53,942 bases of DNA from Bacteroidales bacterium (GTDB taxonomy: Bacteria; Bacteroidota; Bacteroidia; Bacteroidales; ML635J-15). The stretch is from the NCBI GenBank assembly GCA_031284905.1, contig JAITXI010000171.1, forward strand, positions 1 through 53,942. The letters run 5' to 3'. Position 1 is the first letter of the stretch. Every line of letters starts with the position of its first letter. Below the pieces are notes generated by a model. It did no database searches and had not been told where the DNA came from. It was given only the letters and a program-made list of their open reading frames with translations. Position numbers and translations under genes: made by a program. Below are positions 1 through 53,942 of the stretch, in pieces.

Positions 1-492
1 AAAGGTCCTGATTATTTTGTAGAAGCTGCTAAAAAAGTTTTAGAAAAAGACCAAAATGTTAGATTTGTGATGGCTGGAAGCGGCGATATGCTTAATAAAA
101 TGATTAGGCGGGTAGCAAAATTAGGAATTGCGAAAAATTTTCACTTTGCAGGTTTTCTGAAAGGACAAGAAGTTTATGAAATGTACAGTATGAGCGATGT
201 TTATGTTATGCCTTCCGTATCAGAACCTTTTGGAATTTCTCCTCTCGAAGCTATGATGTCGGAAGTTCCTGTAATTATTTCTAAACAATCGGGAGTTGCT
301 GAAGTTTTAAAACACGCTTTAAAAGTCGATTTCTGGGATATTGACGATTTAGCTGATGCTATTTATGGATTACTTCATTATGAAGGACTTTCCAAAATGT
401 TTGTCAGATATGGAAAAGAAGAAGTAGAAAAACTCAGATGGGATAATTCTGCTTATAAAATAAATGAAATTTATAAATCAATTTTAAAATAA
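1..492 (+). CDS. Glycosyltransferase family 4 (glycogen-synthase-like), 5'-truncated by the window edge
   Basis: Frame is open from base 1 (KGPDYFVEAAKKV...); GT4 motif MPSVSEPFGISPLEAM; adjacent to GH57 as in Bacteroidota glycogen loci. Confidence 0.9.
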   Translation, partial: KGPDYFVEAAKKVLEKDQNVRFVMAGSGDMLNKMIRRVAKLGIAKNFHFAGFLKGQEVYEMYSMSDVYVMPSVSEPFGISPLEAMMSEVPVIISKQSGVAEVLKHALKVDFWDIDDLADAIYGLLHYEGLSKMFVRYGKEEVEKLRWDNSAYKINEIYKSILK

Positions 493-498
493 TATATT

Positions 499-1680
499 AT
501 GCGTTCACTTTGTTTTTATTTTCAAGTACATCAACCTTTTAGATTAAGAAGATACAAATTTTTCGATATCGGACACGAACATTATTATTATAATGATTTT
601 GAAAACAAGTCAATAATGCGAAAAGTTGCAAATAAATGCTATCTGCCTACTAATCAAGTATTTTTTGATTTGATAAAAAAATATGGTTCAGATGTGAAAA
701 TTTCATATTCTATTTCAGGTGTTGCTATAGACCAATTTGAAATGTATGCTCCTGATGTTCTCGAAAGTTTTCAAAGACTCGTTGATACAGGAAATGTTGA
801 AATCCTTGATGAAACTTATGCTCATTCACTTTCTGCTCTGAAAAATAAAGAAGAATTTTTCCGTCAAGTAAAAATGCACCGAAATAAAGTTAAAACGCTG
901 TTCGGCGTTGAACCAAAAGTTTTTAGAAATACAGAATTGATTTATTCTGATAAAGTCGGAGAAATGGTTGCAGAACTTGGTTATAAAGGGATTTTAGCTG
1001 AGGGAGCAAAACATGTTTTAGGTTGGAGAAGTCCAAATTATGTTTATTGTAATGCAATAAAACCAAAACTTAAAGTTTTGCTGAAAAATTTTAAATTATC
1101 TGATGATATTGCTTTCCGTTTTTCAAATAGAGGTTGGGAAGAATGGCCACTTACAACTGAAAAATTTGTTTCTTGGCTAAACGAACTTGATTCAAAAGAA
1201 CAAACCGTAAATCTTTTTATGGATTATGAAACTTTTGGCGAACATCAATGGGCAGAAACAGGAATTTTTGAATTTTTAAAGGCACTCCCAAATGCAATTT
1301 ATAAAAATTCTGATTTTAGATTTGTAACTCCGTCAGAATTAATTGAAAATTTCCCTGCAGTTGGCGAAATACATGTTCCTTATCCAATGTCGTGGGCAGA
1401 TGAAGAAAGAGATTTAACAGCTTGGCTTGGTAACGAACTTCAAGACGAAGCATTTAATAATCTCTATAATCTCTACGAAAAAATAAAAGAAAAAAATGAT
1501 CCCCAAATATGGAAAGATTGGCTTTATCTACAAACTAGCGACCACTTTTATTATATGTGTACAAAATGGTTTTCTGACGGTGATGTGCATAAATATTTTA
1601 ATCCTTATGATTCTCCTTATGAAGCATTTGTGAATTTTATGAATATTTTTAGTGATTTCCTTATTCGATTGGAAAAATAA
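499..1680 (+). CDS. Glycoside hydrolase family 57 (alpha-amylase-like)
   Basis: Motifs FQVHQP, ETYAHSL, FRNTEL, FMDYETFGEH, SWAD. Confidence 0.93.
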   Translation: MRSLCFYFQVHQPFRLRRYKFFDIGHEHYYYNDFENKSIMRKVANKCYLPTNQVFFDLIKKYGSDVKISYSISGVAIDQFEMYAPDVLESFQRLVDTGNVEILDETYAHSLSALKNKEEFFRQVKMHRNKVKTLFGVEPKVFRNTELIYSDKVGEMVAELGYKGILAEGAKHVLGWRSPNYVYCNAIKPKLKVLLKNFKLSDDIAFRFSNRGWEEWPLTTEKFVSWLNELDSKEQTVNLFMDYETFGEHQWAETGIFEFLKALPNAIYKNSDFRFVTPSELIENFPAVGEIHVPYPMSWADEERDLTAWLGNELQDEAFNNLYNLYEKIKEKNDPQIWKDWLYLQTSDHFYYMCTKWFSDGDVHKYFNPYDSPYEAFVNFMNIFSDFLIRLEK

Positions 1681-1689
1681 AAAATTTAA

Positions 1690-1915
1690 CCCAACTTGAA
1701 CAAAATTTCCAAGAAAACAAATAAAAAAGGCAAATTTTTATAAAGTTTAAAAGTGTAGTCGATTGATTGTAAAGAGTTTGTGTGTTTGGAGTTTCAAAAA
1801 ATGGCTTTGTAAACCTTAAATTTTCAAAATATATCAAAATGAATGTTAACTTTGTAGCGTGTTTGTAAAGAAAATTGATAAATCAAATAAATATGTAGCA
1901 GAAATTTATAATGAG
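1690..1915 (+). mobile_element. IS1634-like left end / non-autonomous remnant
   Basis: AAAATTTAACCCAACTTGA at 1681-1699 is identical to 25824-25842; the following ~60 nt resemble 53765-53826 and the reverse complement of 26181-26220; right boundary uncertain. Confidence 0.55.
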
Positions 1916-1943
1916 TTTAACTATTAAAAAAATCCTATAAATT

Positions 1944-2708
1944 ATGATGTTAGACTTTTCTAAATACAAAAAAAAATTTACTGAATACGCAAATTCCTTT
2001 CTAAATAAAGATAAAAAACACGATGAAGATTTTATTTTAAAAATTATTCATAGTAATAATGTTAAGAAAAATGCTGAATTTATTGCTATTTCAAATAATT
2101 TTTCTTACGAAGATTTTTTTATTGCACAAATTTGCGGACAATTTCACGATGTTGGCAGATTCTTGCAATATCATGAATATCAAACATTTAAAGATACAAA
2201 AACGATAAAGCATGGAGAATTAGGAGTGAAAATTATAAAAGAAAATCGTTTTTTTGAGGATTTAGATATTTCTTTGCAAGAAATTATTTACACTGCAATC
2301 TATAATCATGGTTTATATTCAATAGAAAAATATCAAACAGACAAACAACTTTTTTTTTCAAAATTAACTCGTGATGCTGATAAAATAGACATTTTTAGAC
2401 TTGTTTCCGAATATTATAATAAAACCGAAAACAGAAACATTGCTCTCGAATATAATTTGGAAGATATTCCGGAAATTTCAAAAAATGTTTTTAATTCGTT
2501 CAAAGACAAAGAATTAATTGAAAAATCCGAATTAAAAACATTAAATGATTTTAAACTTATGCAACTTTCATGGATATATGATATAAACTTTGAATGTTCC
2601 AGAAAGTTAATTATTGAAAAAGAATACCTTCAATCTATTTTGCTAAGTATATCTGATATTTATATAAAAAATATTATCAAACAAATGATTACGAATTTAA
2701 CAATTTAA
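1944..2708 (+). CDS. HD-domain phosphohydrolase
   Basis: Motifs KIIH, FHDVGRF, HGELG, NHG, RDADKIDI. Confidence 0.85.
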   Translation: MMLDFSKYKKKFTEYANSFLNKDKKHDEDFILKIIHSNNVKKNAEFIAISNNFSYEDFFIAQICGQFHDVGRFLQYHEYQTFKDTKTIKHGELGVKIIKENRFFEDLDISLQEIIYTAIYNHGLYSIEKYQTDKQLFFSKLTRDADKIDIFRLVSEYYNKTENRNIALEYNLEDIPEISKNVFNSFKDKELIEKSELKTLNDFKLMQLSWIYDINFECSRKLIIEKEYLQSILLSISDIYIKNIIKQMITNLTI

Positions 2709-2726
2709 TATAAATTTCTATGCTGT

Positions 2727-2800
2727 TAGAACCAAGGTAAAAGGGCGAACGGTGAACGGACGAAAGGAAAATTTAGATTTTCAATTTTAGAGTGAAAATC
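2727..2800. repeat. Degenerate 7-nt-period repeat array
   Basis: TAGAACCAAG, then GGTAAAA GGGCGAA CGGTGAA CGGACGA and TTAGATT TTCAATT TTAGAGT, between convergent genes. Confidence 0.55.
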
Positions 2801-2803
2801 GTT

Positions 2804-4114
2804 TTATCTTCGTTTGTTCGCTTTTTTGTTATTTGTAATCATTTTCATCATTTGTTTGGTTTGGTCGAATTGCTTTAAAAGACGGTTTACATCTGCAATT
2901 TCTGTTCCGCTACCCATTGCAATTCTTTTTCGACGTGTTCCGTTTATAATTTCGGGATTTTCTCTTTCAAGAGAAGACATCGAATAAATTATTGCTTCAA
3001 TACTTTTGAACGTATTATCATCAAAATCCATGTTTTTTATTGCTTTGCCCAAACCAGGAATCATTCCTGCCAATTCTTTGAAATTTCCCATCTTTTTTAT
3101 TTGGTTTATCTGTGAAAGGAAATCATTAAAATCGAATTTGTTTTTAGCTATTTTTTTCTGAAGTTTTCGTGCTTCTTCTTCATCATATTGTTCTTGTGCT
3201 TTTTCAACCAAAGAAACTATATCTCCCATTCCAAGAATACGGTCTGCCATACGTTCCGGATGGAAAACATCTATGGCATCCATTTTCTCTCCTGTACCAA
3301 CAAATTTTATCGGCTTATTTACAACTGCTCGAATCGAAATCGCTGCTCCACCTCTTGTATCTCCGTCTAATTTTGTGAGAATCACTCCGCTAAAATCCAA
3401 ACGATTGTTAAATTCTTTTGCTGTATTTACGGCATCTTGTCCGGTCATCGAATCTACCACAAATAAAATTTCTTGCGGATTAATGGCGCTTTTGATGTTT
3501 TCGATTTCGTCCATCATTTCTGAATCTACAGCCAAACGACCTGCTGTATCTATTATTACTAAATCATGCCCATATTCTTTTGCATATTTTACTGCATTTT
3601 GTGCAATCTTAATCGGATTTTTATTCTCGTTTTCCGAATAAACTTTAACATCAATTTGTTCTCCTAAAACTTTTAATTGTTCTATAGCTGCCGGACGATA
3701 TATATCACAAGACACCAATAATGGATTTTTCCCTTTTTTTGTTTTTAGCATATTTGCTAATTTTCCCGAAAAAGTTGTTTTACCGGAACCTTGAAGACCA
3801 GACATCAAAATTATTGCAGGACTTCCTTTTATATTTATTTCTGATGCTGTTCCGCCCATTAATTTTGATAATTCATCATGGACAATTTTTATCATCAATT
3901 GCCCTGGTTTTAACGATTTTATTACATTTTGCCCAATTGATTCCTCTTTTACTTTTGTGATAAATTCTTTAGCTGTGTTATAATTGACATCGGCATCTAA
4001 TAAAGCACGACGTACTTCTTTTAGAGTTTCTGCAATGTTTACTTCATTAATCTTTCCTTCTCCTCTTAATAATTTTAAAGATTTTTCAAGTCTTTCTGAT
4101 AAATTTTCAAACAT
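2804..4114 (-). CDS. ffh: Signal recognition particle protein Ffh
   Basis: MFENLSERL start; GLQGSGKTT, DTAGR, TKLDGDTRGG, RILGMGD, M domain. Confidence 0.98.
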   Translation of the reverse strand: MFENLSERLEKSLKLLRGEGKINEVNIAETLKEVRRALLDADVNYNTAKEFITKVKEESIGQNVIKSLKPGQLMIKIVHDELSKLMGGTASEINIKGSPAIILMSGLQGSGKTTFSGKLANMLKTKKGKNPLLVSCDIYRPAAIEQLKVLGEQIDVKVYSENENKNPIKIAQNAVKYAKEYGHDLVIIDTAGRLAVDSEMMDEIENIKSAINPQEILFVVDSMTGQDAVNTAKEFNNRLDFSGVILTKLDGDTRGGAAISIRAVVNKPIKFVGTGEKMDAIDVFHPERMADRILGMGDIVSLVEKAQEQYDEEEARKLQKKIAKNKFDFNDFLSQINQIKKMGNFKELAGMIPGLGKAIKNMDFDDNTFKSIEAIIYSMSSLERENPEIINGTRRKRIAMGSGTEIADVNRLLKQFDQTKQMMKMITNNKKANKRR

Positions 4115-4271
4115 AATTTCTGTCTTTTTTCTATTTTACAAAAATAATTATAATTTTACAAATTTTCGTTATAAATACAAAACTTTTTTTCAAAATTTTG
4201 ACTATATGTCGATAAATGCTTTTTTTATTAGAAAATGTAGTAAAATCGTTGAATAAATAATTACAATTTTT

Positions 4272-4877
4272 CTATAAAAAATCAATAGCTTCTTTTCCGT
4301 CCATAAACAATAAATCTAAAATAGATAAATTTTCATAAAATTGAAATTTATCCGAAAAAACTTGAAAATAAGGTCTTGAAATAAAATCAGGGTCTAATTC
4401 ATTCTTTTGAGATTTTGGATGAATCTTTTCGCGAAAGTTATTTTTAATTTCTTTAATAAAATCAGATGAATATTCAACTTTAGTTTTTATATCTAGAAAA
4501 TTTAAAATTTTAAATAAAATCTTCATATTCAAATCAATCAAAAATTTTTCTTTAGCTTCAAAAACAAAATTAAAATCATCAATAAGAAAGTCATAATAAG
4601 GAGAACTTTTATATGCCGATAAAATTGCTGTTTTGTGGTTTTTCTGCCATAAATATGAATAATCAATTATAATATCTTTTGTATAAGTGTGATTATTCTT
4701 ACAAACCGGCACAAAAAGAGGTAAAATCCCATTTGACGACAAGATGTAACATCTATTTCTGTATGATTGTTTACTATAATTTTCATAAATGTCAATAATA
4801 ATTTTATCATAATGAATGAATTTGCTAACATATTGAATATTAGGAAAATATGCCGTTGATAGGATTATTGATTTCAT
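4272..4877 (-). CDS. WbqC family protein
   Basis: STAYFP, ENYSKQSYRNRC, AYKSSPYY, YFQVF, NLSILDLLF. Confidence 0.88.
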   Translation of the reverse strand: MKSIILSTAYFPNIQYVSKFIHYDKIIIDIYENYSKQSYRNRCYILSSNGILPLFVPVCKNNHTYTKDIIIDYSYLWQKNHKTAILSAYKSSPYYDFLIDDFNFVFEAKEKFLIDLNMKILFKILNFLDIKTKVEYSSDFIKEIKNNFREKIHPKSQKNELDPDFISRPYFQVFSDKFQFYENLSILDLLFMDGKEAIDFL

Positions 4878-5001
4878 TGATAAAATTATTATTTTATTTA
4901 TTAAAACCGTATTTTTTGCAAAAAATTATAAAATTATAAAAAAGTATTATTTTTATAAAAAGAAATGTATGAATTTATTTTTTCAATGCTAAAAAAACAG
5001 C

Positions 5002-5009
5002 TAATTTTG
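5002..5009 (+). promoter_or_regulatory. Bacteroidota sigma-A -7 element for ruvX
   Basis: TAATTTTG matches TAnnTTTG just upstream of the ATG at 5019. Confidence 0.6.
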
Positions 5010-5018
5010 CAAATATAA

Positions 5019-5447
5019 ATGAAAAGATATTTAGCACTAGATATTGGACAAAAGAAAACAGGAATTGCTGTAACAGATGAAGGTCGTATAATTTCTTTTC
5101 CTTTAACGACAATTCCAACTTTTGAAGTTGAAATTTTTTTGACAAAATATATTTTAGAAAACGAAGTGGAAAAAATAATTGTTGGAATACCAAAGCAAAT
5201 GAATAATACTTATTCGCAGTCAATGAAATATATTGAACCGGTTTTTAATCGTTTGAGAAAAATTTTTCCCGATATTATTTTTATTAAAATAGATGAGCGT
5301 TTCACTTCAAAAATGGCATTTCAAACAATGATTAATGCAGGACTTTCAAAAATCCAAAGACAAGATAAAACTATTGTTGATAAAATCAGTGCGGCTATTA
5401 TTTTAGATTCCTATTTAGACAAAGAAAAATTTGAAAATAGAACATAG
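5019..5447 (+). CDS. ruvX: Holliday junction resolvase-like / pre-16S rRNA nuclease RuvX (YqgF)
   Basis: LALDIGQKKTGIAVTD, IVGIP, DERFTS, VDKISAAIIL. Confidence 0.93.
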   Translation: MKRYLALDIGQKKTGIAVTDEGRIISFPLTTIPTFEVEIFLTKYILENEVEKIIVGIPKQMNNTYSQSMKYIEPVFNRLRKIFPDIIFIKIDERFTSKMAFQTMINAGLSKIQRQDKTIVDKISAAIILDSYLDKEKFENRT

Positions 5448-5687
5448 CCTCATTTGCTGATAGAACACAGGTCGCTTCACTGATGGGAATGGCGACATAC
5501 AAACGGTAAATTGAAGTTGTTTTTTAGAAATTTTGGAAATAAAATAAGTCTGTCTCCAAAACTTGTCCAACGCCGTTATTTGTTCCAAACAAAAAAATTG
5601 TAGTACACAAAACTCGCTTTGAAAATTTAATGATGGTTTTGTCTTATATATTGTTTGTGGTTAAAGAATAATACATAGAGATAATTT

Positions 5688-6965
5688 TTAAATTTTTTCT
5701 TTCTTTATCAAATTCAGAATTTTCATAGTGTTTTCTTCTTTTGCATTTTTACCGCTATGGTAAAAAGTTGTATTTTTTAATTCGTCAGGTAGATATTGTT
5801 GAGAAATAAAATTATTTTCAAAATCATGCGGATATTTATATTCTTTTCCGTAATCTAATTTTTTCATCAAACCCGTTGGAGCATTTCTAATATGCAAAGG
5901 AACAGACAAATCGCCTGTTTTTCTAACCAAATCAATAGCTGTATCAATAGCTAAATATGCCGAATTACTTTTTGGACTTGTTGCTAAATAAATTACAGCT
6001 TCCGATAAAATAATTCTGGCTTCCGGCATTCCAATTTTATTTACGGCTTCAAAACAAGCATTTGCCATCAAAAGCGCGTTTGGATTTGCCAAACCAATAT
6101 CTTCGGAAGCAAGAATTAATAATCGTCTCGCAATAAATTTCACATCTTCGCCTCCTTCGAGCATTCTTGCTAACCAATAAATTGCCGCATCGGCATCCGA
6201 ACCTCTTACAGATTTTATAAATGCTGAAATTATATCATAATGTTGTTCTCCATTTTTATCGTATAAAGCGATATTTTCTTGCAATTTGTCAATTACAAAT
6301 TTATTATCTATGATTAATTCTTCTTCTGTATTATCTGTGCTTGTAAGTAATTCTATAAGATTATAAATTTTTCGCGCATCTCCACCTGAAAACCGATATA
6401 AGGCTTCTCGTTCAATAACCTTAATTTTTCTTTCTTTCAAAATCACATCTTTTAAAATTGCTTTATCAATAAGAATGTCAATTTCCTTATTTTCCAAATG
6501 TTTCAAAACATAAACTTGTGCTCTTGATAAAAGTGGAGAAATAACTTCAAATGAAGGATTTTCAGTTGTCGCACCAATTAAAGTAATAATTCCTTTTTCA
6601 ACTGCTCCCAGTAAAGAATCTTGTTGTGCTTTATTAAAACGATGTATTTCGTCAATAAAAAGTATCGGGTGTGATGTTTCAAACAAGCTGTTGGAGTTTG
6701 CTTTTTCTATAACTTCACGAACATCTTTTACGCCACAATTTATTGCACTTAAAGTATAAAAATTTCGATTTGTAAGATGTGAAATTATGTTTACGAGAGT
6801 AGTTTTACCAACTCCCGGAGGTCCCCACAATATCATTGAAGGGATGTTTCCTGATTCTATAATTTTTCTCAACGGAGCATTTTTGCCAACTAAATGACTT
6901 TGCCCTACATATTCTTCAAAATTTGATGGGCGTAAACGTTCGGCTAATGGTGCTAATATTGACAT
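5688..6965 (-). CDS. rarA: Replication-associated recombination protein A (MgsA/RarA)
   Basis: PLAERLRP, GPPGVGKTT, DEIHRFNKAQQD, GATTENPSF, ISAFIKSVRGSD, YKYPHD. Confidence 0.96.
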   Translation of the reverse strand: MSILAPLAERLRPSNFEEYVGQSHLVGKNAPLRKIIESGNIPSMILWGPPGVGKTTLVNIISHLTNRNFYTLSAINCGVKDVREVIEKANSNSLFETSHPILFIDEIHRFNKAQQDSLLGAVEKGIITLIGATTENPSFEVISPLLSRAQVYVLKHLENKEIDILIDKAILKDVILKERKIKVIEREALYRFSGGDARKIYNLIELLTSTDNTEEELIIDNKFVIDKLQENIALYDKNGEQHYDIISAFIKSVRGSDADAAIYWLARMLEGGEDVKFIARRLLILASEDIGLANPNALLMANACFEAVNKIGMPEARIILSEAVIYLATSPKSNSAYLAIDTAIDLVRKTGDLSVPLHIRNAPTGLMKKLDYGKEYKYPHDFENNFISQQYLPDELKNTTFYHSGKNAKEENTMKILNLIKKEKI

Positions 6966-6967
6966 AT

Positions 6968-7022
6968 TGATTTACGATTTAATTTTCAATCTAAAATTAT
7001 CTTTTGTCTTGGCGCTTGATTT
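6968..7022. repeat. Degenerate 7-nt-period repeat array
   Basis: GATTTAC GATTTAA ... TTATCTT TTGTCTT GGCGCTT; the minus strand reads AAGCGCC AAGACAA AAGATAA. Confidence 0.4.
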
Positions 7023-7026
7023 TTTA

Positions 7027-7383
7027 CTACATTTCTATAAACTCAAAATCTATATTTGTTAATGATTGAAATTCTTTTCCACTTTCATAAATATCTTCAT
7101 CATCCGATTCATAATACCAAATAATTTTGACATTATTTCTATTTTTCAATTTTTTAAATAATTCAAATAAATATTTTGTTGCTCCTGTATTAAAATATTG
7201 CAAATTTAATGCCAATATCAATTTTGAATTTTTATTCAATAGATTATCAATTTCTAAATTTATTTTATTGAAAAATTCTAAAGGATTTTCCGGAATTAAT
7301 ATTCCTTTTACAAATATTTCCGATGTTTCGGAATTTATTATTATTTCCGGTGTTTTATTTGTTGCTTTAATCGTTGTTTCCAT
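7027..7383 (-). CDS. SiaC family regulatory phosphoprotein (DUF1987)
   Basis: TPEI, KGILIPENPLEFF, YFNTG (phospho-Thr position), WYYESDDEDIYESG. Confidence 0.85.
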   Translation of the reverse strand: METTIKATNKTPEIIINSETSEIFVKGILIPENPLEFFNKINLEIDNLLNKNSKLILALNLQYFNTGATKYLFELFKKLKNRNNVKIIWYYESDDEDIYESGKEFQSLTNIDFEFIEM

Positions 7384-7876
7384 GTTTAAATTCTAATAAT
7401 ATTTTTGTCATAAATTCTTGTTCGCTATCAATATTTTTATATTTATTATCAATTTCTCCTTCATTGATTAAGTAAAAACAATTTTCAGATTTTAATCTAC
7501 ATAAAATCAGTCCATTTCCTACACTTCCACCAATTTCTTTCAACAAATTTTCTTGATATTCGATTTTTAAGTTTTCTAATGAAGTATCATTTATTTTTGT
7601 AATGAGTCCTTGCAATTTTTCAAATTTATTTTTTGACATTTTCTGTTTTATTGAAAAATTTGCATTAAATGAATTTAAAGAAAATCTAAATGTATCTATT
7701 TTGCTATCATTATGAATTATTGCATTTTGAATTAATTCGACAGCACAAATAAATATTTTTTTTCGGATATTTTTTGGTATTTCTTCGTATTTTTCTAAAT
7801 TCTTAAATAATATTTCCGAATAATTATCAAAATTTTTTTTATTTTTAAATGATATTGAGAATGTTTTTGTTGCCAT
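7367..7876 (-). CDS. SiaB-like GHKL protein kinase (DUF6272-like), divergent
   Basis: N-box VELIQNAIIH, G-rich GGSVGNGLILCRLKS; overlaps the SiaC-like gene. Confidence 0.65.
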   Translation of the reverse strand: MATKTFSISFKNKKNFDNYSEILFKNLEKYEEIPKNIRKKIFICAVELIQNAIIHNDSKIDTFRFSLNSFNANFSIKQKMSKNKFEKLQGLITKINDTSLENLKIEYQENLLKEIGGSVGNGLILCRLKSENCFYLINEGEIDNKYKNIDSEQEFMTKILLEFKHGNND

Positions 7877-8988
7877 TATTTAAAAACTATTGGTTTAGGA
7901 ATCGTTATTTGTTTGATTGAGTCTAGTGCAAAAAAATCCGTCATCCCTGATATATAATCTGTTATGATTTGTTTATCAGTTTCTTTATTTTGTTTATAAA
8001 AATTTTCCATACCTGATAGGTAGTTTCCAAAATTATTATTTAGTTGAATGTTTGACTCTTCATATTTTGGAAAATCAAATTTGTTTTTTTCGAATAGATT
8101 TAAAAGATATTCAAATAAATTTGTAATAATTTTATCACAAAAAGCATCATATTCTTTTAGCGTTCTGTGGTCATAAATATACTTATAATTAAAGTCTTTT
8201 AATGTTAAAAGTAAATTATACTTTTCGTCTGAAAATCCAATTTGCGAATTATTTTTTGAATTTTCGATTAAATCAATAACCAAAGTGTTGATAATTTGTC
8301 CGTTCTTTGTACCTATTTCTTTTACAATATAATTTGGAATATCATTTTTTGTAATAAATCCTGCAATTATAGCATCTTCTATATCTCTTCCAAGGTAAGC
8401 GATTTTGTCGGCAAAACGTGTGATACAACCTTCAAATGAATTTGAAATTACTTGGCGATTTTTTATTGTATCTAAATCGTTTAATTTTTTAGCAGGTTTC
8501 AAAGATTGCTCATCTTGTTCGCCATTATGACAAATTATTCCGTCTTTCACAGCAAAACACAAATTTAATCCTTGCCCTTTATTTGCTAAATATTGTGCTT
8601 GTCGGTAAGAATTTATTTCGTGAATAAATGCGTTATTTCCACCTAAAATTTTATTTAATGTGGTTTCTCCGGCGTGTCCGAATGGTGTATGACCCAAATC
8701 GTGTCCAAGTCCGATAGCATACGCCATATCCGAATCCAAATCCCAGCCATAATTATTTAAACCTTTGCAAATAGTAGCGGCGATTGTTGCTACATGTAGC
8801 ACATGTTCTATTCGTGTACAAATATGGTCATTTTCGGGAGCAAAAAAAACTTGAGTTTTATTTTTTAATCTTCTGAATGCTGTTGAATGAATTATTGCTG
8901 TTTGATCTCTAAAAAAATCTCCTCTTATATCTGCTTGCCGATTTTGTGTTCTTTGTAAGAATATTTCTTTTTGGAAAAAATTTTTCAT
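7876..8988 (-). CDS. dgt: dGTP triphosphohydrolase (HD family)
   Basis: AFRRLKNKTQVF, TRIEHVLHV, GHDLGHTPFGHAGE, ADKIAY, DYISGMTD. Confidence 0.92.
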   Translation of the reverse strand: MKNFFQKEIFLQRTQNRQADIRGDFFRDQTAIIHSTAFRRLKNKTQVFFAPENDHICTRIEHVLHVATIAATICKGLNNYGWDLDSDMAYAIGLGHDLGHTPFGHAGETTLNKILGGNNAFIHEINSYRQAQYLANKGQGLNLCFAVKDGIICHNGEQDEQSLKPAKKLNDLDTIKNRQVISNSFEGCITRFADKIAYLGRDIEDAIIAGFITKNDIPNYIVKEIGTKNGQIINTLVIDLIENSKNNSQIGFSDEKYNLLLTLKDFNYKYIYDHRTLKEYDAFCDKIITNLFEYLLNLFEKNKFDFPKYEESNIQLNNNFGNYLSGMENFYKQNKETDKQIITDYISGMTDFFALDSIKQITIPKPIVFK

Positions 8989-9896
8989 ATTATAAAATCT
9001 TCTATTATTAAAAATTTTCCGTTATAAGTGAAAATATCTGATAATTTCATTTTTTGTTGTTTTATTCCAAAACTATAATATAGTGTAATTTGAAGAAATT
9101 CGTTTTGAAAATCTTTAAAGTTGTTTGCATTTACGGCAATTTTTGCTTCAATTGCTGTATTTATTTCATTTTGAAATAATGTCGAATTTCCTGATTGTGA
9201 AAAAACAGCATATTTCCCTTCAAATCTTATAAAAATTGATTTTAATGGCTGAAAATTTTCTTCAAAAAGACTTGTAGGAAAAGAAATTTCAGTTTTATAA
9301 GTTTTTTCAATTGTATTTCCTATATTTTTAATAAAGATTTTCGGATAAAAACTTACAGAAGAAAATTTTCCGTCTTTTAAAATTGGAAGTCCATTTGTCC
9401 CTGTGATACCAATTATTTCGAGTTCTGAAACGTTAGTTTTTCCATAAAGAGAACGAATTTCCGTTTCATTCATCTGATTTGCTTTATTTTTTTCCCATTT
9501 ATAAAATTTCCCATCTGAAAATAAATGCGGTTGATTGTTACTCAACGGAATAGAAAAAAAAATTACTTTTGCATTATTTTCTATGTTATGAAATTTGATG
9601 ATTAAATTTTTTATTGGTTTATCTATTTGAGATTGAATTTCATAATATAACCATTCTTCATCAAAATCAATTTTTTCTATTGGTGAAAATTTCACGGCTC
9701 TTCCTAATTTTTCGGTTACGCCATAATATATTTCCCCTGAATTTGTATTTGCAATAGCACAAATATTTTTTGCAATTTTTTGTATTGACTGAAATTCTTT
9801 TCCGGGAAATAAAAATATATTTTGCGGAATTTTAATTTTCTTATCAATCAAATTTTTACAAAAATCCAAACTATCTGTATAATTTATTAAATTCAT
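8985..9896 (-). CDS. Schlafen/AlbA_2-domain protein with uncharacterised C-terminal domain
   Basis: IAKNICAIANTNSGEIYYGVTE resembles the AlbA_2 core (SAFAN..GG...GV.D); PH...DGKFYK segment also fits. Confidence 0.72.
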   Translation of the reverse strand: MNLINYTDSLDFCKNLIDKKIKIPQNIFLFPGKEFQSIQKIAKNICAIANTNSGEIYYGVTEKLGRAVKFSPIEKIDFDEEWLYYEIQSQIDKPIKNLIIKFHNIENNAKVIFFSIPLSNNQPHLFSDGKFYKWEKNKANQMNETEIRSLYGKTNVSELEIIGITGTNGLPILKDGKFSSVSFYPKIFIKNIGNTIEKTYKTEISFPTSLFEENFQPLKSIFIRFEGKYAVFSQSGNSTLFQNEINTAIEAKIAVNANNFKDFQNEFLQITLYYSFGIKQQKMKLSDIFTYNGKFLIIEDFII

Positions 9897-9904
9897 AATC
9901 TATA

Positions 9905-9912
9905 CAAAATTA
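9905..9912 (-). promoter_or_regulatory. -7 promoter element for the AlbA_2-dgt-siaB-siaC operon
   Basis: TAATTTTG on the minus strand just upstream of the ATG at 9896. Confidence 0.55.
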
Positions 9913-9931
9913 TTTTTTTTTGTTTATGATA

Positions 9932-9952
9932 TACCTGCGGGACTTGTAGGTA
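9932..9952. terminator. Short hairpin downstream of the T9SS cargo gene (possible terminator or REP-like palindrome)
   Basis: Imperfect palindrome TACCTGCGG GAC TTGTAGGTA, 8 nt past the stop at 9960. Confidence 0.35.
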
Positions 9953-9959
9953 ATGCTAT

Positions 9960-11483
9960 TCATTTTATTATTACAGCTACTGTTCCTGTTTTTGCTAAAA
10001 TTCGTCCTGAATGGTCTTTATATTTTATTTGATATGTATAAACTTCTTGAGCTACGTAATTTCCTTTTTTTGTTTTGCCATCCCAGCCTTTATAAATTTC
10101 ATTAGATGTAAAAATTATTTCTCCGAATTTATCTAATATTTTCAGTTCATAACTATCTATATCAATGAAACTAACAATTGGTCGAAATTCTTGATTTTCA
10201 TAATAATCGGAAATTGGATTGAATGCTGTAGGAACATAAATGACGGCTTCTTCACTAGCGCAAGCTACATTTGAACGACTGATATTTGCAATGCGACTTG
10301 TATCGTTATCGTTTTGAATGGCTTCAACAGAATAACAAAAATTTTTATCAATTACGATGTGTTTCTTTTGTGAATATTCTAAGATACTACTTATATTATG
10401 ATAATATTCAAGTTGTGTAAAATCGACAAATCCTAAATAAATAGAAGTATCTTTTCCATAATAAATATTATAGCCGATTACTCCGCTATCCCAATGTGAA
10501 TAAGACGTCCATGAAAGTTTTTCTGTATATTGTTGAATTGGGTCATTTTCTACTTTCAATAAAATAGTAGTAGCTTCATTGGAGACAGCCGATTCAACAC
10601 CGCAATCGGTAACCGAAGTTAATTTATAAGAATAAGAATAATCATTTGGACGAACGCGTGAATCTAAATAAATAATTTCTTTTTGACCGGTGAAAGGAAA
10701 TTCTTCCAGAAATATATATTCTCCCTCCGAACGGTAATCTCTACGTTTAAGAACATATTTTTCAACTTCTAATGATGTAGAATCTACAGAAAATTTTACT
10801 TCAATTATTTTATTTTTAACACTTGCATATTCTGCAATTAAGAAAGCCGGAGCTACAAATGCTTGAGTAAAAATATTTATCGAATTAGATGTAGCAGTAT
10901 TGTTTTGTGGACTTATAGCTTCAACATAATAAAAATAATTTTGAAACATCGTTACAGAATTGTCTGTATATGTTAATGACGTTCCTGATACAGAGTCTAT
11001 TAGTTGATATGTAGAAATATCTGTACGTCTATAAATTCTATATTTTACAATATCATTCCAACCGCCATAAGCTGACCAATTAATTGACACAGCAGTATCG
11101 CATTTTTCAAAATTAATTCCATCAAGTTGAATAGTTGTATGCTCGGCAGTCATAGGGCTACGCGTAAGCATATTATCGAAAGCATCAATTCTATATTTTT
11201 CAGCAACATAATCTGAAACCGCATAAGAAAAAATATAATTATTATTATTTCTTCCCCAAACTGTATCAATTCGGGTTGAAATTCCACTAATGACTTTATA
11301 AATGTAATAACCTTCAACTGAAAGATCTTGGCTTGGTATCCATTTTATTTCAATTGTTGTTGGAACAGCATCGGGAATTACAGAAACTGATATTAATATT
11401 GGCATATCGGGCTGAGCCGAAAATGCGTATTTTCCGCTAAAAACAAATAATGAAATCAGTATTATTAAAAATAATTTTTTCAT
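9960..11483 (-). CDS. Secreted Fn3/Ig-repeat protein with T9SS type-B (gliding-motility) C-terminal domain
   Basis: Signal peptide MKKLFLIIL...AFSA; Fn3-like W...Y.IYR...Y.D repeats; CTD VPTAFNP...WDGK...VYTYQI...GTVAVIIK; ATG 11483 preferred over TTG 11492. Confidence 0.82.
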   Translation of the reverse strand: MKKLFLIILISLFVFSGKYAFSAQPDMPILISVSVIPDAVPTTIEIKWIPSQDLSVEGYYIYKVISGISTRIDTVWGRNNNNYIFSYAVSDYVAEKYRIDAFDNMLTRSPMTAEHTTIQLDGINFEKCDTAVSINWSAYGGWNDIVKYRIYRRTDISTYQLIDSVSGTSLTYTDNSVTMFQNYFYYVEAISPQNNTATSNSINIFTQAFVAPAFLIAEYASVKNKIIEVKFSVDSTSLEVEKYVLKRRDYRSEGEYIFLEEFPFTGQKEIIYLDSRVRPNDYSYSYKLTSVTDCGVESAVSNEATTILLKVENDPIQQYTEKLSWTSYSHWDSGVIGYNIYYGKDTSIYLGFVDFTQLEYYHNISSILEYSQKKHIVIDKNFCYSVEAIQNDNDTSRIANISRSNVACASEEAVIYVPTAFNPISDYYENQEFRPIVSFIDIDSYELKILDKFGEIIFTSNEIYKGWDGKTKKGNYVAQEVYTYQIKYKDHSGRILAKTGTVAVIIK

Positions 11484-11539
11484 ATTTTTCAAACTACAAA
11501 TATAAAATTTTTTTTATTAAAAAAATACTTTTTATTAAT

Positions 11540-11575
11540 AAAAATAGAACGAAAAAATTTCATTCTATTTTTTTA
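11540..11575 (-). terminator. Probable intrinsic terminator after the OmpA-family gene
   Basis: Stem AAAAATAGAA / TTCTATTTTT with T/A tracts. Confidence 0.45.
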
Positions 11576-11585
11576 TGAAATTTAA

Positions 11586-13679
11586 CTAAAAATCATCTCC
11601 CGTATCGTTAATAATTGCAGAACCTTTTTTAATCTCTTGTTGTTGTTCTTTTTCAATTTGGACTTCTTCTATAGTTTTTGCATTTGTTCCATAATCTTTT
11701 GAAAGAACGCTAAATTCTGTTCTACGATTAATTTGATTTGCTACTTCTTGTTGGTCTGTTTTTAATTTTATGATATAACTTTCTGTTAATTTATCTCCAA
11801 CTTTAAAATACGAATATTTTTTTGCTAATTCTTCGTCAATAATTTTCGGGTCGCTTTCGCCCATTCCTTTTGAAGTCAATCTTTTAGCATCTATTCCTTT
11901 TGAAATTAAATAGTCAACACATGATTTTGCTCTCTCTTGCGACAAGTTCATATTATATTCATCATTTCCTCTATAATCGGTATGAGAACGTAACTCTATT
12001 GTAATTTTCGGATTATCTTTTAATGTTTTTACTAGTCCATCAAGTGAAACTGTTGATTCCGGTTTTAAAGTCGCTTTATCATAATCATAAATAATATTTG
12101 GTAAAGTTATTACTCTTGGTATTAATCCTAAATTTATTTCTACATTAAAAACTGTATCATATTCTACATTGAAAGTAGAAATATCAACTGAAGTCGCAAA
12201 ATAATAATCATCAACTTCTGCAGATAATTTATAATTTTGTTTATCTTGTAATTTAAAAATAAAATCTCCGGAATTACCGCTTTCAATTTCTGCTACCAAA
12301 CCGTTATCATTATTTACTTTTAATTTTGCACCTTTCAATAATTTTATTTTAGCTTGGTCGGTTGTATCACGAACTACACCATTAAGTGTAATCGTTAAAG
12401 GAGGTAATGAGAATGAATAAATATCATCACTACCTTTTCCGCCTTTTCTATTTGAAGAAAAATATCCATTATTTTCTCTTCCACTAAAGATTATTCCAAA
12501 ATCATCAAAAGAAGAGTTAATAGGTGGTTTTAAATTTTCTATACCAATGATATTTCCTTTGGCATCTTTTATAGTTTTAAAAATGTCAAGACCGCCCATA
12601 CCTTCATGAGCATCGGAAGAAAAATACAAAGTTCCATCATATTGGATAGTTGGATAAACTTCATCACCAATAGTATTAATTATAGGTCCCATATTTATAG
12701 GTCTTTCAAAAGAAGTTCCTGTGTTTCCTATTTTTTTTGCCATATAAATATCCATTCCTCCATAACCTTCCGGCGTATTTGCAGAGAAATACAATGTTTT
12801 TTCATCCGGCGATAAAGCAGGATAACCAACTTCATAAGTAGAAAAACCTTGAAAATCAACCCAAACAGGTTCTCCCCAAGCATTTCCTTTTTTTGTAGTG
12901 TAATAAATTTTGCAAGGAATGTCTTGTTTTATTTGAGCGATACATTTCGTATAATACATTTCTGTACCTTTAGAAGATAGAACCATAGCTCCTTCATCAT
13001 CACCAGTATTAATATTTCCTGTTATTGGTTTTGGTTGATCCCAAACACCTTTTCTATCTTGTGCTGTTTCAAAAATGTCAGTAAAACGTTGTCCGGAACG
13101 ATTGTTATAATCTGTACCTACAACGCCTTCGCGAGAAGATGTAAAATAAATTGTTTTAAAATCTTTACTAGCCCAAGCAGGAGAAAAGTCAAACGAAGAC
13201 GTATTGAATTTTGCAGTATTAGTAACTTTAAATCGTGAAGGACGATTTATCCATTTTGGAGCTACTTTGCAAGATTCCAAACCACTTTTCCCTCTATAAT
13301 CATCAGGGACAACTTCTGTATAACGTTTATAAACTTCAATTGCAGTTTCGTATTTTCCATTCATTCTTAGTGCATCTGCATAAAACAAGAGTACATCTGG
13401 TTTTATAACACCTTTTGTATAATTTTTTACTGCAATAGCAAAATAAATTTCCGATTTTTCCGAATCCCCAAGCATTTTGTAACAATAACCTAATTTATAA
13501 GCAACTTCTGCTTTTTCGTTTTGCTCTTTTGCGTTATTTAATGCTTTTTCATAATGGTCTTTTGCCAAATCATATTGAAATGAATCAAAAAAAGAATCTC
13601 CTTTTGTGATTGCGGATCTTTGTGCTTGTATTAATAAAGGCGTTACTAATACTACAAATATAATTACTAACTTCTTCAT
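11586..13679 (-). CDS. TPR-PD40-OmpA domain protein (PorE-like, T9SS-associated)
   Basis: N-terminal TPRs, PD40 repeats (YFTSSREG, LYFSSDAH.GMGGLDI), OmpA C-terminus (NIIYDYDK, SHTDYRG, LSQERA, NRRTEF); ATG 13679 preferred because a TAAATTTG -7 element overlaps the upstream TTG. Confidence 0.88.
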   Translation of the reverse strand: MKKLVIIFVVLVTPLLIQAQRSAITKGDSFFDSFQYDLAKDHYEKALNNAKEQNEKAEVAYKLGYCYKMLGDSEKSEIYFAIAVKNYTKGVIKPDVLLFYADALRMNGKYETAIEVYKRYTEVVPDDYRGKSGLESCKVAPKWINRPSRFKVTNTAKFNTSSFDFSPAWASKDFKTIYFTSSREGVVGTDYNNRSGQRFTDIFETAQDRKGVWDQPKPITGNINTGDDEGAMVLSSKGTEMYYTKCIAQIKQDIPCKIYYTTKKGNAWGEPVWVDFQGFSTYEVGYPALSPDEKTLYFSANTPEGYGGMDIYMAKKIGNTGTSFERPINMGPIINTIGDEVYPTIQYDGTLYFSSDAHEGMGGLDIFKTIKDAKGNIIGIENLKPPINSSFDDFGIIFSGRENNGYFSSNRKGGKGSDDIYSFSLPPLTITLNGVVRDTTDQAKIKLLKGAKLKVNNDNGLVAEIESGNSGDFIFKLQDKQNYKLSAEVDDYYFATSVDISTFNVEYDTVFNVEINLGLIPRVITLPNIIYDYDKATLKPESTVSLDGLVKTLKDNPKITIELRSHTDYRGNDEYNMNLSQERAKSCVDYLISKGIDAKRLTSKGMGESDPKIIDEELAKKYSYFKVGDKLTESYIIKLKTDQQEVANQINRRTEFSVLSKDYGTNAKTIEEVQIEKEQQQEIKKGSAIINDTGDDF

Positions 13680-13887
13680 GTTCTGAAAAATTTTTATTCT
13701 AAAATGTTTTAATAAATATTGTGCCAAATTTAACTATTTTTTTTATATTTTTGAAGAAAAAAATTATTTTTCTTTAAATTATTTAATATTTTTGATAAAA
13801 TATGCTTGTATTGGATTGTTATCATAGAAAGTTTCATCTATTTTGTTATTAATTTTTTAAAGATATTATTTCGTCAAAAATTATACA

Positions 13888-14583
13888 TTATTTTAAAAAA
13901 TTATTGTTATTTTTCCCTGTAACTACAACAACTATCTCTCCTTTTGGAGGAGTTGTCGTAAAATGATTAATAACTTCATTAATTGTGCCACGAACAGTTT
14001 CATTATAAATTTTTGAGATTTCTCTTGAAACGGAAACTTTACGATCGTGTCCAAAATATTCTTCAAATAATTCCAAAGTTTTTACAAGACGAAAAGGCGA
14101 TTCATAAAAAATCATTGTACGTTCTTCATTTACAAGTGATTCTACTTTTTTGTTTTTCCCTTTTTTTTGAGGAAGAAATCCTTCAAAACAAAAACGGTCG
14201 GAAGGAAAACCTGAATTTACAAGCGCAGGAACAAAAGCTGTTGCTCCGGGTAAACATTCAATTTCAATATTTTTTTCAATACAAGTTTTTACTAACAAAA
14301 ATCCCGGGTCGGAAATTGAAGGAGTACCGGCATCGGAAATTAATGCACAACTTTCGCCTTGTAAAATTTTATCCGCCACAAAACCAACTGTTTGGTGTTC
14401 ATTGAATTTATGATGACTAAACATTTTTGTTTGTATGTCAAAATGTTTTAATAATATTCCTGATGTTCGTGTATCTTCTGCTAAAATAAAATCAACTTCT
14501 TTTAGAATTTTTATCGCTCTAAAAGTCATATCTTCGAGGTTTCCTACCGGAGTAGGAATTATAAATAGTTTATTAATAGACAT
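13888..14583 (-). CDS. rsmI: 16S rRNA (cytidine-1402-2'-O)-methyltransferase
   Basis: PTPVGNLEDMTFRA, AEDTRT, SDAGTPSISDPG, FYESPFRL, REISKIYNE, KGEIV. Confidence 0.96.
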   Translation of the reverse strand: MSINKLFIIPTPVGNLEDMTFRAIKILKEVDFILAEDTRTSGILLKHFDIQTKMFSHHKFNEHQTVGFVADKILQGESCALISDAGTPSISDPGFLLVKTCIEKNIEIECLPGATAFVPALVNSGFPSDRFCFEGFLPQKKGKNKKVESLVNEERTMIFYESPFRLVKTLELFEEYFGHDRKVSVSREISKIYNETVRGTINEVINHFTTTPPKGEIVVVVTGKNNNNFLK

Positions 14584-15853
14584 TTACGAATTTTTTCAAA
14601 ATGTTAAATAGTTGATTATATCCTGCAAAATTCAGCGTTTTGAGTTTATCTTCCGGATTGTGATAATAAGTTTTTTCATTTCCCATTGTATAAATGAAAA
14701 ATGCTTTAACACCTTTATTATAAAATGGACAATGGTCGCTATTGCAACTTTCTCCACGTAATTTTATTTTACCTTCTTCAAAATAATTATTTTCGGAATT
14801 TATTTCAAAAATTAAATCTTTAACATCTTGATATTCAGGTAATTCTCCGTTTACGATTGTAAATCCGTTATCGCCAGTTCCAACCATATCAAGATTTATC
14901 AGACATTTGATTTTTTTTAAATCAAATAACGGATTTGTTGCATAAAAACTAGAACCTAAAAGTCCGGCTTCTTCACCTGAAAAAAGCATAAAAGCAATCG
15001 AATATTTTGGTTTATTTTTTGAATAATAATCTGCTAAATCAAGTACAAAAGCTGTTCCGCTGGCGTTATCGTGTGCTCCGGGAGCAAAAAAATATTTTCC
15101 TTGTCCTCCAACATGGTCATAATGTGCTGAAAATACAAAAAAAGTATCCTTTATTTCTCCTTCAATATATCCGATTATATTTTTTGTCTTAAAATTATTA
15201 TTTAATTCTGCTTTAATATCTATTGAAATATTTTTGCAATTATTATTAATAATATTGTTGTTGATTTTAATCTGCGGAAAAGATTTCTGCTTTTGCGAAA
15301 GTGATATAAGAAATTCATTATCAACTAATTCAATAATTCCGGCAAACTTAAATTGATTATTATATGCAATTGAAATATATTTATTTTTCAAATCTTTGTC
15401 TGCAATTAATGAATAATTAATTACAAGAAATTTGTCAAAAACTTTACTTTGTAAAATTTTATCAACAAAAGCATCATAATTATTAATTAAAACAGAATCC
15501 GGATAAAAAATTTCAAAATTTCCTTTACAGGTTGGAGTGAAGCCTCCAAGGATATAATCAATTCCGGGCTTTAAAAGTTGATTATCTAATTTTATTTCAA
15601 ATTTTTTCGGAAATGTATTAATAGGATAATTATAATTTTGAAAATAAGAATTTCCGAATTTATTAATATTATTTTTTGAAAATTCGCCTGCAATAAATTT
15701 CGCAGCTTTTCCCATTCCGTTATTGAGATACCCACGACCATAAAAATTTTCGGAAGTCAAAACTGCTATTCTTTCTTTGGTTTTCTCTATGTTTTGAGAA
15801 AAGATGAAGATGGGGAAGAGAAAAAAAATAAGAAGTAAAAATTTTATTTTCAT
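14573..15853 (-). CDS. M28 family metallopeptidase, exported
   Basis: SAHYDH, GAHDNASG, GEEAGLLGS, NLDMVG, SDH, YHNPED; signal peptide. Confidence 0.92.
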   Translation of the reverse strand: MKIKFLLLIFFLFPIFIFSQNIEKTKERIAVLTSENFYGRGYLNNGMGKAAKFIAGEFSKNNINKFGNSYFQNYNYPINTFPKKFEIKLDNQLLKPGIDYILGGFTPTCKGNFEIFYPDSVLINNYDAFVDKILQSKVFDKFLVINYSLIADKDLKNKYISIAYNNQFKFAGIIELVDNEFLISLSQKQKSFPQIKINNNIINNNCKNISIDIKAELNNNFKTKNIIGYIEGEIKDTFFVFSAHYDHVGGQGKYFFAPGAHDNASGTAFVLDLADYYSKNKPKYSIAFMLFSGEEAGLLGSSFYATNPLFDLKKIKCLINLDMVGTGDNGFTIVNGELPEYQDVKDLIFEINSENNYFEEGKIKLRGESCNSDHCPFYNKGVKAFFIYTMGNEKTYYHNPEDKLKTLNFAGYNQLFNILKKFVNVY

Positions 15854-16017
15854 TGTTTATTTGAATCTTAATTTAGTGTTTTTTATTTTTTGTTATATTT
15901 TTAAATTAAATATTTCATCTTTAATTTTTTTCGCAGATTCAATCACAAATGTAATTTTATTATTGAGCAAAGATAATAAAAAATATTCATTTGGAGTTAA
16001 AAAAACTATTTTTTTTC

Positions 16018-16134
16018 GAGGTCTGTTGTTAATATAGTTTTATATTTATTCAATAAATTGATTATCAATGGTTTTTAAGTCGTTTTTTAGGAATATATAA
16101 TCTAATAGTCTATTAGCATTTTCATTACAGCCTC
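16018..16134. mobile_element. Possible degenerate MITE with GAGG(T)CTGT termini
   Basis: GAGGTCTGTTG at 16018 versus ACAGCCTC ending at 16134; a similar GAGGCTGTTTCC occurs at ~43997. Confidence 0.4.
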
Positions 16135-16327
16135 ATTTCGTAAAATTTATAAGGATGAGCGAAGTCTGCAAAGAATTGTTTAAGATAAAAATCTACTCTA
16201 TTGATAAATTTGTCTCTTTGCATTTCCAAGATTTCTAAAAAATGAAAGACATTTTTCAGAACTTTAATTTGAAAATTTTCATATAGTTCTTAAATAGGCA
16301 AATCTAAAAATTTCATTTATCTCACTA

Positions 16328-17962
16328 CTATCTCCTAATTAATTGTACCGTTCCTGCTTGTTTGATTTTTTTTCCATTATTTCCTTCTGCTGAAATTGTG
16401 TAATAATATACACCTTCTGGAGCATCATTATTTCCGGAAATTTTGCCGTCCCAAAAATTATTGGCATTATTCGACTCAAAAACTTTTTCACCTTGTGTTC
16501 CGGAAATTATTAAACTGAAATTTTTCAAAACTATATCTGATTTAATTTCAAAGAAATCACCTACTCCATCTCCGTTTGGTGTAAATACATTTGGAATTTT
16601 CAGATATGTATCGGCAATCACTAAATTTTCTGAATATTCGCGGAAACAATCATTATTTATTTTGGCTAAAAGTTTCACATTATAATTTCCTCCATTTGGA
16701 AATTCATAGTCGAAATTATCATTTCTTGAAATTTCTTTATCATTTATTTTCCAAATAAATTCGATTTCGTGATTTTTTTCATATCCCAAATAATCAATTT
16801 CTGTAAGATTGTTAAATAGAAATCTATTCTTATCTATTAAATCTGCTTCTACTTTAAAATATGGTTTTAATTTCAAAGTGTCAAATAAAAACACTGAATC
16901 TCTTACTACACATTCATTATTATATTTTATCTGAACAAAATGAATTCCTGCATTTAAATTTGGAAAATATCCTGTTTTGTTTGAAATTTTATTATCCAAA
17001 ACAAATAATTCGGGTTTTAAATTTTTAACATTTATTGTAATTGCTCCATTCCCTCCCGAACAATAATCAGGATTTCTTTGTATATTATAGATAATATTAT
17101 CGAAAACTTTGATAATTCTTTCTTCTGTCAGATTACAATTTTTGTTGGAATAATTGATTTTAATAAGATTTTCTCCATTTTTAAGATTAAAAATTTCAAA
17201 TTTGTTTTTAGAAATATTTTTTATTTTGAGATTTTCAATTTCCCAATCAATTGAATAATTTTTCAAGTTTTCTATTGTTACTTTTACGCTTTGATTTGGA
17301 CATAAAATCTCATCTGAAAATATAAGTTTTGGTTTGGCTGTTTCTGTATAAACAACTGTCATACTGTCTATTAGAATAACATTATTTTGTTTTTCATAAT
17401 ATTTTATCAAAAATTCTCCGGTATTTGAAGCAACAAAGATAGTATTTTTACTATTTGATGACATCTCAATTCCTTTTGGTAGAATAATATTTTTTATAGG
17501 TTCTATAAATTTCATTTCAAATTCTAATCCGCAAACAATCGTATCTTTTATAGTGAAGAAATTAATATTTTGGATTAAAGTTTTAGAATCTTTATTTTGG
17601 TGTAGCCAATTATCTGTTTTTTTATTTATAGAAATAATTTCTTTTTTAGTATTATTAGCATTTTGAATTATTTTAGTATTATTTTTGCTAATATTAGTTA
17701 TTACAACGTTATTGTTATTTTCAACAACATTATTTGTGTTTTCAATTTGATTTTCATTTTTATAATTTAGTATTACAATAATAAGTATAATTGTTGAAAT
17801 TATCAAAATAATATAAATTACAATTTTTGCAATATTTGCTCTACAAAGTTCTTTAAAACTTGTTTTAGGATAATTTTTTTTAATATTGTCAAAAATTTCC
17901 TGTGAAGGAGTTTTTTGATAATTATAAAGTTTATCTTTAAATATGTCGTTAATTTCTTTCAT
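16328..17962 (-). CDS. Anti-sigma-like membrane protein with PKD/Ig-like domains and T9SS type-B CTD
   Basis: N-terminus DIFKDKLYNYQKTPSQEIFDNIK, one TM (aa ~47-66), Asn-rich linker, C-terminal IPNVFTPNGDG...WDGK...PEGVYYY...GTVQLIR; overlaps the ECF gene. Confidence 0.75.
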   Translation of the reverse strand: MKEINDIFKDKLYNYQKTPSQEIFDNIKKNYPKTSFKELCRANIAKIVIYIILIISTIILIIVILNYKNENQIENTNNVVENNNNVVITNISKNNTKIIQNANNTKKEIISINKKTDNWLHQNKDSKTLIQNINFFTIKDTIVCGLEFEMKFIEPIKNIILPKGIEMSSNSKNTIFVASNTGEFLIKYYEKQNNVILIDSMTVVYTETAKPKLIFSDEILCPNQSVKVTIENLKNYSIDWEIENLKIKNISKNKFEIFNLKNGENLIKINYSNKNCNLTEERIIKVFDNIIYNIQRNPDYCSGGNGAITINVKNLKPELFVLDNKISNKTGYFPNLNAGIHFVQIKYNNECVVRDSVFLFDTLKLKPYFKVEADLIDKNRFLFNNLTEIDYLGYEKNHEIEFIWKINDKEISRNDNFDYEFPNGGNYNVKLLAKINNDCFREYSENLVIADTYLKIPNVFTPNGDGVGDFFEIKSDIVLKNFSLIISGTQGEKVFESNNANNFWDGKISGNNDAPEGVYYYTISAEGNNGKKIKQAGTVQLIRR

Positions 17963-18488
17963 AATTTTCTTTTTTCAAAATTTCCAGAATTGCTTCACGA
18001 GCTTTTTTGAATTGAGTTTTTGATGTCGATTCGCTAATTCCCAATAAATCAGCTATTTCGCTATGTTTGTAACCATCAATTGCATAAAGATTAAAAACAG
18101 TTTTATATCCAATTGGCAATTTGTTAATAATCATTAATAATTCTTCTGCATTGATTTTTTCAAAAGGAGTTTCTTCCTTTGAGTTTACATTAATAATAAT
18201 ATTATCATTTTTAAAAGAATTATAATTGCTTGATTCTAAGTAATTAATTGCATTATTTATTGTCAATTTTCTGAGCCAGCCTTCAAAAGAGCCTTTAAAT
18301 TGGTAATTATCGATTTTAGTTAATATTTTAATAAAATTATCTTGCATTAAATCTTTTGCGTCTTCTTCATTTTTAGTATATCTCAAACATATCCCGTATA
18401 TCAAAGGAGAAAATTTTTTATACAATTCATCAAAAGCTTTATGGTCTTTTTTTTGACATTGTTTTATTAATTTTTCTAATTTCTCCAT
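17949..18488 (-). CDS. ECF RNA polymerase sigma factor
   Basis: AFDELY, DAKDLMQDNF, GSFEGWLRKL, LPIGYKTVFNLYAIDGYKHSEIA.LLGISESTSKTQ. Confidence 0.95.
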   Translation of the reverse strand: MEKLEKLIKQCQKKDHKAFDELYKKFSPLIYGICLRYTKNEEDAKDLMQDNFIKILTKIDNYQFKGSFEGWLRKLTINNAINYLESSNYNSFKNDNIIINVNSKEETPFEKINAEELLMIINKLPIGYKTVFNLYAIDGYKHSEIADLLGISESTSKTQFKKAREAILEILKKENYERN

Positions 18489-18536
18489 TTCATGATACGT
18501 TATATAGACAAAACAAAGTTCAAAAACGTTGCCTGA

Positions 18537-19415
18537 TTAAAAAAAAATTTTAAATAAAGATTGTTTTCGTCTCAAAAATTTTTCGTTAGAAATATAAAAT
18601 TCTGATTTCCCGCAAAAAACAATTCCTTCTGTTTGACAACCTTTTAAATTTAAAAGATATGTATTTGATTTTCCTTTGAAGAAATTATTATTCTCAAAAT
18701 CGCTCAAAATTACCATAAAAGATTTTTGATTTATTCCAAATTTATATCCAATTAAAGCTATTGAATTTGTTGTTGGATTATAATCGGCACCGGTAATTAA
18801 GCCTTTAACATCTAAACTGTCGCAAAATTTAGCAGTATATTTTCCTATAGATTTTGGAATTGAAAAGAGATATGTTTTATAATTTTCCCAATTTTTTGTA
18901 AAAAGAAAAATACTATCATTTTTCACGATCATCGCTTCACAATCAAAATTTTTCGCATTTTTTGAGTTTGGTTTATAATAGGTAGTATCATAAAAAAAAA
19001 TTATTTTCTTAGATTTTATCGTGTCAATTTCAGCATCTAAGTCAGATAATTTTATTCTATAAATTACAAAGAAATCACGTTTCCCATTATTATTTCCAAA
19101 ATCTCCTATATAAGCATAATCAAAATCTTTAGCAATATCTTCCCAATCGCTATTTTTTGCATTTTTAATAACTTTTTGTTTCAAAACTTTTCCTGAAATT
19201 GAATCTATACAATATAAAATAGGTTTATTTCCTGAATCATTGTGAGTCCAAAGTTTATTATTATAAAATAGTAAGCCTGAAGTTTCAGTAACAGCTTCAT
19301 CTAAAGTCGTTAATTCATTAATTTTAGGATTTTGAGCAAAAAATGAGCAAAAAATGAATAAAAATACAAAAAAAAGTAAAAAGTGATTAATGTTCGTCAT
19401 TATACCCGTCTCCAA
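18537..19415 (-). CDS. Exported beta-propeller-like conserved Bacteroidota protein
   Basis: [35 protein letters not shown]; signal-like N-terminus; start may be the downstream ATG. Confidence 0.7.
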
Positions 19416-20427
19416 ATTCTTGCATAAATTCTTCTACTTTCAATACCATTTTTGCTGAACCAACAACAAAAGGCACCCGTTGGTGAATTGATTCCGGTTT
19501 GATGTCTAAAATTCTATTTCCATATCCATCAGTAGCTTTTCCACCAGCTTGTTCAGCTAAAAAAGCGATAGGATTACATTCATATAGCAAACGAAGTTTT
19601 CCAAAACAAGATACAGCAGTTTTCGGATAAATATAAATTCCGCCTTTTAATAAATTTCTATGAAAATCTGCAACCAAAGAGCCTATATATCTCAAAGTAT
19701 AAGGACGATTAGAAATTGGGTCGTTTTCTTGACAATATTTTATATATTTTTTAATTCCAATAGGGAATTTTATATAATTACCTTCGTTTATGGAGTAGAT
19801 TCTACCGGATTCAGGAGTGGTCATAAATTTTGTAGATAAACAAAATTCTCCGATAGCAGGTTCGTAAGTAAAAGCAGTAGTTCCGTATCCTGTAGTATAT
19901 ACAAGCATTGTAGAAGAGCCATAAATAACATAACCGGCAGCAACTTGTTTATTTCCGGGTTGAAGAAAATCTTCATTAGTAACTTTTCTTCCAAAAGAAG
20001 AAATTTTTCTATAAATTGAAAAAATTGAACCGACAGAAACATTTACATCAATATTAGAACTACCATCTAAAGGATCGATACAAATAATATAGCTCCCGTC
20101 TAATGACAAATTATCATTAAAAACAACAATTTCATCATCTTCTTCAGAAGCCACTCCGCAAACAATTCCGGATGCCTGTAGTGCTTTAATAAAAATCGTA
20201 TTTGCAAAATCATCTAATTTTTGTTGAGTTTCACCTTGAATATTTTGTTTTTCGTTACTTCCCAAAATAGAAGTATCTAATCCTGCTTTATTTATTTTAC
20301 TATTTACGATTTTAGCTGCTAATCCAATGTGCATTAAAAGTCTTGATAATTCACCTTTTGCATAAGGAAATGCTGATTGTTCTTGTATAATTACTTCATT
20401 TAAAGTTTGAATTTTACTTTCGTGCAT
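19387..20427 (-). CDS. fbp: Class 1 fructose-1,6-bisphosphatase
   Basis: [50 protein letters not shown]. Confidence 0.96.
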
Positions 20428-20559
20428 TTTTTTTTGCTAAATTATAATATATTTATCAGAATTTCAATTTTTTTTTCTACTTTTTTTTATTTTTTTTGCT
20501 CGCTTATCCAAAACCCGTGTTAAAAAGGGCTTTCTGTGTAAGATGGGTGAAAAAGCGTC

Positions 20560-21417
20560 CTACACATTAACTTCTTCAGAAAAATTTTTCATTTGGCACA
20601 TTTTCCTAAAATCACTTGGAGTAAGCCCTGTCGTTTTTTTGAAAGCAGAATGAAAAACCTGTCGATTATTAAATCCACAAATTTCTCCAATAGCCTCTAA
20701 TTTATACGATAAAGTTTCATGCTCCTCTGAAAGCATTCGTATTGCCTCTTTTATCCTAAATTCATTTAATACTGATGGCAAACTTTTTTTAAAATACAAA
20801 TTTATTAACCTTGAAACCGTAGCTTTATTGCAATTAAGTTGTTTTGAAATATCATTTAAAGTTATATCGTTTCTTAAATAAATTTTGTCTTCATTGAAAA
20901 GTTTAATTATTTGCAATAATATTAATTTTTCTTTTTCATCAAATTCAGCAAAATCGTTGTTGCTTCTAATAACTTCTTCCAAATCAATATTACTTACGTT
21001 CGTCTGATTATTAGCCCATTCCATGTTTTTGCTGACAAGTTTTAAATAAGCTCGCTTTTTTTCCAAGTAAAAATAAAATATTAAACCTAAAAAATCTATT
21101 AAAACAAATAATATTATTCCGTTTTTTATATTATTATTTTTTATCTCTTTTTTATAAAAAATTTCTTTATGTTGAATTAAGTCTTTGAGCGAATCTTGAA
21201 TGACAATTAAACTATTAACTTTATTGTCATAATTTATACAATTTAATGAATCTGTTTTTTTTAAATTTAAGTAAGCATCTTTATAATAACCTTCACTTTC
21301 GATTTTATTAGCTATTAATTTATCTATACACCTACTCATGGAATTTACATTTAACATAAATATTAATATAAAAATTATATAAATCTTAAATCTTATTCCC
21401 ATTTTAAAATAATTCAA
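20560..21417 (-). CDS. Membrane-anchored AraC-family transcriptional regulator
   Basis: Signal peptide, TM (aa ~100-118), C-terminal HTH ...AIGEICGFNNRQVFHSAFKKTTGLTPSDF. Confidence 0.88.
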   Translation of the reverse strand: MNYFKMGIRFKIYIIFILIFMLNVNSMSRCIDKLIANKIESEGYYKDAYLNLKKTDSLNCINYDNKVNSLIVIQDSLKDLIQHKEIFYKKEIKNNNIKNGIILFVLIDFLGLIFYFYLEKKRAYLKLVSKNMEWANNQTNVSNIDLEEVIRSNNDFAEFDEKEKLILLQIIKLFNEDKIYLRNDITLNDISKQLNCNKATVSRLINLYFKKSLPSVLNEFRIKEAIRMLSEEHETLSYKLEAIGEICGFNNRQVFHSAFKKTTGLTPSDFRKMCQMKNFSEEVNV

Positions 21418-21582
21418 TTGACAAAAGTATAATTTTTTTTTTATATTATGTAATAAATCTACTTTTTTTGTAAAAATATTTATTTTTTCTTATTAAAAAT
21501 AAGAAATGTTATAGTAATTAAATTAAAGTAATTATTTTTTATTATATATTTGAATATTAGATTGTTATATTATTTTTTTTAT

Positions 21583-21641
21583 ATAAATATTTACAAAAAA
21601 CATAAATATTTACAAGAATATTTAAAAGTTTTACAAGAATA
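21583..21641 (+). promoter_or_regulatory. Triple TTTACAA direct repeat, candidate AraC operator
   Basis: TTTACAA at 21590, 21609 and 21630 (spacing 19 and 21), upstream of a TAATTTTG -7 element at 21666-21673. Confidence 0.5.
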
Positions 21642-21693
21642 AAAAAAATCTATTAATTTTAGTTGTAATTTTGAAGTCAAAAATATTAGCTTT

Positions 21694-22542
21694 ATGAAAA
21701 AGATATTACTTTTTATTTTTAGTTTATTCTTTTTAAATTTAAGTATTGTATTTTCACAACAAGAAGAAAGTAATTTTGCTTACAATGTTGGTTTAGATTT
21801 TCAAACACGTTATATTTGGAGAGGGCAAGCGCTTGGAGGTTCTGCTCCGAGTTTGCAGCCCGGAATGGGAATTTCTTGGAAAGGTTTAAGTTTTGGGGTT
21901 TGGGGTGCTTATTCACTTAGCAGAAATGTTACGCAGGAATTAGATTTAAGTTTGTCATACACTTTTTGGGAAGACAGATTCACAGTTGGTATTATTGATT
22001 ATAGTTTCCCGCAAGAAATTAATCAAGATTATAACTATTTTGATTACAAACAAAATGGTAGTCATGTATTAGAAGCCGGTTTAACTTACAATGGAGAAAA
22101 AAACGTTCCTGTTTATTTTAGTATTTTTACAAATTTTTATGGTGCAGATACTAAAAAATCAATTCAGAAAGATGATAATACTTTTGAATTAAATGATGAT
22201 GGAACCGTAAAACAGAAAAATATATTTTCGACATATATTGAATTAGGATATAATTTGCCATGGAAAAAATTGGGAGTTGAATTTAACATTTTTGCCGGTT
22301 GTGCTTTGAATAGTTATAAATTAGATGTTCCGGATTTAGATATAAACGGACTTCCTGTTTGGATTACAGAAAAACAAACAGGTTTTTATAATAACAAAGG
22401 ATTTGCATGTGTAAATGTAGGTATTACAGCCTCAAAAACTTTTGAAGTTGGAAAATTATCAATTCCTTTATCCGGAGGCTTAATTTTTAATCCAAATGAC
22501 AAAAAAGCATATTTTATGGCTTCATTTGGTATTCATTTGTAA
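21694..22542 (+). CDS. Outer-membrane beta-barrel, TorF/Gcw_chp-like putative porin
   Basis: Signal peptide; RYIWRG...PSLQP, GVWGAY, ELDL; alternating C-terminal beta-strand; sits before amt. Confidence 0.72.
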   Translation: MKKILLFIFSLFFLNLSIVFSQQEESNFAYNVGLDFQTRYIWRGQALGGSAPSLQPGMGISWKGLSFGVWGAYSLSRNVTQELDLSLSYTFWEDRFTVGIIDYSFPQEINQDYNYFDYKQNGSHVLEAGLTYNGEKNVPVYFSIFTNFYGADTKKSIQKDDNTFELNDDGTVKQKNIFSTYIELGYNLPWKKLGVEFNIFAGCALNSYKLDVPDLDINGLPVWITEKQTGFYNNKGFACVNVGITASKTFEVGKLSIPLSGGLIFNPNDKKAYFMASFGIHL

Positions 22543-22586
22543 AATTTTAATAAACTTTTTAATATAAACTTTTAAAAAATTAATTT

Positions 22587-23843
22587 ATGGTGAATTTTTT
22601 GTTAGATATAAATCCGGGTTCAACAGGATTTATGCTTGTGTGTACAAGTTTAGTAATGTTAATGACTCCAGCTTTAGCTTTTTTCTACGGCGGATTAGCG
22701 ACGAAACGTAATATTTTAGGTATTATGACTCAAAGTTTTGTTTCTTTGGGCTGGTCAACTATTTTATGGTTTGTTTGTGGTTATTCATTGTGTTTTAGTG
22801 GTTCAATAGCTGAAGGCAATGATTTTTTCGGTATTTTAGGAAATTTTGGTAAAGCATTTTTCAATGGAATAGATGCGAATAGTGTTTTCGCAGGAAATGG
22901 AGAAATTCCTGAATTTGTTTTTATAGCATTTCAAATGATGTTTGCCATAATTACACCAGCTTTAATTACCGGAGCTTTTGTTAATCGTGTTAGTTTTAAA
23001 GCGTTTTTTATCTTTTTAACTGCATGGCAATTTTTCGTATATTATCCATTTTGCCACATGGTTTGGGGTGGTGGATTATTAGCTGAATGGGGCGTACTTG
23101 ATTTTGCAGGCGGTATCGTTGTCCATGCTACGGCAGGTTTTGCAGCTTTAGCTTCTGTATTTTTTGTTGGTGCTCGTACTGATAAAAATTCTACTCCAAA
23201 TTCAATTCCACTTGTTGCTATTGGAACAGGTCTATTGTGGTTTGGTTGGTATGGTTTTAATGCCGGTAGCGAACTAAAAGTTGATGGAATTACAGCTAAC
23301 GCATTCTTAAATACTGACGTTGCAGCTTCTTTCGCATTATTTACTTGGATGGTTATTGAATGGATTCGTCAACGTAAACCGAAATTTGTTGGAATTTTAA
23401 CAGGTTCTATTGCAGGTTTGGCAACAATTACTCCTTGTGCAGGTTTCGTTCCGTTATGGGCAGCTCCAATAATTGGAATTTGTGCAGGAGCAGGTTGTTA
23501 TTTAGCTGTTGAATTAAAAAATCATAGAAATTGGGACGATGCACTTGATGTATGGGGCGTTCATGGTATTGGTGGCGTTATCGGTACAATTTTATTAGGA
23601 GTTTTTGCAATGAAATCTGTTAATCCAAATGGAGCAGACGGTTTAATAACAGGAGAATTTACTTTTTTTGGTAAAGAAGTCGTTTCTGTAGTTATTGCAT
23701 CTGTTTATGCTTTTGTTTTCACATATTTATTATTGTGGGTAATTAACAAAATTACTCCTGTGAGAATTTCTAAAGATGACGAATTGCAAGGAATTGATGC
23801 TTCAATTCACGGAGAAAAAGCATACGACGAAGGTTGTTTATAA
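22587..23843 (+). CDS. amt: Ammonium transporter
   Basis: LMTPALAFFYGG, FQMMFAIITP, DFAGGIVVH, LWFGWYGFNAGS, DDALDVWGVHG (twin His present). Confidence 0.96.
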   Translation: MVNFLLDINPGSTGFMLVCTSLVMLMTPALAFFYGGLATKRNILGIMTQSFVSLGWSTILWFVCGYSLCFSGSIAEGNDFFGILGNFGKAFFNGIDANSVFAGNGEIPEFVFIAFQMMFAIITPALITGAFVNRVSFKAFFIFLTAWQFFVYYPFCHMVWGGGLLAEWGVLDFAGGIVVHATAGFAALASVFFVGARTDKNSTPNSIPLVAIGTGLLWFGWYGFNAGSELKVDGITANAFLNTDVAASFALFTWMVIEWIRQRKPKFVGILTGSIAGLATITPCAGFVPLWAAPIIGICAGAGCYLAVELKNHRNWDDALDVWGVHGIGGVIGTILLGVFAMKSVNPNGADGLITGEFTFFGKEVVSVVIASVYAFVFTYLLLWVINKITPVRISKDDELQGIDASIHGEKAYDEGCL

Positions 23844-23876
23844 TGTAATTTTATCTTCATACGTTTTTTTAATTGC

Positions 23877-23915
23877 AAGGGTGAGGATTTTAAATCCTCA
23901 CCCTTTTGTTTTTTT
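23877..23915 (+). terminator. Rho-independent terminator of the porin-amt operon
   Basis: Perfect 14-bp inverted repeat AAGGGTGAGGATTT / AAATCCTCACCCTT followed by a T tract. Confidence 0.88.
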
Positions 23916-23928
23916 ATCACTATTTAAG

Positions 23929-24086
23929 CCTTAACTCCCTACAATTTTACGTAATATGTAACGTAAGATTATGAATATTAGTCAGTTAAAACAAAACAAT
24001 GCAATTACGTATTTTAAATTTTAATAACATATTCATTTTCAAATAAATACAAACAATATATTACGTAAAACATCCGGGAGTTAGGG
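23929..24086. mobile_element. MITE with IS1634-type termini and 6-bp TSD TTTAAG
   Basis: CCTTAACTCCC...TTTTACGTAATAT versus ATATTACGTAAAA...GGGAGTTAGGG; TTTAAG at both 23923-23928 and 24087-24092. Confidence 0.78.
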
Positions 24087-24195
24087 TTTAAGACTATCCT
24101 TGCTGATTTCAACAACGCAACACAATAAAATTTACCCCAAAATTTTTATCAAATAATACTATTTATATTTTTAAATCAGCAAGGATAGTCTTAAA
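24087..24195. mobile_element. Second MITE with perfect 23-bp inverted repeats
   Basis: TTTAAGACTATCCTTGCTGATTT (24087-24109) is the exact reverse complement of 24173-24195. Confidence 0.75.
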
Positions 24196-24506
24196 AAAAA
24201 TAAGAAACTTGTAATGGCGAATATAGTGAAACCTTTTTTAGCCTAAATTAGATATATAAATTGGTATAACATAATTTATTTCCAATACTGAACGAAACGA
24301 CTCAAAGTCTATTATAGCGTTTTAACGGATTTTCTATTTTTTAGAGTATTTAGTGTGATTATAATTCATTAATAATCAAAGAGCTATTTTACAGAGATGT
24401 CCTTATCTCCTTCGATTAAAAATTTCATCAACAAACTATTCATTTATTATTACAGAAAAAATAATAAATAATAACAAAATAGCGTTTTTATAACTATTTA
24501 TTTGTT

Positions 24507-25832
24507 ATGGAATCATATAGTATTGTTATTATTCTTTTGGCTATTGCAATAGGGTTATTTCCAATTGCAAACAAATTAAAAATTCCTTATCCTATTTTGT
24601 TATTAATAATAGGAATAGCTATTGGATTTATTCCAAATTTTACTAATATTATGATAAATCCGGAAGTTGTTTTTTTTCTTTTTCTTCCACCGATGCTTTA
24701 TGATGCGGCTTATAATATTCATTTCAAAGATTTTAAGCAAAATATATCTACTATTTCATTAATGGCAGTACTATTAGTTTTTATAACAACCGCTGGAATT
24801 GCCGTTATAGTACATTATTGTATTCCAAACATGTCGTGGTCTCTATCTTTTGTGTTGGGTGCAATACTTTCTCCTCCTGATGCTATTGCGGCAACGGGTG
24901 TTACGAAAGGGCTTGGCTTGCCTCAACGCACAAATACAATTTTGGAAGGCGAAAGTCTTATTAACGATGCTTCTACTTTGGTAGCATTTCGGTTTGCAGT
25001 TGCTGCTGTTGCAGGAAGTACATTCATATTAAGAGAAGCTGGATTAATTTTTTTAATATCTCTGATTGGAGGATTATTGGTAGGAATCTTATTATCATTG
25101 ATATTTCTATTTATTACAAGAAAACGTTTTGATACAAATATAGTTGTTAGTTTAAATTTGATGCTTCCATTTGTTGCTTATCTTATTGCAGAAGAATTTC
25201 ACGTTTCGGGTGTAATTTCATCTGTTATAGTTGGATTGCAATTAGCAAATCACAAAAATATAATTCCTGAAAAAATTGTAACAACTTCAAAATCAGTTTT
25301 AGATATAATAATTTTTTTATTAGGAGGATTAGTATTCATTTTGATTGGATTGCAATTTCCAAAATTATTAAAACATATCCCTTCCGAAAATATCTTATCT
25401 CTCATTGGTTGTGCTTTTTTGATATTTTTCGTTGCATTAATTATTCGTATGTTAGTAATTTTCTGGCATAAACAAAAAACAAAAAAACGTTACGAAAATT
25501 TGTTTACCCATATTAATTCAGGAGAAATTCATAAAAGAGAACTTCTTAAAATTCGGCTATCTCATCAACTAAAAAACCGAACGCTTGATGAATTTTTAGA
25601 AGAAAGAAGGCAATTGTTATTAACTAACAAAGAAGCAATAATTATTGGGTGGTCAGGTATGCGGGGAATTGTTTCTCTCGCTGCAGCTTTATCTTTACCT
25701 TTGCTAATGGAAGATGGAACAGATTTTCCTCAACGTGATACTATTATTTTTTTAACAGTTGCTGTTGTTATTATTATGCTCTTAATTCAAGGTTTAGGCT
25801 TACCTTTGTTAATGAAATTATTGAAAATTTAA
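24507..25832 (+). CDS. Na+/H+ antiporter, CPA1 family
   Basis: FLPPMLY, GAILSPPDAIA, LEGESLINDA, VFILIGLQ, WSGMRGIVSLAAALSLP. Confidence 0.92.
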   Translation: MESYSIVIILLAIAIGLFPIANKLKIPYPILLLIIGIAIGFIPNFTNIMINPEVVFFLFLPPMLYDAAYNIHFKDFKQNISTISLMAVLLVFITTAGIAVIVHYCIPNMSWSLSFVLGAILSPPDAIAATGVTKGLGLPQRTNTILEGESLINDASTLVAFRFAVAAVAGSTFILREAGLIFLISLIGGLLVGILLSLIFLFITRKRFDTNIVVSLNLMLPFVAYLIAEEFHVSGVISSVIVGLQLANHKNIIPEKIVTTSKSVLDIIIFLLGGLVFILIGLQFPKLLKHIPSENILSLIGCAFLIFFVALIIRMLVIFWHKQKTKKRYENLFTHINSGEIHKRELLKIRLSHQLKNRTLDEFLEERRQLLLTNKEAIIIGWSGMRGIVSLAAALSLPLLMEDGTDFPQRDTIIFLTVAVVIIMLLIQGLGLPLLMKLLKI

Positions 25833-26225
25833 CCCAACTTGACCACCAACAAAGCGTAATCTGTTTGCATAACGTAGTTTGCGTTTTGCAGAAATCAATT
25901 ATGGAGTACTACGAATTTTTTTGTCATATTTTGTGAATTTTGTAATCGTATAGGTTGTCGCGTAGATATTTAAATTTTATTCCGTGGCAATCCCAACATC
26001 CATTATTGCTACCGGTTTGGTTGGGAATAAAGTAGCAGGTTTCTTTTTCTCTAAATCACCTACTAATTTCTTTAAATGTATTCTTTTCGCTAATATTTCC
26101 TGCATAAAATCAACTGCTATAAACAAAACCTTTATTTAATTATCAAATCTACAAATTGTTAATAATAAACAGTTTGCGTTTTTAGACTTTGTGAAAATTT
26201 GCCTTTTTTATTTGCTTTTCACAAA
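25833..26225 (-). mobile_element. Internally deleted IS1634-family remnant with transposase pseudogene fragments
   Basis: Minus-strand fragments FYAGNISEKNTF, KPVAIMDVGIATE*NL, YLRDNLYDY and KKFVVLHN*; terminus GTCAAGTTGGG; left-end-like sequence at 26181-26220 shared with 1712-1752. Confidence 0.72.
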
Positions 26226-26228
26226 TTA

Positions 26229-27053
26229 TTAAATCGCTTTTAAACCTAAAATTTTTCTAGCTTCAGTCGGTGTTGCAATTTCTCTACCAAGTTCTTTAGC
26301 CATTCTAACAACTTTTGCAACTAATTCGCTGTTTGATTTTGCTAAAACTCCTTTTGATAGATATACATTATCTTCAAATCCTACTCTTACATTTCCGCCA
26401 TCAATAATTGCAGCCATTGCTAACGGAAATTCAAATTTTCCTACTCCGGCTACTGTATAAGTTGCGTCAGCAGGAATACTTTCGCGAAGAAAAACAAAAT
26501 CTCGCAAATCGCCTGTTATGCCTCCATTTACTCCCATAACAAAATCAAAGTGCATTGGAGTTGAAATATATCCTTTCTTTTGCAAACGTAGTGCCATATC
26601 AATCATCGACTTATCAAAAACTTCCAGTTCCGGTTTGATTCCTAATTTTATCATTCTGTCTCCGAAATATTTGATTGTATTCTCGGTATTTTCAAAAATT
26701 TCATCACCACCAAAGTTACAAGTTCCACAATCTAAAGTAGCCATTTCAGGCAATAATTCGGTTGGCTGTAATCTTTCGTCATTCGACATCCCAACGGCTC
26801 CTCCTGTTGAAGGTTGAATTATTACATCAGGAATTACTTTTTTTATAGCTTCAATTATTTCATTGAATCTGGCTTTGTCCTGCGTTGGAGTACCGTCATC
26901 ATAACGAACATGAAGATGAATTATACTTGCACCGGCATCATAAGCTGATTTTGCTTCACGAACCATTTCTTCTACTGTGTAAGGAACTGCCGGATTGTGT
27001 TCTTTTAAAACTTCTGCACCACAAATTGCAGCTGTTATTATTAATTTTTCCAT
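26229..27053 (-). CDS. kce: 3-keto-5-aminohexanoate cleavage enzyme
   Basis: MEKLIITAAICGAE, IIHLHVR, STGGA, EMATLDCG, VRVGFEDN; ATG at 27053 (the longer ORF merely runs into the inverted repeat). Confidence 0.95.
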   Translation of the reverse strand: MEKLIITAAICGAEVLKEHNPAVPYTVEEMVREAKSAYDAGASIIHLHVRYDDGTPTQDKARFNEIIEAIKKVIPDVIIQPSTGGAVGMSNDERLQPTELLPEMATLDCGTCNFGGDEIFENTENTIKYFGDRMIKLGIKPELEVFDKSMIDMALRLQKKGYISTPMHFDFVMGVNGGITGDLRDFVFLRESIPADATYTVAGVGKFEFPLAMAAIIDGGNVRVGFEDNVYLSKGVLAKSNSELVAKVVRMAKELGREIATPTEARKILGLKAI

Positions 27054-27074
27054 ATTTAAATTACTTATTTTTTT

Positions 27075-27107
27075 TAGAACCAAGAGCCGAGATATTAGAA
27101 CCAAGAC
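27075..27107. repeat. Left arm of the 33-bp inverted repeat flanking the four-helix-bundle gene
   Basis: TAGAACCAAGAGCCGAGATATTAGAACCAAGAC; 32/33 match to the reverse complement of 27433-27465. Confidence 0.95.
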
Positions 27108-27127
27108 CCTTAATTCCGGTTAATATA

Positions 27128-27425
27128 CTATAAATTATTTTTAAAACTAATTGTCATTTTTTGAATTTCAGCAAGTGTCTTTTGAAATAGAGAATGTTTC
27201 GCTTCATCAACATATTCTAAATTTTTAACAATAAATAAGTTCGGTCTCCAATTCAAAAGAAGAACCAATATAAATTTCAAGAAACCGAGCAAAATCTTTA
27301 TTGCTATACTTTGCTGAACCTTCAAAAATATTAGATGGAATAGAAACAGCAGATAGTTTTATCTGTGATTTTAATCCAAATCTTTCGCTATCAGGAAAAG
27401 TTTTAGTAAAATTATGCATATTCAT
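27128..27425 (-). pseudogene. Four-helix-bundle protein (23S rRNA IVP / Avd-like), frameshifted with helix 1 deleted
   Basis: Frame A: MHNF|TKTFPDSERFGLKSQIKLSAVSIPSNIFEG...FARFLEI..GSSFELETEL; frame B continues IVKNLEYVDE...EIQKMTISFKNNL*. Confidence 0.88.
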
Positions 27426-27432
27426 TTAATTT

Positions 27433-27465
27433 GTCTTGGTTCTAATATTTCGGCTCTTGGTTCTA
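27433..27465. repeat. Right arm of the 33-bp inverted repeat; includes the kal stop codon
   Basis: GTCTTGGTTCTAATATTTCGGCTCTTGGTTCTA; the terminal CTA is the kal TAG. Confidence 0.95.
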
Positions 27466-27846
27466 CTTCCTCTGACATTTTTTAGGTACAACACAAGTTC
27501 CTATAGCTCTGCAAACTACAATTGGTTCATCAAGGAAATCTGCTGCTGACTCCGAAATATCTGTCCTTGGGCAAATCACTTTTCTTGCTTCAAAAACCAT
27601 TTTTCTGGAAGAATTTCCAACGTTAATAATTTCACCTTCTGCTTCAATATAATCGCCTGCAAAAACAGGATTTAAAAATTCTATTTTTTCATAACCGGCA
27701 AACAAACCTTCATCACCGTCATGAATTATTAATAATTCTGTTGCTACATCACCAAATAATTGAAGCATTCTTGCTCCATCAACTAAATTTCCACCATAAT
27801 GAGCATCGTGTGCACTCATTCTCAATCGTATAAGAGATTTTTCCAT
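27463..27846 (-). CDS. kal: 3-aminobutyryl-CoA ammonia-lyase (hotdog fold)
   Basis: [40 protein letters not shown]; clustered with kce. Confidence 0.93.
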
Positions 27847-27861
27847 TTTATTTATTATTTT

Positions 27862-28509
27862 TTATAATTTTACGATGAAATCAACAAAGATAGCAGGAGT
27901 TTTAACCATTTCAGGTGCTATATCTCCGGTTTTCACAACTTTTTTAACTTCCACAATAACAGTATCTGCAGCCATTGCCATTAACGGGTTAAAATTTGTA
28001 CAAGTACCTTTATAAACTAAATTTCCGTTTTCATCGGCTGTATCTGCATAGATGATTGCTAAATCAGCTTTTAAAGGTTTTTCTAAAAGATATTTTTTAC
28101 CTTCAGATTCAATAATTTCTTTACCATTTTCAACAATAGTACCTAATCCGGTTGGTGTTAAAAAACCGCCTAAACCATTTCCACCACATCTTATTCTTTC
28201 TGCAAGAGTACCTTGTGGAACAAATTCAATTTCAACTTCCTTATTGTTAAATTGTTCTATTGTTGAAGGATTTGTACCTATATGAGAACAAATAATTTTC
28301 TTAACTTTCTTATTTACAATAAGCTGTCCAACACCTTTATTAACAAATGCTGTATCATTACAAATTATTGTTAAGTCTTTTATATCTGTTTTTAATAATT
28401 CTGCAATTATCATCGTAGCACTTCCATTTCCCAAAAATCCTCCAAACATAATTGTTGTTCCACTTTTTATTTTAGATATAGCTTCATTAATATTAATAAA
28501 TTTATTCAT
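27862..28509 (-). CDS. atoD: Acetoacetate/butyrate CoA-transferase, alpha subunit
   Basis: MFGGFLG, SHIGTNP, PQGTLAERIRCGG.GLGGFLTPTG, NFNPLMAMAA. Confidence 0.9.
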   Translation of the reverse strand: MNKFININEAISKIKSGTTIMFGGFLGNGSATMIIAELLKTDIKDLTIICNDTAFVNKGVGQLIVNKKVKKIICSHIGTNPSTIEQFNNKEVEIEFVPQGTLAERIRCGGNGLGGFLTPTGLGTIVENGKEIIESEGKKYLLEKPLKADLAIIYADTADENGNLVYKGTCTNFNPLMAMAADTVIVEVKKVVKTGDIAPEMVKTPAIFVDFIVKL

Positions 28510-28593
28510 AAATAATTATTTCATGCAAATTTAACAAAATTTTCTTATTATTCAAAATTTTTTTAGATACAAATAAAAAACTCTACGCTGTAA

Positions 28594-28716
28594 CCCACTT
28601 GAGCAAAATCGCCAAAAAATGCAAAAAGGACATTTATTACCTTTTAGAAGGCTATTTTATCCTTTTTTATGCAAAGTATTTTGAGTTTTTATAGTGGTGA
28701 TTTTGCTCAATGAGAG
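28594..28716. mobile_element. MITE with IS1634-like termini
   Basis: TTGAGCAAAATCGCCA (28599-28614) matches the reverse complement of 28695-28710 at 15/16; begins TAACCCACTTGA, like the copies at 1687 and 25830. Confidence 0.65.
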
Positions 28717-28764
28717 TTAAATATTATACATAATATTGTTATTTATTAAATCGTAAATTTAAAT

Positions 28765-29478
28765 TTATTTTCCCTCTTGCTTTTTATATTTTTCGTACCT
28801 AAGATTTAATTTATCAATTATTTCTTGAGTAATATCCATTCCTTCGTTTCCATATAAAATCACGGCTTTATTTAAAATCACCGAATAACGATTGTCTGCA
28901 TTATATTCTTTAAGAAAATTTACAACTGTATCTAATAATTCGACATTTAATGTGGCTTGTTTTTCCATTAATTTTTGTTGCAAAGATTCTTCTAATTGCT
29001 GTAATTTTTGTTGCTCTGCTGCTAATTCTTGTTGTTGAGAGTCCATACTTGCTTGCGAAAGAAAACTTCCCAAACGAGCTTTTTCCATAAAAGAATTATA
29101 TTTTACTTCAAATTGTTGATATTTGCCTTTTAAATTTGCTTCAGATTTTTTTTGTTCAGTCATTAAATCTTCTTGTAATTTAATTGAATATTTATAATTT
29201 AGCAATAAAGAATCTGTGTTTACATAAGCCATTGTTGGAGTATTTTCAACGTTTTTATTAGTTAGAATTTCTCCTTTATTTGTGGATTTTTCATTTCCTA
29301 TAATAAAAAATATTATCAAACATATTACACTAATAATACTTACAATCATACTAACGACACTTATTTTCGGATAAATTTGACTTTTGCAGGATTTTACATT
29401 TTGTTCAACAATTTCTGTTTTTTGATTATCAAATTCGTTGTTATTAATTTCTGTTACGTTATTAATGTTTTCTTCCAT
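28765..29478 (-). CDS. OmpH/Skp family chaperone, membrane-anchored
   Basis: MAYVNTDSLL, long coiled coil, YSVIL...DITQEIIDKLN. Confidence 0.85.
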   Translation of the reverse strand: MEENINNVTEINNNEFDNQKTEIVEQNVKSCKSQIYPKISVVSMIVSIISVICLIIFFIIGNEKSTNKGEILTNKNVENTPTMAYVNTDSLLLNYKYSIKLQEDLMTEQKKSEANLKGKYQQFEVKYNSFMEKARLGSFLSQASMDSQQQELAAEQQKLQQLEESLQQKLMEKQATLNVELLDTVVNFLKEYNADNRYSVILNKAVILYGNEGMDITQEIIDKLNLRYEKYKKQEGK

Positions 29479-29595
29479 TTTTATTATTTTTTAAGATAAG
29501 ATATATGATTTTTCAACTTTACTTTTTTCAATTTTCCCCATAATAATTTTTTACAAATTTAATTATTTTTTCTTGAAAATCAATAATATTTATAA

Positions 29596-30036
29596 CTATT
29601 TCTTTCTTTTCATATTTTCATCAGCAATTTCATCAATTATTTTTTTTGAAATTTCTATTGCGACATAGTTTTTAAAATTTTCTTTATGGTTTTTATTTTT
29701 ATTACAAACAATTGAAATTTCGTTTAAAACAGCTTTCCGTGTAATGGTGATTTTGTTTTCATATTCACTATCAACTAAAAAGTCTTTATAATTAAATTTT
29801 TCAATAAGATAATTATCAATTTCAATAATAATATTTTTTTTTGCTATCAATAATGCTTTCTCTTGTGCTAATTGAGTGTTTGAACTTGTTGCTTCTGAAT
29901 TTGAACGAAAAAAATCAGAATCAGTTTTTAATTTTTTGCAAATATTTCTGTTAAAAAGACTACACGACTGCAATATTAACAATAAAACGGAAAAAACTAT
30001 CCAATCTTTAACTATGTTGCAGGTTTTGCTGTTCAT
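29596..30036 (-). CDS. Hypothetical lipoprotein
   Basis: Lipobox LQSC; ATG at 30036 directly follows the batE stop. Confidence 0.6.
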   Translation of the reverse strand: MNSKTCNIVKDWIVFSVLLLILQSCSLFNRNICKKLKTDSDFFRSNSEATSSNTQLAQEKALLIAKKNIIIEIDNYLIEKFNYKDFLVDSEYENKITITRKAVLNEISIVCNKNKNHKENFKNYVAIEISKKIIDEIADENMKRKK

Positions 30037-30037
30037 T

Positions 30038-30814
30038 TTACAATTTTTTGCAATTTTCCGAATGTATCCAACCATCTTTCCCATCGCTTAGCTTGATTTC
30101 ATACCAAGAATTTATTGAATCTTTTATTTCTACTTTCAAACCTTCGTTTATTTCAAATAAATTTGAACCTTCTTCGTTTGGAGACGATTTTACCATTGTA
30201 CTTTCAAAAATAATTGCAAATTTATTATTTATTGTATTTTTTGCTGATTTTGCCGAAAAAATTATTGTCAAAATTGTAATTAATAAAGTCAAAATTGAAA
30301 TATAGAAACAAAGTTTTTTTATTTTAGATTTATTTGAAAATAAAAATAAAAAGACTAATAATAAAGTGATTATTAAAGATATTATTGCAGAAATAGCCCA
30401 CGAATCAGAACTCATTAAAGACATTAATTGTTTAAACCAAGAAATATAAAATATTTCAGGTAAAACTTCCACTTTATCTTTTATTCTGGCGTTTGCAATT
30501 TTTAAATTATAAAGAATATCTTCATCATTTGGACTTAAAATTAAGGCTTTTTCATAAAAATAAATCGCATTTGCAATATCTTTGGTTTCGATATAACAAT
30601 TTCCTAAATTATAGAATAAATCAGCTGATGAATAATTTTGATTATATAAATTCGTATAAATTTTTATTGTAGATTCATAATCTTTATTCATATAACAATT
30701 AAAGGCAGAATCTATTAATATTTTAGTATTTTCAGCATTTACGTTTGTAAAAATTATAAAGTTGAAAATTATCAAAAAAGATTTTTTTACTATATTGATG
30801 ACTTTTCCTTTCAT
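30038..30814 (-). CDS. batE: BatE (TPR plus SH3-like aerotolerance protein)
   Basis: SADLFYNLGNCY...AIYFYEKAL, two TMs, NEGLKV...WYEIKLSDGKDGWI; follows batD. Confidence 0.88.
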   Translation of the reverse strand: MKGKVINIVKKSFLIIFNFIIFTNVNAENTKILIDSAFNCYMNKDYESTIKIYTNLYNQNYSSADLFYNLGNCYIETKDIANAIYFYEKALILSPNDEDILYNLKIANARIKDKVEVLPEIFYISWFKQLMSLMSSDSWAISAIISLIITLLLVFLFLFSNKSKIKKLCFYISILTLLITILTIIFSAKSAKNTINNKFAIIFESTMVKSSPNEEGSNLFEINEGLKVEIKDSINSWYEIKLSDGKDGWIHSENCKKL

Positions 30815-30816
30815 AA

Positions 30817-32649
30817 TTATTTAATTTTTTGTTCTAATTCTTCTATAATATTTGATGCCTCTGAAAAAATGAATGAAAGTTCATTTTCTTGATAATCGGG
30901 AGCAAAGTGAGCATATTCACATTTATCAATTACATTTATAAAATTATTAATAATATTTTCATCAATGTTTTTATTTTGAAGTTCTGAAATAATTTTTTGT
31001 TTTGTTAATTCTGCCGTTGGAATGTTAAGTTTATCGCTTGCATAACCCCACAATGCAGAAATTATTTCTTTATAAAATTCAGATTTTTTATTTTCTTTGA
31101 TAAATTGATTTGCTTTTTTCAATCTTTTTTTAGAAATTTTATTTGCTTTTTTTGCTTTTACTTTTGAGATATCAGAATTTTCTTTTATTTTTTTCCTTAA
31201 TAATATAACAAAAACTACAAAAATTATTAAAGGAAAAATTAAAAATAATGGAAAATAATTCGTAAAAATTAAAGGATAATAATTTTGTGATAAATTTAGA
31301 GAATTGTTTTTAATGAATTTAATTGTCTCATTACCAATGAATTTTACGTCATGTTGAGGAGAAAATGAATAATCGTTATTGTCGTTTAATCCTTTTTTGA
31401 CAAAAATTTTCAAATCGTCAATATTTTGTGTTTGATATGTTAGGCTACTTAAATTGAAAAACGAGAAATTCATTTTCCCAAATTTAAAATTACCCGGATA
31501 TCTTGGAATTATTGTATATTCCCAAATTTTTGAACCTGTGAGTCCATTTATCCCTACTGATGTATTATTTATGATTTCAGGGTCATATATTTCAAATTCG
31601 TCAGGGAAATTTATTTTTGGCAAATTTACCATATTAAAATTTCCTGTTCCACTTAATGTAATTTTTATTGTTAATGGTTCATTTACAGTAATAGTGTCGG
31701 CAGATTTTTCAATTTTCAGTAAAAAATTTCCAACAGCTCCATCATAATTTGCAGGGTGTTTTTCAGGTAAATTTTTTACTGTAATTTCACTTTCAGCAGA
31801 AGAAATTGATTTTTTTACATATTCATATCTGCTAGACCAACCTCTTCCAACAACTTGCCTAACTTGACAATCAATTTTGCATTTTTCTATTGTTACTTTT
31901 CCAAAAACCCGTGGATACAAAATATATTTTTTTAGAACTGCAGTATTATACAATTTATTATTTACCGTTTCTCTTGTAAATTGAAGTTGTTGAGGCGATT
32001 CAATTTCTTGTGCATAAAAAGAATCGAAAGCAGGCATTTTTACATCGTCAAAGGCTGCCAAATCAACCGCTGTAAAAATTTTTATTGTCACAATTATCGG
32101 CTCACCTTTATATGCTTCGGTTTTACTTAAAAAAACTCTTACAAAAATATCTTCATTAGAAACATCTTTTGGCTGAACGTTTTGTTGAGTAGCAGAACCG
32201 CCACCGCCAAACATTCTATCTAATTCTTCAAACGGGTCAACACTTTGACGACTATTGTTATTTTGAACAGCATCTTTTTGAACTTCTATTGTTTTATTTT
32301 TTGAAGTATATGTTTTTCCACCGGCATTTATTGAAATTGTCGGAAGATTGAACGTTCCTATAGCATTTGCACTTAAAGTATATGAATAAGAATAAGTTAC
32401 AGATTGTGTAACAGAACCGTTTATCATTTGAACATTTGTACTTGTTGAAACATTAGGTCCATTTAATACAGAAAAATTTGAAATATTTTTTAATTGTGGG
32501 TCGCTACCTTGTTGATTTATAGAATATTGAACTGTAAATCGTTGTCCTATACCAACTTTTGCCGGACTTGAAATAGAAATATCTGCATTTTGAGAATACG
32601 AAAACTGTATAAAAAACAAACCTGTTAATAAAATAAATAACTTTTTCAT
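30817..32649 (-). CDS. batD: BatD aerotolerance-related protein
   Basis: VLNGPNVS, INGSV, GAVGNF, GTGNF, EIYDP, ALWGY, CEYAHFAP. Confidence 0.9.
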   Translation of the reverse strand: MKKLFILLTGLFFIQFSYSQNADISISSPAKVGIGQRFTVQYSINQQGSDPQLKNISNFSVLNGPNVSTSTNVQMINGSVTQSVTYSYSYTLSANAIGTFNLPTISINAGGKTYTSKNKTIEVQKDAVQNNNSRQSVDPFEELDRMFGGGGSATQQNVQPKDVSNEDIFVRVFLSKTEAYKGEPIIVTIKIFTAVDLAAFDDVKMPAFDSFYAQEIESPQQLQFTRETVNNKLYNTAVLKKYILYPRVFGKVTIEKCKIDCQVRQVVGRGWSSRYEYVKKSISSAESEITVKNLPEKHPANYDGAVGNFLLKIEKSADTITVNEPLTIKITLSGTGNFNMVNLPKINFPDEFEIYDPEIINNTSVGINGLTGSKIWEYTIIPRYPGNFKFGKMNFSFFNLSSLTYQTQNIDDLKIFVKKGLNDNNDYSFSPQHDVKFIGNETIKFIKNNSLNLSQNYYPLIFTNYFPLFLIFPLIIFVVFVILLRKKIKENSDISKVKAKKANKISKKRLKKANQFIKENKKSEFYKEIISALWGYASDKLNIPTAELTKQKIISELQNKNIDENIINNFINVIDKCEYAHFAPDYQENELSFIFSEASNIIEELEQKIK

Positions 32650-32847
32650 TTTTTATGTACTTTTTTTGTTAAAATAACGATAGATATTTATTTTTGGTAT
32701 TTTATTCAGAAAAGATTTTTTTGAAAAGTTTAAAAAATAAAAATTTTCTTGTATTTCTTTAAAAAAGTGAATTATAATTTAGTAGAACAAAAAGAAACTT
32801 TGAAAAGGTGATATAACTCATAATGTTATTAATAGCTTTTTGTCCGG

Positions 32848-32929
32848 TATCTAATTTAGTATTGTATTTCTAATTTTTCGTTAGTTAAAAGTGGTTTGAA
32901 AAATTGGGAATACAATACCAAATTAAATA
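32848..32929. repeat. Long imperfect inverted repeat (32-bp arms, 18-nt spacer)
   Basis: 32848-32879 versus the reverse complement of 32898-32929: 28/32 identical, all differences transitions. Confidence 0.8.
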
Positions 32930-32979
32930 TATAATTGGCATAAAACCACTAAATTTGAAATATTAACTCCTCTTGTTTT

Positions 32980-35427
32980 TTACATTTTTCTATCCAATTC
33001 TGCCTTAACCAAATGTAATTCCTCATAAGAAATGTTGTTTCCTAATTTTGTTTTAGCAATTAATAAACTTTTATCATTCGTACTATTGAAATAGTTCAAA
33101 ATTTTTCGCAACTTATTTTTTTCAATCAATTTTTCAATCTCAATTTCTCCTTTCTGAACATAATTGGCTAAATGACTTACAATTGTACTTTCTGTAAGAT
33201 TGCGTTCTGTTGCGATTTCTGCAACAGTTTTTCCAACCTGAAATAGTTTGAAACTCAATAATTTAGAATCTCCTTTTTTTGATTTTGCTTCCTTTTCCGA
33301 ATTTGAAAATTGTATTAGATTTTCTTGTGGTACAACATTATTTTCTTCGCAATATTTTCTTATAATATTAAGAATTTCTTCTCCAAACTGTATATATTTT
33401 TTTTCTCCAATTCCATTTATTTGTAATAACGATTTTTTATCTATTGGTAAGTAATGAACCATTTCATATAAAGAAATTTGACTGAAAATTTGATATGGTT
33501 TTATCAACAATTTAGCAGAAGTAATTGTTCTCCACAAGCGTAATTCATTGAATAGTACCGGATTATCAATATTTTTATTATCAATTGTATCAAATTTAAA
33601 AATTTCTCTAGGTTTTTCTTTTTGAATTGTTGCAACAGCTTTAGCTTCTAAAAGAGGTTGTATATGAAAACCGGTTTTACAGGAAATCAATGTTTTATAT
33701 TTCACTTGAGTATCTTCGTCTAAACGACAAATTGCACTAGTCAGCTGTTTTTTTATTTCTTTGTTATCTAAATTTGTGTCAATTTTAGGCAAAATATCAA
33801 TAATTATTGTTTTCAGTTTTTCTGAAAAATATTTAGCTGCGTCAATAATTCTGTATTGTAATTTTTCATTTTTCTCTACATCCGGTTCAATTTGCAGCAA
33901 ACTTGTCATTTGTACATCAAAACGTATAGACACATCTATTATTTCTTTTTCTAAAAACAAAAGCATACTGTTGAAGAAATTTTTTGTAGAATCTAAAATA
34001 ATCGTATTGTTTAGAATAATAATTTTTTCAATATCTTTGATACGATTTTGTAAGTGAAAAAAATAAAAAACATCTTTTAATAATTCTTTGTGATAAATTA
34101 TACGTGCTGAATTTAATTGTGTTTCATCAGGTTGATTTTCTTCAATTTGTTGTGTAAATTCACTTACTGTTTTATCGTTAATTATTGAATAATTATTTAT
34201 TGGCGTACTTAAAACTAAGCCATCGAAAGTCTTACAACGACTAAGTGCTACATAAACTTGTCCGTGTGTAAATGATTTTTGAGCATTAATAATTGCATGT
34301 TCAAAAGTTAATCCCTGACTTTTATGAATAGTGATAGCCCAAGCTAATTTGAGCGGATATTGGGTGAATTTTCCAATAACATCCTCAATAATTTTATTGG
34401 TTTTTTCATCTAAACTATATTTTATATTTCCCCAAATTAATGGCTCTACTGCAATTTCATTTTCATCTCCGGGACATTGTACATATATTATTTCATCTTT
34501 TATATTCGTTATGCTGCCTATTTTACCATTATAAAAAAGTTTTTCTCTTTCCGGATCATTTTTTACAAACATTACTTGGGCTCCTACTTTAAAAAATAAT
34601 TCAAAATCTGTAGGATAAGACTTTTCATCAAAAATTCCTTCAACAACAGCCTTGAAACTATATTTTTTACCTTTTAAATCAATTAATTTTTTTTCATTAA
34701 TATCTCTTGCATCATTATTATGTGTACAAAGTGTTATATAACCTTCATTGTCATTTGGCTGAAAATCAGGAATATATCGTTTGTTTAAAATTTCCAAAGA
34801 AGTTTTATCTAAACAATTATCACGAACTTTATTTAAAAGAGAAATGAAATTTCTATCTTGTTGTCGAAAAATATGAGTAAGTTCAATACTTACAAAAGAC
34901 GTTTCACTGAGCGCCTTAGCACTAAAAAAATACGGTGTTTCATAAAAATCTTTCATCAAATCTTGTTCGTCTCTTTTTACAACCGGCGACAATTGTTGCA
35001 AATCTCCAATCATAAGCAATTGTACGCCACCAAAAGGTTTTGAACGATTTCTATAACGGCGAAGTACATAATCAACAGCATCGAGTAAATCGGCTCTAAC
35101 CATACTAATTTCATCAATTACGAGCAAATCTATACTACGCATAATATTAATTTTTTCTCTGCTAATCTTCTGTTTTTCAGATTTTAATCTATCATTTCCA
35201 ATTAAAGGACCAAAAGGAATTTGAAAAAAAGAATGAATTGTTACTCCATGTGCATTTATAGCAGCAACACCGGTGGGAGCAACGACTATCATTCGTTTTG
35301 TAGAAATTTCTTTAAGATTGTGCAAAAAAGTAGTTTTTCCCGTTCCGGCTTTTCCTGTCAGAAAAATGTGTTGCCCTGTAAATTGTACATATTTAAAAGC
35401 GAGTTCTAATTGAGGATTTATCTCCAT
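32980..35427 (-). CDS. PIF1-like helicase with HRDC and C-terminal HTH domains
   Basis: GKAGTGKTT, APTGVAA, IDEISM, GDLQQL, AWAITIHKSQG, YVALSR; HRDC LRLWR...INGIGEKK; HTH at the end. Confidence 0.92.
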   Translation of the reverse strand: MEINPQLELAFKYVQFTGQHIFLTGKAGTGKTTFLHNLKEISTKRMIVVAPTGVAAINAHGVTIHSFFQIPFGPLIGNDRLKSEKQKISREKINIMRSIDLLVIDEISMVRADLLDAVDYVLRRYRNRSKPFGGVQLLMIGDLQQLSPVVKRDEQDLMKDFYETPYFFSAKALSETSFVSIELTHIFRQQDRNFISLLNKVRDNCLDKTSLEILNKRYIPDFQPNDNEGYITLCTHNNDARDINEKKLIDLKGKKYSFKAVVEGIFDEKSYPTDFELFFKVGAQVMFVKNDPEREKLFYNGKIGSITNIKDEIIYVQCPGDENEIAVEPLIWGNIKYSLDEKTNKIIEDVIGKFTQYPLKLAWAITIHKSQGLTFEHAIINAQKSFTHGQVYVALSRCKTFDGLVLSTPINNYSIINDKTVSEFTQQIEENQPDETQLNSARIIYHKELLKDVFYFFHLQNRIKDIEKIIILNNTIILDSTKNFFNSMLLFLEKEIIDVSIRFDVQMTSLLQIEPDVEKNEKLQYRIIDAAKYFSEKLKTIIIDILPKIDTNLDNKEIKKQLTSAICRLDEDTQVKYKTLISCKTGFHIQPLLEAKAVATIQKEKPREIFKFDTIDNKNIDNPVLFNELRLWRTITSAKLLIKPYQIFSQISLYEMVHYLPIDKKSLLQINGIGEKKYIQFGEEILNIIRKYCEENNVVPQENLIQFSNSEKEAKSKKGDSKLLSFKLFQVGKTVAEIATERNLTESTIVSHLANYVQKGEIEIEKLIEKNKLRKILNYFNSTNDKSLLIAKTKLGNNISYEELHLVKAELDRKM

Positions 35428-35618
35428 TTTTGATTATTAAATTATTTCAAAGTTATCCTATATTTTTCAATTTACAAAATAATGTTTAGAATTATTGTCT
35501 TTCATATCTTTTAAATGGATTTGTATATGTTTTTTTGTACGGAGACATGATTTATTTGTTTATTGATTCTTTCTTTTTAGTAGATAAGCAAGTTCGTTAG
35601 ACTCAATTTGTAATTTTA

Positions 35619-36071
35619 TTATCTATAAATTTTCTCTACATGATTCACTTTGATTTTTTTTGTTAATCCGAAACTTGATGCTTTGATATTTCCTTTAAAT
35701 CGTAATTCGGGAGTTCCTCCAGAAAACGCTTTATAGAGTGTCAGTAAATTGGACAGAGTTTCTTTTGTGGAAATTTCAAAAATTATTGGATATGCGTAAC
35801 TGGAATTAGCATTGATTTTTAATCTTTCTACATTATTTATTTTCCCTGCTTTAAAATTATTTACAAATAAATCTAAATCGGCATCTTTTATTGTAATTGA
35901 AAAATTATTTGGATTTTCAATGGGAAGAAATATTTTTAATTTTATGGAACTTAATGAAAGTTGTTGTACTTCGTAATTTTTTGGATACCCAACGGTTATG
36001 TTCTGCATACTGCAAGAATAACAAATAAATACGGAAATAAAAACTATTATAATAAAAATTGTTTTTTTCAT
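35619..36071 (-). CDS. LEA type 2 (WHy) domain lipoprotein
   Basis: Lipobox-like CYSC; IENPNNFSITI motif. Confidence 0.78.
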   Translation of the reverse strand: MKKTIFIIIVFISVFICYSCSMQNITVGYPKNYEVQQLSLSSIKLKIFLPIENPNNFSITIKDADLDLFVNNFKAGKINNVERLKINANSSYAYPIIFEISTKETLSNLLTLYKAFSGGTPELRFKGNIKASSFGLTKKIKVNHVEKIYR

Positions 36072-36081
36072 AAAAAATTAT

Positions 36082-37893
36082 TTAAAAATAGAGCATTATC
36101 ATTAAAGTTATAGCGGCTTCTACTGTAGTATTTTCAATTTTTTCACCTTTATCATAAATAAAAAATTTATTATTGTTTTTTATTACTTCCGAATTTATTT
36201 TTTCTATATATTGATTTTTAATATTTGTTGCTAAATCTTGGTATTTATACAAATGCAAACCGGATAATAAAAAATAATATGAATATAGATTTTCTTTTTC
36301 AAAAAATAAATTATTATCTTCAGGAATTTTATAATTATTGAAATTTTTGTTAATATATTGTTCTATGGAAGTGTAAGCTCCCAGCCCCGACCAAATCACA
36401 TAAGGAAAGGCTTTTTTGTTCGGAATTAACTTTGAATTTACATAGTCGATATCGCAATATTCACCTGAAAAATTGTCATAAAAGTATAAATCAAAATTCT
36501 GACGAATATAATTTATTTCGTTAATTTTATTTTCTGCTTTTTCTTTAAAACCTAATTCGGAAAGAATATTTTTTATAGATAATTTTTCCGAAAAAAGAAA
36601 AGCATTTAATATTACAGATTCTAATTTTTCATCGTTTTCGCACCAAAGATTTTTATTTTCATCGTATTTGAGATACCAATTTTCGTTTAGGTCTTCAAAT
36701 TCTGCGATAAGTTCATCAAGAATTGTAACATTAGATTTGTCTGCATTGTAGATGTTCCAAGCAAGCCAAGGACCAAGATTAAAATCAGCGAAAGTGTGAG
36801 GTAAAGAATCATTCTGTCGAAAATAAAATTCATTATTAAGTCGCATGGATTTTTTATTCCAAAACCAATTCATGAAGCTAATTGTCTGATTAGAGGCTAA
36901 TTTTTTATCTAAAAAATTGAAACACATTGAATAAATAAAAATATCCATTAGTTTTACATTAAAACAATCGTGATTGTTAGAAGTAACAAAAACATTACTG
37001 AATTGGGGAGATTTTGATTTATAATTCATCCAAATTGTTTCTAAGCATTTTATTGCTAATTTTGAATAATTATTTTCTTTTTTTTCAAAGTTAGCAATAA
37101 AAAAATCCCAAAAAATTTCGTTCTGTTCAAAAGGTTTGACAAAATCGTTTAGGGCTTCTACCGCTGACTTGATTTCTTCTGTTGTGTCATACATAAAAAC
37201 ATGAGTAAGAGTAGAAACAATTCTTAAAGTGTCGTTTGGTTTAAGTGTTTGAAAATCACTAAAATTCAAAGTATATTCTGTTTCATTGTATTCCATTTCC
37301 ATTTTTCCTTCAACACGAAATTGTAATAAGAAAACGCCATCACTTTCGTTAATTAATTCTATTATCCATCCGTTTTGTGTTTCTTTTCCTTTACCAATAT
37401 TTTCAAAAATTGAGCCTTTGCAAAATAAATTAATGTCAAGGTTTTGGTTCGCAGTATTTATTACTTCTGAAACATACAGACTGGTTTTTTCGTTAACAAA
37501 AGTTAATTTTTGTGTTAGATTGAAGTTATCAAATTGATAATCTTGTTTTAATAATCCGGGATATTGGGAGATGTCAATTTTTATTGCTTTCGCTAAATTA
37601 ATTGTCCCTTGTCCTTTAATTTGAACTTCGGCTTGAAAAAGTTTGGGAGCTAACCATTGTTGGGTATAAATATTGTAAGGACCACCAAAAGCTCCATAAT
37701 TCTTTGAATCGGATTTTTCGGGTAAAGAAAAACCAAACCAAACGCCTTTATGAGAATAAAAATTCCCTCGATCGTTTTTGGTTTTCGGAATGAAAGATGA
37801 ATTTATTAAATCTGAATAATCATAAACAGATTGTGCAACAATTGAACTTGCAATTAATGCTAAAGCTAATAATATTAATAATAATTTTTTCAT
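36082..37893 (-). CDS. YgjK/GH63 (MGH1-like) homolog, probably catalytically degenerate
   Basis: N-terminal FYSHKGVWFGFSLP...FGGPY, KCLETIWMNY, ESVILNAFL; catalytic motifs not recognisable. Confidence 0.6.
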   Translation of the reverse strand: MKKLLLILLALALIASSIVAQSVYDYSDLINSSFIPKTKNDRGNFYSHKGVWFGFSLPEKSDSKNYGAFGGPYNIYTQQWLAPKLFQAEVQIKGQGTINLAKAIKIDISQYPGLLKQDYQFDNFNLTQKLTFVNEKTSLYVSEVINTANQNLDINLFCKGSIFENIGKGKETQNGWIIELINESDGVFLLQFRVEGKMEMEYNETEYTLNFSDFQTLKPNDTLRIVSTLTHVFMYDTTEEIKSAVEALNDFVKPFEQNEIFWDFFIANFEKKENNYSKLAIKCLETIWMNYKSKSPQFSNVFVTSNNHDCFNVKLMDIFIYSMCFNFLDKKLASNQTISFMNWFWNKKSMRLNNEFYFRQNDSLPHTFADFNLGPWLAWNIYNADKSNVTILDELIAEFEDLNENWYLKYDENKNLWCENDEKLESVILNAFLFSEKLSIKNILSELGFKEKAENKINEINYIRQNFDLYFYDNFSGEYCDIDYVNSKLIPNKKAFPYVIWSGLGAYTSIEQYINKNFNNYKIPEDNNLFFEKENLYSYYFLLSGLHLYKYQDLATNIKNQYIEKINSEVIKNNNKFFIYDKGEKIENTTVEAAITLMIMLYF

Positions 37894-37944
37894 TTAATAA
37901 ATCATTGTTTTTTTATTGATTTTAAATACAATTATTATGCAAAA

Positions 37945-38880
37945 TTATATTATTGATTTAAAATAATCTATAGTTTTTAATAAACCTTCTTCGATAAGAA
38001 TTTTTGGTTGCCAATTATTAAGATTTTTTTGTGCAAGGGTAATGTCCGGTTTGCGTTGTGTAGGGTCATCTTGCGGAAGTTTAAAAAATTCTATTTTGCT
38101 TTTTGAATTTGTAAGTTTTATTATTGTTTGGGCTAATTCTAAAATTGTAAATTCGTTTGGATTTCCGATATTTATTGGTCCAATAATAGAATCATCTGAA
38201 TTCATCATTCTTATCATTCCTTCGATAAGATCATCAACATATTGAAAAGAACGAGTTTGTGTTCCGTCTCCATATATTGTAATAGGCTTGTTTTTAAGAG
38301 CTTGAATAATAAAATTTGAGACAACACGACCGTCATTTGGGTGCATTTTGGGTCCGTAAGTATTAAAAATACGAACAATTTTAATTCTTACATTATTTTG
38401 AAAATAATAATTCATGAAAAGCGATTCGGCGCAACGTTTTCCTTCGTCGTAACAAGAGCGAAGTCCTATAGGATTTACATTTCCCCAATAATCTTCTGTT
38501 TGCGGATGAATTATGGGATCACCATAAACCTCACTAGTAGAAGCCTGTAAAATCTTAGCTTTTATCCTTTTTGCTAATCCTAACATATTTATTGCACCCA
38601 TTACAGAAGTTTTTATCGTTTTTATGGAATTATATTGATAATGAATTGGAGATGCCGGACAAGCTAAATTATATATTTCATCAACTTCAATAAAAAAAGA
38701 AGTTGTAACATCATGCCTAATTAATTCAAAATAAGGATTTTTTAGTAAATGAATTACGTTTTGTTTGTTTCCGGTAAAAAAATTATCAAGACAAATAACT
38801 TCATTTCCATCATTTAATAATCTTTCACAAAGATGAGTTCCAATAAATCCGGCACCGCCTGTTATTAATATTTTTTTCAT
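37945..38880 (-). CDS. UDP-glucuronate decarboxylase (UDP-xylose synthase)
   Basis: [57 protein letters not shown]. Confidence 0.95.
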
Positions 38881-38888
38881 ATTGTTTT

Positions 38889-39650
38889 TTATTGTTTTTT
38901 TGCAATATATAAAATTTCATTTTTGTCTAATCTTATTCTTTCAATTTGATTTTGAGAAAAGATTTTTTCGACTTCAAATTTTTCAACAATAAAACCTACA
39001 CTTTCTAAACGATTTGGATAATCTAATCCGTGATATCTCACGTGGTCGTATTGACCGAAACGTTTTTCGCGTTCTTTTGGATCGGTAATATTTGGGTCTT
39101 CATCTGTGATTTGAGATTTAAAATTTATTGGAACTTGCATAATAGCCCAACCTCCGGATTTCAAAAGTCGAAAAATTTCTTTCATTGCAAAAATATCGTT
39201 TTCAACATGTTCAAGAACGTGATTTGCAAAAATAATATCATAATTATTGCTTTCTAATCCTGTTTTTAAAATATCTATATGTAAATCTGCTATTGGAGAA
39301 ACAATGTCAGCTGTCGTATAATTCAGATTTTTTAATTTTTTGAATCTTTTAATAAAAGGTTGTTCGGGAGCAAAATGTAAAAATTTATGATTTGCTTGAA
39401 AAAAATCTGTTTTCTTGTTTAGGTAAATCCATATCAAACGATGTCTTTCTAATGATAAACAGTTGGGACACAGACGATTGACTCCGGCATTGTTACCATA
39501 AGGTAAAAATTTTCTGTAATGTTTTTTACAAATTGGGCATTCTACTTTGTTTCCTAAATAAAACGGTTTTATAAAAAACACCAATTTTGATAATTTTATC
39601 ATTAAAGGACGAGGAATATTTCTTACTATAAATTTGATTATTTTTCTCAT
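38889..39650 (-). CDS. Class I SAM-dependent methyltransferase-like protein
   Basis: CPIC...CPNC.SLERHRL, LHFAPE, NHVLEHV, GQYDHVR. Confidence 0.85.
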
Positions 39651-39655
39651 AATTA

Positions 39656-42600
39656 TTATATAACGATTTTTTCGATAGTTTCATTATTTACAGATAATAA
39701 AAAATTTTCAAAAACAAACCATAAATAAGTTTTTATATTTTTATAGTCCATTTGTTGTAATAAATTAGAATAATTTTTTACTTGATTAATATATTTTTTT
39801 TCTTCTTTTTCTCCAAATTTATAATCAATAATTATAGTTTCGTTTTCATTTAACATTAATCTATCCGGACGATAAATTTGAGAATTAGAATTTAATAATT
39901 CAATTTCATTATATACTTTATAACTATTGTTAAACCAATTTTTTATTAAATTTTTATTTAATAAATCAGAAATTTCATTTTTTAAATTTTCTGTTTCATT
40001 ATTAGAAATTATTCCGTTATGAAGTGCATAGTTTATTGCAAAATCAATATCATTTATTGATCGGATTTTTTCAAAAATTTTGTGATATTTATTTCCTTTT
40101 ATGATTGAAGTAGTTCTTGTATCATTAGAATCTTGTCGATAAACAAACGATGAAATTTTTAGTTGTTTTGGGAAAATATTTAAAGAATAAGAACTAACAA
40201 TATTATTATCTTGGATATTTTCAATAGTATTTTCATCAATATTTCCGGATACATAATTTATCCAATTGTTATCAGAATTTTCTATAAAATTAAGATTTTT
40301 AACAATTTCACCATTGAATGTTTCGGAGAAAATTTTTCCGGCAGAAATCAGACCTTTATCAAAAACGTTTATAAATAAACCTTTTTTGGCTCTTGTAAAA
40401 GCGACATACATTGCATTAAATTGCTCAATAATTTTTTTAAATTTTAGTTTATAAAATTCTTCTTCAAAATAAGTATCTTCCAAATTAGAAAAACTTACGG
40501 GCCAAATTGGCAAAGAATTAAATGGTTCAATATTTTCTGATTTTAAAAATTTTAATTCGGCATCATTTCTTTCAAAATTCCAATCACAAAAAGGAATAAA
40601 AACAAATTTTCCGGCTAAGCCTTTTGATTTATGGATAGTAACGATATTTATAGCATTCTGATTTTCAGGAGTTTTAATATTTTTGTTTGAGCCGGCTTCT
40701 TCCCAATACTCTAAGAAATCAGACAAAGTTGCTAAATTTTTTTGTTCAAATTCATGGATAATATCCCGAAAAGAAATTAAAAAAGAAATGTTGTTTTGAT
40801 TTGTATGAAGGCTGAAAAATTTAATTATATTTTCAATATAATCGTGAAGAACAAATTGATTTGAAAAATCGTTTATTTCAAAAGATTTTAATTTGTTTTC
40901 ATATTCAGATTTATTAAAAACGATATTTTCGTCTTTTGTAAAATCTTTGATATAATTTATATAAGCCGTTTCGATAAAAGCCAAATTATTTTTATTGTCG
41001 TTTAGATATTTTAAGCAAGAAATAATTAGTTGAATAGCTTTGTTTGAAGAAATAAAAAGAGAAGTTGAAGAAATAACATCATAAGAAATACCGGATTTTG
41101 CATTTTTTGATTGTGCGTATCGTAAAAAATTTTCTGCAATTAAAGCACCTTCGTTATTAGTTCGCACTAAAATCATCATATCGTTTGGATAATAGCCTTT
41201 TATTTGTAAATCTTCAATTTGTTTAATTAAAAGTGCAATGCTTTTTTCTTCAAATTTTTTTCTTAAAATTTTCTCGTTTTCTTCAGGTTTAATTATCGAA
41301 ATATTTACAATTGAATTTGTTTTTTGGTCAAAACTGTTTTTGTTAATTTGTTGAATTACATCAGAATAAATGTAGTCAATTTTTTTTAAAACATCTTCAG
41401 ATAATTTGTCTTTAAAATTATTTTGAAAGACGTTTTTTGCTTTTGAAAAAAAAGAATTGTTAAAATTCACAATAGTTTCGCCACTTCTAAAATTATAAGG
41501 TAAGGATATTTTTTCAAAAAAATATTCAAAATCTTTTTCAATAGAATTTGCCAAAATATCCCAATCGCCGCCTCTCCATTCGTAAACCGCTTGTTTCATA
41601 TCACCAACTAAAATAGCTTTTTCATTATTTGCCAAGCTTTCTTCTAAAAGTGGTTTCAAAGAATCGTATTGCATTCTACTGGTGTCTTGAAATTCGTCAA
41701 TTAAATAATTTTCAAAAAAACTTCCTGTTTTTTCATAAATAAAAGACGAACTATTTTGACTAGCAATTTCCGATAAAAAAGCAGGAACATCTGAAATCAA
41801 AAATTTGCCTTTTTCTGATAGAAAATTTTTAATAATTTCTAAACTCTGATTAATCAAAGTGGCATAAGGCAATTGTTTTAAAATTATTTTTGCTGTTTTG
41901 CAGGCTTTATATTTTTTTTCAAAAGAAATTTTAAATTCGTGTGCTAAATCAAGAATTTCATAAGTCGCAAAAATTACTTCTGATTTTGCAGATTTGTTAT
42001 ACCATTGTGCTAAAGATTTTTCCGAATTATCACAATACTTAAAATGATCATTAATACTAAATTTATTATCTTGACTTCTGATTTCTGTATCTAAAAATTT
42101 TTGCAAACTTCGTCCGTTATATGAAAAATTGTCTCTGCTAACATTATGTTTTTGACAGATTGATTTAATATTTTCGGAAAAACTATCGCAAATAATTTTA
42201 AGTGAATTTAAAATATTATTAAGATTTGATTTTAAATTTTTGATATTATTCGTATCTGAAAAAAAATCTTTGTAAAATTTTTCGTAAGTTCGATAATCGG
42301 ATTTAACAATAAATTTCAAAAATTCTCTAAGTTTATTTTTAAAATTCCATTTAGAACTTTCGTCTATATTTTGTTCGATGAGATTTAGAAGTCCTTGTTT
42401 AAGAATTTGGTCTGATTCGGCATTTTCAATAATAATATCAATGGCTTTGTCAATAATAATTTCTGTGTCAAGTTCTACTTCATAGTTGTAATTTAATCCA
42501 ATTTCTCGTGTGAAACTGCGGATTATTTTTTGGAAAAAACTGTCTATTGTAGATATGTTGAAAAAAGAATAGTTGTGAATGATTTCGGTTAAAAGTTTTT

Positions 42601-42862
42601 CTGCTTGTTTTTGAATTTCAACGATTGTTCTATTTTGTTTGATTGCTATTTTTTCAGCTTCAGCTTCTTGATTTTTTATTTTATTTAGTTTTAAAATAAT
42701 GCGTTCTTTCATTTCTTGAGTAGCTTTGTTTGTGAAAGTTACAGCAAGAATGTTTTTATAAGCATTATCTTTGGAAAACAATAATTCCAAATATTCTTGA
42801 GAAATTTGTTCTGTTTTTCCGGAACCGGCAGAAGCAGAATATACAGTAAGATTTTTATTCAT
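39656..42862 (-). CDS. addA: AddA/RecB-like UvrD helicase-nuclease
   Basis: ASAGSGKT, TFTNKAT, DEFQDTS, VGDMKQAVY.WRGG, TIHKSKGL, YVAFTRA, C-terminal RPDRL...IIDYKFG. Confidence 0.88.
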   Translation of the reverse strand: MNKNLTVYSASAGSGKTEQISQEYLELLFSKDNAYKNILAVTFTNKATQEMKERIILKLNKIKNQEAEAEKIAIKQNRTIVEIQKQAEKLLTEIIHNYSFFNISTIDSFFQKIIRSFTREIGLNYNYEVELDTEIIIDKAIDIIIENAESDQILKQGLLNLIEQNIDESSKWNFKNKLREFLKFIVKSDYRTYEKFYKDFFSDTNNIKNLKSNLNNILNSLKIICDSFSENIKSICQKHNVSRDNFSYNGRSLQKFLDTEIRSQDNKFSINDHFKYCDNSEKSLAQWYNKSAKSEVIFATYEILDLAHEFKISFEKKYKACKTAKIILKQLPYATLINQSLEIIKNFLSEKGKFLISDVPAFLSEIASQNSSSFIYEKTGSFFENYLIDEFQDTSRMQYDSLKPLLEESLANNEKAILVGDMKQAVYEWRGGDWDILANSIEKDFEYFFEKISLPYNFRSGETIVNFNNSFFSKAKNVFQNNFKDKLSEDVLKKIDYIYSDVIQQINKNSFDQKTNSIVNISIIKPEENEKILRKKFEEKSIALLIKQIEDLQIKGYYPNDMMILVRTNNEGALIAENFLRYAQSKNAKSGISYDVISSTSLFISSNKAIQLIISCLKYLNDNKNNLAFIETAYINYIKDFTKDENIVFNKSEYENKLKSFEINDFSNQFVLHDYIENIIKFFSLHTNQNNISFLISFRDIIHEFEQKNLATLSDFLEYWEEAGSNKNIKTPENQNAINIVTIHKSKGLAGKFVFIPFCDWNFERNDAELKFLKSENIEPFNSLPIWPVSFSNLEDTYFEEEFYKLKFKKIIEQFNAMYVAFTRAKKGLFINVFDKGLISAGKIFSETFNGEIVKNLNFIENSDNNWINYVSGNIDENTIENIQDNNIVSSYSLNIFPKQLKISSFVYRQDSNDTRTTSIIKGNKYHKIFEKIRSINDIDFAINYALHNGIISNNETENLKNEISDLLNKNLIKNWFNNSYKVYNEIELLNSNSQIYRPDRLMLNENETIIIDYKFGEKEEKKYINQVKNYSNLLQQMDYKNIKTYLWFVFENFLLSVNNETIEKIVI

Positions 42863-43163
42863 TAAAATCTGCTAAGATGTCTGTATCGGTACATTCTTGA
42901 ACTTTAACATCTTGATATTCTTTCACATTCAGATTACTTGTGATTTTTAGCAAATAAGTGCCAACCGGTTTTGTAAAAATTATTTTTTTGTCAGGATTAA
43001 CTGTACCTAATTTTGCTCCATCAACATAAACAATAATATCGTTATTGTTCAGATTTTTTATTGTTATGTTACCTGTATGATTTATTTCGCAAGTATCTTT
43101 GGTTTTGCAAGAAATAATTAATATTCCGAGAATAATGAAGAAAATTATTTTTTTTATTTTCAT
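42855..43163 (-). CDS. Small lipoprotein, PEGA-like beta domain
   Basis: MKIKKIIFFIILGILIISC lipobox; VYVDG...G...PVGTY. Confidence 0.6.
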   Translation of the reverse strand: MKIKKIIFFIILGILIISCKTKDTCEINHTGNITIKNLNNNDIIVYVDGAKLGTVNPDKKIIFTKPVGTYLLKITSNLNVKEYQDVKVQECTDTDILADFNE

Positions 43164-43194
43164 ATACTGTTGATGATAAGTTTGTAAAATATTG

Positions 43195-43752
43195 TTAAAA
43201 TTCTTTGTTTGTAAAAAACATTTCAATGCTTTTTTGAGATTTTATTTCGGTTTCCATCTTAAAAATATCAAGGGGAAGATTACCTGTTGTTTTTGCGTAA
43301 CCCAAAGCAATTACAGATATGGGTTCCAAATATTCGGGAACGTTAAAATTGTTAATAATTTTATCTTTATAAAAACCATTCATTTGATGAGATGAAATTT
43401 CAAAAACCTGAGCAGCGATAATTAAATTTTCGACAGCTAAAGCTGTATTATACCAAGCATAACGAGGGTCATTATCTGTAAGTTTTTTGAAATTAGCAAA
43501 GGCAATAATTAGAGTTTGAGATGCTTTTGCCCAAGATTGATTAAATTCAGATAAATTGCAGATAATTTTATCGAATAATTCGGGATTTTCATGTTTGTTA
43601 GCATAAATAAAATTCCATGATTGACAATTAAAAGAAGAAGGCGCGGTAATTGTAGCTTCAAAAATTTTTTTTAATATTTCGTCAGAAATTGCTTCGTCAG
43701 AAAAATCACGAACACTTTTTCGGCTTTTAAGTATTTCTAAAATTTTTTCCAT
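43195..43752 (-). CDS. Nitroreductase family protein
   Basis: RKSVRDFS, APSSFNCQSWNF, HQMNGF, VIALGY. Confidence 0.92.
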   Translation of the reverse strand: MEKILEILKSRKSVRDFSDEAISDEILKKIFEATITAPSSFNCQSWNFIYANKHENPELFDKIICNLSEFNQSWAKASQTLIIAFANFKKLTDNDPRYAWYNTALAVENLIIAAQVFEISSHQMNGFYKDKIINNFNVPEYLEPISVIALGYAKTTGNLPLDIFKMETEIKSQKSIEMFFTNKEF

Positions 43753-44188
43753 CTTTCTTGTTTAATTTACAAAGTTAGATGAAAATTTCGAGAATTCCAA
43801 ACAAGTAAAATAAAAATCAAGACCATCTTTGTAGTTCTTCCCATAATTGTTATATTTGTATTTTTTATATCCCTAACTTTATCCACATTTTTATACATTA
43901 CATCTTTTCTGTCCTAAGAAAGGGGTACAGAAAAATTTTATGATATTGCAAAAAAATATTTTTTCAATAAAAAAAATTTCACATTAAGTAATGATTGAGG
44001 CTGTTTCCAACAAATGCAGTATCTTTTTGCATTTTATTATGTTTTTTAAATATTTACTATTGTTATTCAGCAAGTTATATCTTTTAATTTTATACTTACA
44101 ATTAGAAAACTTTTTTACATTCCCCACTTCGGGGTCGTAATTTGGAGAGAAGATTCTTTTTTATAAACATTTAACTACTTCTTTCACT

Positions 44189-44365
44189 CAATTGAGAATT
44201 GAAAGCATTGAGATCTGAGACCCTTTTGCTTGTTCCCCGTTCGCCCGTTCCTATTAGCGATTTTTAGATTTATATTATTTGTTAATTTAATAGCAGTTAG
44301 ATATAATTAGATTCTCGAACTCAGGTTAATAATTAGACGATAAATATTAATCATTAATGGTTAAT
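44189..44365. repeat. Mosaic of degenerate heptamer arrays and a MITE-like terminus
   Basis: AATTGAG AATTGAA; minus-strand GAACGGGCGAACGGGGAAC; TCGAACTCAGG at 44315-44325; TAA-periodic run overlapping the GH3 3' end. Confidence 0.45.
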
Positions 44366-45864
44366 ATTTCTTTTAAAAATTTTCTGTCGTTTGATAATCG
44401 TGGAACTTTATTCTGACCGCCTAATTTATTTTTATTTTCAAGAACTTTCTCAAATATTCCTTCCTTTACAGTGGTATAAGACGGAAATGCTAAATTTATT
44501 CCTTTATATCTTTTTGCTTCATAGTCTGAATTTATTTCTTGAAGTTTTTTATCTAAATAATTCATGAATAAATTCATATCATCAGGTTTTTGAATAAACT
44601 CAAATATCCATTCATGTCTTCCTTGCGATTCTTTGTTTTCAAACATTATTGGAGCTGCCGTGTATTCTTTTATTAAAGAATTTGTTTGCTGACAAGCATA
44701 AAAAACAGCAGAATCAGCATTATGAACCATTAATTCTTCACCAAAAAGATTGATAAAATGTTTGGTTCTTCCTGTAAGAATAAATCTATACGGATTTTTT
44801 GAAGTAAACTTAATCGTATCTCCGATTATATATCGCCAAAGTCCTCCATTTGTAGTGATTACCATTACATAATTTTTGTCTAAAGATATTTCCGAAAGTG
44901 GAATTGCTTTTAAATTTCCTGAATTATAATCTGAAAGGTTAATAAATTCATAAAAAATTTCGTAATCAAGCATTAATAATAAATCTTTTTTATTTCTATA
45001 AAATTCGTCTTGAAGTCCAAAAAATCCTTCCGAGGCGTTATATGTTTCAAAATAATTCATTGAAATAGAAGGAATATATTTTTTATAAATTTCTTGATAT
45101 GGTTCAAAATTTACACCCCCATGAACAAATAATTCTAGATTTTTCCAAATTTCTAAGATATTTTTTTTACCGGTAAAATCCAATAGTTTTCTGAATAAAA
45201 CCATTAGCCATGAAGGAACTCCAACAATTTGAACAATATTTTTATTGTATGTTGTTTGAATTATTTCATTGAGTTTTCTATCCCATTCCGGAATTAAAGA
45301 AATTCCTTTCGACAAAGCCATATTATTTCCAGACCACCACGGTAAATTTTTAAGAATTATTGCTGATAAATCTCCTGAATATGAATTATTATCTTTTGTA
45401 TAGCTCGTACTTCCTCCAATTGATAAAGTTTTGCCATTAAAAATTTTTGTATCAGGATAAAAATTATTGTAAATGAAATAAATATCTTTTCCGCTTTGGA
45501 AGTGGCATTTTTGTAGTGATAATTTTGTAATAGGAATATATTTACTTCGTGTTGATGTTGTTCCGCTTGATTTTGCAAACCAATTTACAGGTTCAGAAAT
45601 TAATATATTTTGTTCTCCGTTTAATATTCTGTTAATATATGGTAATAAATCTTCGTATTCGTTTATAGGAATATTTTCTGCAAATTTATTTATTGATTTT
45701 ATTGATTGAATATCATATTTTCTACCAAATTCTGTTTGATACGAATTTTTTATTAATTTCTTAAACATATTTTCTTGTACTTCGATAGGATTTTTTTTGA
45801 AAAAATCTATTTCTTTTAATCTTTTTGTACCGTATTGGTTTATTATTGTATTTAATAATGCCAT
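44347..45864 (-). CDS. GH3 auxin-responsive family (acyl-acid amido synthetase-like) protein
   Basis: AKSSGTT..RSKYIP, GVPSW, YNASEGF, GLWRYIIGD, GRTKHFIN.FGEE, GGQNKVPRL. Confidence 0.92.
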   Translation of the reverse strand: MALLNTIINQYGTKRLKEIDFFKKNPIEVQENMFKKLIKNSYQTEFGRKYDIQSIKSINKFAENIPINEYEDLLPYINRILNGEQNILISEPVNWFAKSSGTTSTRSKYIPITKLSLQKCHFQSGKDIYFIYNNFYPDTKIFNGKTLSIGGSTSYTKDNNSYSGDLSAIILKNLPWWSGNNMALSKGISLIPEWDRKLNEIIQTTYNKNIVQIVGVPSWLMVLFRKLLDFTGKKNILEIWKNLELFVHGGVNFEPYQEIYKKYIPSISMNYFETYNASEGFFGLQDEFYRNKKDLLLMLDYEIFYEFINLSDYNSGNLKAIPLSEISLDKNYVMVITTNGGLWRYIIGDTIKFTSKNPYRFILTGRTKHFINLFGEELMVHNADSAVFYACQQTNSLIKEYTAAPIMFENKESQGRHEWIFEFIQKPDDMNLFMNYLDKKLQEINSDYEAKRYKGINLAFPSYTTVKEGIFEKVLENKNKLGGQNKVPRLSNDRKFLKEILTIND

Positions 45865-45873
45865 AGATATGTA

Positions 45874-46818
45874 TTAGTTTTGGAAATTATTAAAAAAAAT
45901 CTTTGCGTCTTCTTTATCTTTTAATAGTTGCAAAATTAATTCTTCTTTTAAATTAAATTTTATTTCGTTCCTAATTTTATTAAGTAACTTAATAGTTATC
46001 TTTTTATTGTAAATATTTTGGTCAAAATCTAAAATATGATTTTCAATAGTGATTTTTTCTCCGTTGAAAGTTGGTCGATATCCAATGTTTGTGATTGAAG
46101 GAAAATTTTTTGTTTGATTTTCAATTCTCGTCTCTGTTATATAAACTCCTGTTCCGGGAATAATTTTATTTTTTTCAATATTTGCGATATTTGCGGTCGG
46201 AAAACCAATTGTGTGTCCATTTCCAAATCCTTTGCTAACAATTCCTGATAAATTAAATTTATAACCTAAAAAATCATTTGCTTTTGCAATATTCCCTTGT
46301 TCGATTAATTTTCTAATTTCAGATGAACTTATTTTGTCACCGTTTTCCGAAATGTATTTGTCTATTTTTATGATAGGAATTAAATTGGTGTTTTCAATTT
46401 GTGAATCGTCTTTTTTCCCAAATGAATTGTTATATCCAAGAATTAATTTTTTTATTTTGAATTTTTCAATTAGAAATTCTTTTATAAAATTTTTACTTGT
46501 TTTATTGGCTAATTCAGCATTAAAATTTAGAATTATAAGACTTTCCACTTTTAATGTTGATAAAAGTGTTAGTTTTTCTTCTAAAGTTGTTAATAACTGT
46601 ATGTTTTTATGAAAAAAAATAGCCGGATGTTCCCACATTGTAATGATTAATTCTTTTGTATTTTCTTGTTTTGCATTAGTTTTTAATTTTTCGATTAAAT
46701 ATTTATGACCACAATGTATTCCATCAAAAAAACCAACCGTAGCAACACAATTAGCAGGAACTTGTTTTAAATTTTGTGTTTTTTCGAAAATGTCAGGTAT
46801 GTCGGAATAAATTCTCAA
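45874..46818 (-). CDS. ribF: Bifunctional riboflavin kinase / FAD synthetase
   Basis: GFFDGIHCGH, ISSSEIR, G.TIGFPTAN, NIGYRPTF, IRNEIKF; TTG start. Confidence 0.94.
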   Translation of the reverse strand: MRIYSDIPDIFEKTQNLKQVPANCVATVGFFDGIHCGHKYLIEKLKTNAKQENTKELIITMWEHPAIFFHKNIQLLTTLEEKLTLLSTLKVESLIILNFNAELANKTSKNFIKEFLIEKFKIKKLILGYNNSFGKKDDSQIENTNLIPIIKIDKYISENGDKISSSEIRKLIEQGNIAKANDFLGYKFNLSGIVSKGFGNGHTIGFPTANIANIEKNKIIPGTGVYITETRIENQTKNFPSITNIGYRPTFNGEKITIENHILDFDQNIYNKKITIKLLNKIRNEIKFNLKEELILQLLKDKEDAKIFFNNFQN

Positions 46819-46920
46819 AATTTTTTTTTACAAAATTATCATTTTACTAATAATTTTTATTATATTTTTGTAAATAATTTTTGGGTTTTATTTTTTTTAT
46901 GCCAAAACGATTTATAATAT

Positions 46921-46947
46921 GCAGAGTGCTCGACCGTGCATCTTTAT
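46921..46947. repeat. Degenerate GTAG-type REP-like palindrome
   Basis: GCAGAGTGCTCGACCGTGCATCTTTA resembles GTAGAGACGCACGGCCGTGCGTCTCTA-type REPs. Confidence 0.35.
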
Positions 46948-46956
46948 GTTTTTTTT

Positions 46957-47050
46957 ATTCGCTATTTACTTTTTGCCATTTGTCGTTTATTTGTTTAGTC
47001 CGTTTGCCCATTTACCGTTCCATGCTTACCCTTTCATCTGTTTGTCCTTT
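46957..47050. repeat. Degenerate 7-8-nt repeat array overlapping the mtaB 3' end
   Basis: Minus strand GGTAAGC ATGGAAC GGTAAAT GGGCAAAC ... GACAAAT GGCAAAA AGTAAAT AGCGAAT. Confidence 0.5.
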
Positions 47051-48337
47051 CAAAACTTGTTTATTTTCTGAGAACTCTATTAGTTTAACTTTAATAATCT
47101 TATTGACATTTTTTTCATCAAAATCTATTTCTGTTTTTATATAATTGTCGGTAAAACCAAACATTTTGTTCGTTTTTTTTGTAGATTCAAATAGGACATC
47201 AGTTGTTTTTCCAATATTGTTATTTAAAAATTCAAAATGTTTTTTTTGTGAAATTTCATTTATCAAATCGGCTCGTTCTTGTTTTTCTTGAGGAGAAATT
47301 TTAGGGGAAAAATTTAAGGCTTTAGTTCCGGGTCTTTCAGAATATTGAAATTGATGAATAAAAGAAATATTCAAAGATTTAACGAAATCAAGTGTTTTTT
47401 GAAAATAATTATCGGATTCTCCGTTTACTCCTACAATTAAATCAATCCCGATAAAAGCATTCGGAATAAAAGATTTTATTTTTTCAATTTTGTTTTTAAA
47501 AAAATCCGTATCATAACGCCGATTCATTAAACGTAACATTTCATCACAACCCGATTGTAACGGAATATGGAAATGAGGCATAATTTTTTGATTATCAGCA
47601 GTTAGCTTGATAATTTCATCGCTTAATAAATTTGGTTCTATACTACTAATTCTAAATCTTTCAATCCTGTCAATTTTTATAATTTCTTTTAATAATTCAA
47701 AAAGATTTTCATCATTGTTTTTCCCAAATTCGCCAATATTTATTCCTGTTAAAACAATTTCTTTTATTCCAAAATCTGCGATATGTTGTGCTTGAGGAAT
47801 TATTTCTTCAATAGTTGCACTTCTGTTTTTCCCTCTGGCAAACGGAATAGCACAATAAGAGCAAAAATAATCGCAACCATCTTGAATTTTCAGAAAAGAA
47901 CGAGTTCTTCCACCTTGAGAAAAAGCAGGAACAAATCGTTTCGTTTCATTACGATTTGTTGAAATTGTAAATGGATTTGTTTTTTTTTCAATATTATCAA
48001 TTATTTCGTAAATTTTATCTTTATCGTTTGCTCCAATGATGTAATCAATTCCTAATTTTAATAAATCATTTTGATTAAATTGAGCATAACAACCGGTAAA
48101 AATAATAACAGCATCTGCATTTTTTGATTTTGCTCTTGAAATAGCATTTCTGCTTTTTTTTTCTGCATTTCCCGTAACCGAACAAGAGTTTATTACATAC
48201 ACATCTGCAATTTCTTTGAAATCTACTAATGAATAATTTTTTTCAATAAAATAGCGTAAAATAGTTGATGATTCTGCAAAATTTAATTTGCAACCAAGTG
48301 TAAAAAATGCTACTTTTTTAATTGAAAAACACATCAT
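47012..48337 (-). CDS. mtaB: tRNA t6A37 methylthiotransferase MtaB
   Basis: TLGCKLNFAES, INSCSVT, TGCYAQ, RTRSFLKIQDGCDYFCSYC, RISSIEPN, TRAM domain. Confidence 0.95.
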   Translation of the reverse strand: MMCFSIKKVAFFTLGCKLNFAESSTILRYFIEKNYSLVDFKEIADVYVINSCSVTGNAEKKSRNAISRAKSKNADAVIIFTGCYAQFNQNDLLKLGIDYIIGANDKDKIYEIIDNIEKKTNPFTISTNRNETKRFVPAFSQGGRTRSFLKIQDGCDYFCSYCAIPFARGKNRSATIEEIIPQAQHIADFGIKEIVLTGINIGEFGKNNDENLFELLKEIIKIDRIERFRISSIEPNLLSDEIIKLTADNQKIMPHFHIPLQSGCDEMLRLMNRRYDTDFFKNKIEKIKSFIPNAFIGIDLIVGVNGESDNYFQKTLDFVKSLNISFIHQFQYSERPGTKALNFSPKISPQEKQERADLINEISQKKHFEFLNNNIGKTTDVLFESTKKTNKMFGFTDNYIKTEIDFDEKNVNKIIKVKLIEFSENKQVLKGQTDERVSMER

Positions 48338-48338
48338 A

Positions 48339-48346
48339 CAAAGTTA
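48339..48346 (-). promoter_or_regulatory. -7 element for mtaB
   Basis: TAACTTTG on the minus strand, 1 nt from the first ATG. Confidence 0.5.
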
Positions 48347-48518
48347 ATAAATTTTGTTAATAAATTTTGTTATTTTTTTTCAATGCCTTAATATTACTAA
48401 ACTTTGGACGTTAATAATGATGTTTATAAGATTAGACAAAAACATGATAATTGTTATAAATCAGATAATTAAATGTAGTCAATATATAAAGTTAATTTAT
48501 TTTTATTAATTATTATTT

Positions 48519-48526
48519 TAACTTTG
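48519..48526 (+). promoter_or_regulatory. -7 element for nrdJ
   Basis: TAACTTTG about 30 nt upstream of the ATG. Confidence 0.55.
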
Positions 48527-48555
48527 TAAAAATAAAATTTCAGAAAAATAACATT

Positions 48556-51192
48556 ATGGAAACGACTGATACAAATTTGTTTGGATTTGATGGTATGGAG
48601 CAGAAAAAAGAAAATAATAACAAAAAAACATATTCTCCCGAAAAAGTAAAAGTTGCAAGTGTAGCATATTTTAACGGAAGTGAAAAAAGAGCAAATGTTT
48701 GGGCAGATAAATATGCTTTAAAGAGAAAAGATAAAGAATTTTACGAACTTACTCCGGACGATATGCATCATCGTATTGCAAGAGAACTAGCCCGTATTGA
48801 GAAAAATTATCAGAATCCAATGTCAGAAGAGCAGATTTATTATTTGTTGAAAGACTTTAAATATATTGTTCCACAAGGTGGTCCTATGTCGGGAATCGGG
48901 AATGACGAACAGATAGTTTCTTTGTCAAATTGTTTTGTTATTGGAAATGAAAAACATTCTGATTCTTATGGTGGAATTTTTAAAATAGACCAAGAGCAAG
49001 TTCAGTTAATGAAACGAAGAGGAGGAGTAGGTCATGATTTGTCGCAATTAAGACCAAAAAATTCTAAAGTTCAAAATTCTGCGTTAACTTCAACAGGAAT
49101 GGCTTCTTTTATGGAAAGATTTTCAAATTCTACAAAAGAAGTGGCACAAGGAGGACGAAGAGGGGCTCTTATGTTGAGTGTGTCTGTAAAACATCCTGAC
49201 ATTTTGGATTTTATTTATGCAAAAACAAAAACTCATAAAATTGATAGTGCCAATGTTTCTGTAAGAATTACAGACGATTTTATGAAAGCTGTTGAAGAAG
49301 ATAGAACTTATATACAACAATTTCCTGTTGATTCAAAAAAACCTCAAATTATTAAAGAGGTTAAAGCCAGAGAAGTTTTTGATGCAATTGTAGATGCTGT
49401 ATATGATTCCGGAGATCCCGGAATTTTGTTTTGGGATAATATTATAAACGAATCGGTTCCGGATTGTTATGCAGATTTAGGTTATAAAACAATTTCTACA
49501 AATCCTTGTGGAGAAATTCCGCTTTGCGCTTACGATTCTTGTCGTCTTTTAACAATAAATTTGTATTCTTATGTTGTAAATCCATTCACAAAAAACGCAT
49601 ATTTTGATTTTGATTTATTAAAAGAACATAGCCATTATGCTCATCGTTTCATGGACGATATTATTGACCTTGAAATGGAAAAAATTGAAGCTATTTTGGA
49701 AAAAATAAAATCAGATTCAGAAGACCCTGAAATAAAAAGAGTTGAAAAAAGTCTTTGGGAAAATATCTTGAAAAAAACAAAAGAAGGAAGACGTTCCGGT
49801 TTGGGGCATATTGGGTTAGCTGATACTTTAGCTGCATTAGGAATTGAATATAATTCTGAAAAAGCAATTGTAACGGCGGTTGAAATTCAAAAAACATATT
49901 CTATTGAAATTTATCGTGCATCTGTAAATTTAGCAAAAGAAAGAGGCGTTTTCCCAATTTATGATAGTACTCGTGAACAATTCAATCCATTTATCAATAG
50001 AATTAAAGAAGCTGATCCTGAATTAGCTAAAGAAATGGAACTTAACGGAAGAAGAAATATTGCTTTATTAACTTTAGCACCAACAGGAACAACTTCTATG
50101 GTTGCTGACGTTTCGAGTGGAGTTGAGCCTGTTTATTCAATTGTTAGCACGCGTAGAATAAACGTAACCGAAGATGCTATTGATAAAACCGGTGCGTATT
50201 TAGTAGGAGAAAAATGGTGGAAAGATTATAGAGAATTTCATCCGAAATTCATCGAATGGGCAGAAATAAATGGTTATGATACCAATAATCTGTTAAGTGA
50301 GACAGCTCAAAATATACAAGAAATAATTAGTAAATCTCCTTATAATAAATCTACAGCTTATGATTTAAATTATTTGTTTCGCGTAAGGTTACAAGGTGAA
50401 ATTCAAAAATGGGTAGATCATAGTATTAGTAGTACTCTTAATTTGAAAAAAGATGTTTCAAAAACTATTATTGCTGATGCCTATTTAGAGGCTTGGAAAT
50501 CAAAATGTAAGGGTCTGACAATTTATCGAGATGGCAGTAAAGATATTCAAGTATTGGAAATTGAAAAGACTAAAACTCGTCCGGAAGTTTTGATGGCAGA
50601 AGTTTTCACTTTTGTAAATAGAGAAGTAGATTGGGTTGCCTTTATTGGATTAATGGATGGAAAGCCGTATGAAATTTTTACAGGACCGGAAAAAGATGTA
50701 TCATTTATTTTAGATTTTAAAAAATTATATGAAAATGATGATGTCGAAAAAACTTTCACTATTAAAAAAGAAACTAGTAAAAATGAGGATACAAAAACAG
50801 AATATAGATTTATTTGGAAAACAAGAAGTAAAACTCAAGTTGATAACGAAGCTCAAGGTAGTTTTTTAATTTCAACATTGTTTAATAAAGAATATTGGAA
50901 TTATGCGATTTTGATTTCTTGTTTAATGAGATATGGTATTCCAATTGAAGCATTGATAAAAACTGTCGGAAAAATAAAATTTGAAGATGATACCGCAGAA
51001 TTAAACTCTTGGAAATCAGGAGTTAGACGAGCTTTAAACAGATTTGAATCTAATGTGCAAAAAACAAATTCACAAAAATCAATCGTTAAACAATCAAATG
51101 AAATTTGTCCTGTTGAAGGTTGTCAGGAAATATTATCTCACGATCACGGAAATTGTCCTTGGTGCTCTACTCATGGTAGTATTTGTGATTAA
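48556..51192 (+). CDS. nrdJ: Class II (adenosylcobalamin-dependent) ribonucleotide reductase
   Basis: SLSNCFV, RRGGVG.DLS.LRP, QGGRRGALM, STNPCGE, GRR.GLG, APTGT, KCKGLTIYRDGS, Cys-rich tail. Confidence 0.95.
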   Translation: METTDTNLFGFDGMEQKKENNNKKTYSPEKVKVASVAYFNGSEKRANVWADKYALKRKDKEFYELTPDDMHHRIARELARIEKNYQNPMSEEQIYYLLKDFKYIVPQGGPMSGIGNDEQIVSLSNCFVIGNEKHSDSYGGIFKIDQEQVQLMKRRGGVGHDLSQLRPKNSKVQNSALTSTGMASFMERFSNSTKEVAQGGRRGALMLSVSVKHPDILDFIYAKTKTHKIDSANVSVRITDDFMKAVEEDRTYIQQFPVDSKKPQIIKEVKAREVFDAIVDAVYDSGDPGILFWDNIINESVPDCYADLGYKTISTNPCGEIPLCAYDSCRLLTINLYSYVVNPFTKNAYFDFDLLKEHSHYAHRFMDDIIDLEMEKIEAILEKIKSDSEDPEIKRVEKSLWENILKKTKEGRRSGLGHIGLADTLAALGIEYNSEKAIVTAVEIQKTYSIEIYRASVNLAKERGVFPIYDSTREQFNPFINRIKEADPELAKEMELNGRRNIALLTLAPTGTTSMVADVSSGVEPVYSIVSTRRINVTEDAIDKTGAYLVGEKWWKDYREFHPKFIEWAEINGYDTNNLLSETAQNIQEIISKSPYNKSTAYDLNYLFRVRLQGEIQKWVDHSISSTLNLKKDVSKTIIADAYLEAWKSKCKGLTIYRDGSKDIQVLEIEKTKTRPEVLMAEVFTFVNREVDWVAFIGLMDGKPYEIFTGPEKDVSFILDFKKLYENDDVEKTFTIKKETSKNEDTKTEYRFIWKTRSKTQVDNEAQGSFLISTLFNKEYWNYAILISCLMRYGIPIEALIKTVGKIKFEDDTAELNSWKSGVRRALNRFESNVQKTNSQKSIVKQSNEICPVEGCQEILSHDHGNCPWCSTHGSICD

Positions 51193-51233
51193 AATGTGTT
51201 TTTTGCAATAAAATATTTTTGAAAAAAAATATT

Positions 51234-52202
51234 TTATTCGTTATCAATATTAATGTATACTTCAATTATTTCGCATAATCCTTCAGTTTTTAGTGTGATT
51301 TCTTTCAATTCAGCGGGAATTAAAACTATTTCATTAGTATCAACTTTTGTACTAACATTTTCATAATCAACACTAAATTCCCCATGTGTTGAAAATAATA
51401 AAACGAAAGAGTCAATGTTTTCATAATCTAAATCAATTTTATTTATGAAAGGTAAATAATTTACTGAAAAAAATTCACTTTCAATAATTTTGTTAGAACA
51501 ATTTATTTCTTTCTTATATTCAGTTTTTGGGAAATTTGTTATTTCATAATTTATGATATCAAAAGCTAAATCGTGATGTAATTCTCTATCGGTTCGACCA
51601 TAATCATAGAGCCTATATGTAATATCCGAACATTGTTGAATTTCAAGAACCACTGTTCCATTTCCTAAACTATGTGGTTGATTGGCAGGAATATAGAAAG
51701 CATCACCTCTCTTTACTTTAATTTTATTTAAAAGTTTTTCGGGATTTCCACGATGAATGCTTTCGTGAAATTCTTCTGCATCAGTATTTTTATTGAATCC
51801 GGAAATTATTGAAGCATTTTTTTCAGCATTAAGAACAAACCACATTTCTGATTTTCCCCAAGCATCATGTCTTTGATATGCTATTTCATTGTCGGGATGA
51901 ACTTGTAGAGATAAATTTTCTTTGGCATCAATAATTTTTACAAGTAATGGAAATTCAGTTCCAAATTTATCGAAAATTCTATCGCCAACAAAGTCGCCCA
52001 TATAAATTTCAATGGCTTCTTCGATAGTTGAATTTTTCAAAAACCCATTATTAATTATCGACATTGAACCTTCAAGAGCAGAAATCTCCCAACATTCACC
52101 ACAATTAGTTATGATTTTGTTGTCTTTTTTTAAATTTTTTATCTTTTCTCCACCCCAAATTTTTTCTTTATAAATTTTTTTAAATTTTATTGGATATAGC
52201 AT
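51234..52202 (-). CDS. manA: Type I phosphomannose isomerase
   Basis: KIWGG, GECWEIS, FPLLVKIIDA.ENLSLQVHP, GKSEMW, EIQQ.SDITYRLYDY. Confidence 0.93.
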   Translation of the reverse strand: MLYPIKFKKIYKEKIWGGEKIKNLKKDNKIITNCGECWEISALEGSMSIINNGFLKNSTIEEAIEIYMGDFVGDRIFDKFGTEFPLLVKIIDAKENLSLQVHPDNEIAYQRHDAWGKSEMWFVLNAEKNASIISGFNKNTDAEEFHESIHRGNPEKLLNKIKVKRGDAFYIPANQPHSLGNGTVVLEIQQCSDITYRLYDYGRTDRELHHDLAFDIINYEITNFPKTEYKKEINCSNKIIESEFFSVNYLPFINKIDLDYENIDSFVLLFSTHGEFSVDYENVSTKVDTNEIVLIPAELKEITLKTEGLCEIIEVYINIDNE

Positions 52203-52258
52203 TTATTTTATTATTTTTACAAAGTCAAAATTAATACAAATTTTTTAAAATAAAAAAC

Positions 52259-52876
52259 ATGTTAGTTGTAGGTATAGCAGGAGGTACAGGTTCAGGGAAA
52301 ACAACCGTAGTGAAAAAAATTGAAGAAAAATTTCCAAAAGAAGCAGTAACTATAATTCCACAAGACTCATATTATAAAGATAGCAGTAATATTCCGTTTG
52401 AAGAAAGACAAAATATTAACTTCGACCATCCGGACGCAATTGAATGGTCTTTATTGATAAAACATATTAATGATTTAAAAAATGGAATTAGTATCGAACA
52501 ACCAATTTATTCGTATTTAACTTGTACGAGAAGTAAAGAAACAATTCCGATAATTCCAACTAAAGTTATTATTGTTGAAGGAATTTTGATTTTTTGCAAT
52601 GAAGAACTACGCAAGTTAATGGATATTAAAGTTTTTGTAGATGCAGATGCTGACGATAGACTTGCAAGAGTTATTCTACGCGACATAGTTGAAAGAGGAA
52701 GAAGTGTTAAAATGGTATTAGATCGTTATGATGAAATTTTAAAACCGATGCATTTGCAATTTATTGAACCGACTAAAAGATACGCAGATATTATTGTTCC
52801 GCAAGGCGGAAATAATAATGTTGCGATTGATATGCTTACAAAATTTATAAAACAAAATATTAACCATATTAAATAA
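52259..52876 (+). CDS. udk: Uridine kinase
   Basis: GIAGGTGSGKTT, QDSYYK, NFDHP, VEGIL, RDIVERGR, PMHLQFIEPTK. Confidence 0.96.
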   Translation: MLVVGIAGGTGSGKTTVVKKIEEKFPKEAVTIIPQDSYYKDSSNIPFEERQNINFDHPDAIEWSLLIKHINDLKNGISIEQPIYSYLTCTRSKETIPIIPTKVIIVEGILIFCNEELRKLMDIKVFVDADADDRLARVILRDIVERGRSVKMVLDRYDEILKPMHLQFIEPTKRYADIIVPQGGNNNVAIDMLTKFIKQNINHIK

Positions 52877-52883
52877 TTTTACA

Positions 52884-53567
52884 ATGATAGAAAATTTAGA
52901 TTTATCAAAGATTTTTTTTATTGATATAGAAACTGTTCCACAATATTCGGAATTTGAAGAAATGCCGGAAAATTTTCAAAAACATTGGGATAAAAAATCT
53001 TCTCATTTTCGAGAATTAACTCAGAATGCAGCAGACGTTTACCACAGAGCCGGAATTTATTCTGAATTTGGAAAAATTGTTTGTATTTCGTTGGGATTTA
53101 TTCATAATAATAATTTTCGTTCAAAATCATTTGCAGGAGTTGATGAAAAAGAAATTTTAATAAATTTTGCAGAACTTTTGAATGACCCAAAACATAAAGA
53201 TAAATTTTTTTGCGGACATAATATTAAAGAATTTGATATTCCTTATATTTGTAGGAGAATGCTTATTAATGGAATAAAATTGCCTTTTCAAATTTCTATA
53301 TTTGGAAAAAAACCTTGGGAAATTTCTAATTTGGATACTATGGATTTATGGAAATTCGGCGACTATAAAAATTTTACATCTTTAGCACTTTTAGCAGATA
53401 TTTTTGATATTCCAACTTCAAAAGATGATATTGATGGAAGTCAAGTGGCTGAAGTTTTTTATAAAGAAAAAAATATTGAAAGAATTGCTATATATTGTGA
53501 AAAAGATGTATTATGTACAGCAAATTTGCTTTTACGATTTTTAGGAAAACCAATTTTGACAACTTAA
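52884..53567 (+). CDS. PolB-like 3'-5' exonuclease (DEDDy)
   Basis: FIDIETVP, EFGKIVCIS, GHNIKEFDIPY, DTMDLWKFG, YCEKDV. Confidence 0.88.
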   Translation: MIENLDLSKIFFIDIETVPQYSEFEEMPENFQKHWDKKSSHFRELTQNAADVYHRAGIYSEFGKIVCISLGFIHNNNFRSKSFAGVDEKEILINFAELLNDPKHKDKFFCGHNIKEFDIPYICRRMLINGIKLPFQISIFGKKPWEISNLDTMDLWKFGDYKNFTSLALLADIFDIPTSKDDIDGSQVAEVFYKEKNIERIAIYCEKDVLCTANLLLRFLGKPILTT

Positions 53568-53598
53568 ATAATGTAAATAAAAACTCATTTTTTTTATA

Positions 53599-53769
53599 AT
53601 GCCAAAAAATATCGTGATTGAAGATATTCTCGGTTATTATAAAACTTTCAATAGTCTTCTTGAAAAATTAGATTTACAGCCTTGCGATAATATTTATTTG
53701 CTTGGCGATATGATTAGCAAAAGGCTTTCCATTTCAAAAATTCTAAATTATATTATTTTTTTCACCTAA
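53599..53769 (+). pseudogene. Truncated, degenerate PPP/ApaH-type metallophosphoesterase
   Basis: MPKNIVIEDILGYYKTF...IYLLGDMISKR resembles VIGDIHG...LGDYIDRG; the stop lies inside an IS-end-like repeat. Confidence 0.7.
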
Positions 53770-53826
53770 CTTAAACAAAATTCCCATAAAAAAACAAATA
53801 AAAAGGAAGGTTATACAAAGTTTAAA
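53765..53826 (+). mobile_element. IS1634-like left end (same family as the copy at 1690)
   Basis: CCTAACTTAAACAAAATTCCC...AAACAAATAAAAAGG...AAAGTTTAAA aligns with 1690-1751. Confidence 0.65.
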
Positions 53827-53942
53827 CCCTAACTCCGCTCAATTTAGGTAGTTAAATTACATAAACAACTGTAATACAGAAAATTAGCTAAATTACTTAA
53901 ATAACCTAATTAGGTTGTCTGTAATTTAACTTAAATCGTTGC
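53827..53942. mobile_element. MITE of the CCCTAACTCC family, cut by the window edge
   Basis: Begins CCCTAACTCC, as does the reverse complement of 24077-24086; AGTTAAATTACA pairs with TGTAATTTAACT near the edge. Confidence 0.65.

Follow-up and report, generated by a model that had tools for sequence, protein, structure and literature searches.

The kal and kce genes of this Bacteroidales genome belong to an otherwise tight lysine-fermentation operon, and yet 409 nt separate the kal stop codon from the kce ATG, so the question is what fills this gap and how it came to lie there. The window, that is, the whole stretch of 53,942 nt that was analysed, carries at this point a segment of 391 nt (27075-27465) which accounts for the gap. 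Our answer is that this segment is probably a decayed IVS-type cassette, by which we mean that a small gene for a four-helix-bundle protein (IVP, Avd-like) lies between inverted arms of diverged units of about 7 nt, and this judgement takes in the whole account given below, from insertion through read-through transcription to cleavage by RNase III.

The segment between kal and kce

All the genes described here are carried by the minus strand, with a CoA-transferase subunit gene located upstream of kal. The features of the junction, in the order of transcription, are listed below; L073 and L060 are two intact homologous cassettes from other bacteria.

27463-27846, minus strand: kal, 3-aminobutyryl-CoA ammonia lyase, 127 aa, the upstream host gene (NF052388)
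27433-27465, minus strand: 5' arm in the mRNA sense, 33 nt, its first triplet TAG being the present kal stop (32/33 inverted repeat)
27234-27419, minus strand: remnant of a PF05635/TIGR02436 four-helix-bundle gene, ATG at 27417-27419 (MHNF...), helix 1 lost, helices 2-3 intact (profile matches; alignment with L073 and L060)
27128-27223, minus strand: C-terminal remnant of the same gene in another frame, stop at 27128-27130 (tblastn; within ORF 27128-27325)
27075-27107, minus strand: 3' arm in the mRNA sense, 33 nt (32/33 inverted repeat)
27054-27074, minus strand: A-rich spacer of 21 nt from the 3' arm to the kce ATG, without a stop in the kal frame and with TAA in the other two frames
26229-27053, minus strand: kce, 3-keto-5-aminohexanoate cleavage enzyme, 274 aa, the downstream host gene (NF052387, PF05853)

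Profile analysis gave 193.9 bits for kal against NF052388 (cut-off 160), with profile positions 2-120 covering residues 3-121, and 448 bits for kce against NF052387 (cut-off 382), together with an E value of 1.8e-104 against PF05853. A fused kal-kce family exists in NCBIfam (NF052389), and the two genes were separate in all relatives examined here.

The original prediction described arms at 27075-27107 and 27433-27465 that match at 32 of 33 positions, and the repeat search returned the same pair, which is 97% complementary, is separated by 325 nt and consists of 16 bp, one A.C mismatch and another 16 bp. When the arm was compared with itself, lags of 7, 14 and 21 nt gave self-matches of 0.54, 0.58 and 0.92, and the remaining lags between 2 and 20 gave only 0.12-0.38, which bears out the proposal that the arms are built of 7-nt units; the arm amounts to about 1.6 copies of a 21-nt direct-repeat unit, and this unit is made of three diverged heptamers. 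The divergence of the units is too great for Tandem Repeats Finder, which did not list the arms. A search of the 2.75-Mb genome for the arm sequence with up to 3 mismatches found these two places only (reversed control pattern, 0), and the exact 27-nt arm pattern was found in 0 stretches of the metagenome contig collection.

The enclosed gene can still be recognised: ORF 27225-27425 matched PF05635 with an E value of 2.2e-20 and 73.3 bits (cut-off 33.8) over profile positions 16-78 of 106, and the gene remnant matched TIGR02436 with an E value of 3.3e-19. Three stops were counted inside the PF05635 match. DNA alignment with L073 and L060 indicated a deletion of 57 nt that takes out helix 1 and keeps the start MHNF, and relative to the closest intact relative there is a net frame change of +1 between cassette nt 232 and 243, with residues 24-81 of L073 matched by tblastn on cassette nt 59-232 in frame 2 and residues 90-115, the C-terminal helix, on nt 243-335 in frame 3. 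Both lesions that had been proposed for the enclosed ORF, the helix-1 deletion and the +1 frameshift, were thus found by comparison with intact relatives. A comparison with the PDB gave 2gsc (E 8.8e-19) and 2rld (E 1.8e-05) as relatives of the closest intact cassette protein, and five chains are deposited for each.

Empty junctions and the stop codon of kal

If the cassette had been inserted, as the original prediction held, related genomes should contain the empty site, and such sites were found. In 11 of 19 loci from other genomes kal and kce are adjacent, with spacers of 2-36 nt, their own stop codons and no cassette, and in the remaining 8 a class-III-aminotransferase-like ORF replaces kal upstream of kce. 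Among 38 other genomes of the genus there was no match to the arms (0/38), and in 12 of these genomes the two flanks abut on one contig. Homology with the empty-site genomes ends at window position 27073/74 and resumes at 27467, that is, at the outer ends of the arms. At the level of such genome comparison, the cassette is shown to have entered the kal-kce junction of the source lineage as one unit with its arms, within 1-2 nt of the former kal stop. Neither an empty allele nor a joint was seen in the contigs of three DNA runs, which speaks neither for nor against an insertion.

The relation of the cassette to the end of kal is closer than that of a simple neighbour. The 5' arm of the mRNA does begin with the kal TAG, as had been noticed, since 27463-27465 is the stop of the 127-aa kal ORF; kal of the relatives has 1-4 further codons past the equivalent of K127. 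In the source genome kal is now dependent on a TAG donated by the cassette arm, and the window arm closes the kal frame only. When the 391 nt from 27075 to 27465 are removed exactly, a spacer of 21 nt is left and the kal frame runs into Kce, but removing 390 nt gives a kal product ending in ...QRKKKNK* and removing 392 nt one ending in ...QRKKK*, so that a TAA returns 3-5 codons on. The expectation that removal leaves an ordinary spacer was therefore right about its A-rich composition, and wrong in that no stop remains in the kal frame. Since the exact removal leaves kal without a stop, the insertion point is known only to within 1-2 nt, and of the claim that the cassette sits precisely at the kal stop codon the part that stands is that the arm supplies the stop. 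Alternatively, the A-run may have slipped by one base since the insertion. The result of exact removal means that the boundaries or the history of the cassette are not fully understood.

PF05635 cassettes in other genomes and the rival explanations

Over its full length, with the arms, the window cassette can be aligned to L073 and L060. These come from two bacterial groups in other orders and lie in other surroundings, L073 between an aldehyde dehydrogenase gene and a class-III aminotransferase gene and L060 between a saccharopine-dehydrogenase-like gene and a decarboxylase gene. The 5' arm shares 24 of 33 positions with that of L073 and 22 of 33 with that of L060, the 3' arm shares 21 of 33 with each of them, and for the interior the figure is 212 of 323 with L073. 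For a second cassette, L128, presence in 5 and absence with adjacent flanks in 6 were found among 30 searched relatives of its genome.

Starting from weak DNA matches between relatives and the interior of the cassette, four PF05635 genes were located, all boxed by inverted arrays of about 7-nt units and each with its own unit sequence. A wider survey was made of the best 80 of 593 relatives in species-representative genomes, with a 3-sequence alignment as the query. These 80 loci are mostly from Bacteroidota, and the other hosts are Fibrobacteres, KSB1, Planctomycetota, Clostridia, Verrucomicrobiota, Elusimicrobiota, Paceibacterota, Desulfobacteraceae and Anaerolineales. For the arm test, the 300 nt upstream of each gene were locally aligned with the reverse complement of the 300 nt downstream, and 138 intervals shifted by 1100 nt served as controls (median 19, 95th percentile 24, maximum 28). 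Real PF05635 loci had a median score of 34 (79 testable loci); the window arm pair would score 61 by our own arithmetic (32 matches, 1 mismatch), compared with the control maximum of 28. Scores above the control 95th percentile were obtained for 58 of the 79 loci and scores above the control maximum for 47, but the 58/79 were drawn from the loci most similar to the query and so overstate the PF05635 family as a whole. In fixed 90-nt flanks the best period was 7 or 14 in 91/160 flanks versus 21/276 controls, and 8 in 21/160 flanks versus 12/276 controls.

For an unselected census, all PF05635 matches of three genomes were taken (9, 15 and 10; 30 loci returned of 34), where 13 of the 30 loci scored above 24 and 11 above 28. 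Flanking heptamer inverted repeats are common in the PF05635 family and not universal. A match to PF05635 was also obtained in Bacteroides thetaiotaomicron, which belonged to a control set. The check that had been proposed, to look for such repeats around other PF05635/TIGR02436 genes, thus turned out positive among the best-matching loci of other genomes; in the source genome it yielded less, as the only other PF05635 gene there, on contig C229, has only weak AT-rich repeat pairs around it. Because of these weak repeats and because there is no second copy of the arms in the genome, no recent activity is seen here.

The anatomy of the cassettes was then described for the 58 loci with a flanking-repeat score above 24. 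From outer arm end to outer arm end they measure a median of 468 nt, with a median of 28.5 nt between the 5' arm and the ATG of the IVP gene and of 9.5 nt between its stop codon and the 3' arm. TAG is present in the 5' arm of 41/58 loci versus the 3' arm of 10/58. In 45 of 49 loci the 5' arm starts at -15 to +35 nt relative to the upstream stop, in 17 of 49 it overlaps the end of the upstream ORF, as it does in the window, and the ATG of the downstream gene is often within a few nt of the 3' arm. The host genes are ordinary metabolic genes, and in three genera the cassette has an enoyl-CoA hydratase family gene on one side and a thiolase gene on the other. A role of the arms as a three-frame stop was considered and rejected: 5' arms close 2 or 3 frames in 38/58 loci versus 30/58 for 3' arms read in the sense direction, and this difference was not counted as evidence because it is too weak in AT-rich DNA. 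Protein identity was 0.509 within and 0.453 between classes of arm unit, a difference reached by 0 of 2000 label shuffles, which shows co-inheritance at most, as the classes were defined post hoc and related hosts share labels.

The arms of different elements have diverged to an identity of only 64-73%, at about the pace of the gene, but the two arms of one and the same element are still 85-97% complementary. As far as can be judged from these alignments, the match within elements indicates selection for pairing or concerted evolution of both arms. This bears on the alternative that survives best, namely that the stem is now a feature of the host and that the hairpin is kept because it determines how stable the kal and kce portions of the mRNA are relative to each other, or how they are processed. 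REP hairpins in E. coli operons act on transcript stability and processing in this way. It would fit with this alternative that the window arms still match at 32/33 while the ORF has lost 57 nt and changed frame, that pairing is kept within elements of diverged arm sequence, and that about 8 mismatches would be expected under independent drift where 1 is seen (binomial P about 1e-3, an estimate that assumes common descent and equal rates). However, concerted evolution of the arms at the DNA level gives the same pattern, and the arm mismatches in the sense RNA of the 58 loci comprised 44 G.U versus 52 A.C, so that the complementarity may be kept at the DNA level as there is no excess of G.U. 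Moreover, the 11 relatives with spacers of 2-36 nt have no hairpin at all, and a single copy offers too few events for a rate test. For the same reason the claim that the RNA stem was kept after the gene had died could not be borne out: 1 mismatch in 66 arm bases compared with three indel events in 325 interior bases (our own arithmetic) is too little to separate the decay rates of arms and interior. We therefore regard a host function of the stem as unlikely.

Bacteroidales invertons, too, consist of a segment of a few hundred bp between inverted repeats, an anatomy that the cassette shares, so the arms might be recombinase sites between which the cassette is flipped as a phase switch of the operon. 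The orientation, however, is fixed across the family: the strand of the gene is shared by the upstream neighbour in 49/54 loci and by the downstream one in 45/51 (both in 40/58), and the polarity of the arms is fixed as well, with G exceeding C in the arm on the 5' side of the gene in 52/58 loci. In the contigs of the likely source run a single orientation and no strand-changing joint were seen, which is weak evidence. An inverton is a very unlikely explanation.

The decayed IVS-type cassette also has to be set against a DGR remnant, in which the four-helix-bundle gene would be an Avd accessory gene. A passage in PMC10053308 names PF05635 as the Pfam family that matches Avd and as the most frequent one near DGR reverse transcriptases. 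But the only two reverse-transcriptase (RVT_1) matches of the genome are on another contig (C124, the window being C120), so the cassette is not a DGR; its 391 nt are bounded on both sides by lysine-fermentation genes, and its 58 repeat-flanked relatives sit among ordinary metabolic genes, which together make such a remnant highly improbable. Equally improbable is that the cassette is ancestral at the junction and was lost in the relatives, or that it is an artefact of assembly. The only run containing the stretch is the probable source of the assembly, which would leave room for an artefact, but an independent contig assembly of this run (X1) reproduces the stretch from end to end with 0 differences and homologous cassettes occur in other assemblies; many precise losses would be needed to give the 12 genomes of the genus with abutting flanks, a proper kal stop and a short spacer. 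A MITE or an insertion sequence was rejected in spite of the inverted repeats, as no target-site duplication is visible at the cassette ends, there is a single locus, and the cassette is transposase-free, as had been claimed, with no transposase among the ORFs and profile matches inside it.

The predicted RNA stem and the known systems

The predicted RNA fold of 27050-27490 has -114.3 kcal/mol and a z of -8.06, 0 of 100 shuffles were as stable, and its outer stem is formed by the two arms as 16 bp, one mismatch and 16 bp. The claim that the cassette folds out of the operon mRNA as a long stem thus agrees with the predicted fold. Such a stem does not look like an intrinsic terminator. In the repeat-flanked loci A makes up 44% and T 20% of the first 12 nt past the 3' arms, and this A-rich and T-poor sequence means that the arms are not intrinsic terminators; in the window, the 3' arm is followed in the mRNA sense by seven A and no U-tract, and the terminator scan found no terminator-like site at the window arms. 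Rfam gave no match for 26000-28600 with E up to 1. A gene for RNase III is present in the source genome.

The working of the cassette that we propose rests on this anatomy and on the analogy with rRNA IVSs. Because a promoter would not fit into the median of 28.5 nt that separates arm and ATG, and because the cassettes are co-oriented with their neighbours, intact cassettes would be transcribed by read-through from the host operon. In the transcript the two arms would pair to a stem of 33 bp that closes a loop containing the gene, and RNase III would cut this stem, as in the rRNA IVS. The cut would free the cassette RNA and leave kal and kce as separately translatable pieces, and transcription should continue into kce, as there is no U-tract behind the stem. 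Since the gene is dead in the window copy, only the stem and the stop codon would still act there.

A broader reading, which we put forward tentatively and hold to be possible rather than probable, is that IVP cassettes are widespread and unrecognised selfish elements of operon junctions, of which the rRNA IVS is a special case. The reading is a joint one with four further parts: the stop-bearing units of about 7 nt would end the upstream gene whatever the frame in which they are inserted, the stem would let RNase III excise the cassette mRNA so that both neighbours stay expressible, the arms would explain part of the excess of intergenic tandem heptamers, and the Avd-like protein would move the unit via its arms, possibly through an RNA intermediate. 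PF05635/TIGR02436 genes are common (9, 15 and 10 matches in three genomes), and the analysis shows many of them to come as a cassette with inverted arms built of heptamers, which lies between the stop and the start of co-oriented genes and is present in some close relatives and absent from others. The vague annotation "four helix bundle protein" thereby becomes a testable element, for which RNase III ends within the stem, dependence on host transcription and binding of the protein to its own arms are predicted. The cassette also ties the puzzle of ORF-bearing rRNA IVSs to protein-coding operons, and it would give some of the intergenic tandem heptamers a concrete origin.

Among the known systems, the Avd proteins of DGRs share the four-helix-bundle fold family with the cassette protein. 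Unlike Avd genes of DGRs, the cassette has no reverse transcriptase near it, and to our knowledge inverted heptamer arrays boxing a gene are not part of the DGR design. The DGR review cited above equates PF05635 with Avd in the part that concerns this family (PMC10053308).

Resemblance to intergenic heptamer repeats is found in the 7-nt units, in the position near start codons and in the overlap with the ends of upstream ORFs. The STRR repeats of cyanobacteria are intergenic tandem heptamer repeats of this type. According to sections of PMC4679880, the TAACTGA repeats of Beggiatoaceae, cyanobacteria and some Bacteroidetes are intergenic tandem heptamers, and forward TAACTGA heptamers put stops in all three frames, hence at the ends of ORFs by downstream starts. 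Tandem heptamers are described, in a portion of 10.1101/309039, as the most abundant intergenic periodic repeat in prokaryotes, with no known function. The TAACTGA-type repeats are direct arrays, whereas the cassette arms are paired inverted arrays around a gene. The main texts of PMC4679880 and 10.1101/309039 make no mention of a four-helix-bundle gene or of 23S.

MITEs and REPtrons, the latter consisting of a RAYT gene flanked by inverted REP sequences, are also small units bounded by inverted repeats with presence/absence polymorphism, and the decayed copy resembles a non-autonomous derivative. Unlike them, the cassette has no transposase or HUH nuclease and no target-site duplication, it is single-copy in the source genome, and its arm sequence varies by lineage with the 7-nt build being kept.

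The closest counterpart is the ORF-bearing intervening sequence (IVS) of 23S rRNA, which was reportedly described in Leptospira by Ralph and McClelland in 1993. The cassette shares with it the PF05635 protein, a similar size (391 nt with 57 deleted, and a median of 468 in the relatives), terminal inverted repeats that form a stem of about 30 bp with a mismatch, tandem heptamers on the 5' side, an ORF that decays while the RNA part persists, a sporadic distribution and a suspected selfish or mobile nature. For Coxiella, parts of PMC4990558 describe the 23S rRNA IVS as a selfish element of 428 nt with a terminal-repeat stem of 28 bp containing one mismatch and a bulge, in which two to three tandem heptamers and a degenerate one precede the S23p ORF, RNase III cuts within the stem and the ORF is under reductive evolution. 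Older proposals cited in these parts of the paper took IVSs for remnants of transposition or for mobile elements with an ORF serving mobility (PMC4990558). For CPR bacteria, an excerpt of 10.1101/2024.02.27.582315 reports IVP ORFs at several scattered insertion sites of 16S and 23S.

The rRNA IVS is inserted at helix 25 or 45 of 23S rRNA, whereas the cassette lies between kal and kce in a protein-coding operon, its arm gives the upstream gene its stop, and excision by RNase III is proposed here by analogy. As it does not lie inside an rRNA gene, we call it an IVS-type cassette in an mRNA context and not an rRNA IVS. The original prediction saw in it an undescribed class of element. For the design itself this was too much, since it is known from the ORF-bearing 23S IVS (PMC4990558, in the parts cited); for the operon form it agrees with our literature search, mostly outside subscription journals, which brought up no account of PF05635 cassettes that carry inverted heptamer arms and lie in protein-coding operons, a result to be read with the supplementary gene lists of PMC4679880, 10.1101/309039 and PMC2700814 in mind, which might include PF05635 neighbours. 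Compared with these known systems, the window locus is new in its context but belongs, as a decayed copy, to a known kind, and the architecture found across the family is the more interesting result.

Kal and kce at the cassette junction and in the genus

If the cassette were cut out exactly, the two lysine-fermentation genes beside it would become an in-frame kal-kce fusion (window positions 27054-27074 and 27463-27477). A bifunctional KAL/KCE family is represented in NCBIfam by NF052389, and the kal and kce proteins of the window both matched this model, each below its cut-off. Among the 19 kce-region loci fetched from other genomes, we found eight of the same genus (L008, L009, L010, L015, L017, L018, L020 and L023) in which kce had no kal in front. 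The ORF preceding kce in these eight was instead approximately 420 aa long and ended in ...AYRH(T/S)D(E/D/K)DL..., so the order of the lysine-fermentation genes is variable within the genus. In genome G023, kal was located on a different contig.

Another PF05635 gene and reverse-transcriptase matches in the genome of the window

The genome of the window carried the following on other contigs:
C229, 1468-1854 (locus L002): the sole other PF05635 gene, intact, 128 aa
C124, 1488-3516: two adjoining reverse-transcriptase (RVT_1) matches, one within a 737-aa open frame and the other within one of 331 aa

The protein encoded on C229 had only 22% identity to the cassette subfamily, and the repeat pairs around its gene were only weak and AT-rich.

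Cassettes and arm arrays in other genomes

Three loci from three genera (L081, L083 and L088) had a cassette at one shared junction, between a gene of the enoyl-CoA hydratase family and a thiolase gene. Their arms were related to each other and of the TTAGA/TGAGA type. The three cassettes could have been inherited vertically from long ago, or the junction could be a hot spot for insertion.

The heptamer arms of L128, the second cassette (genome G056; query positions 543-583 and 973-1020), gave short matches of 83-90% at several further sites in G056 and in seven related genomes. These could be more cassettes sharing the same arms, or solo arrays.

Another arrangement was seen at L028 (G039, contig C587):
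830-1195, minus strand: PF05635 gene
~1212-1680: unit array beside this gene

Approximately 130 nt of TGGATTA/TGGGATTA units lay immediately upstream of the gene, and approximately 330 nt of complementary units adjoined this stretch without a gap. The L028 array is a giant hairpin with its two arms on one side of the PF05635 gene and not around it.
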